From: the human T2T-CHM13v2.0 reference genome, Homo sapiens
Direction: 5' to 3' (one strand)
DNA length: 64,000 nucleotides
NCBI RefSeq assembly: GCF_009914755.1
Contig: NC_060925.1
Shown here: piece by piece, positions 1 through 64,000 of the stretch
Layout: each line of letters opens with the position of its first letter
How positions within the stretch are numbered: position 1 is the first letter of the stretch
Notes under the pieces: model-generated
What the model saw: only the letters and a program-made list of their open reading frames with translations
Databases searched by the model: none
Told to the model about the DNA's origin: nothing
Position numbers and translations under genes: made by a program

Positions 1-509
1 AGGAACGTGACCATTGAAGCACCACAGGGAGGGGTTCAGGCCTCCGGATGACTGCAGGCAGGCCTGGGTAACATCCAGCCTCCCACAAGAAGCTGGTGGA
101 GCAGAGCGTTCCCTGACTCCTCCAAGGAAAGGAGACTCCCTTTCCCGGTCTGCTCAGTAACGGGTGCCTTCCCAGACACTGGCGTTACCGCTTGACCAAG
201 GGGCCCTCAAGCGGCCCTTATGCGGGCATGACAGAAGGCTCCCCTCTTGCCTTCTATTCACTTCTCACAATGTCCCTTCAGCACCTGACCCTATACCTGC
301 CGGTTATTCCTAGGTTATATTATTAATGCAACAGAGTAATATTAAAAGCTAATGATTAATAATGTTTATAATAATGATGGATAATTGTTCATGATCATCG
401 CTGTATCTAATTTGTATTATGACTATTCTTATTCTATTTTCTTTATTATACTGAAACAGTTTGTGCCTTCAGTCTCTTGCCTCGGCACCTAGGTACTCTT
501 CCGCCCACA
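1..509 (-). mobile_element. LTR13A-like ERVK LTR, 5' part (runs off the window start), inside an intron of the SHP-like pseudogene
   Basis: The reverse complement begins TGTGGGCGGAAGAGTACCTAGGTGCCGAGGCAAGAGACTGAAGGCACAAACTGTTTCAGTATAATAAAG, matching the LTR13/LTR13A 5' end as I recall it. AT-rich U3 segment at 310-450. Confidence 0.8.
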
Positions 510-586
510 CGGGACGGGCTGGGGGTGGCCATCTCGGGCTCTGGGAAGGGGCCGGGGCTGTGAGCTGAAGGCTCCATCACCTCCAG

Positions 587-683
587 ATGCTGCAGCAGCA
601 GGAATGCCGGTTCCTGTACCCTCGGAAGGAGGGGCAGAGTGTGGAGAACAAGCCCAAGAATCACTACAAGAACATCCTTCCCT
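587..683 (+). pseudogene. SHP-like pseudo-exon equivalent to PTPN11 exon 7 ([32 protein letters not shown])
   Basis: ctccag acceptor and gtgag donor at 684; 97 bp. Compare SHP2 [33 protein letters not shown]. Confidence 0.92.
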
Positions 684-884
684 GTGAGGGCGGAGGCCAG
701 GGCGTCACCCGTCGGGCCTGGGGGAGGTGGGGGGCAGGCCGAGCATCTGCCACCGCTGACCTGAGGCTCCCCCTTGCATACCCTGGACCCTCCATCTCTG
801 CTCACCACAGGGTCTGCGGGCAAAGAGGCAGGGTGAGGCCCACGAGCTGTGCCCTGGAGAACTGAGCGGCACCTCCCTTCCCAG

Positions 885-951
885 TTGATGCTACCCTTGA
901 GTCATCCTGCTCAACGAGGATGACAGCGGGCCCGGAGCCGACTACATCAGG
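885..951 (+). pseudogene. Pseudo-exon equivalent to PTPN11 exon 8 (FDAT-VILLNEDDSGPGADYIR), frameshifted and lacking NANYI
   Basis: cccttcccag acceptor and gtgggt donor; 67 bp, consistent with 80 - 15 (deletion) + 2 (insertion). Confidence 0.82.
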
Positions 952-1234
952 GTGGGTGTGTGCGGGAGGCGGGGCCTGGGCCCATTGCTCCTGGGGGGCT
1001 CAGGAAGAACCAGGGTCCCCAAGGGAGGGGTGGGCGGCAGTCTCCAAGGGGTCCTCAGAGAGGCTGGATGGGCATTGGTCCTCAGCCCCTTGCTGGCCTG
1101 GAGTGAGGAGTGTGTTTAAGCCACCAGGGCTCTTTGCATAATATTTGTGTGTCGTTTGCATATCATTTGCATAGCATTTGCATGGACTTGTTTGTCCTCT
1201 GTTAACAGCAGCAGTTGGCCTCATTCCCTTTCAG

Positions 1235-1664
1235 ACTGACCCTGAGGAGGAGCCGGGCCATGGCAGGGGCAGGGTGGACATCCCTTGTGGCCCTGCCCCG
1301 CCGCACCTGCACCTGCACAGCCCGCGTGGGCCCGCCCCGCCGCAGCTGAAGTGCACCACCATGGGCCCGGCCCGCGGCTCGCGGCTCGCGGCTCTGGGCC
1401 CGGTTCACCTCGTCCCGGAAGCCGAGGACGCCGGCGGGATCGGTCCGGACGCCGTAGTCCGGCCAGCCGAAGTACTGGAAGTGCTGCACCGTACGCTGTG
1501 GCTCCTCCCCGCGGGGCAGGGCCTCGCGGGCGCAGGGTGTACATCGCCTGCAGGGCTGTCTGCAGGGCTGTCTGCAGGCCACGGTGGCTGCTTTCTGGGC
1601 CACGGTGCACCAGGAGAACACGCGTGTCATCGTCATGACCACCAGGGAGATGGAGCGGGGCCGG
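1235..1664 (+). pseudogene. Pseudo-exon equivalent to PTPN11 exon 9 (…VYIA-QGCL(QGCL)QATVAAFWATVHQENTRVIVMTTREMERGR), interrupted by an inverted insertion
   Basis: ttccctttcag acceptor and gtaggg donor at 1665; 12-bp tandem duplication of the QGCL codons, a 1-nt frameshift, and an insertion at about 1283-1545. Confidence 0.88.
1287..1508 (-). repeat. Inverted duplicate of 2591-2805 (WPD/catalytic pseudo-exon plus two repeat units)
   Basis: The reverse complement reads ggaggagccacagcgtacggtgcagcacttccagtacttcggctggccggactacggcgtcc…catggtggtgcacttcagctgcggcgggg, nearly identical to the sequence from 2591 onward. Confidence 0.95.
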
Positions 1665-1886
1665 GTAGGGGTGCGGTGCCAGTGCTCTCAGTGCCCATCC
1701 CACCCCGTGCATCTTCGGCTGCCCAAGGCCCTTCCCGACCAGGCCAAGGAGGCTGTGGGACGCCGTGGGAGTGGGGAGGCTCCCACAGAGCCCCGTGGCT
1801 GCACGTACACACCTGCGTCTCTGCAGGTCGCAGGGGCGGGGTGCCGAGGTGCTGCCAGCAAGGCTGATGCAAAGCGCTCCCCTCGG

Positions 1887-2018
1887 AACAAGTGTTTCCG
1901 GGACTGGCCAGAGCTGCCCGGCAGCCAAGAGTTCGGCCGTGTGCACATGCGCGTCCTCGGCAAGGGCCAGGCCCAGGGCTACTGCGTGCGGGAGCTGCAG
2001 GTGTGGCGGCCGGGCCAG
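1887..2018 (+). pseudogene. Pseudo-exon equivalent to PTPN11 exon 10 (NKCFRDWPELPGSQEFGRVHMRVLGKGQAQGYCVRELQVWRPGQ)
   Basis: 132 bp, as recalled for PTPN11 exon 10; gtgag donor intact; acceptor reads cgg instead of cag (1884-1886). Confidence 0.88.
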
Positions 2019-2591
2019 GTGAGCCTGGCGGCTGTGGAGCGTGCCTGCTGTCGGCCTGCACTGGGAGACCCCACACCTGCCTGCATCCAACCCCACTGCC
2101 TTTGGGGGCTTCCACACCCCTCAACCCAGGAGGTGCATTCCAAGCCTGGACAGGGGTCACTGACGTGGCCACATTCTCAGCCCTGGGCTGGCGGCCGCTC
2201 CTCCCACACACCTCTCCAACTGCAGCTTTGGTCTCCGTTGTATACCAGAGACGCCCATTTCTGTTCCGGGCAGATTACCTCGTGTTCCCTCCAGCCCCCG
2301 CCCAGTGTGTGTGGGGGGGTCCTCCAGGACCCCATGGACCCCTCACATTTGGTTTTTCCTTATAAAATAACTGTCCTCACAGCCTGCTTCGCCCGCCCCC
2401 AGCTCCCTCTTCCCTTCCCCAGGCACCTGAGCCACCTGGGGCCATCTCGGCGCCCCCTCCCCATTTCCTTCCTCCTCCTCCTGCTCGCCTTGGCTCCCGC
2501 AGCCCCTCCGCTTGGGCACTCCCGGAAACCCAGCTGTGCCTCAGCCTCCTCCTCCCACCCTGGGGTCACACTCACCGCTTGCCCCGCTCAG

Positions 2592-2746
2592 GAGGAGCCA
2601 CAGCGTACGGTGCAGCACTTCCAGTACTTCGGCTGGCCGGACTACGGCGTCCGGGCCGATCCCGCCGGCGTCCTCGGCTTCCGGGACGAGGTGAACCGGG
2701 CCCAGAGCAGCAAGCCGCGGGCCGGGCCCATGGTGGTGCACTTCAG
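2592..2746 (+). pseudogene. Pseudo-exon equivalent to PTPN11 exon 11 (WPD loop to catalytic His: …WPDYGVRADPAGVLGFRDEV…GPMVVHFS)
   Basis: 155 bp; ctcag acceptor; catalytic Cys codon reads TTC (Phe) at 2742-2744; donor reads ct instead of gt at 2747-2748. Confidence 0.92.
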
Positions 2747-2929
2747 CTGCGGCGGGGCGGGCCCACGCGGGCTGTGCAGATGCAGGTGCGGCGGGGCGGG
2801 GCCACGCGGGCTGTGAAGGTGCAGGTGCGGCGGGGCGGGGCCACGCGGGCTGTGCAGATGCAGGTGCGGCGGGGCGGGGCCACGCGGGCTGTGAAGGTGC
2901 AGGTGCGGCGGGGCAGAGCCACGCGGGAC
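2736..2929 (+). repeat. 38/39-bp minisatellite, 5 copies (gtgcagatgcaggtgcggcggggcggggccacgcgggct)
   Basis: Direct inspection of tandem units. Confidence 0.9.
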
Positions 2930-3013
2930 GACGAGGGCGGAGCCATCGGGTGGGCGGGGGCGCCCCCGCCCCCGCCCCCCACTCTCGTCAAAGGCCGCCT
3001 AGTTTGTCCTCAG

Positions 3014-3081
3014 TGGGGGCATCGGATGCACGGGCACCATCATCGTGATTGACATCCTGGTGGACGTCATCCGCAGGCAGG
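3014..3081 (+). pseudogene. Pseudo-exon equivalent to PTPN11 exon 12 ([24 protein letters not shown])
   Basis: 68 bp; tcctcag acceptor; gc donor; P-loop Arg replaced by Cys. Compare SHP2 [24 protein letters not shown]. Confidence 0.9.
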
Positions 3082-3126
3082 GCGAGCCGCTCCACTCTGG
3101 GTCCCCCCCGCCCTGCCCTGCTATAG

Positions 3127-3205
3127 CCCCACCCCTCCGGACGACCCCACCCCTCCGGACGACCCCACCCCTCAGGACGACCCCACCCCTCAGGACGACC
3201 CCACC
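3127..3205 (+). repeat. 18-bp tandem repeat (ccccacccctccggacga), about 4 copies, intronic
   Basis: Direct inspection. Confidence 0.85.
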
Positions 3206-3302
3206 GCTACCGGCAAGCCCCGCCCCTCATCAGCAGCCCCGCCCCTGCCTGCCGGCACCTTCCCCCCATCCGTAGCCCCTCCCCAAGCGCGCTTGTCCGC
3301 AG

Positions 3303-3451
3303 GGCTGGACTGCGACACCGACGTCCCGAAGACGATCCAGCTGGTTTGGCGGCAGCACTGGGGAATGGTGCAGACGGAGGCTCCGTACAAGTTCACGTAC
3401 CTGGCGCTGCAGCGGCACATCCGGGGCGAGTAACTGCGCCTGCGCGAGCAG
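3303..3451 (+). pseudogene. Pseudo-exon equivalent to PTPN11 exon 13 ([48 protein letters not shown])
   Basis: tccgcag acceptor and gtgggg donor; Q-loop motif; in-frame TAA at 3431-3433. Confidence 0.9.
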
Positions 3452-3522
3452 GTGGGGGCGTGGCCCTGCGGGGCGTGGCCTGTGCGGGCGTCGCCATGGT
3501 GACCGGCGGCCCCTCCCCCCAG

Positions 3523-3613
3523 CGCGAGCCGCCTCAGGAGCGCGAGAACCAAAACGTGGGCGCCGCCCCCCGCTAATCGGGTTGCAGCCCCCGGCTCCCC
3601 GGGCATCCCCGGT
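3523..3613 (+). pseudogene. Probable C-terminal tail pseudo-exon (REPPQERENQNV…), cf. SHP2 HEYTNI / SHP1 SEYGNI with the Tyr lost
   Basis: ccccccag acceptor and gtgagt donor at 3614; E-[N]-Q-N-V aligns with E-Y-x-N-I. Confidence 0.55.
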
Positions 3614-5073
3614 GTGAGTGGAGCGCCGGGGCCGGTCCGGAGTCCTCTGGGAGGGACTGGGACGTGCGGGATGCAGGGCTGAGCCGCTGCTCCACGCGCA
3701 GAACCCCGCAGCCCTGGGACGGCGAGGACGCGAACCTGCGGAGCCGCGGGTGTCTGAGGAGCCGCAGGGAACCCCCGGCCTAGCCGCGCCCGCGTGTGGC
3801 CGGAGCTGCGGGCCGGGACTGTGTCCAGGACAGAGCCACAAGCTTGTCCCCAGCTCAGGGAGGTCCAGGGGCGGCAGAGGGAGCGACAGGCTGCGAAGCC
3901 CACCGGTGACCACGTGTGAACCCGCGTGCGCCCCCAGCTCGGCCACTCCGTGCGGGTCTGCCCTCACCGCAGCTCCGGCCTGCCGGCCCTGCCTGCTCCC
4001 GTGGTCTGGGATGTGGCCCCGGTGAGGACCCGGCCCCATCAGGCACAGGGTGGATGTCTGTGGAGTGAGGTGTGTGTGACATATTCATGTGACCACCCGT
4101 GCAGCGTCACGCGCCTGGCCCTGCCGATGACAAGGGTGTGGGCCTGCGTGGGCATGACTGTGTGTGTGACACAGAGTGATGTTGCTGTGACCCGTGGCTG
4201 CACTCCCCACATCACCGGCTTTCACAGCCTTCCGGTAAAGTGCTGTGTTCTCCCTTCTGTGTCTTCGCTGGGACCTGGGGCAAGGGTGGGTGTGGCCCCC
4301 ACAGCTGGAGTCAGCTTCTGTGGGGCCTTCCCGAGCCCTCCCCACCCTGGACCAGAGGCCCAGCTGGTTGGAGCAGGAAGTACCTGGGCTCTGGGGTCAG
4401 GGATGGGAAGGCTGAGGAGGCCTGCGTGAGCTGGACCTGGCCTGGGCCCTCCTGGCCGTGCCTGCCTGGTGGTGCAGGATTCCTGGGGCTGATGACAGAC
4501 GGGGTAGGGCTGGGGTTGGCGAGCCTCCTGCCGATACCTCACGTAGCTGACCTCTGACTCTTCCCCAGCCAGGCTGGCCCTGGGAGTTGCCGGAGAGTCA
4601 GTGGATCTGCAGGCTGCACGCTGGCTGTTACCTTTGCTTCTGGGTTCCCACAGGGGTCATGGTTCTGTGGTTCTCCAGTCAGGGACCCTAGCAGGGCCAT
4701 GGGGCGTGACTTCCTGGAGGTGTGGCCTAGTATGGCCACGGCAGAGGATGGGGGAAGAGAAAGGCCCCCTTTGTCAGCCCCCGGGCTCTGAACCAAGCTG
4801 AAGCCCTCCCCCTGGTCCAGCCTGCCCTGCCCCAAGTGTCCTGGGCCTCTCCCCATCTCCCTGGGGAGCCTCACATTGCTGAGTCGCCAGCCAACTCCAG
4901 AAACCCCCAGCCTGTCTGCAGCCAGAGGGGCTGGGAATTGGACCCCCTAGAACCTTGGGCCCACCTGTCCCAGTGGCTGCTGGGAGTCTAATTCTGTCAG
5001 GGTATCCTCTGGGTTGAGGCTGCAGCAGGGGCACCCAGGGTGAGGCCCTCTTGCCAAAGATGGATACAAATAA

Positions 5074-5079
5074 TTTATT
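5074..5079 (-). terminator. RNF223: AATAAA polyadenylation signal of RNF223
   Basis: tttatt on + in a local AT-rich patch about 830 bp downstream of the RNF223 stop codon. Confidence 0.75.
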
Positions 5080-5191
5080 TTAAAAGGTACAATTCACAAG
5101 GTTGGAGGGGTAGCTGGAAGTTTCTGTGGTTACCTTGCACTGGGGGGCTGCCCTGCCTCCACTCTCTCCCCACAGTCCGAGGGCAAGATGA

Positions 5192-5657
<466 letters not shown>

Positions 5658-5910
5658 TGAGACTGTGGTTCTTGGAGGCTTTGGGGATCCTCTTGTCCAC
5701 CCCATCAGGACCCAGCCTGGAGAATGAGGGGTGGACAAGCTAAATGGAGCCTGGTCTTGGTGGGGCCCCGGTGGAGTCCTCAGAGATGCCAGGCTCCTTT
5801 CGCGTCCTCGGGGACCGACTTCCAGTGGCTGCTGTGCCCTTGGGCCCCCCAGTGGGGGACGCCCCATGGAGCTGGGCGAGGGCGGCTGACCTGGGCAGAG
5901 GCTGCTGGCC

Positions 5911-6660
5911 CTAATTGTCAGTCAGAGGCCCGAGGGGGGAGGCGGCTGTGCTGGTGGCCGGGGGCCGGGGGGGCAGGGGCAGGCAGCGCAGGTTCCCGGT
6001 CTTGAGCGCGCACTGCACCGGCCAGAGTGCCACACAGAAGAGCATCAGCAGCAGGGCAGAGACCAGTGCCATGCGCCTCCAGTCCCTGCAGCGCGCCCAG
6101 CAGCGGGCCAGGCGGCCCCGGCGGGGGGCAGGGTCCCGGGCGGGCACGGGCGGCTCGGCAGGCTTGCTCAAACCCACGTCCACGCATACGAAACCGGGCT
6201 CGCGGCCAGGTGTGGTGGGCAGTGGCTGGCAGCACAGCTTGGTGCCCTCCAGCCACACAGGCTCCTCACGCCGCAAATGCGCCGGCATCCGGGCCTGCAG
6301 CTGGCGGCTGGTGCACAGCGCGGGGGCTCCGGCGGGCGGCACGGCCGTGGGCTGCCTGCAGAAGGGGCAAGGTACAGCCTCACCACCGGGGCGGCCCACA
6401 GGCTGAGCAGCCGCCAGCCGGGCCAGGCACTCCAGGCAGAAGACGTGGGTGCAGGAGAGCTCCTTGGGTGTCTTGAAGATGTTGTCATAGCCTGAGAAAC
6501 AGATGGAGCACTCCAGGGGGGAGGCCACCCTCTCCGAGCCAGGGGTGCCAGGGGACCTGGGGCTGCCGGCCGAGCTGGGGGACCTGGGCATCGAGGCTAT
6601 GGAGCTGCTCCGGCGAGGGGGTGGCACAGCCGTGTGCCACACCTGCTGGCCTGACGACAT
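5911..6660 (-). CDS. RNF223: RING finger protein 223, 249 aa; C3HC4 RING plus C-terminal transmembrane helix (RNF183/186/152-type membrane E3 ligase)
   Basis: MSSGQQVWHT…CSICFSGYDNIFKTPKELSCTHVFCLECL…CPFC…MALVSALLLMLFCVALWPV…; cccacag acceptor at 6670-6671 puts the ATG 9 nt into the exon. Confidence 0.95.
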   Translation of the reverse strand: MSSGQQVWHTAVPPPRRSSSIASMPRSPSSAGSPRSPGTPGSERVASPLECSICFSGYDNIFKTPKELSCTHVFCLECLARLAAAQPVGRPGGEAVPCPFCRQPTAVPPAGAPALCTSRQLQARMPAHLRREEPVWLEGTKLCCQPLPTTPGREPGFVCVDVGLSKPAEPPVPARDPAPRRGRLARCWARCRDWRRMALVSALLLMLFCVALWPVQCALKTGNLRCLPLPPRPPATSTAASPLGPLTDN

Positions 6661-8109
6661 GTCTCTGAGCTGTGGGACAGGGACTGTGGTAAGCAATCAC
6701 CGGCCGCCCCTTTCTGGTGGTGTTTTATCTCTCCCTCCCCTCTCTCGCCCCAGAGATCCCAGGGAAGGACTCTGTTTCCTGCGCGCCACTCCAGAAAGTT
6801 CCTCCGGTGCCCCTGGAGGTCATTCTGCCCCACGTGCAATCCTGTCCTCTCCACCCCATCACATGGCTGCACCGGGGTGAGCCTCCCACAGGGCCCCAGG
6901 CCTGCTCCGGGAATGCAGGCCGTGTGTAGGGGGGTCTCACTGACCGCTCGGCAGACACCTCCTGTTGGCCCTGCCCCACCTGGCTGGCCCTGCTGCCCGG
7001 GCAGAAATAATGGTGAGGATGACAATAGCCACAGTCGTCACTGTTTATGTCGGAGCTCTGCAAGGCTGGGCCCACATCACGGGACTCACACAACGCCACA
7101 GTGTGGAAAAGGCCGCCCAGAGCATGGGTGACTCGGCCAGGGCCACCCCAAGGGAGCTGGCGGGCCCTGGACCCTGGCAGATACGGCTCTCAGGCAGGCC
7201 AGGGACTCCAAGTCAAGTGAAGTGAGTTTGAACTCAGATCCCAGGATGGGTGCCTGGCTTGGGCGGTGCAGGCCTGATTTGTAGGCAGCTATGTGAGGGT
7301 GGGGTGTGGGGGTCTCTGGGTCTGGGGACCGGGCTGAGCCCCGGGGGCTTTGGGACGACAGGGAGGGCCCAGGCAGGGGCAGGGGTCAGTGCCCGAGGAA
7401 GGTGCACGTCAGGCACGACCTGCGGCCTGCGGGGCCGGCTTGTCTAGCTGCTGAGGGTCTGATGTGCACAGTGTGGGGGTGGGACTTGGATAAGCCCAGC
7501 CATTCCCTCTGGGCCAGCCCACTGCCTCATGGTCAGGTGATGGTCAGGGCACCCTCAGCCGCCCACTGAGTGGGTGTTTCTTCTCCCTGACCCAATCCCA
7601 CTTCATGGCAGGGACCCTGGGGGACGGACACTGGGGGATGCTGCTCTGCCCCTGGGCATGGCTCAGGTGGGCATCTCAGCTGACCTGGGACCCTGCTCCA
7701 CCTCCCGCCCCTCCCCTGCACCCAGGATCCGCTGCAGGGAGCCACAGGGGTCCCACCTGGAGGGAAGTGGGCAAGGGTGACAGTGAGACTCAAGGGCCTG
7801 GCCGTGCGTCCCCGTGGGGCCCAGGAGGCTGCCCCAGAAGTGACTCCTGGCACTGCCCCGCCCCACCCCTGACTTGCCAGTGAGTCCCAGACAGGCTGGC
7901 GGGATGACACAGGTCACTGTGACCACCTGAGTCACACGCCGTCACTGCGAGGCCGTGAGTGCCCCAGGCACCGGGACCTGGGGACTGTGCTCTGCGGCCT
8001 GTGTACCCCACAGAACCGGTTCCTTGGCACGAGGCCCCACCCCTCCACGATGGTGCCCCACCCTGAGCCTGTGCAGGTAAGGGGTGAACACGGGCTGAGC
8101 TGGCCTTAC

Positions 8110-8400
8110 CTGGTGGCCGGGGGTCAGCGGGCCTGGGCGTGGTCCTCCTCGCCGGCCACGGTTGGGCTCCAAGGCCCTGGGCTGCCCTGCCCTGGCAGTG
8201 TCTGCTTCCTCTTCTCCGGGCCCGGCCCGGCCTGTGCTTCACCCAGCAGGTATCCCTCCCCGGGGCCGGCCACCAGCAGCTGTCCCGGTGGCACTGGTCT
8301 GGCAGGTGTGGCTTCTGCTCTGTCCAAGACAGGCGGGGACACAAGGAATGCGTGCGCCGTCACCCGCACAGAGCTCTGGTCTGAGGCAGGTGTGAGTTGC
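8110..8400 (-). other. RNF223: RNF223 non-coding exon 1 (5' end approximate)
   Basis: Strong CAG|gtaagg donor at 8108-8109; TATA box about 25-30 nt upstream of about 8400. Confidence 0.7.
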
Positions 8401-8424
8401 TGGGTGTGGGCTCCCAAGCAGGTC

Positions 8425-8432
8425 TATTTATA
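8425..8432 (-). promoter_or_regulatory. RNF223: TATA box (TATAAATA) of RNF223
   Basis: Minus strand gggTATAAATAgacc, an isolated AT-rich motif in GC-rich DNA, correctly placed upstream of exon 1. Confidence 0.72.
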
Positions 8433-8809
8433 CCCTATGGGCCAAGGGTGTGGCCGCAAGCCTCAGGGATTGGCTGGCTTCATCCTCTCCTTGGCGGGCC
8501 AGGCAGCTGGAGGGCAGGGAGGGAGGGGTGAGGGTCGGAGCCGGGTAGGGGTCAGCACAGCCGCTGCAGCCTGGGCAGGTCTGGGCTGGGGTGTGTGCTT
8601 GGACAAAGCCCTCTCTCCCTATAGCCCCAGGAGGCTGGAGCACCTGCTGGAAGCTGCTCACCGCAGTTCCAGGTCCCTGTGGCCCCTGAGCTCCTGGGTG
8701 GGCCTCCTAGCAGGGGCCCTCCCCGAGCCCCCCACAACCTATGCCCAGCCTGCCCCTGCCCTTTGCTCACTGCTGCCTGCCCTCACAGCCCATTCCTGCC
8801 ACTTCCCTG

Positions 8810-9080
8810 CCCACACCCACCCATGTGCTCACCTGCCTCATCCATACACATACGTGGCTGCTCTCACACATGGGCCATGTGTTCACACGCTCTATGCCCC
8901 CGTGTCCACAGGCTCTCACACACGTGCCGTGTCCGGAAGCTCACATATGCCATGTCCACACTCACACACGCCGTGTCCACACTCACACGCCGTGTCCACA
9001 CTCTCACACACATGCCATGTCCACATGCTCTCACACACGTGCCCTGTGTCCACACACACACACATGCCATGTCCACATGC
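8810..9080. repeat. Degenerate CA-rich repeat (tgtccacactcacac…)
   Basis: Direct inspection. Confidence 0.8.
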
Positions 9081-9680
9081 CCTAGCAGACTACAGGACTG
9101 GTCTGTGCAAAGACCAGGGCTGGAGCTGGTTGAGAGTCTGGGGGCTGAGGCTGGCAGGGCTGGGATGGAGGATGTGTGGGTCTCAGAGGAGCAGCCAGTG
9201 GCATGGGCTGCCCCGTCCCCCGCACACCCCGCTGTGGGCCCGAGGGCCTGGTGTAGAGCTGCACCCCCAGGCTGTCCAGCTGCCAGCTCCCCACCTCACT
9301 GAGGCGTCTCTCTCCCAGCCCAGTGGACCTCATGCAAGGGGAGGTCCGACCCGGCTGCCACAGCCCCATCCCCGCCATGAGGCCTGGGCCGGACCTGAGC
9401 TGGGACTCCACACACCAGCCTGGGGGGGTGTCACACTGGGTGGGGCTGGGAGTGAGGGACCCACCCTAGTGGGAGAGCTGGCCGGGCCACCCCACAGACT
9501 GCCCTCAGGCAACTCCCATGCAGGTGCCCGCCGACCCCTCAGTAGGGACCCAGAGGCTCCCCCAGGGCTGCCGCGGGCATCCTGGAGCCCAAGGGATGCT
9601 GGGAAGTGGGAACCAGGACTGCAGAGGCCAGGGGGCAACACCCCGAGGAGGAGCACAGGGACTTGGGCTCAGGAAGGGCC

Positions 9681-9814
9681 GGACCCCTGCCAGTTCCATG
9701 AGGACTCTCAGTCGGGGGTTGGGGGGACCCCTGCCAGTTCCATGAGGACTCTCAGTCAGGGGTTGGGGGGACCCCTGCCAGTTCCATGAGGACTCTCAGT
9801 CGGGGTTGGGGGGG
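9681..9814 (+). repeat. 44-bp tandem repeat x3 (ggacccctgccagttccatgaggactctcagtc…)
   Basis: Units start at 9681, 9725 and 9769. Confidence 0.9.
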
Positions 9815-9944
9815 TTCAGAGAGCGGATTTGGGTGCTCAGACAGGGAGGGGTGGATGCTCAGAGAGCGGGGCGCGGGCTGGGGCTGGGCTTTCAGACAGG
9901 GAGGGCTGGGGACTCAAGAGCTGGGGAGGGGTGGGAGCTCTGTG

Positions 9945-11760
9945 AGGGGCTCCGTGCGGGGTGGCTGAGGCTATGGGAACTCTGTGGGGGGAGGCTGAGG
10001 CTATGGGGACTCCGTGGGGGGAGGCTGAGGCTATGGGGACTCCGTGCCGGGAGGCTGAGGCTATGGGGACTCCGTGGCGGGAGGCTGAGGCTATGGGGAC
10101 TCCGTGGGGGGAGGCTGAGGTTATGGGGACTCCGTGCTGGGAGGCTGAGGCTATGGGGACTCCATCGGGGGAGGCTGAGTCTATGGGGACTCCGTGGGGG
10201 GAGGCTGAGGCTATGGGGACTCCGTGCCGGGAGGCTGAGGCTATGGGGACTCCGTGGGGCAGGCTGAGGCTACGGTGACTCCGTGCAGGGCTGTGAGGCT
10301 ACGGGGACTCCGTGGGGGGTGGCTGAGGCTACGGGGACTCCGTGGGGGGTGGCTGAGGCTACGGGGACTCCGTGGGGGGAGGCTGAGGCTACGGGGACTC
10401 CGTGGGGGGAGGCTGAGGCTACGGGGACTCCGTGGGGGGAGGCTGAGGCTACGGGGACTCCGTGGGGGGAGGCTGAGGCTACGGGGACTCCGTGGGGGGA
10501 GGCTGAGGCTACGGGGACTCCGTGGGGGGAGGCTGAGGCTACGGGGACTCCGTGGGGGGAGGCTGAGGCTACGGGGACTCCGTGGGGGGAGGCTGAGGCT
10601 ACGGGGACTCCGTGGGGGGAGGCTGAGGCTACGGGGACTCCGTGGGGGGAGGCTGAGGCTACGGGGACTCCGTGCCGGGAGGCTGAGTCTACGGGGACTC
10701 CGTGCGGGGAGGCTGAGTCTATGGGGACTCCGTGAGGGGTGGCTGAGTCTATGGGGACTCCGTGCGGGGAGGCTGAGGCTATGGGGACTCCGTGCGGGGT
10801 GGCTGAGGCTATGGGGACTCCGTGCCGGGAGGCTGAGTCTATGGGGACTCCGTGCCGGGAGGCTGAGTCTATGGGGACTCCATGGGGGGAGGCTGAGGCT
10901 ATGGGGACTCCGTGCCGGGAGGCTGAGGCTATGGGGACTCCGTGGGGGGAGGCTGAGGCTATGGGGACTCCGTGGGGGGAGGCTGAGGCTATGGGGACTC
11001 CGTCGGGGGAGGCTGAGGCTATGGGGACTCCGTCGGGGGAGGCTGAGGCTATGGGGACTCCGTGGGGGGAGGCTGAGGCTATGGGGACTCCGTGCCGGGA
11101 GGCTGAGGCTATGGGGACTCCGTGCCGGGAGGCTGAGGCTATGGGGACTCCGTGGGGGGAGGCTGAGGCTATGGGGACTCCGTGGGGGGTGGCTGAGGCT
11201 ATGGGGACTCCGTGGGGGGAGGCTGAGGCTATGGGGACTCCGTGGGGGGTGGCTGAGGCTATGGGGACTCCGTGGGGGGAGGCTGAGGCTATGGGGACTC
11301 CGTGGGGGGAGGCTGAGGCTATGGGGACTCCGTGGGGGGAGGCTGAGGCTATGGGGACTCCGTGGGGGGAGGCTGAGGCTATGGGGACTCCGTGGGGGGA
11401 GGCTGAGGCTATGGGGACTCCGTGGGGGGAGGCTGAGGCTATGGGGACTCCGTGCCGGGAGGCTGAGGCTATGGGGACTCCGTGCCGGGAGGCTGAGGCT
11501 ATGGGGACTCCGTGGGGGGAGGCTGAGGCTATGGGGACTCCGTGGGGGGTGGCTGAGGCTATGGGGACTCCGTGGGGGGAGGCTGAGGCTATGGGGACTC
11601 CGTGGGGGGTGGCTGAGGCTATGGGGACTCCGTGGGGGGAGGCTGAGGCTATGGGGACTCCGTGGGGGGAGGCTGAGGCTATGGGGACTCCGTGGGGGGA
11701 GGCTGAGGCTATGGGGACTCCGTGGGGGGAGGCTGAGGCTATGGGGACTCTGTGCAGGGC
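9945..11760 (+). repeat. Large G-rich VNTR, 30-bp unit ggctgaggcta(t/c)ggggactccgtgggggga, about 60 copies
   Basis: Direct inspection; exact 30-bp register over most of the array. Confidence 0.98.
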
Positions 11761-12961
11761 CGCTGTGAGGCCCTGAAAGCGCTCGTCGGAGGCTCCTGCT
11801 TCCTGAGGACCGTGACTCGGGTCACATGCCGCCTCCAGGAAGCACCCTGGCCCCTGCAGCTCTGGGAACGTCCTCCCGACAGCTCCTGGGAATATCCTGG
11901 CACTGAGGTCACTCTGGGCTCCCGGCTGACACTCGTGCCGGAGGCAAAGGTGAGGAAAGGCCGGAGGAATGTGTGGTCTCGGCGCCAGGCCAGGCCTCCC
12001 TGTGCAGGAGAGGAGCCAGCAGCTCCCCTTCTCTCAGCTCAGACGGTCTCTCAGGGCTCTCGGGAGGCTCGGAGCAGCTTGGCTGGCAGATTCCAGGGCA
12101 GGGGGTGGGCCCGCCTGGTCCCCTCCGTCGCAGCCAGTGGGCGGGAGGCTGGGCTGGTGAGCGTGTGGGCGTGTGTGAGCACACGTGCCCATGCTTGAGA
12201 CGTGGATGCTGGTGTGAGCACCTGACCCCTCACCTCCTTCACTCGGTCTCCTCACGCCCTCTCAGGGACTCCTTCCCCTCCAGGCCTCGGTTACGGGTCA
12301 CACCTGGCACTGCCAGGCCTGGGGACGTGGTGCGGCCGGTGCGGGGAGGGGCCTTCCAGGCTGCTGTGGGGCCCCCGGCCTCGCCCCACCCCGCCCCGCC
12401 CCGTGCTGGGCCATTGCCTCAAATGCAGCGGCTCTGTTGGCCGTGGGACTGGAATTCTTTCCCAAGGGCCCAGATGTGCAGAGGGGAGGCCGGTGTGGGG
12501 GAGCAGGGCTCCGGGACGTGCACTTGGGTCTAGCTTTGCCCCTGACGTGCTGGGGCCGCCCCTAGGCCCAGCTCAGTGTGTCCCTCCTGTGCCCAGTGAG
12601 GAGGGCGTGCCCCTCGCTGCCACAGGTCCTGGCTGACCACGTGCTGCCCAAGGGCCAATCGCGAGTGCGCAGGTGGGGGACGTGGGGAGCCAGCTGAGGG
12701 GGATATGTGGAGGTGTCAGGATGACCCTGGGTTTTTGGTTTGGGCCACTGGGTGGGAGGAGAAGGAGGGGACCCAGAATTGAGAGATGGGGCCTGGGGGG
12801 CTGCTCAGAGGGTGGGCTGGGAGGTGCCTGTCTGTGTCTGGCCTGGCCTCCAGACCCTGCCTGGCTGGACCTGCTGTTCGTGCCTGTTTCCGATTTTATC
12901 CTCCAAACCAGACGCCCAGCCTGGTGCAAATGCAGGAGTGGAGTTTCCAGGGGGATGTGGA

Positions 12962-13644
12962 CTCCTTCCCTCCACCCCCACCTCGGTCCCTGTCTCCTTC
13001 CCTCCGCCCCCACCTCGGTCCCTGTCTCCTTCCCTCCGCCCCCACCTCGGTCCCTGTCTCCTTCCCTCCGCCCCCACCTCGGTCCCTGTCTCCTTCCCTC
13101 CGCCCCCACCTCGGTCCCTGTCTCCTTCCCTCCGCCCCCACCTCGGTCCCTGTCTCCTTCCCTCCGCCCCCACCTCGGTCCCTGTCTCCTTCCCTCCGCC
13201 CCCACCTCGGTCCCTGTCTCCTTCCCTCCGCCCCCACCTCGGTCCCTGTCTCCTTCCCTCCGCCCCCACCTCGGTCCCTGTCTCCTTCCCTCCGCCCCCA
13301 CCTCGGTCCCTGTCTCCTTCCCTCCGCCCCCACCTCGGTCCCTGTCTCCTTCCCTCCGCCCCCACCTCGGTCCCTGTCTCCTTCCCTCCGCCCCCACCTC
13401 GGTCCCTGTCTCCTTCCCTCCGCCCCCACCTCGGTCCCTGTCTCCTTCCCTCCGCCCCCACCTCGGTCCCTGTCTCCTTCCCTCCGCCCCCACCTCGGTC
13501 CCTGTCTCCTTCCCTCCGCCCCCATCTCTGTCCCTGTCTCCTTCCCTCCGCCCCCACCTCGGTCCCTGTCTCCTTCCCTCCGCCCCCACCTCGGTCCCTG
13601 TCTCCTTCCCTCTGCTCCCATCTCGGTCCCTGTCTCCTTCCCCA
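12962..13644 (+). repeat. C-rich VNTR, 32-bp unit ctccttccctccgcccccacctcggtccctgt, about 21 copies
   Basis: Direct inspection; period 32. Confidence 0.97.
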
Positions 13645-14450
13645 CAGGAGGAGTCTGGGGGCTCCCGCGTCACAGGGGCGTGGCCCAGGGCATCAGGTGG
13701 GGCGGTGGGTACTGGGCTCAGAGTGGCCTTGGGCTGTCCAGTCCCTCCCTTTCTCCCCAGGACCAGTGACCCTCCCAGCCCCAGGACACTTCTTGGGCCA
13801 GGGCCCAGGGCAGAGCCAATGCTCCCCCAGATACTCCCTGGCTGCAAACCTCAGGCTGGGGGTTTTTGGGGACAGGGATGCAGGTGTCTAAGGACACGAC
13901 CCTCCAGGCAGTGGACGTTTCTGCCTGGGTGGAGGGCACGGTTACGAGAGCAGGGCCCGCGCTCTGGCATCCTGGTGCCCGGGCCCTCTGCCCTCAAGGC
14001 CTGTCCTGCCCCAGCTCAGCCCTCTCTGGCCAGGCCCATCACTGTCAGCAAACACCCCCACACTGCTGCCCCCCCAGATGGCCATGGCAGCCCTCCCGGG
14101 GCCCGTGTCTGCAGCCCCCACGCAGCCCGGCCGGCCGATGGAAACGCACACCCACACTCTGTCCCACCTCACTCCGAGCTGGGGGTTCGGGGACCACAGG
14201 TCCCACCTGCACAGGTTGCATCTGGGGAATGGGCCTGTGGCAGAAAATGTGCGGCGCGGGGGGGGGGGTCCCAACCAGGCAGCCCCAACCTGGACTCTCC
14301 TCCACCCCCGTCCCACCTCCTTGCCCCCAGCACACGGTGGCGGAGTGCGTGGGGCCAGCCTGGCGGGGGCTTTGCTCCCCGACCTGCACTTAGAGAACAG
14401 AGGATCCTACGGGAGAGAGCAGCTCGGAATGCAGCTTGAGTAATGCCGAC

Positions 14451-14456
14451 TTTATA
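14451..14456 (-). terminator. C1orf159: Probable variant poly(A) signal TATAAA of C1orf159
   Basis: tttata on + about 1.05 kb downstream of the stop codon; I saw no AATAAA in this interval. Confidence 0.5.
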
Positions 14457-15505
14457 TCAGCACACCCAGTGCCCCCACGTTCCCGCTGGCCCAGGTCCCG
14501 GAGACCATGATGGCACCCACAGTGGACTTCGCAAAGGAGCGTGGGGACCCCGAAGGCCAGGCCACCCCTCAGATGGGGGTCCCATGCTAAAGCAGACGGT
14601 GCCGGTGCCGCAGGGCGTCTGAGACCCACGGTGGAGCCCGGGCCTGGCGTGCGGGAGGCGGCCACGACGGCGCCTTTCTCCCAGGAACTCCGGGAGGGAC
14701 CCCAGGACTCAGCGCCAGGGCAGCCTTGGCAGGTGCAGTGAGGCAGTGACTTGTGGGGGTTAGATGTGGGCCTGCCCCACGTGGGCAGGGATCAGCCAGG
14801 CATGGGGGTCCAGCGGATCCGAGCGGGGCCACAGAGCTCTGGAGGACTTTTCTGCACAATGAATTTCTGCTTAAAAACAGAGATCAAGAGGAAGCTCTAT
14901 CCTGCAGCTCCGGAAATGGGTGGCTGCGTGCTTGGGGTCTCCGCCACGCGGGAGGACAGCCCAGAGGCACCCTGGTCTCAGGCAGCTGGTTCCTAGGCTG
15001 TGTCCTCCCCACTGGCCGGGCACCGGCTGGAACGGCACGAGGACCAGCCTCACTGTTCTCAGAGGGGTCTCGGGCCACTGGGTGTGGTGGTGCTGGAGGA
15101 GTCCTGCCCGCTGTGGGCTCTGGAGGGCACGGCAGCAGAGCCCCTGGCTTTTCTAGGCAGAGCGGCACCTGCCCCATAGATCGTGCCAGCTTTGGCTGCA
15201 GGCGCTGGGGCCTCACCGTGTTTCCTGGGGGGGCCCGGACCCCCCAAGGCCTCGATCTGAAGCTCTGAGGTCTCATGGATGCCTGCTCCTGGTCCGATAA
15301 ACGAGATGGCTGTGGTGGGGAGGAGCCTCAGGCGGCCCGGGACCCTTTGGCGTCCGTCGCTGGGAGGCGGAGGGACCCAGAGCCGAGGCTGTGCCCAGGA
15401 CTGTCCCGGGCGCCGGGCGATGCCAACACTTTGTGCTGGTTCCCGCCAAGGGGTCGGCCTCCGGGTCCCTGCCGCCAAGTGCGTGGCGTGGTCTCGGCCT
15501 CCAGG

Positions 15506-15610
<105 letters not shown>

Positions 15611-15889
15611 TCAGAGACAGGCGAGGTCAGAGTGGGACCTGGACAGCAGGGACAGTGCAGGCCTCAGCCCTCACCGGAGGCTCTCGGGAGTGGGCATATG
15701 GCACAGGCGCCCGGGGCTGTTTACTCTGACCAGGTGGGAACCCAGATGCCCCCTGCCCCTAAGGCGCCCTCAGAGCTCCAGCTCGGGAAAGGGATGGCTT
15801 CCTCCTGCCCGGCTGTGTCCTCTCATTTACACCCTGGGCCCCGGGGCCTGGACAAGGGCCAGGCGATCCCCGAAGACAGAGATGTGGGT

Positions 15890-16310
15890 CCCAGAGTATC
15901 ATGCACCTCAGGGGGCGACAAGCAGGCCGTAGTCCCGAGACCTCGAATGTGACCTTATTTAGAAGAAGGGGCTTTGCAGGGGGTTACGTCAGGGTCTCAG
16001 GTGTGATCGCCCAGGGTTCCCCGGGCAGGCCCTGAAACAACGGCCAGGGCCCACCTGAGAGAGAGGCAGAGAGAGAAGACGCAGAGGTGGGGGAGACGCC
16101 GTGGGACCAGGGGACAGAGACGGGCAACGCAGCCACAGATGCCTGAGCCGGCAGGGGCTGGGAAGGCAGACAGCGTCCTCCCCGGAGCCTCGGGAAGCGT
16201 GTGGCCTTGTTTGCCCCTTGGTTTTGGACTTCTGAACTCTAGGATAGTCAGATTAAAGGTCTGCTGTTGAAGCTGGCAGCCCCGGGGCACTCGGGCACCG
16301 TGGGGTCTGC
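15890..16310 (+). mobile_element. Old MaLR LTR (MLT1-like), boundaries approximate
   Basis: gaatgtgaccttattt…ggctttgcag, cagccacag, ttggttttggacttctg…ctctagga are MLT1-type motifs. Confidence 0.65.
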
Positions 16311-16525
16311 TGGGCACTTGCAGACAGGGCTGCTTTAGGGACGGGGCACGTCCAGCCTTGATGGAGAACGGTCTGTCCCCTAAAGGCACGGTCACCTGCC
16401 CCCATGAGAGACCTCTGCACAGGGGGACGGAGGCCGGGTGAGCCCTGCTCATGGCCTTGGAGCTGTGTGGCTGTGCGCCGGTCACTCAGCCTGTGTCTGT
16501 GGCCCCGCACATAAAATGGGTCCTA

Positions 16526-17089
<564 letters not shown>

Positions 17090-17093
17090 TTAC

Positions 17094-17119
17094 GGCTTCG
17101 CCAGGCTGCAGGGCCGGAG
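17094..17119 (-). CDS. C1orf159: C1orf159 micro-exon (APALQPGEA)
   Basis: ccccacag acceptor and gtaagt donor; 26 bp. Confidence 0.9.
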
Positions 17120-18420
17120 CTGTGGGGGAGAAAGCGGAGAGTCACCCTGGAGCCCAGGAGCTGCCTCAACCTCAGCCCAGTGCAGCGTCCGGGACAGCAG
17201 AGCGAGGAGCTGCCTCAGCCTCAGCCCAGTGCGGCGTCCTCGGAGCAGCAGAGGCCCCGGGGCTGCAGGGTCTCCCCCAACCTCTCCCTGCGGTGCATCA
17301 GCCTGGCCCTCGGTCCTGCCACATTCCTCCGGGGCACTCACAGGTGCGGGGGCCTCCCTAGCACCCCAGGTGAGTCCCCGCTCCCTGGACCCACCTTCCC
17401 GCCTCAGCAGAGGGGACAAGCCCCCCTCATGAGAAGCGTCTCCCCAGGCTCCAGGGTCCCAGGGGAAGGGCTGCCCTCCCACCCTCCCGGGAGGAGCCTC
17501 AGGCACGAGGTGGCTTTGAGCCCCACGGCCGTGGGCTTCTGCCTCCATGGTGCCCCCGCGATGGGGGTGCCGTGGCATCGTGGCCAACCTGGCTTCTCGT
17601 CCCGTGGCCACCAGGGCTGACCAAGCCCTGAGCCCTGCCCTGCTCCAAGGGTGCCCATAGGCAGAGATGCTGAGCAGGCCGGGTCTCTCGGTGCCTGGCT
17701 GTGCAGGAGACCCTGGCAGCGGGCTCCCGACTGGAGGCTGGGCCCTGAGACCCCGAGAGAGGTTGAGGGGGATGGACAGGGGTCTCACAGCAGCCAGGTG
17801 GGGCTGCCCAGAGACCTGGGAGGAGGCCCCAGCTCGGCTATCACAGTCTGGCCAAGTGCTCACCTTGGGGTCCGAACTGCTGGCTGGACCATCTGCCTGG
17901 CAGGGACCCTGCGGGGGCCGGCCCTGGACAACGAGGGCAGGCACCACGGACCCTGCTCAGAACCCGCCCCCGCCTGAAGGCACCACAGTCACAAGGCCGT
18001 CTCTCCAGTGGGAAGGGGTCAGTGCCCAGGCCCGGGGTGACCGTGTGTACGGCGTGGCGTAGGCTGGGGTGTGGGCCCTGCACCAGCCTGGCCAGCCCTG
18101 ACCCCAGGAGAGGGGAGGGGGGACCATGGCTGCTGGAGGAGCCCAGGCAAGTCCAAGCTGCCGAGAGCCACCCAGCCCCGCTCCACTCGCCCCTCGTGAT
18201 GCCCTGAGGGCCCCGGGGAGACGCCTCTGCCGGAAGAGGGCTCCAGCAGAGGTTCTGGGCCCCGAGGAAGGCCCCTTGGTGCTTCGACCCTTCAAATCCA
18301 CACACGGCTGTTTCCGGGAAGTGACGGGCCTTCTCACACCGGGACCCAAAAGCCACAGGACAGGCCCTGCTCCCTCCCGGCCTCTGCCAGCCTGCTCTGG
18401 CCTGGGACACTCCAGTCTCA

Positions 18421-18786
<366 letters not shown>

Positions 18787-19321
18787 TCATCCCTGCAGGC
18801 TCAGCCATGCCTGGGCATCTGGCCGCGGGGTCTGGGAAAGTTACCACCTGCCCCGGCCTCAGCTTCTCTCAGGAGCTCGGATGTTGGGAGCGTTACAGGG
18901 GCTGACCCTGGCCGGGCTCTGCGGAAACGCCTCTCCGATTCCAGTTGCCCCTGAAAGCCAGGGGGTTCTCAGCCTTGTTCCTTCCTCCGGGCTCAGCACA
19001 GGCCCTGGGGCCCCCACACAGGGCAGAGCCTCAAGCTGGCAGCAGGTGCTCCTGCACCCCACTCACCTCCACCTGCCTGGGCCAGGACAGGCCAGGGCTG
19101 CTGGCCTGGGGCTCGGGACAGTTGGCAATGGCTGCTGGGTGTGCTCTGAGATGCTGGGGAGGAGACTCCCCAACCCTGAGACACAGGCGTGTTTGCCAGG
19201 CTTGGGGGCCTCGCTCCTTCCTGCCCCAGCACAGAGCCACAGGAGGCCAGGAGCCCATCCAGGCCAACCCTACCCTAAAACACTGCCACTCAGGTCAGCA
19301 ATGGACCCAGGCCAGCTCAGG

Positions 19322-19515
19322 GCCGTGAGTGTGAACCTGAGAGCGTGCAGTGTGGCCGTGAGCGTGAACCTGAGAGTGTGTGGTGTCAGCGTGAGCCGTG
19401 AGTGTGAGCCTTAAGTGTGAACCTAAGAGCGTGCGGTGTGGCCGTGAGCCATGAGTGTGAACCTGAGAGCGTGTGGCTGTGAGCTGTGTGACCCTGAGAG
19501 AGTGCGGTGTGGCCA
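19322..19515 (+). repeat. Degenerate ~33-bp tandem repeat (gtgagtgtgaacctgagagcgtgcggtgtggcc)
   Basis: Direct inspection. Confidence 0.8.
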
Positions 19516-19657
19516 TCAGGGCCTCCCCTAACTACGGCCCTTTAGAGATGTGGCAGAGCCCCCCATGACGCCCCACATCCCCCACCCACACCAGCTGACC
19601 CCAAGCTGCAGGGGCTGCCACGCTCCCCTCTGGCTGTTTTGCAGAACCCTGAGCCTA

Positions 19658-19894
<237 letters not shown>

Positions 19895-19897
19895 TCA

Positions 19898-20236
<339 letters not shown>

Positions 20237-20389
20237 TCAGCCAAAGCAAAATCCACACCAGCTGGGTCTCCTGGGAATGATTCTCTATTTGAGTTGGTGA
20301 GATAACTTTCATTCCAGATACTAACATGCTCTGGAGGGTAGGTGGGCGGCAGACAAGGACACCCCCAGGGAGCATGGCGGGGCCGTGAG

Positions 20390-20605
20390 CACCCCACGCT
20401 GAGTACTCCACACTGCGCACCCTGACCCTGAGTACTCCGACCCCAAGTACTCCACGCTGCACTCTCCACGCCGAGCACCCCGGCCCCGAGTACTCCACGC
20501 TGCACTCTCCACGCCGAGCACCCCAGCCCCGAGTACTCCACGCTGCACTCCACGCCGAGCACCCCGGCCCTGAGCACCCCGACCCTGAGTACTCCACACT
20601 GCGTA
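20390..20605 (+). repeat. ~42-bp tandem repeat (gagtactccacgctgcactctccacgccgagcacccc…)
   Basis: Direct inspection. Confidence 0.8.
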
Positions 20606-20739
20606 CTTCAGAGAGTGGTAGGCGGCAGCATCCAGAATGAACAGGCCTGTTGGAGGGACTCGTGCTCTGCAGGACTGGAGGCTGGGCCCGGCTTCCACCA
20701 CCCAGCCTTCACCCCACAGACTCCCCAAGAACCCCCACT

Positions 20740-20975
20740 GCAACGCCTGCCCCAGGCCTCCCCCAAGACCCCCCCCACGCCTCTCCTAGGATCCCCCAAC
20801 GGCCTCCCCCAGGACCCCCCCCCCATGGCCTCCCACAGGACCCCCGCATGCCTCCCCCAGGGTCCCCCACGCCTCCCCGGGACCTCCCCACGCCTCCCTG
20901 GGACCCTCCCACGCCTCCCCAGGACCCCCCCACGGCCTCCCCCAGGACCCCCCACGCCTCCCCCAAGACCCCCAT
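20740..20975 (+). repeat. C-rich degenerate ~21-bp repeat (cgcctccccaggacccccc)
   Basis: Direct inspection. Confidence 0.8.
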
Positions 20976-22778
20976 CTGCAGTGCCTGGAGCGGCTGCCTC
21001 GCACCCCGTGTTCCCTCATGCCGCCCAAGCAGGATAGGCCCACCCGCCAGCAGCACAGCCTCCTGCCCCAAGCTGATCCCGACCCTTGGTCCATCTGTCA
21101 CCTCCACACCCTGGCACCCTCCCCCGGGTCTCTCTCGGGGGATCCTGCAGAACCAAGCCTCATCCCCCCGCCAGGCCGACGCTGCGCCTGAAGCCTCATT
21201 TCCGCCCACCGGCCAGGGCGCCTTTAAGGACAGGAATTGACTTTTACTCCTTGACTTTCTAAATATCTCCAACACTCAGCCCAGAGCTGAGTAGACACAC
21301 TCTTGATGCCGACTGCGGTGCGGCTGCTGGTGCGGGCCACGGGTGGACCACACGCCTCGACCCTTCCTCACAGACTGATCTGAATACAAACGGGCCGCGG
21401 CGACACGGGGACCCCGCGGTGGAGAGTGGGCCTGAGACCCCGGCACGGTTGTGACAGGGGTCACTCTGCAGACACACCTCTTGGAAGAATGGAAGTCCAC
21501 CCGCTCAGTCCTACCAGGGTGGAGCTGCGCTCTCCCAGCACTGGGGGCAGCCTCTGTCTCCCGGCATCTCCTGGCACAGGGCTCGGGCGACTTCAGCGAG
21601 GCTCTGTCTGAGAGTCTCTGCCCCGGAGGCCGAAGAACGGAGTCCACGGCAGGGAGCCAAACACCAGCGCAGCACTGTCCCCAGAAGTGCCCGCTGCCTC
21701 CCCGAGCGGAGACGTGACCTGGCTTGGGGCCGCACGCAGGGGGAAGCGTATCCAACACCGCAGGCCCGGCCCCTCCCCACGCGCGCCAGACGGTCCCCAC
21801 CCTGCGCCTGTGCATGGGGCCACCTCGGCCCTTGGACTTCACGACCCGCTGGCCTGGCCCCTCCATGGGCACCGTGACTGCTGCACAGCTGCCTGCACCC
21901 ACAGAGTGCCTGGGGTACACAATCCCTCACAGGAGACGCCACGGCCCCAGCACTCTTGCTGCCATGGGGTGCCAGGGGAGTGGTTCTCACCCAGCCACCA
22001 GGGCTTCAGCATCAGACGATGAGGACCCCAAGGTGCTCAGCTTCCTCCCAGCCCCTCTGTTCTCCCTCAGAGCGGTGCCCTCCTCCTCCTACCCTGCGTG
22101 TGCCTCAGATGTCATCACTGCCTTCCTGTGGGCTCCCCAACCCCCACGCCCAGCCTCGGACCCCCGCGCCCAGCCTCACTGGCTGCCACAGCCGCCGTCT
22201 TGACCACGCCCTCCTCACGAGGCCCCTGAGTCCCCAGGAGCAGCCCTTCTGGGTTCTTCCATCATGGGAGGGCTGGACCCCCAGGATGGGAGTGCCAAGG
22301 CCCTTGGAGGTACAGCTGGGGCATCTCAGCCCCAAGTTCACCAAGGGCCGCCAAGGAGTGGCCCTTGCACCTTCTCACTCTGTCCTCCCCTCCCCTGGCT
22401 GCTCCCACTGGCTGCCCTCACCAGCCTCAACCTCCTGACACCCAGCTGCCCCCAGACAGTCCCTTCCGCAGCCTCCCAGAACCTCTGATGAACAGGGCCT
22501 GCCCGTGGCACGCTGACACAGGCCGGCATCCTCGCGGCGTCCTGTTGATTGGCATTCCACTCCACGCACCAGGGGCCAGCAGCACCTCTGCCCGAGCACG
22601 GACAGGCAAAAATGTCTTGGGCTTTGCCAGAGGCCCCTGGAGCCAGGACAGCCCCGTGAGAATGGCTGAGCTCATGGGCCACTCCCCCAGACCCTTCTCC
22701 AGGCACCTTTCTGATCTCAGCTCCTGCCTCTGCTCCCAGCCCTCTGCTGGGCCAGTCTTCTCATGAGGCTGCCGCTCA

Positions 22779-23168
<390 letters not shown>

Positions 23169-23171
23169 TCA

Positions 23172-23801
<630 letters not shown>

Positions 23802-23983
23802 TCACCGCTGGCAGAGGTGCTCCCATTGCGGGCCAGGATGCCTCACCGTGGGGGCCCCGCCTGACCCAGCCATTCCTGAGCAGGCGCTCACCCAGCAGGC
23901 AGCGGAGGGCTCCCCTCTGCGAGGCACAGGCCCCTCTGACACCAGCAGTGGACCTGGTCAGCACCTCTGGGGCTGGGACATCA

Positions 23984-24545
<562 letters not shown>

Positions 24546-24604
24546 GAGTGAAGGCTTGGGGCCTTTGGAGGCACGGGTGGGGCGAGGTGTAGGCAGGGCC
24601 TTAC

Positions 24605-24717
24605 CTGCCCCTCCAGGATGGGGACTACCGACATCAGCCCTTTGCCCGCCTGGGTGTTCAGGGGTTAGCTCTGGGAGCTCATGGGCTCAGCTGAGCCCTG
24701 CAGACCCCGGCCCAGTC
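24605..24717 (-). other. C1orf159: C1orf159 5' UTR exon 2
   Basis: tcttcatctgcag acceptor and CAG|gtaag donor; 113 bp. Confidence 0.75.
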
Positions 24718-25444
24718 CTGCAGATGAAGACAGCAGGTGAGGCCGTGGTCACGCGAGGGCAACCCAGGTGGGCCGTGGCCTACGGTGCGGGGTCTGGGTC
24801 CGGTCCGGGCCCTCTGTCCACACCCTTGCCGGCCCCTGGCTGTCGAGCAGGGCGTCCTGGAGGGGCTGTCTCCACGAGTGTTTCCCCCGAGCTGGCCTCC
24901 TGGCCTCCTGCGGGTGAGAGTGCCTGGGATACAGGCCCTCGCTGGGATACGGGCCCTCGGCCCGGCCTTTGCTCAGGGACCAGGTACGGAGCTCAGTGGC
25001 CCAGGCTGCACTTGGTGGACACCGGTCCTCCCGCACAAACCCCCTCTCTCCCCCCTGCACTTCCAGCCACAGGACCTGTTACCATGGCCCTGCCTTCCTA
25101 AGGGAGGAAACGCCTGCCAGGCGCACAAATCCTCAAGTGGTGTCACTGCACTGGCTCAGGGGCCTCCCTGGCAAGTTACCCCGAGGGGGGCTGAGGCCCA
25201 GCCAGGCCTGTGGGGCTCCTCTTGATGGGCCTAGGCCGGGGTCCTGGGACAAGGGCTGTGAGCAGCAGGGAGACGGAGGCCCTGGAGGACACAGCTCCAG
25301 TCTCTGCACAGGGACGGTCCACTCTCCGCACAGGGACGGTCCACTCTGTCACCCATTCCATGCTGGATTCAGGTCATGGCCTCACAAACTGACCAGGCTG
25401 CCCAGGTGTGAGCCTGCCGGAGGACTCTGGAAGGTGGGGGTGGT

Positions 25445-25662
25445 CGGAATGCTTGAGCTCAGGAGTTGGAGACCCACCTGGGCAACACAGCCCGTCTTTA
25501 CAAAAAGTTTAAAATTAGTCGAGCCTGGTGGTGGGAGCCTGAGGTCCCAGCTACTCAGGAGGCTGAGGTGGGATGATCACCTGAGCCCAGAAGGTGGAGG
25601 CTGCAGTGAACGGAGACTGCACTCCAGCCTGTGCAAGGGGAACTCCGTCTCAAAAAAAAAAA
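25445..25662 (+). mobile_element. Partial old Alu
   Basis: cttgagctcaggagttggagacc…cactccagcctg…ctcaaaaaaaa. Confidence 0.85.
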
Positions 25663-25949
25663 GCATGCTCTCCTCTGATTCAGCTCCTCCTCTCTGATGT
25701 GAAATCCTTTCAGATGGAACGTGTTGAAGTCACAGACATGCTGCTCGCCCCACCCACAGAGTGCAATCAAGTCTTAGTTTGTCCTTTTGTCCCTTTAACA
25801 TTTGCCCAGCAGAGACCGTCTTCCCCTGCTCAGTGGAAAACTCCAGACATCACAGACCCTTCTGCTCCCTCTCTGGTTAAAGGGCATCCTGAGGGCCACA
25901 TTAAGTCACAAAACATCATTTTGATTCAGGAACCAGAAGTCCAAGATTT

Positions 25950-33800
<7,851 letters not shown>

Positions 33801-33813
33801 ATTACTCACAAAC

Positions 33814-34710
<897 letters not shown>

Positions 34711-35111
34711 CAAACTTTTGAAGTGATGGGTCCAGGTGTGGTTTTATTCTCATTTATCCTGTTTGGGATTCTTAAAACTAAACATTTATGTCTTTCACCA
34801 AATTTGAAAGTTTCTGGTTACTGTTTCTTCAAGTACTTCTGTCCACTGTGCCTCTCCTCTCCTGGACCTCTGTAATTACCCATGTGTTAGACATGTTGAT
34901 ATCACCTAAGGTCCCTGAGGCTTAGATATCACCTACAGGTCCCAGAGGCTCTGTTCATGGTTTTGTTTTATTTTCCTCCAATCACTTCCACCCTTTTTTT
35001 TTTTTCCAGCTTGGATGATTTCTATTCCTCTGTCTTTGAGGACTCTGCCTATTTTCTCTGTTATTTCCCTTCTGTTATGTTCATTCAGTGAATTTTAAAA
35101 TTTCAGATCTT

Positions 35112-35772
<661 letters not shown>

Positions 35773-36339
35773 TGACCTAAAATTCCCATTTGGCTCATTT
35801 AAACATGTTTCCTCGCTGAGATTTCCGGCACTTTGTTCATTATGCGTGCATTTCCCTTTTCTTCACTGAGCACAGACACTAAACCTGCTCCAAAGTGCTT
35901 TTTTGACTATTCCAACAGCTAGGTCATAACACAATTGATATCTGTTGTCTTTCCCTTCGAGAATGGCTCACATTTTCCTGGCTCTTCATATGTTGAGTGA
36001 TTTTGAACTGTACCCTGTACATTGCAAACGTTACATTGTGAAGACACTGGAATTCTGTGATATTCCTCTGAAGAGAATCAATGTTTCTACTTAGCAGGCA
36101 ATTAATTTCATTAGATTCAAACTGCAAACGCTGTCACACCTGCGGTGAGCGGTGGCTCAGGTCACTGCATGGCACAGGGTGCACGCAGGGGTCAGGGGTC
36201 TGCCAGAAACGAGCGGCATCTATACACAGGACTCCTCCCCTCTGGCTCTTTCTGGGGCTTCTACTCTCTTTTTCGAGGAGCTATGGGTGCCTAGCTCCTT
36301 CCCCTGCCTGCTCCTGGAACAAGGAAGATAGCGTACTTT

Positions 36340-36900
<561 letters not shown>

Positions 36901-37259
36901 CAGACAGTGGACTTTCTATCAGTGCGTTAGTCACCCCACACTATCATGTGGGGACTGTGGCTGCCCTCAGGGCAAAGATGCAAAAACAGGAAACTGTGCT
37001 GGTTGCTTCCTCCAAGTCAAAACTTCCCTCCAAAATCTGCCACTCTCCAGAGCCCTCAGGGAGCTGTTTTTCATACTCTGTCCATGGTTATAGTTGTGCT
37101 ATGGCAGGGTCACTCTGTTAGAAGTTTACTCTTTCCCACTGAAGTAGAACCCCATCATACGGCTTTCTGTGTCCAGAAACCAAGGCGATTTTAGTTTCTA
37201 GACGGTGGGCGCTGGTGTTGCTTCCCAGGTGCTCAACTCTGGGCAGTAACAAGCCTGCA

Positions 37260-38535
37260 TGGTCTGGACATGGTGGCTCACACCTAGAATATCAGCTACC
37301 TGGGAGGCTGATGCAAGAGGACTGCTTGAGCCCAGGAGTTCGAAGCCGAAGTGCAGACGCATTCAAGCTGGTCGAGCCGGGAACGCACCTGCACTCCAGC
37401 CTGGGCAACAGAGCGAGGCCCTGTCTCAAAGGAAAAAAAAAAAGCTTTGGCAGCAGGGAACTTGGAGAACATGGGCTGAAAGGATAAGTCTTTTTGTGCT
37501 ACAGATCCTGGGTCTCCAAGGGATGTAAACCTGTTCACTGTCCAACAACAGCAGCAATCAACACTTCCAGAGCACTTGCCACATGCCAGACACCACGCGA
37601 AGGGATTTATACACACAAACTGATTTCACTAATTTCAACAATGCCCCTTATCGCCCCACTTTAAATATGAGGAAAAGACTTGCATAAGACCACACTGTGA
37701 GTAGGCGGCAGGGTTAGGCCCAGGCCAGGCCCTCTGGCTCCAGAATAAACTGGAGTCTGATGGTTTTCAACTGCAACACTCAACAAATATGTTCAGTATG
37801 TCTGGCCAACTACCGTAAAAGTTTATAGAAATTTTCAATTTAAGAAGTAAAGGCCAGGAGCAGTGGCTCACACCTGTAATCCCAGCACTTTGGAAGGCTG
37901 AGGCTGGAGGATCGCTTGAGGGCAGGAGTTTTAAGACCGGCCTGGGCAATACACCGAAACCCCTTACAGAAATCAGCCAGGCGTGATGGCACATGCCTGT
38001 GATCCCAGCTACTTGGGAGGGAGGTGGGAGGATCGCTTGAGTCCAGGAGGTTGAGGCTGCAGTGAGCCGAGATCGCGCCACCACACCCTAGCCTGGATGA
38101 CAGAGTAAGACCCCATCTCAAAAAAAAATAAATAAAAAGTAAAGGCATTGGATTTAAAAAACAATATACCCTTAAATATTAGACTATTAACTAAAGTAAA
38201 AATAATAAGTGTGGACCACGCATGGTGGCTCACACCTGTAATCCTAGCACTTTGGGAGGCCGAGGTGGGTGGATCACGAGGTCAGGAGAGTGAGACCATC
38301 CTGGCTAACATGGTGAAACCCTGTCTCTACTTAAAACACAAAAAAATTAGCTGGGCGGGCGCCTGTAGTCCCAGCTACTCGGGAGGCTGAGGCAGGAGAA
38401 TAGCATGAACCTGGGAAGGTGGAGCTTGCGGTGAGCCGAGATAGCACCACTGCACTCCAGCCTGGGCTACAGAGCGAGACTCTGTCTCAAAAACAAACAA
38501 ATAAATAAATAAATAGATAGATAAATAAATAAAAT
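37260..38535 (+). mobile_element. + strand Alu elements (about 37260-37443 partial, 37852-38135, 38213-38535)
   Basis: Alu consensus with poly-A or (TAAA)n tails. Confidence 0.85.
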
Positions 38536-38549
38536 AGTAATAAGTGTGT

Positions 38550-39224
38550 TGTAGAATTTTCTAGCATACCTAGAAGTGAAATGCGTGCCGACAAGAGCAC
38601 GGAATATAACTGGAGTCCGCTCGCTGAGGTTCTGTGAAGTACATTTAATCTCCAGAGGAACCACTTAAAAAACAACACAAAGAGGCAGAACTAAAAAGTC
38701 AGCAGAGGAGATAAAATTGAAGACAACTTGATCCCTCTACCTACAAAAAAGGAAGCAAAGGAGGAGCAGGGAAAAGCAGGTGGAAAAACAGAAATCGAAC
38801 ATAAAGATGGTAGACTCCAACCCAAACACTCTAACACCTACATTAAATACAAATGGTTAAATTAAATACTTCAATTAAAAACTATCGATTAATGTCACTA
38901 TTAGGGAAATGCAAATCAAAATCAAAATGAAATACTCCACACCCATTAGAATGGCTATTACCAAAAAAACAGAAATAAATGTTGGCAAACGCATGTGGAG
39001 AGAATGGAACCCTTGTGCATGCTGCTGAGAATATAAAATGGTGTGAAAAACAGTATGTCAGTTTCTCAAAAAACTAAACACACACACAAAATTAAACACA
39101 GAATTACTCTATGACCCCGCAACTTTACTTGTGGTTCTACACCCTGAAGAACTGAAAACCAGGACTCCAAGAGACATTTGTACAACCATATCTTAGCAGC
39201 ATTGTTCACCACAACCACCATGTC
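38550..39224 (+). mobile_element. Old L1 3' region (L1MB-like), continuing at about 41730-42030 after the LTR12 and VNTR
   Basis: attagggaaatgcaaatcaaaa, cacacccattagaatggcta, then ccaaaaggtgg…acagatgaatggataaacaaaa…gaatgaaccttgaaaacactatgctaagtgaa. Confidence 0.85.
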
Positions 39225-39228
39225 TTAG

Positions 39229-40659
39229 TGAAAGGTGACAACATGCTAGCAGCCCTCACTCACTCTCAGCACCTCCTGGGCCTCAGCATCCACGCTGGCC
39301 ACACTTGAGGAGCCCTCCAGCCCACCGCTGCACTGTGGGAGCCCCTCTCTGGGCTGGCCGAGGCCGGAGCCGGCTCCCTCTGCTTGCAGGGAGGTGTGGA
39401 GGGAGAGCTGCAGGCGGGAACCGGGGCTGCATGCAGCGTGAGTTCTGGGTGGGTGCAGGCTCGGCGGGCCCCGCACTCAGAGCACCTGCCGGCACCCCCG
39501 GCCCTGGGCAGTGAGGGGTTTAGCACCTGGGCCAGCAGCTGTGGAGGGTCCCCCAGCACTGCCAGCCCCCCTGCACCAGGTTCGAATTCTTGCCGGGCCT
39601 CAGCTGCCTCCACGCGGGGCAGGGCTCGGCAGCCTGCCATGCCCGAGGCCCCCCGCACCCCCGCCCGTGGGCTCCCACACAGCCCGAGCCTCCCCAACGG
39701 GCACCACCCCCTGCTCCGCGGCACCCGATCCCATCAACCACCCAAGGGCTGAGGAGTGTAGCGCACGGCACTGGACTGGTGGGCAGCTCTGCCTGCGGCC
39801 AGGCGCTGGGTCCATTAGGCAAAGCCAGCTGGGCTCCTGAGTCGGGTGAGGACTTGGAGAACTTTTATGTCTAGCTGGAGGATTGTAAATGCACCAATCA
39901 GCACTCCGTGTCTAGCTCAGGGTTTGTGGATGCACCAATCAGCACTCTCTGTATCTAGCTAATCCGGTGGGGACTTGGAGAACCTTTATGTCTAGCTACA
40001 GGATTGTAAATACACCAATCAGCACTCTGTGTCTAGCTCAAGGTTTGTAAACGCACCAATCAGCACCTTGTGTCTAGCTCAAGGTTTGTAAATGCACCAA
40101 TCGCTGCTCTGTGTCTAGTTAATCTAGTGGGGACTTGGAGAACTTTTACGTCTAGCTAGAGGACTGTAAATATCATTCTGTGTCTAGCTCAGGGATCGTA
40201 AACGCACTAATCAGCACCCTGTCAAAACAGACCAATCAGCTCTCTATAAAATGGACCAATCAGCTGTCTGTAAAATGGGCCAATCAACAGGATGTGGGTG
40301 GGGTCAGATAAGGGAATAAAAGCAGGCTGCCGGAGCCAGCAGCAGCAACCCACTCGGGTCCCCTTCCACACTATGGAAGCTTTGTTCTTTCGCTCTTTGC
40401 AATAAATCTTGCTGCTGCTCACTCTTTGGGTCTGCACTGCCTTTATGAGCTGTAACACTCACTGCAAAGGTCTGCAGCTTCACTCCTGAAGCCAGTGAGA
40501 CCACGAACCCACCAGAAGGAAGAAACTCCAAACACATCTGAACATCAGAAGGAACAAACTCCGGACACACCATCTTTAAGAACTGTAACACTCACTGCGA
40601 GGGTCTGCGGCTTCATTCTTGAAGTCAGTGAGACCAAGAATCCACCAATTCTAGACACA
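39229..40659 (+). mobile_element. Solo LTR12 (HERV9; LTR12D-like), full length, TSD ttag
   Basis: Starts tgaaaggtgacaacatgctagcagccctc and ends ccaattctagacaca; 4-bp TSD ttag at 39225-39228 and 40660-40663; tandem CCAAT units (caccaatcagcac) at about 39890-40285; GATA/AATAAA core at 40307-40320; second AATAAA at 40401. Confidence 0.93.
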
Positions 40660-41730
40660 TTAGCAGCACCATTCACCACAGCCACCATGTCTCGGCAGCA
40701 CCATTCACCACAGCCCCATGTCTCAGCACTGTTCACCACAGCCACCATGTCTCAGCAGCACCGTCCACCACAGCCACCATGTCTCAGCACCGTTCACCAC
40801 AGCCACCATGTCTCAGCAGCACCGTTCACCACAGCCACCATGTCTCAGCAGCACCGTTCACCACAGCCACCATGTCTCAGCAGCACCGTCCACCACAGCC
40901 ACCATGTCTCGGCACCGTTCACCACAGCCACCATGTCTCAGCAGCACCGTCCACCACAGCCACCATGTCTTGGCACTGTTCACCACAGCCACCATGTCTC
41001 GGCACCGTTCACCACAGCCACCATGTCTCAGCAGCACCGTCCACCACAGCCACCATGTCTCGACACCGTTCACCACAGCCACCATGTCTCAGCAGCACCG
41101 TCCACCACAGCCACCATGTCTCGGCAGCACCGTCCACCACAGCCACCATGTCTCGGCACCATTCACCACAGCCACCATGTCTCGGCACCGTCCACCACAG
41201 CCACCATGTCTCGGCACCGTTCACCACAGCCACCATGTCTCAGCAGCACCGTCCACCACAGCCACCATGTCTCGGCAGCACCGTTCACCACAGCCACCAT
41301 GTCTCAGCACCATCCACCACGGCCACCATGTCTCAGCAGCACCGTCCACCACAGCCACCATGTCTCGGCAGCACCGTTCACCACAGCCACCATGTCTCGG
41401 CACCGTTCACCACAGCCACCATGTCTGCAGCAGCATTGTTCACCACAGCCACCATGTCTCGGCACCATCCACCACGGCCACCATGTCTCAGCAGCACCGT
41501 CCACCACAGCCACCATGTCTCGGCAGCACCGTCCACCACAGCCACCATGTCTCGGCAGCACCGTTCACCACAGCCACCATGTCTCAGCACCATCCACCAC
41601 GGCCACCATGTCTCAGCAGCACCGTCCACCACAGCCACCATGTCTCGGCAGCACCGTTCACCACAGCCACCATGTCTCGGCACCGTTCACCACAGCCACC
41701 ATGTCTGCAGCAGCATTGTTCACCACAGCC
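40660..41730 (+). repeat. L1-derived VNTR, 29/32-bp unit (gca)gcaccgttcaccacagccaccatgtctc(a/g), about 35 copies
   Basis: Direct inspection; the array ends by running into L1 sequence gcagcattgttcaccacagccaaaaggtgg. Confidence 0.95.
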
Positions 41731-42081
41731 AAAAGGTGGGAGCAAGTGTCCACCCACAGATGAATGGATAAACAAAAGGTGGTCTATACAGACCGTGGAA
41801 TATTCTACAGTCCTGAAAAGAAATTTTGGACGCATGCTACAACAGGAATGAACCTTGAAAACACTATGCTAAGTGAAAGCAGCTCATCACAACAGGACAA
41901 ATACTGTATGATTCTACTCATGAGGTTCCCAGGGTTGTCGAATTCATAGAGACAGAAAAGACAACGGTGGTTGCCAGGGGCTGGGGGGCAGGGAGGAATG
42001 GGGAGTTAGTGTTTAATGGGAACAGTTTCCTTTCCTTTTTCCTTTCCTCTTTTCTCCTTTCTTTCCTTTCCTCCTTTTTAA

Positions 42082-42330
<249 letters not shown>

Positions 42331-42334
42331 CCTG

Positions 42335-42966
42335 TCTTAATGCATGTGTACTAGATAAACATGCATGTAACGCAGGACCCATGTTCACTGAGAGGTGAGA
42401 TTTCACATTTACATGTAAGACAATTAGGCCCTATATGGCCAAAGGTGAGGCGCGGCCCGGGAGTCACTCCAGTCACATCCTCCATAGACCAGCAGAACCA
42501 GTCCGTGGCCAGTGGTGTCTTATCAGGAGGAAGTTATGGAAAGTGACGCTGTAGTTATGGCCGTGAAATGGGGGGTCAGTTAGTGCCTGGCAGCGAGCCA
42601 TCACTGTTTCCATACCGCTTGTCTCAGGCCAGTGCCTGCTTAACTGCTAGAGGAAAAGAAAACCCAAGCCTTATTCTTTAACTGTAAGGGTGTGTGACTT
42701 AACCCCGGCCTGGCACGGCCTTAGGTCCTGATTATAACTCGGCGTCTTATTGCCGCAGAGTCTGTCAGTCTCGTGATCTCCACTTTAACACTAATGTTGG
42801 TCAGTTGTGTCTAAACTGAAAAAGGGTGGCAGTATAACCAGGTGTGTCCAACCTCCCATCCTTTTATGGCCGGAAACTCAATTTTTAAGGTTTCTCTGGG
42901 GTCCCCTTGACCAAGAGGGAGCTCGTTCAGTCGGCGGGGGACTTAGGATTTTATTCTTAGTTTACA
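42335..42966 (-). mobile_element. MER4-group ERV1 LTR
   Basis: The reverse complement begins tgtaaactaagaataaaatcctaagtcccccc…ctcttggtcaaggggacccc, typical of MER4-family 5' ends. Confidence 0.7.
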
Positions 42967-43859
42967 ACATCAGTAATAAAATTAATAGGCAAATCAAAGA
43001 ATGGGAGATAGTCACAGTACACGTACCAGACAAAAGCCCTGAATATGGAATATATAAAGGACTTTCACAATCTGGTCATCAAAAAAATGGGCAAAAGACA
43101 TCCTCGGACACTCAGAAAACGTGTGCGAATGGCAACAGATGAGTGGACAGTGCTCAACACGGGTGAGCGTCAGGGAAATGCAAACTAAAGCCTCCACGAC
43201 CAAACGGCACTCAGCCTCTCGGCTGTGGGGACACACAGAACCGCTGGGACTTCCACACCTGGGATGCAGCCTTCCCCCCGGGCACGTTCCCAAGAGAAAC
43301 AACACACGCCCGCCAAACACGTGCACAAAAATAGGCCCAACTCTTCAGACAGCGGAAACCCACCCGGGCGCCCTCAGAGACGACGAGCACGCAACAGCGC
43401 ATCCCACACCCACTCCTTGTGCAGCACCTCAGAGGAAGCTCAACAACAGTTCTCTGCGTGAGCCGTGGCAGACGCAAAACCGCCCGCACGTGTGACTCCT
43501 AACACTCAGAGTGTCGGTAAAATCACAGCAGCGCTCCTGTCTGGCGCGGCAGGCGGGCGCTGGAGCAGCCTGCGAGGCAATCTCCATGGATCACAGGCAG
43601 ATTCTACATCACGACAGGAGTCTGGTGAATCCTTTGTCAAAACAATTGAACTGGACACAAGCTCTGTGTGTTTCACTGCATGTAAATTATGCCTTAGTAA
43701 CTAAACACATGCATTTTCTATTTTGAAAATCTCATTGGAGCCAAAAAGCTAAATAATGGGATGAAAATTTCTACAAGGCAATGAAAAATTTAGTGAGAAT
43801 TTAAATTGTGCTATACACTCTTTGACCACTCTTATTTTCCCTTAGAAGAACTGGTTTCA

Positions 43860-44171
<312 letters not shown>

Positions 44172-44649
44172 TCAAGAAAAAAATGATGCCTCAGGTCACT
44201 GTGATTTTAAATAAGTAACATCTTGCAAAACAACCCTGTAAAAGCAACCACCGGCTGGGGCAGTGGGTAGACCACACCCACGCTCACCGTAACTCCAGCC
44301 GCCCAGGCAGCAGTAACTGAAAAGGGGAGGCGGGAGGGTCCACTGGCGGGTTTCTCACGCTGCTGAACCTCGGTAAACACAGCCCCGAGGGCTGGCTGGA
44401 GCTTCCACTGCATCCGTGTAGCTAATGCTGGTCATCTTCGTAGCAAGCAAAGGAAGCCAACGTGAAACGTAGCTTTAAGGGCCCAATAAGAACTGTCTGG
44501 GGCCTCTCTACCTAAAGATCCCTCTCGTGCTTTGATAGAAAACAAATACCGCAAACCCCTTGATGGGGTGTAAAGGAGACATCCCCCTTTGTTGACATGC
44601 ATGGTAGTCGCTGCCCACCTACCCGTGGGCTCAGCACACCGGAGTCGGG

Positions 44650-45926
<1,277 letters not shown>

Positions 45927-46143
45927 TCAGATACATTCTGCCAGTAATAGAGCTCTGAAGGCTCACCTGAGCTCCACACTCCACCTCGGCACACGCAACC
46001 CTCAGCCAGAGTGGTGAGAAGAGGTGGCTCTTTCTTTTCTTTGTGAAACAGGCTGGAGTGCATCGTTGCGATCTCGGCTCACTGCAGTCTCCACCTCCGG
46101 GGCTGAAGCGATCCTCCTGCCTCAGTCCCTCGAGTAGCTGGGA

Positions 46144-46926
<783 letters not shown>

Positions 46927-47449
46927 GGGCCACAGGTGCTTGCCCCCATGCCTGGATAATATTTTTTATTTTTTATAGAGACGAGGTCTCCCTATGTTGC
47001 CCAGACTGGTCTCAAGCGATCTCCCACCCCAGCACCCACAGCGCTAGCTGTTCTTTAAATGAGCTACCCAGTAAGTCAAAGCTCAGGTGGAGAGCAGCCG
47101 CAAGGCAGGGAGCAGCTGGGAGGTATCTCAGGGGTTCCCGGGATGCTGCCTGTGCACCCCAGGGCTGAGGTGACTGCGTGTGGAAACACCTGCCTGACTG
47201 GCTTTTAGGAGGAGTACTGGGGGCGGGATGTGTGTCAGGAAAACAACGTTTCTGTATAATTCATAAACATGTATGTTAAAAACAACGTGGCCATGACGGA
47301 TCCTGGCTGAATGCAAACGGGGAACATAAACCTGAGTAATCAGGCGCATCACTGAACATCCCAGGCGGCCGCCCCTACCCTGGGGCTCAAAACCGGCTCC
47401 CTCTGCGAGGGTTTCCCAGGTTAAGCCATCAGGAAACAGGAAGACGCCT

Positions 47450-47648
47450 AAGAACGATACACTGGACTTTGGGGACTCGGAGGGAAGGGTGGGAGGGGGA
47501 CAAGGATAAAAAGCTACAAATAGGGTGCAGTGCGTACTGCTCGGGTGATGGGAGCACCAAAATCTCACAAATCACCACTAAAGAGCTTACCCATGTAACC
47601 AAGTAACCAAACACCACCTGTACCCCAGTAACTTACGGAAAAATAAAA
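47450..47648 (+). mobile_element. L1 3'-end fragment (L1PB/L1MA-like)
   Basis: tggactttggggactc…gggtgatgggagcaccaaaatctcacaaatcaccactaaaga…catgtaaccaa…caccacctgtacccc. Confidence 0.8.
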
Positions 47649-48674
47649 GAGGAAGACGCAGCTCTGCCTTCTCTGCACACCCTGGTAATACTAAGAAAAA
47701 TGAAAACCAAAAAAAGGAGGCCAAGTTTGACATCCTGAAATTTAACAGGACGAGGCGGCTAAGAATTCAGCCACAAAATAGTTCCCGGGGAAGAAGCCGC
47801 GTTTGCTTTGAAACGCGGTAAGAAATGCCCCCGAACACCTGGGCTTAAATTACACCCAAACTCAATCATCGACTCGCTGCCACCGGAACACGCGCTCCCG
47901 AAAAACTGCACCCCGACTAGCCCTCGGCTACTCCAGGTGACAAACGGACAAAAACAAATCCTAAAGCCTCGCGGGAAAAAGACCTGAATCGTGGCCGACT
48001 TCTAGGACACCGGGGACCGCGCCGGTGCCCCCACTCCCGGCTGCCGGGAAGGCGAGGCGAACGCGCCCCCTTTCTTCCCCCGGGCGCCCGTCCCATCCCC
48101 TCCCCAGGGACCCCCTCCCTGCCCCGAGAACCCCCTCCCCTCCCCAGGTGCCCCCTCTCCCCCAGAGACCCCCTCCCCTCCCCAGGGACCCCCTTCCCTG
48201 CCCCGGGAACCCTTCCCCTCCCCAGGGACCCCCCTCCCTCCCCAGGGACCCCCTCCCCTCCCCAGGGACCCCCTTCCCTGCCCCGGGAACCTTTCCCCTC
48301 CCCAGGGACCCCCCCTCCCCGCTCCGGGAACCCCCTCCCCTCCTTAGGGACCCCCTCCCCACCCCTCCCCGGGGTCCCCCTGCCCTCCTCAGACGCCCCT
48401 TCCCCTCCCCAGGCGTCCCGCTCAGCCCGGGCGCCTTTCCCCCATAGGACCGCGGCCAGGCTCGTTGGGAGGCGGCGACGAGGACGCGGGCCCAGGCGCT
48501 GGCGGCTCCTCCGCGCGCCGCACAATGGGGGACGCGCAGGGAACGTCCCTCGGGCCGGGCCAGGGCCGCCGACCTTTGTCTGCCTCTCGCACTCCCTGCG
48601 CCGACCCGGCCGCCCAGACGGACCCCAGCGCCCCAACCCGCTACCCTCACGCCTGCCCCCAGCCCCTCACTCAC

Positions 48675-48704
48675 CCCGGCGCCCTCCGGGTTTCTCTTTC
48701 GTAC
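48675..48704 (-). other. C1orf159: C1orf159 non-coding exon 1 (5' end approximate)
   Basis: GG|gtgagt donor at 48673-48674 inside the CpG island, just downstream of the motif cluster. Confidence 0.65.
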
Positions 48705-48736
48705 ACCCCGCCCTCAGGCGGTGGCGCCGCGCCCCC

Positions 48737-48964
48737 TGGGACTTGTAGTCTTTCTTCCGCCCCGGCCCCGGCGCCAGGCCCCGCAGCTCCCAAAGAAAAC
48801 TACAACTCCCGGCGGCCCGCGCGAGAGCCGCCCTCGCCTGGTGGTACCATCGCGCGCGGCCGTGGGTGGGGCGCCGGGGCGGGGCGCGAAGCGCCCTGGG
48901 AAATGTAGTCCTAGAAGAACCAGCGCATGTCTCGGGTCCCTGACACGGAGGGACTACATTCCCC
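48737..48964. promoter_or_regulatory. Four ZNF143(SBS)/THAP11-type ACTACAnnTCCC motifs (48737-48750 -, 48798-48810 +, 48897-48911 -, 48951-48964 +)
   Basis: tgggacttgtagtc; aactacaactccc; tgggaaatgtagtcc; ggactacattcccc. Confidence 0.82.
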
Positions 48965-50349
48965 CGGATTCCTCGCGCGCCGGCTGCTTGGCGTTGCCGG
49001 GAGACGGGGCGGGGCGTCGTCGGGGTCTCCCGGGCGACCGCACAAGCGTCGGCGTCCTTAGCGTTCCGCCGGTTTAGGCGGAGGCGGAGGCGGAGCGTTT
49101 GGGGGCGGCCGGGGCGGCTTCGGCTTCATCGGAGAAGGCGGCGCGGCTGCACCAGGTTTGGCCGCGGGCGCGCGGGGCCAGCGCCCTCCAGACCCACGGA
49201 GCGCCCCGAGCGCCTCGCGAGCCGCCGCCAAATGCGCCCCAGGTCCGCGGCCGGCGCCAGTGCTGGGACCTCGGCGGCCGGTGTCGGAGCGCGGCGGGAG
49301 AGACCCTGCCTTGGGTGCGGGACTGGGACGGCTCGGACCCAGAGGGCTCCCGGGGCTTCGCCTCTCGGACGGGTCAGGGCTCTGCGGTCTCAGGACGCTC
49401 CCCCGTGAGTCTCGGCGGCCCCGGGGTCTGGGCGGCGTCGCTGCCCCACAGGCCGGGCGCGTGGGTTTTTCCGGGGCTCTGCCTCTGAGCCACCCTCGGA
49501 GAAAAGACAGCTCTGTGCGTCCCGCGGCGCCCGCAGCTTTCGGCAAACATGTTTAAAGGAGCTCCCCGAAGGAACTGGGGACGTCCGTCCGCTCATCAAA
49601 GGCTTCAATCCTGTCGGTGTCCCCGGGCCCTCTCCTAGCTGGGCCAGCGCGCAGGGTGGGGGGGCGCTGCAGGTGTCGCGGCCCCCCCCAACCTCCGCAG
49701 ACCCTTCCAACCCCTCAGACCCCCCAAAACCCCCAGATCCCCCAACCCCCCATATACCCCCAACCCCTCAGACCCCCCAACCCCCCAGACCCCCCAACCT
49801 CCCAGGCCCCCAGACCCCCCAGCTCCCTTGCTCCCGGGAGCTCCCAGGCCCGTCCTGCATGCGCCTTGGGGTTGTTCCTCCTTGATGGACGCCGCCTCCG
49901 GGTTCCATCCCAAGTTTAAATGCCAGAGATTTCAATGGAAATAAAGCCCCCATCTTAACAGCGTGAGGATGTTTTGTAAACAGTATTGGGGACAGCTGGG
50001 GAAGTCACATTTGTGTCTTCTCTTTAGAGGGACAGTGTTCGCCTGAGGGTCCATCCCAGGGTTCCCTCAGGGCCTCTGGAGGAGTTGATGCCACCAGTGT
50101 CTGGCCGTGGGACACCTGGGCGTGGGCGCCCAGCACCAGGGGTTCGCTGACAGCTGCAGGGTTTCCGGCCATGCGCCCGCGGACGTGCAGCTTCTGTGTC
50201 GGTCCCATTAAGAGGAACCTGGCCTGGGCGACGTTTGAGGACCACGGGGAGGACACAGTCGCGGTCCCCTTCTCGGAGTCCAGTCTGTGCCACAGGCTCT
50301 TGCCGTCTGCGGCAACTCATTGTGGAGCTGAGCCAGTGTTTCCACTTCC

Positions 50350-53534
<3,185 letters not shown>

Positions 53535-56095
53535 CTAAGAGATGACTTCGGAAAGAGGGAAACTGAGGCGGAGCTCCCAGCCGTGCCAAACAGCAGCTCC
53601 TCCTGAGGGCTCCTGGGGACCTCAGTGAGGCTCGGTTTTGGGGGCCTCGGTGGGGCTCGGTTTTGGGGGCCTTGGTGGGGTTCGGTTTCTGTTGCGTCAC
53701 CTCTATGCGGTCCCTGGGGCTGGCGTGCCAAGGCTCGCTGGCTTCCTACTGCACTGGGACTCCAATTATCCGCAGGCCATTCCCAGAAGGGCTGCTCTTC
53801 CCAGCAGGCCAGGCCGTGCCTCCCTGATGGGGGGTGCTCTTCAGCTCACGGGGAAGGGGCTCAGTCCCCACATAGCTACACCAGGACGTGCGTGGACGAG
53901 GGAGGCTCAGAACTGCAGCTGGGTGCCCTTTACCCCCGGCAGTGCTGAGCCTGGACACCTTGTCCACCCCCCCACACCGACATGCAGGGCCCAGAGGCCT
54001 CCTTGCCTAAGGGAGGAGCAGGTGGAGGTGTTAGCTCTTCCAAACAGGCAGGTGCTGGGGGAGGCTCAATTATCAGCACGCAGTTAATCCCCTAATTAAA
54101 GGAGGCAAGTGCTGTTCATGGCCCCACCTCCTCCCCAGCCAGGCTGCTGCCCTGCAACGAGGCTGAAGCCTCCTGCTCTGCGGAGGCAGGCCCTGTGTTC
54201 TGCGCTGAACAGGGCTGTGGCGACCCCCAGCCCCTCCCGGTGCCCACGCTGCCCCTCCCCCCATTGCCCCCTGGGATTGCCCCCCCTCCCCCACCCCACC
54301 CCATCTGGGACTCCTGCCCCTACAGCAGCCGCAGCAGGCCCAGGGGTGAGGCCAGCCTCACGTGGCGCCTGTTCTGTGGGTGGGGTGGGGCCTTCCTTGC
54401 TCTGGGCAGAGGGGTGCCAGCCCTGAGGTCCTGGAGCCTCCCAGGCTGAGCCACTGGCCCTGATGCCCACTGGGCTCTCGGCCGATGGACGACCAGGAGA
54501 CGTGGGGACCAGCGGGCTGGGCTGTGGGTGCTCCCTCCTCAGAGCTTCAGGAACCCTCTGTGTGGGGGGCGTCTCTTCCCTAGAAACTGTCCTGTGCTGG
54601 CTAAAGAGCCTCCGGCGGCTGTGGGACAGCCTCAACCTTGCCAGGGCTGAGATGACGATGGTTGCAGCTGCCTTTGGAGCTCGGCTGCCTGGCTGGGCAG
54701 GAGGCTGGGGGGCCTCTGTCCCGCCATGGCTTCCCCGGGACCCCACCCTCCGCCCTCCCCTGTGGCCTCAGTGGGCCTGGCACCCAGGCAGAGACTCTCG
54801 GGTTGGGTCGTGGGGCCCTGGGAGCACAGGCTGGGGCATCCGCGGACCCTCGTCTCCCCAGTGCCAGGTCCCTGAGCCCGCCTGCAGGTGGCGTCTCTCC
54901 CTCACGGGTGCCGGGCCCGGACCTGGGCACTGCACTTGGCGTTGCCGACCCAGCCGCTCCGACTCCTGCCCGGGAAGTCAGGCAGTGTGGCCGGGACCTT
55001 CCTCAGGAGACCCTGAGCAGGGGTTCTCAGGACCTGGGGGATCTTCGGAGCTGATGGGAGGCAGCCCCGCCGGGCTGGGTGGGTGGCAGAAGGCCCCCTG
55101 GCCTCGGCCTGTGAGGCCGGCTCCCTCGGAAGTGAAGCTACGGCACCTCGAAGCTCAGACCACAGCCATCCTCACATCCCCCGACGGCCCCCGTGCCTCA
55201 GGGGCCCCCCTTCCTACCTGCTGGCGACTCAGCGAGGTGGGGGCGTCTTCCCGTGCCCATGGCACCTCTCTCTGTTGCCACATTCTACCTCCTGAATCAA
55301 GGGGTGCCCCTCGCCCGTGGGGAGGTGGGGCCTGTGACCAACACCCTTGGGGCCAGCGTGGGGCAGACACCCCAGCTTCGAACCCCAGACGCCCACCTGG
55401 GGCCCCATCCACCAGCCCCTCTGCCTCACGCGGGTCTCTATGCACCAAAGTCCTGCGTCCACACAGGAAACCCTGGTTCACCGTAGGGACGCCAGTCACT
55501 CAGACGCAGGCCAGAGCTTTGGCCGTGCAAGGATGCAGTTTAATTACATATGACACAGATGGTGAAATACGTGCAAAGCACGGAGCTGTGTCTGTGAAAA
55601 TGAAGAGGAACACTGAGGAGCAGCACGAGGACAAGCCCCACACTTCTGCGGTTGCTGTTGGCCTCAGCTCTGCCGCCTCAGGGCACAGCCTTCTCCGCAG
55701 TTGCTCTCCTGGCCCCGCAGGGTCGTGTGTGCCTGCATGAAGCTAAAACAAAATGCAGAGCTTCTCAAAACTGCTCTACTTCATACCATTAACCGGTCAG
55801 CCACCAGTACCAGCAAACCCGCAGATGGGACGCAGAGGCTTCCAGGAAAACAGCAACACCAAACACACCGGACGGGAGTCCTGGCTGCAGGCCGTTCTAC
55901 ATCCAGGGCCCCGGGTAGGCAGCGCTTACTCTTCCCCCATGCAAGCCCCTCCCTTGTGGACAAAGGCAGAAGTGAAGGTGGTGCTCTCCAGATGGGGCTG
56001 TAAACGCTGCGTCCTGTGTGCTCTGCCTGGGATGGCTCGCCCTGGACACCAGCCCTGGCCAGTGAGAAGCCCAGGAGCAAGTACGGAAGCTCATG

Positions 56096-56865
56096 CAGCA
56101 CACACTTGAGCACACACCTGCACGCACACCTGCGCACACGCCACACACACCTGCGCACACTCCTGCACACACAGTGCACACACCTGCACACACACCTGTG
56201 CACACACACCTGTGCACACGCCACACACCCGTGCACAAACCTGAGCACACCTGCACACACACCTGAAAACACACCTGCGCACACCTGAGCACACATCTGC
56301 ACTCACCTGTGCACACACCTACACACACACCTGAGCACACCCCACCCACACCCCCATGCACACACCTGTGCACACCACACACACCTGCACATACACCTGA
56401 GCACACATCTGCACACACCTGAGCACACACCTGCGCACACACCTCAGCACGTATCTGCAAACACTTGAGCACACACCTGAGCACACACCTGCACACACTC
56501 CTGCGCACACTCTACATACACTTGAGCACACACCTGGGCACACACCTGCACACACCTGCGCACACACCTGCACACACTCCTGCACACACCTGCGCACATG
56601 CCACACACACCTGAGCACACACCTGTGCACACTCCTGCGCGCACACACCTGCACACACGCCACACACCTGTGCACACACCTGCGCACACCACTGCATACA
56701 CACCTGAGAACACACACCTGTGCACACACCTGCGCACACCACTGCATACACACCTGAGCACACACCTGCACACACACTTGGGCACCCACCTATGCACACA
56801 CGCCTGGGCACACACCTGCACACACACCTGGACACACACCTGGGCACACACCTATGCACACACAT
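56096..56865. repeat. CA-rich tandem array (cacacacctg[c/t/a]g…)
   Basis: Direct inspection. Confidence 0.92.
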
Positions 56866-58862
56866 GCCCTGCAGTTGAGCTCTGAGAAACCACCACCCTG
56901 TCCACTTCGCAATTGTGCTTCCTGCTACGTCCACAGCTCTGAGTTTCTGAGCTCTGGAAGCAGACGTGGTAAACGTGCATGTTCCAGCCACTGCATGTGG
57001 GGTCACTTGTTACACGGCAGCAGCTAACTCATGCAGGAAGCCACGTGAATTCTGGGCGTGGTTGGGGCCTCCTCCTGCACCCAGTCCGCTCACTGCTTGG
57101 GGCTGCCACATGCGTGGGGTTGCTGCCTCTGAGACCTCACATTCCCGGGTTCCCTCAGCCTCTGTTCTATTGGAAACTGCAGCCCTGTGGGCACAGGCAG
57201 GGCAGGCACTGCAGGTTCTCTTTGGAAGGAGCTTCGCAGGCTGAGGGTGGGGCCCTTCGCCACCCACTGCCCCACCCAGGGAGAGGCTGCCTCGCATCAG
57301 CTCCGGGGTCTCCACGTTCTCCAGACCCCAAGAACCCCTTGGCCTTGCAGAGTCTCTGTGAGTCAGGAGCTCAGCGCTGGAAGATGCATCCAGGTCAGGC
57401 AGAGACCCCTGGTCCAGCCTCCCCCTCACTTGCTGCTGGCCTGGGCCACGGCACTGCTGCAGGCTCCGCGGACTTTAGGCTCATTTAATGCCTGACCCTG
57501 AGTGGCAAGCCCCACCCTGGGCAAATATTTATTTGACAAATAAGGGCTCACCAGGACGAAGGCCATGGAAGGCTTTCCCCAGGGCAGCCGCTGAGCGGCT
57601 GTGGAGGCCGAGGGGTCTGTCCGCCTGGGGGAGGCAGGAGGGATGTGGGGAAAGGGGGGCCTCTGACCGTGAGTCCCCAGATCGGTTCAGGGGCGGTGGG
57701 AGCCCCGGCTGCTGGAGCCTGGTCTGCGTGGTACAAGACGGCCCCCGTGCCTGCTCTCTCTGTTCTGATGAGAGGATAGGGAAGGCCATGGTGCTGGAGG
57801 AGCTCCCGGCTCCCGGGGCTGTGGCCCAGAAAGACGCCCCAGGGTGGCACTCAGACAGTGAGGTGGCCTGTTGACCCCACAGGGAAGTGCTTGGTCTCAG
57901 GGCCCAGTACAGCTGCCCCCACAGGAGCCTCTACCACAGAAGCAGGCATGGAGGAGCTCGGAGGACCGTGGCGGGGACAGGGGAGGGTGTGTGTCTGCCT
58001 CGAGGCCTCTCCTCCAGGCCTTCCTCTCCTTCAAAGGGACTGCCGCGGCCGAGGTGTGGCCTGCAGGGGTGGACTCTGAGGCCAGCAGGGGCCCGCCCGA
58101 CACCTCACCTGAGCTACACTCTTCCCCTGACAGAGGTGGCCGATGGGGCTGGCTGAGCTGGGCCTTTTATGCAGGAATGGACGCCCTTGGGGTCAGCCTC
58201 AGGGGTTAACCCTTAGCATCCTCTCAGGCCAGGATTCCAGGAAAGATGTTTCCTCCACAGGCCCTCAAGTTACCCCAGGGCAAAGAGTGGATGGCCCAGG
58301 CCCTGTGCAGAAAGAGTCCTGGGTCCTCCGTCCTCTTCCAACCTCCTGCTGAGAGTCCCAGGCAAGCACAGATTCCCAGGCTGGGGTATCCCATCCAGAC
58401 TTTCGCCCTCTGTACCCTTCGTGCTGGGCCTGGGGTGGAGTGTACTTGGAGGGGACCCATCCTCAATCCACCTCGTTCCGGAGAGCTGAGCCCTCAAGAA
58501 GCCCAGGAGAGCAGCTCGGGGGAGCACGGACCCTGCTTCCAGCCCTGGGCCATTCGCCCGCTGGAAAAAAATCCCCAAAATTTGCTGATAAATATAAGAA
58601 AGTCACAGCAGCCTTCAAACAAGCAGACTCCATAGACAGACTCCAGAACCGCTCCGCAGGCACAGGAGACACCAAACACACTGCTGTCCGTCACAGTCAG
58701 GGACCCCCCGGGAAGGACGGGGGACGGAGGAGGGCAGGGGCCGCGGGGTGGGGGCCGAGGGCCTCCCCGTCAGCTGGCAGCAGCGGCCCCTCAGCAGCCT
58801 GGAGTGCTGGCCTGCCAGCCGGTCTGCCTGTCCTGCGCCATGGCCTCCCTGTGCGTCTGTGA

Positions 58863-59172
<310 letters not shown>

Positions 59173-59177
<5 letters not shown>

Positions 59178-59361
59178 GGGGGAGGCGGGGTCTTTCTCTG
59201 CCTTGGGGGAGGCGGGGTCTTTCTCTGCCATGGAGGAGGCAGGGTCTTTCTCTGCCATGAGGGAGACGGGGTCTTTCTCTGCCATGGGGGAGGCGGGGTC
59301 TTTCTCTGCCTTGGGGGAGACGGGGTCTTTCTGTGACTTGGGGGAGGAGGGGTCTTTCTCT
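59173..59361 (+). repeat. 27-bp tandem repeat x7 (gccttgggggaggcggggtctttctct)
   Basis: 189 bp, exactly 7 units. Confidence 0.92.
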
Positions 59362-59514
59362 GTCCCCAGTGGGGAGTCTCGCTCACCTCGCTGCGGCTTC
59401 AGCGGCCCTCCGCGAGCAGCGGGTGTGAGGTTTGCTGGTTTGGGTGTCGGAAAGCCAGCACACCCGAGGTCCGGCTGCTGCACCCACAGGGTTCGCGCTT
59501 TGACTTGTTGATGA

Positions 59515-59868
<354 letters not shown>

Positions 59869-62533
59869 CCGCCGCAGCTTTATTGATCTGAATAAGCTTT
59901 TCCGCGTGGATGCTTTATGGTTCTTTATGGTTGTGTTTCTTTAGTGCTTGGTGGATATTTTCCCAAATGCAGCTCCCTGGAGGCGCTTGCCTTGTGAGGA
60001 GCAGGAGCCTGAGAGTGCGGAACCGAGCGTGTCCTTCTCGCCGTCCCCTGGAAAAGATGAGCTGTGTCTGGTCCCAGCACATGATGCTCTGTTTTCTGAA
60101 ACGGCACCCCTGGGTCTCTGGACAAGAGCCCTCCCCATCTTGCCCCTCCAGCACACAGGATGCCCTCCACAGCCACTCCCAGGGGGCTGGACAGAGTGGG
60201 GCTGAGCAGCGGCCACGGGAAGCCACCGGCCACCCAGACCCCCGTCCTCCCCGGGTGCTGCCCTGGGCCTAGGTGGCCAGGTCTGGGGGGCCGATACCAC
60301 GGGCTACGCCCAGCCCCACCCGGCTCCTGTGTGGTGTCAGGGGCTCTGGCATGCCGGCAGGCCAGTGCTCTCGTGAGAGGTGGGTCCCCAAGCCGGCCCC
60401 AGCGAAACTCAGTTAAAGGACGAGTCTGCTTTTGGGCCTTATGTTTCCCAACTCCATGGGCAGAGCCACAGGGCCGCTGCCTCCTCCACCGTGGCTGGAG
60501 ACAAGGCGGCCCCGGGTCTCTGTGAAGCCCTGGCCACGTTCAGCCGCAGGGCCCTGGGTGTCATCGCCACCGCCCCACTGTGGCCCAGGACTGGGGCTTT
60601 GGTGGCCCGTGCTGTGGGAGTGGGGGCAGCCAGCAGCCAGGGTCACAGGCCTGAGCCTCGGACAAGCACAGAAGGACCCCCAGGTCTGGTGCTCGTGCTG
60701 ACTGCCAAGGGCAGCGACTGCAAGACGGGGGTGCAGGTTTCGGGCGTGGCGCGGGCTGCGTCGGGTTCTGGCATTCAAACATATCATGCGGGACCAGGCC
60801 TGGGGTTACAGGTGGGGCGGGCGCGCAGGAGAGGGGAGCCGTCCCGGAGCCGCTCTGCACCCAGAGAGGTGTGAGGTGCAGCCTTTCCCCCCTGCCAGGA
60901 AGCGCAAACCCTGCTTTAGACCCCAGGGAGTTGGTGCCCCCCCCAGATGCCCGCGGCTTCTCCCACATGGGGAGCTGTCCATCTGTGAGGTCAGACCTGG
61001 GCTGCGGGCTTGGCCACCGCTGGATGCCAGCCAGACCTGCCCCTCTGACTTTTCTTGCTCTTTTCTCTCTGCTTTTCCGAGGCCGGCTTTCCGCGAGGCA
61101 CTTACTTGAAAATGGAGCCCCGGCATTCCTGCATGCACGGACACTAAATCCAAGGCCAGCTCCTCTCTCAGAGCAGAAGTTAAAAATTATTCAATGCCAA
61201 ATTCCTGGGCTGTGGAGCAGTAGTGGTTGTACCAGGCAAAGGTTCCCGCCGCCTTCCGCCGGCCGGGCAGAGATAAGACCATGAGGGCGCCCGGGGGAGT
61301 CCGCGCCTGGCCCACACTGCCCTCCGCCGTCCTGGGACCAGGCCCACACCGCCCTCCGCCCTCCCAGGACCAGGTAGGACTGAGGCTCTGTGGGTCTGAC
61401 CCACAGCGTCTGGGAGGTTTTGTCTCAAGGGCTGGTGGCTTCTGATGAGCCGAAAGCCCCCGCACCCACGGCCCCACAAAGCTTTTCTTCCGGGACCAGC
61501 CCCTCCCCAGTCGCCTGGCCAAGGCCCAGCCCTTAGGGGCCTCCATGGTGTGCTGGGGAGGACCTGGGGGTCCCGCTGGTGAGCCCAGGGCACAGTTGTG
61601 GCAGGCGGAGCCCGCGGGGAGGGCAAGGCCTCAGAAGAGGAGGGATTCAGCCGGAGGGCCTTCCCCAGGGCTGGCGGCTTCTGCTATTGGCTGGGGGGTG
61701 GTGAGGGTCAGCTGGGGCCTGCAGGGCTGTGCTGGCCAGGTGGGCCGGGCCTGGGGTCCCACAGCCTGAGCGGAGATGCCTGGAGGGGGCCACAGGGTGA
61801 CCATGTGCCCCCCGGGAGAAGCTGGGGTCTTGGGTCCCCGTGATGATTATGGGTGTCTGGGGGTTCCTGTAGGAAAAGATGGCTGCGAAGGCCCCAGAGT
61901 TCCTCGGGGCCTGTGAATGACCCAGCCAGGGGGCCCTCAGAGGGGGAGAGAGACTGAGAAGCCATGATTTACATTTCCTGGCAGAGAGCTCTTGCAGGGA
62001 AACCAAATTTATTCCAGTTGACAAGGTGCGTGGGCATTGGGAACAACGTGGGTGGGGGCACAGCCTCCTCTGTCCCGGCCGAAATCCAGTCCTGCAGAGA
62101 TTTGGAGCACAGAGCATCAGGGCCGCCTGTGAGGCACAGAGCGAATGGGGCACCAGCCTGCCCTCGGCCTCAGACACGGAGAGGCTCCCACGGCACTGAG
62201 CCACGCATGGCCACGCGACAGAGGGACAGAATGCCGTGGCCGTGTAGGGGAGCTGCACTCTGCGTGGCCCTGGGATGGGAAAATCCAGGGAAACAGACAC
62301 TGTTATGGATGTGAGCATCGGCTGCCAGAACGAGAGGAAGCAGAAGAGGGGAAAAGGCCGATTATCGTAGAAGAGTTAGGAAAATCAATCAAAGATACCC
62401 CCTTGAGAACAGTTAAGTTCACAGCTGTGAGTTCTGGAAACCTTTATGTTTTAAAAATGATTCCGAGGACTCAGAGGGTAAAGCTCGCACCAACTTAATT
62501 TGTTATTGCCTTTTCTATCAAAGTTATGCTTGT

Positions 62534-62800
62534 GGCCGGACACAGTGGTTCGCATTTGGGAGGTCAAGGCGGGCGGATCACTTGAGGTCAGGAGTTCGAG
62601 ACAAGCGTGGTCAGCATGATGAAACCCTGTCTCTACTAAAAATACAAAAAAATTAGCTGGATGTGGTGGCGGGCACCTATAATTCCAGCTACTCTGGAGG
62701 CTGAGGCAGGACAATCGCTTGCACCTGGAAGGCGGAGGTTGCAGTGAGCTCAGATGGCACCATTGCCCTCCAGCCTGGGCAACAGAGTGAGACTCTGTCT

Positions 62801-62832
<32 letters not shown>
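62534..62832 (+). mobile_element. Alu (AluS-like) with a long poly-A tail
   Basis: Alu consensus. Confidence 0.9.
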
Positions 62833-62834
<2 letters not shown>

Positions 62835-63589
62835 AGTTATGCCTGTAGGTTGCTTGAGAGTCAAACACTTCTGCAAGGCTTGGACACATATGATCTTCAG
62901 GCCGCGCCGAGGCCACCAGCTCCGTGTGCTGGGAGGCTCCTGTGTTTACTTCCAACGTCACTGGCAAACGGCAGCTTCTCAGCACTCCAGCTTCAGGGTC
63001 AGCCCTGAATCTGCCCTGTGGAAGGGGCTGTTTGCCGCCCTCCCACCTCTCGTCCCGCCGTCACGCGCCGCGCCTGGTCTCTGCTGTCACTCTGCTGGGC
63101 GCCGGGGACTAGCTTGGTGCCAGGTCCACCGTGGCCGCCTGTTCTCACCCGAACTCTGAGCTGTTTCCCTGAAGTTAATAATCGCCTTTGCTTTTCTTCT
63201 TGCTTAGCTTTCTCTGAACTCATTACTAATTCAGCCTCAGACTCTCCCCCATGACTTAAATTCCGGCACGCCAGGTATTTCTGAGGGGCCTCCGGGAGCC
63301 TCCTGCCCTGCCCGGGGCTGGTCGGCTCCCTCGGGCCTGGGGCAGGGCTGGCGTCTTGCAGGCTTCGTGGTCCGTGTCACAAAGGTCCCATTGCTTCTCC
63401 CCTGGGTGGGATTTTCCCGGGCCCCACACCTCCCCTTTCTTGTCTTCTCAGTGTTTTGGTGGAACAAGCCCCTCGCAGCTCCCCGTGAGGTGCAGGGGGT
63501 GGGCCCCCACCACGCCCACAGCTGCAGCTGCCTGTGAAGGGCACAGGGCGGGCCCCCACCAAGGCCTTCGCTTCCCTGCGAGTTGAGAA

Positions 63590-63990
63590 AACCTCGCCGC
63601 AGGGTCCCCGGCTCCCGAGGCTGCTGTGGGTCCGGCAATGGCATCCCAACCCCGGGGCCTTGGTATGGAACCTGTTTCTGCGGGTTTTTTCCTGAAAGTT
63701 TTTGGGGCCTTCTTTTTGTCTCCATCTCTGCTGTCCTGTGAAGGTGGATCTTTGTGTGGTTCCGTTTTCATCCCTTTCACGGGGTCCTCAGTGGCTCTTT
63801 CTGTCTGGAAATGCCTGAGCTTCGGCTCCAGGAAATGTTCTTGAATTACAATTTTTAAATGATTTTGTTCTTTATCTTTTCTTTTTGTTGTTGCTCTCTC
63901 TTTCTCTGGTGAATATTGCTGCAATTTGGAGCAGGTCCTCTAATCACCTTTTCTATCCCATTTTCTTTGCCTTTTCACGTCACGTTCGGG
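63590..63990 (-). mobile_element. Ancient L1/HAL1 ORF1-like remnant
   Basis: The minus-strand translation IQEHFLEP…FQTERA…DKKKAPKTFRKK resembles L1 ORF1p IQENFPEL…QIERAHR…DKEKILKA.REK. Confidence 0.5.
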
Positions 63991-64000
63991 GAACGTCCTG

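What the first reader, a model, noticed from the sequence alone, without database searches (positions are those of the whole stretch)
587..3613. A lost third SHP-family phosphatase gene (PTPN6/PTPN11 paralogue) preserved with its intron-exon architecture
Seen in sequence: eight ordered exon remnants with splice signals encode the classical PTP motifs in SHP flavour. Four have lengths 97, 132, 155 and 68 bp, equal to those I recall for PTPN11 exons 7, 10, 11 and 12, including the intron splitting HCS|AG. It is therefore not a retrocopy. It resembles both SHP2 (LQQQEC, VPKTIQ) and SHP1 (VIL…DYI, NKC..WPE, GLDCD) but is diverged from each. Inference: this is an ancient paralogue (unitary pseudogene) of the SH2-domain phosphatases that died in the lineage leading to this genome and may be intact in other vertebrates. 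I recall an exon-containing 'SHP3' pseudogene at 1p36.33 in PTP genome surveys, so the locus may not be wholly new, though the timing and biology of its loss look under-explored.
Basis: partly seen in the sequence, partly recalled or inferred. Interest (0 to 1): 0.85.

Follow-up and report, generated by a model that had tools for sequence, protein, structure and literature searches.

The report
Dead third SHP phosphatase gene (PTPN11BP)
This stretch of human chromosome 1 is the decayed remnant of a third SH2-domain tyrosine phosphatase gene (SHP3/PTPN11B) that many other vertebrates still have intact; the remnant is real but has already been described and named.

Summary
Window 587-3675 (+) holds eight ordered exon remnants of a classical PTP domain. 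The 3 kb upstream of the window hold exons 2-6, encoding both SH2 domains. Intron positions and exon lengths match PTPN6 and PTPN11 measured in the same genome, so it is not a retrocopy. In a maximum-likelihood tree the read-through groups with mammalian 'PTPN11-like' proteins (100/100) inside a shark-to-mammal clade annotated ptpn11b (99/98). That clade is sister to SHP1. AU tests reject placement with PTPN11 or PTPN6. The human copy is dead: frameshifts, stops, lost splice sites, catalytic Cys to Phe, P-loop Arg to Cys, and an inverted copy of exon 11 splitting exon 9. Liongue et al. 2012 described a mammalian SHP3 pseudogene flanked by HES4 and AGRIN, and HGNC lists a unitary pseudogene PTPN11BP. 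Added here are a full exon and lesion map, and evidence that the loss is not mammal-wide. Full-length models with intact catalytic motifs exist in carnivores, ungulates, whales, bats, pangolin, colugos, treeshrew, a marsupial and platypus. None was listed for primates, rodents, lagomorphs, afrotherians or xenarthrans.

The parts
1..510 (.). 3' part of a roughly 960-nt interspersed repeat inserted in intron 6. The element spans window -440..510. It carries the last exon (-157..468) of the sense lncRNA LOC100288175.
   Evidence: 40 scored copies elsewhere in the genome at 90-94% identity; 7 of 7 fetched copies align, 6 of them from -440/-447 to 500-513, at 89-92%. The lncRNA exon coordinates come from the hub's gene table.
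587..683 (+). Exon 7 remnant, 97 nt. The frame is open and AG and GT are intact. It encodes the start of the PTP domain, up to the KNILP motif.
   Evidence: 28 of 32 residues identical to colugo. The length is the same as PTPN11 and PTPN6 exon 7.
885..951 (+). Exon 8 remnant, 67 nt instead of 80. It has a 2-nt insertion (frameshift) and a 15-nt deletion. AG and GT are intact.
   Evidence: expected length.
1235..1287 (+). Exon 9, 5' part. The acceptor AG is intact. It ends in the left copy of the flanking duplication (1255-1287).
1278..1518 (-). Inverted copy of 2580-2814 (the end of intron 10, all of exon 11, and the start of the intron 11 minisatellite), inserted into exon 9.
   Evidence: arms 134 nt at 97% and 115 nt at 92%. 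(224 of 234 ungapped columns identical, 95.7%). Pfam Y_phosphatase on the minus-strand translation, E 3.8e-5.
1519..1664 (+). Exon 9, 3' part. It contains the right copy of the flanking duplication (1519-1550), a 1-nt deletion, and a 12-nt tandem duplication (1548-1578). The donor GT is intact.
   Evidence: (12-nt period, 2.6 copies, 100% match).
1887..2018 (+). Exon 10 remnant, 132 nt. The frame is open, the acceptor is gg instead of ag, and the donor GT is intact.
   Evidence: E 1.5e-17; 32 of 44 identical. Same length as in PTPN11 and PTPN6.
2592..2746 (+). Exon 11 remnant, 155 nt. It encodes the WPD loop (WPDYG, His to Tyr) and the first half of the signature motif, with the catalytic Cys replaced by Phe. 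The donor is ct instead of gt.
   Evidence: 39 of 51 identical. Same length as in PTPN11 and PTPN6.
2744..2927 (.). 39-nt minisatellite (4.7 copies) in intron 11. Part of it was copied into the inverted duplicate.
3014..3081 (+). Exon 12 remnant, 68 nt. It encodes the second half of the signature motif, reading GGIGCTG (Ala to Gly, and the invariant Arg to Cys). The donor is gc.
   Evidence: Same length as in PTPN11 and PTPN6.
3127..3205 (.). 18-nt tandem repeat (4.4 copies) in intron 12.
3303..3451 (+). Exon 13 remnant, 149 nt, the same number of codons as in the colugo and horse proteins. It has an in-frame TAA at 3431-3433 and a Q-loop Gln to Pro change. AG and GT are intact.
   Evidence: 39 of 49 identical, 1 stop.
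3523..3675 (+). Last coding exon remnant (C-terminal tail). The two tail tyrosine motifs are lost (ENQNVG where Tupaia has EYLNVG; GVlWEGL where it has GVYENL). There is a TAA at 3574-3576 and at least one frameshift.
   Evidence: contiguous HSP 3427-3651, E 4e-8; DP score 51 against a shuffle maximum of 18.

Best explanation
The locus is the human unitary pseudogene of SHP3 (PTPN11B). This is the third vertebrate member of the SH2-SH2-PTP phosphatase family and the sister gene of SHP1/PTPN6, dating from the early vertebrate genome duplications.

The whole gene is still laid out on the + strand between AGRN and RNF223. Exons 2-6, encoding the N-SH2 and C-SH2 domains, lie at window -2877 to -522. 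Exons 7-14, encoding the PTP domain and tail, lie at 587 to about 3675.

Shown here: the gene cannot encode a phosphatase. It carries frameshifts in exons 5, 6, 8 and 9, stops in exons 13 and 14, at least four non-canonical splice sites, and the loss of half of exon 3. The catalytic Cys is replaced by Phe and the P-loop Arg by Cys. A 241-nt inverted copy of exon 11 sits in the middle of exon 9.

Inferred from predicted protein models of other primates: the decay was stepwise. Cys to Phe was already present in the catarrhine ancestor. Arg to Cys arose in the ape stem. The inverted duplication and the 12-nt duplication came after the gibbon split.

Inferred from the zebrafish literature: the ancestral protein was an SH2-autoinhibited tyrosine phosphatase acting redundantly with SHP2 upstream of ERK. 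That redundancy explains why its loss was tolerated.

From the annotation: what remains is transcribed as non-coding RNA on both strands. The sense lncRNA starts in the CpG island where exon 1 should lie and ends in a repeat inserted into intron 6.
For: Anatomy
- tblastn of intact horse and colugo proteins finds colinear remnants of every coding exon from 2 to 14.
- Exon lengths and phases match PTPN6 and PTPN11 measured in the same genome.
- Exon 4 (196 nt) and exon 13 (149 nt) match the SHP3-specific codon counts of colugo and horse.

Phylogeny
- Careful IQ-TREE, 38 rows by 594 columns. The human read-through sits inside the placental 'PTPN11-like' clade (100/100).
- That clade lies inside a shark-to-mammal clade (99/98), sister to SHP1 (99/97), with SHP2 outside (94/89).
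- The AU test rejects grouping with PTPN11 (delta lnL 165, p 3e-6) and with PTPN6 (delta lnL 111, p 4e-107).
- The human end branch is 0.57, against 0.07-0.18 for intact placental orthologues.

Lesions.

No second copy: the genome-wide search finds only this locus, PTPN6, PTPN11 and five contiguous PTPN11 retrocopies as SHP-like.

Intact orthologues
- 79 of 85 placental models keep the exact P-loop motif and 84 of 85 the WPD motif.
- Among non-placental ptpn11b proteins the counts are 118 of 120 and 119 of 120.

Primate models
- Macaque keeps SAGIGRTG but has Phe at the Cys position.
- Gibbon has IGCTG but reads exon 9 without interruption.
- Bonobo matches human.

Literature
- Liongue 2012: SHP3 clade and a mammalian SHP3 pseudogene beside HES4 and AGRIN.
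- HGNC: PTPN11BP as a unitary pseudogene.
- Bonetti 2014 abstract: Shp2b is active, ptpn11b-/- fish are viable and fertile, and the gene is redundant with ptpn11a for Erk signalling.
Against: - The HGNC passage gives no coordinates, and the hub's RefSeq table has no pseudogene row here. That PTPN11BP is this locus is therefore an inference, resting on this being the only exon-containing SHP-like pseudogene found.
- The identification of Liongue's zebrafish shp3 with ptpn11b is by elimination: zebrafish has three SHP genes. It is supported by the NCBI names in the clade, but no zebrafish sequence was placed in my tree.
- The order of lesions rests on three predicted primate proteins, not on DNA. 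Gene models can splice around lesions. Gibbon also reads LPDHG where human and macaque read WPDYG, which a simple stepwise history does not explain.
- Within the placental clade the human branch does not sit next to colugo or Tupaia as the species tree would predict. That part of the tree is unresolved and the human branch is long.
- Exon 1 was not found with a strict pattern. The loose match is not above chance: 19 found against 16 expected.
- SHP1 and SHP2 are represented by only two sequences each in the tree, so the SHP1-SHP3 sister relation is less well sampled than the SHP3 clade.
Confidence: 0.95

Rival explanations
1. The locus is an unprocessed (duplicated) pseudogene, made by a recent segmental copy of PTPN11 or PTPN6 that then decayed.
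For: The exon-intron architecture is shared with both genes. Automatic annotation names its orthologues 'PTPN11-like'.
Against: AU tests reject a clade with PTPN11 (p 3e-6) and with PTPN6 (p 4e-107). The sequence groups at 100/100 with a clade that reaches back to sharks. Identity to PTPN6 and PTPN11 exon 11 is only 51-52%, against 75% to colugo.
Confidence: 0.01
2. The locus is a processed (retrotransposed) pseudogene of PTPN11, like the five others in the genome.
For: Five such copies exist, on C3, C4, C5, C6 and C8.
Against: At least twelve introns are retained at the family's positions, most with AG/GT. The processed copies match as contiguous blocks of 300-530 codons, whereas this locus matches exon by exon.
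Confidence: 0.005
3. The locus still makes a protein, for example a catalytically dead pseudophosphatase or an SH2-only adaptor from the open exons 2 and 4.
For: Exon 2 (123 nt), exon 4 (196 nt), exon 7, exon 10 and exon 11 have open frames. The sense strand is transcribed (hub table: LOC100288175). Gene predictors emit ORF 'proteins' from the locus in bonobo, gibbon and macaque.
Against: The exon 2 donor is ct. The 5' half of exon 3, the core of N-SH2, is unrecognisable. Exons 5 and 6 are frameshifted with stops. RefSeq curates both transcripts as non-coding (hub table). The protein branch is 3-8 times longer than those of intact orthologues, as expected for neutral drift.
Confidence: 0.03
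4. The remnant has been taken over as a regulatory or lncRNA locus, so the DNA is functional although the gene is dead. This is compatible with the best explanation rather than an alternative to it.
For: The hub table lists two curated lncRNAs, sense and antisense. It also lists RefSeq enhancer (3306-3420, 3392-4157) and silencer (2729-2996, 3158-3227, 3348-3747) features over exons 11-14. The antisense exon 2576-2849 has canonical minus-strand splice sites. The sense lncRNA starts in a 76% GC island.
Against: Transcription and reporter-assay hits are common in GC-rich DNA near genes and do not show function. I tested nothing about conservation or phenotype.
Confidence: 0.15

Closest known systems
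SHP3 / ptpn11b (zebrafish Shp2b; 'PTPN11-like' in NCBI annotations of other vertebrates)
   Same: The human remnant is the orthologue. It falls in the same clade, and it has the same exon architecture, including the 196-nt exon 4 and 149-nt exon 13. It lies beside AGRN and HES4, as reported for zebrafish shp3.
   Different: The human copy is disabled at many points. The orthologues keep the SH2 pockets, WPD loop, P-loop, Q-loop and tail tyrosine motifs.
PTPN6 (SHP-1), chromosome 12p13
   Same: It is the sister paralogue (99/97). Exons 2, 3, 5, 6, 7, 8, 10, 11 and 12 have identical lengths in PTPN6 and, where intact, in the remnant. Exon 11 has its best PDB match to SHP-1.
   Different: Only about 52% identical in exon 11. 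A clade with PTPN6 is rejected. PTPN6 is intact and open.
PTPN11 (SHP-2), chromosome 12q24, and its five processed pseudogenes
   Same: The domain order and intron positions are the same. The SH2 exons of the horse orthologue are closer to PTPN11 (70-79%) than to PTPN6 (61-63%). In zebrafish the two genes are functionally redundant.
   Different: PTPN11 lies outside the SHP1+SHP3 pair in the tree, and a clade with it is rejected. The processed pseudogenes lack introns.
Other human unitary pseudogenes (the HGNC gene group that includes RNF4BP and PTPN11BP)
   Same: It is a single-copy ancestral gene with functional orthologues elsewhere, disabled in place with its introns retained.
   Different: Nothing categorical. 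The inverted intragenic duplication that splits exon 9 is an unusual extra lesion.

Membership tests
SHP subfamily of classical non-receptor PTPs (SH2-SH2-PTP) | Two N-terminal SH2 domains followed by one PTP domain, in that order, in one gene | tested here: met
   Colinear remnants were found: N-SH2 at -2877..-2391, C-SH2 at -1770..-1367 and the PTP domain at 587-3451. Pfam Y_phosphatase matches exon 11. The orthologues carry PF00017 plus PF00102.
SHP subfamily of classical non-receptor PTPs (SH2-SH2-PTP) | Active-site signature HCX5R with catalytic Cys and Arg | tested here: not met
   Human reads HF S|GGIGCTG, with Cys to Phe and Arg to Cys. The motif is recognisable but dead. Orthologues keep [10 protein letters not shown] in 79 of 85 placental models and 118 of 120 non-placental proteins.
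SHP subfamily of classical non-receptor PTPs (SH2-SH2-PTP) | Intron positions and phases shared with PTPN6 and PTPN11, including the intron inside the HCS|AG codon | tested here: met
   Exons 2, 7, 10, 11 and 12 are 123, 97, 132, 155 and 68 nt in all three genes.
SHP subfamily of classical non-receptor PTPs (SH2-SH2-PTP) | C-terminal tail tyrosine motifs (YxNV/I and YENL types) | tested here: not met
   The human tail reads ENQNVG and GVlWEGL where Tupaia has EYLNVG and GVYENL. A Y.N[VIL] motif occurs somewhere in 84 of 85 placental models; that scan was not limited to the tail.
SHP3 / PTPN11B orthologue group | Falls inside the SHP3 clade, not with SHP1 or SHP2 | tested here: met
   Support is 100/100 with placental members and 99/98 for the whole clade. 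AU tests reject the alternatives.
SHP3 / PTPN11B orthologue group | Conserved position beside AGRN and HES4 | tested here: inconclusive
   The human position between AGRN and RNF223 comes from the hub table. Zebrafish synteny comes from Liongue 2012. The positions of the horse, dog and colugo genes could not be checked, because no vertebrate genome other than the window's own is held.
Unitary pseudogene | Disabling lesions in a gene that has no functional copy in the same genome but has functional orthologues elsewhere | tested here: met
   Lesions. No other SHP3-like locus appeared in the genome-wide search, which used a stricter first look, so weak matches may be missed. Orthologues with intact motifs. 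Functional in zebrafish.
Processed pseudogene | No introns; a contiguous copy of the mRNA | tested here: not met
   Introns are retained. Compare the contiguous PTPN11 copies on C3, C4, C5, C6 and C8.

The most novel reading that the evidence does not exclude
SHP3/PTPN11B is not 'lost in mammals', as stated in print. It survives as an apparently functional third SHP phosphatase in monotremes, marsupials and a large part of the placentals (carnivores, horses, ruminants, pigs, camels, whales, bats, pangolins, colugos). It underwent a burst of change on the placental stem (branch 0.30). It was then lost independently in primates and in other placental lineages for which no model turned up (rodents, lagomorphs, afrotherians, xenarthrans). 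Human and mouse, the two species in which SHP signalling has been worked out, would then both lack an enzyme that dogs, pigs, cattle and horses still have.
Probability: 0.55. Interest if true: 0.45.

Novelty: already known. Interest (0 to 1): 0.25.

Why it matters
The main point, a dead third SHP gene beside AGRN, is already in the literature and in nomenclature, so it changes nothing for specialists. The report adds three things:

- **A base-level map.** RefSeq's T2T annotation shows only two lncRNAs here. The map could let them be read as the transcribed remains of PTPN11B.
- **A correction to the published loss.** The loss appears to be lineage-specific rather than mammal-wide. This matters for anyone carrying SHP1/SHP2 biology, or the pharmacology of SHP2 inhibitors, over from human and mouse to dog, pig, cattle or horse, where a third and closely related enzyme may be present.
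- **A dated example of stepwise gene decay.** It includes an intragenic inverted duplication with a flanking duplication, which looks like a replication template switch.

Tried and rejected
- **Pfam on single exons.** 5 of 8 exon translations gave no Pfam match and one only a chance-level GIT_SHD hit (E 0.35), because they are too short; exon 11 and its inverted copy passed the Y_phosphatase cut-off and exon 13 fell below it (14.9 bits against 20.9). The first attempt failed on a 16-residue piece.
- **Exon 1.** A strict degenerate pattern gave 0 matches in the 8.6 kb upstream. A loose pattern gave 19 matches against 16 expected, so it is not informative by itself. The candidate at window -6159..-6144 is kept only as a lead.
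- **First half of exon 3.** Neither tblastn nor the frameshift-aware alignment found a convincing match.
- **Cluster representatives.** The 50%-identity representatives are anonymous and gave only one sequence each for SHP1 and SHP2. The SHP1-SHP3 sister relation therefore rests on two sequences per paralogue.
- **Retrocopy alignment.** Aligning the retrocopies to PTPN11 produced mostly Alu noise. Only the exon rows were used.
- **Literature searches with no useful result.**
  - 'PTP pseudogenes' + SHP + 'human genome': 0 papers.
  - 'PTPN11-like': 0 papers.
  - SHP3 + SHP1 + SHP2: 50 papers, 15 listed; by title and abstract start the rest of those listed are streptococcal peptides, SHP2 inhibitor reviews, a yeast transporter and other unrelated subjects, apart from Liongue 2012.
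- **Sources not available.** Andersen 2004 is not held. The supplements of Liongue 2012 (Table S1, File S4) could not be opened; they may state which mammals were examined and the identity of zebrafish shp3.
- **Not attempted.** I ran no structure prediction or complex prediction, because nothing in the verdict depends on them.


Full report
**1. What is in the sequence**

Reading window 1-4200 and its stop-to-stop frames shows, on the + strand and in order, the classical PTP motifs spread over separate blocks with splice-like borders. I mapped them with intact relatives found later (horse P0018, colugo P0004) and with a frameshift-aware alignment to colugo.

| Exon | Window coordinates | Length | State |
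|---|---|---|---|
| 7 | 587-683 | 97 nt | open |
| 8 | 885-951 | 67 nt | frameshifted |
| 9 | 1235-1287 and 1519-1664 | split | interrupted |
| 10 | 1887-2018 | 132 nt | open |
| 11 | 2592-2746 | 155 nt | open, catalytic Cys lost |
| 12 | 3014-3081 | 68 nt | P-loop Arg lost |
| 13 | 3303-3451 | 149 nt | in-frame stop |
| 14 | 3523 to about 3675 | - | stop and frameshift |

The matches are far above chance:
- tblastn E-values are 6e-23 for exon 11, 1.5e-17 for exon 10 and 5e-19 for exon 13.
- Pfam Y_phosphatase scores 7e-8 on exon 11 alone.
- Against solved structures, SHP-1 scores 1.4e-14 and SHP-2 7e-10.
- The tail exon scores 51 in the alignment, against at most 18 for 30 shuffles.

**2. The exon-length claim, tested rather than recalled**

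The window's genome is held. I located PTPN6 and PTPN11 in it. I fixed the PTPN11 exon borders by aligning an intronless PTPN11 retrocopy to the gene. All 14 exons then had AG/GT and joined into one open frame. I fixed the PTPN6 borders by a brute-force search for AG...GT intervals, which gave a single open solution.

| Gene | Exons | Lengths (nt) |
|---|---|---|
| PTPN11 | 2-13 | 123, 195, 193, 117, 114, 97, 80, 159, 132, 155, 68, 152 |
| PTPN6 | 2-13 | 123, 195, 190, 117, 114, 97, 80, 150, 132, 155, 68, 152 |

The chr1 remnant has 97, 132, 155 and 68 nt for exons 7, 10, 11 and 12.

By contrast, the five PTPN11 processed pseudogenes (C3, C4, C5, C6, C8) match as contiguous blocks. The locus is therefore not a retrocopy.

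**3. Upstream: the SH2 domains**

I fetched the 18 kb before the window. Colinear remnants of exons 2-6 lie at window -2877 to -522.

| Exon | Length | State |
|---|---|---|
| 2 | 123 nt | open; donor is ct |
| 3 | - | only the 3' half is recognisable; donor GT is intact |
| 4 | 196 nt | open; AG and GT intact; same codon count as colugo |
| 5 | 107 nt instead of 117 | two frameshifts |
| 6 | 112 nt | frameshift running into TAG |

Other features:
- Intron 5 holds a 30-nt minisatellite.
- Intron 6 holds a roughly 960-nt interspersed repeat at window -440..510.
- Between the AGRN 3' end and exon 2 there were only low-complexity chance hits.
- A 76% GC island lies at -6800..-6000.
- Inside that island is a weak candidate for exon 1, at -6159..-6144, ending in AG|gtgagc. 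It lies about 35 nt downstream of the annotated start of the sense lncRNA. The pattern match is not above chance.

**4. Lesions**

From:
- Frameshifts in exons 5 (two), 6, 8 (+2 nt, plus a 15-nt deletion) and 9 (-1 nt).
- In-frame TAA in exon 13 and TAA in exon 14.
- Non-canonical splice sites at the exon 2 donor, exon 10 acceptor, exon 11 donor and exon 12 donor.
- Catalytic Cys to Phe, and WPD-loop His to Tyr, both in exon 11.
- P-loop Ala to Gly and Arg to Cys, in exon 12.
- Q-loop Gln to Pro, in exon 13.
- Both tail tyrosine motifs lost, in exon 14.
- A 12-nt tandem duplication in exon 9.
- An insertion in exon 9. Window 1278-1518 is the reverse complement of 2580-2814 (the end of intron 10, exon 11, and the start of the intron 11 minisatellite). 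224 of 234 ungapped columns are identical. The insert is flanked by a roughly 33-nt direct duplication of exon 9 sequence (1255-1287 and 1519-1550). I read this layout as a replication template switch, which is an inference.

**5. What it is**

A search of the large protein database with the 452-residue open frame spanning exons 9-11 returned 85 hits:
- Four were ORF or ab initio models read from the primate remnant itself: three named (bonobo, gibbon, macaque) and one unnamed (metaclust).
- Two further low-scoring hits were unnamed or generic.
- The remaining 79 were mostly full-length 'PTPN11-like' SH2-PTP proteins of non-primate mammals, at 45-79% identity.

A profile-free search of 50%-identity representatives, followed by a search seeded with the bird representative P0086, showed the same gene across jawed vertebrates. 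It is usually annotated ptpn11b. It occurs in sharks and rays, bichir, gar, sturgeon, teleosts, coelacanth, lungfish, frogs and salamanders, squamates, turtles, birds, platypus and a marsupial.

In the careful maximum-likelihood tree (38 rows, 594 columns):
- The human read-through, with X at every break, lies inside the placental clade (100/100).
- The whole shark-to-mammal clade has support 99/98.
- SHP1 is its sister (99/97), and SHP2 lies outside (94/89).
- AU tests reject forcing the remnant together with PTPN11 (delta lnL 165, p 3e-6) or with PTPN6 (delta lnL 111, p 4e-107).
- The human end branch is 0.57, against 0.07-0.18 for intact placental genes.

This is the pattern of a unitary pseudogene drifting neutrally.

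**6. It is already known**

- Liongue et al. 2012 (PLoS One 7:e32777; section 7 and discussion passages read) defined SHP3 as a third clade in zebrafish, chicken and toad. They reported 'a SHP3 pseudogene' in mammalian genomes flanked by HES4 and AGRIN. They proposed that 1R gave a SHP1/SHP3 precursor and SHP2, and that 2R separated SHP1 from SHP3. My tree agrees with that order.
- The HGNC 2026 database paper (passage read) gives PTPN11BP, HGNC:58112, as a recently named unitary pseudogene. The passage has no coordinates, and the symbol occurs in no other held paper.
- Zebrafish has exactly three SHP genes: ptpn6, ptpn11a and ptpn11b (van Eekelen 2010, table read). By elimination, Liongue's shp3 is ptpn11b.
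- Bonetti 2014 (abstract) shows that Shp2b is catalytically active, that ptpn11b-/- fish are viable and fertile, and that either gene rescues the double mutant and its low phospho-Erk. That is a plausible reason why the loss was tolerated (inference).

**7. What seems not to be in print**

Liongue et al. inferred loss 'along the mammalian lineage'. The best 120 of 1903 relatives of the colugo protein contain these placental groups:
- Carnivores
- Perissodactyls
- Cetartiodactyls
- Bats
- A pangolin
- Two colugos
- Tupaia (flagged low quality)

After those come a marsupial and non-mammals, down to 73% identity. Platypus was found. No full-length model from primates, rodents, lagomorphs, afrotherians, xenarthrans or eulipotyphlans is listed.

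The retained genes look functional:
- 79 of 85 placental models keep the exact P-loop and 84 of 85 the WPD motif. The six P-loop exceptions are short or alternative models.
- The placental stem is long (0.30) while branches within placentals are short.

Absence from a protein database is weak evidence for loss. It needs genome alignments, which I could not run. The phrase 'PTPN11-like' occurs in no held paper.

**8. Order of decay in primates (inferred from predicted proteins)**

- Macaque still reads SAGIGRTG in exon 12 but already has Phe at the catalytic Cys position.
- Gibbon shares IGCTG with human but reads exon 9 straight through. It shows no inverted insert, no 12-nt duplication and no 1-nt deletion.
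- Bonobo matches human.
- The two arms of the inverted duplication differ by 3-4.3%. From recalled genome-wide figures, that is about the human-orangutan to human-gibbon divergence, which fits an origin in the great-ape stem.
- Unexplained: gibbon reads LPDHG where human and macaque read WPDYG.

**9. The locus today**

The hub table lists a sense lncRNA, LOC100288175, spanning -6194..468. Its last exon (-157..468) lies inside the intron 6 repeat. It also lists an antisense lncRNA, LOC105378948. Its exons cover the remnants of exons 10-12 whole and those of exons 7 and 13 in part. Its exon 2576-2849 has canonical minus-strand splice sites. RefSeq enhancer and silencer features overlie exons 11-14.

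I read the sense RNA as the residual transcript of the dead gene, cut short by the repeat. That is an inference. Any present function of these RNAs is untested.

**10. Verdict**

Interest is low for the main claim. It is modest for the refinement that SHP3 is retained in many mammals.

Noticed in passing
window 1278-1518 (-) with flanks 1255-1287 and 1519-1550: This is an intragenic inverted duplication. A 241-nt copy of exon 11 and its flanks is inserted in reverse into exon 9, 1.1 kb upstream, and is bracketed by a roughly 33-nt direct duplication. The layout looks like a replication template switch. A gibbon protein model reads exon 9 without it.
   Followed up: yes
window -440..510 (L010 7560-8510): A roughly 960-nt interspersed repeat sits in intron 6, with at least 40 copies at 90-94% identity elsewhere in the genome. 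It supplies the terminal exon and 3' end of the sense lncRNA LOC100288175. The repeat family was not identified.
   Followed up: partly
L010 1201-2000 (window -6800..-6000), candidate at L010 1841-1856: A 76% GC island with GC-box-like repeats lies at the annotated start of LOC100288175. It contains a weak match to the expected first coding exon, with GTG in place of ATG and ending AG|gtgagc. It may be the ancestral PTPN11B promoter, still active.
   Followed up: partly
L010 6850-7330 (window -1150..-670); window 2744-2927; window 3127-3205: Three GC-rich tandem arrays lie in introns 5, 11 and 12, with units of 30 nt, 39 nt and 18 nt. The 39-nt array begins exactly at the mutated exon 11 donor.
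   Followed up: partly
proteins P0004-P0082 against P0248 and P0348: The stem branch leading to placental SHP3 is 0.30 substitutions per site. The marsupial branch is 0.066 and branches among other tetrapods are 0.02-0.09. This points to a burst of change before the placental radiation, followed by conservation.
   Followed up: partly
protein P0002 (gibbon model) against window 2630-2650: Gibbon reads LPDHG in the WPD loop, where human, the human inverted copy and macaque all read WPDYG. This does not fit a simple shared-lesion history. It may reflect gene conversion, parallel change or a model artefact.
   Followed up: no
G000 C3:109.82 Mb, C4:85.91 Mb, C5:23.41 Mb, C6:138.89 Mb, C8:58.85 Mb: There are five intronless PTPN11 processed pseudogenes. 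The C3 copy carries an Alu-like insertion inside the exon 7 region.
   Followed up: partly
literature (PMC2933243, PMC3988099): The zebrafish papers treat ptpn11b as a teleost duplicate of ptpn11. The clade found here includes sharks, gar, coelacanth, amphibians, birds and mammals. It is therefore an old vertebrate paralogue, as Liongue 2012 argued.
   Followed up: yes
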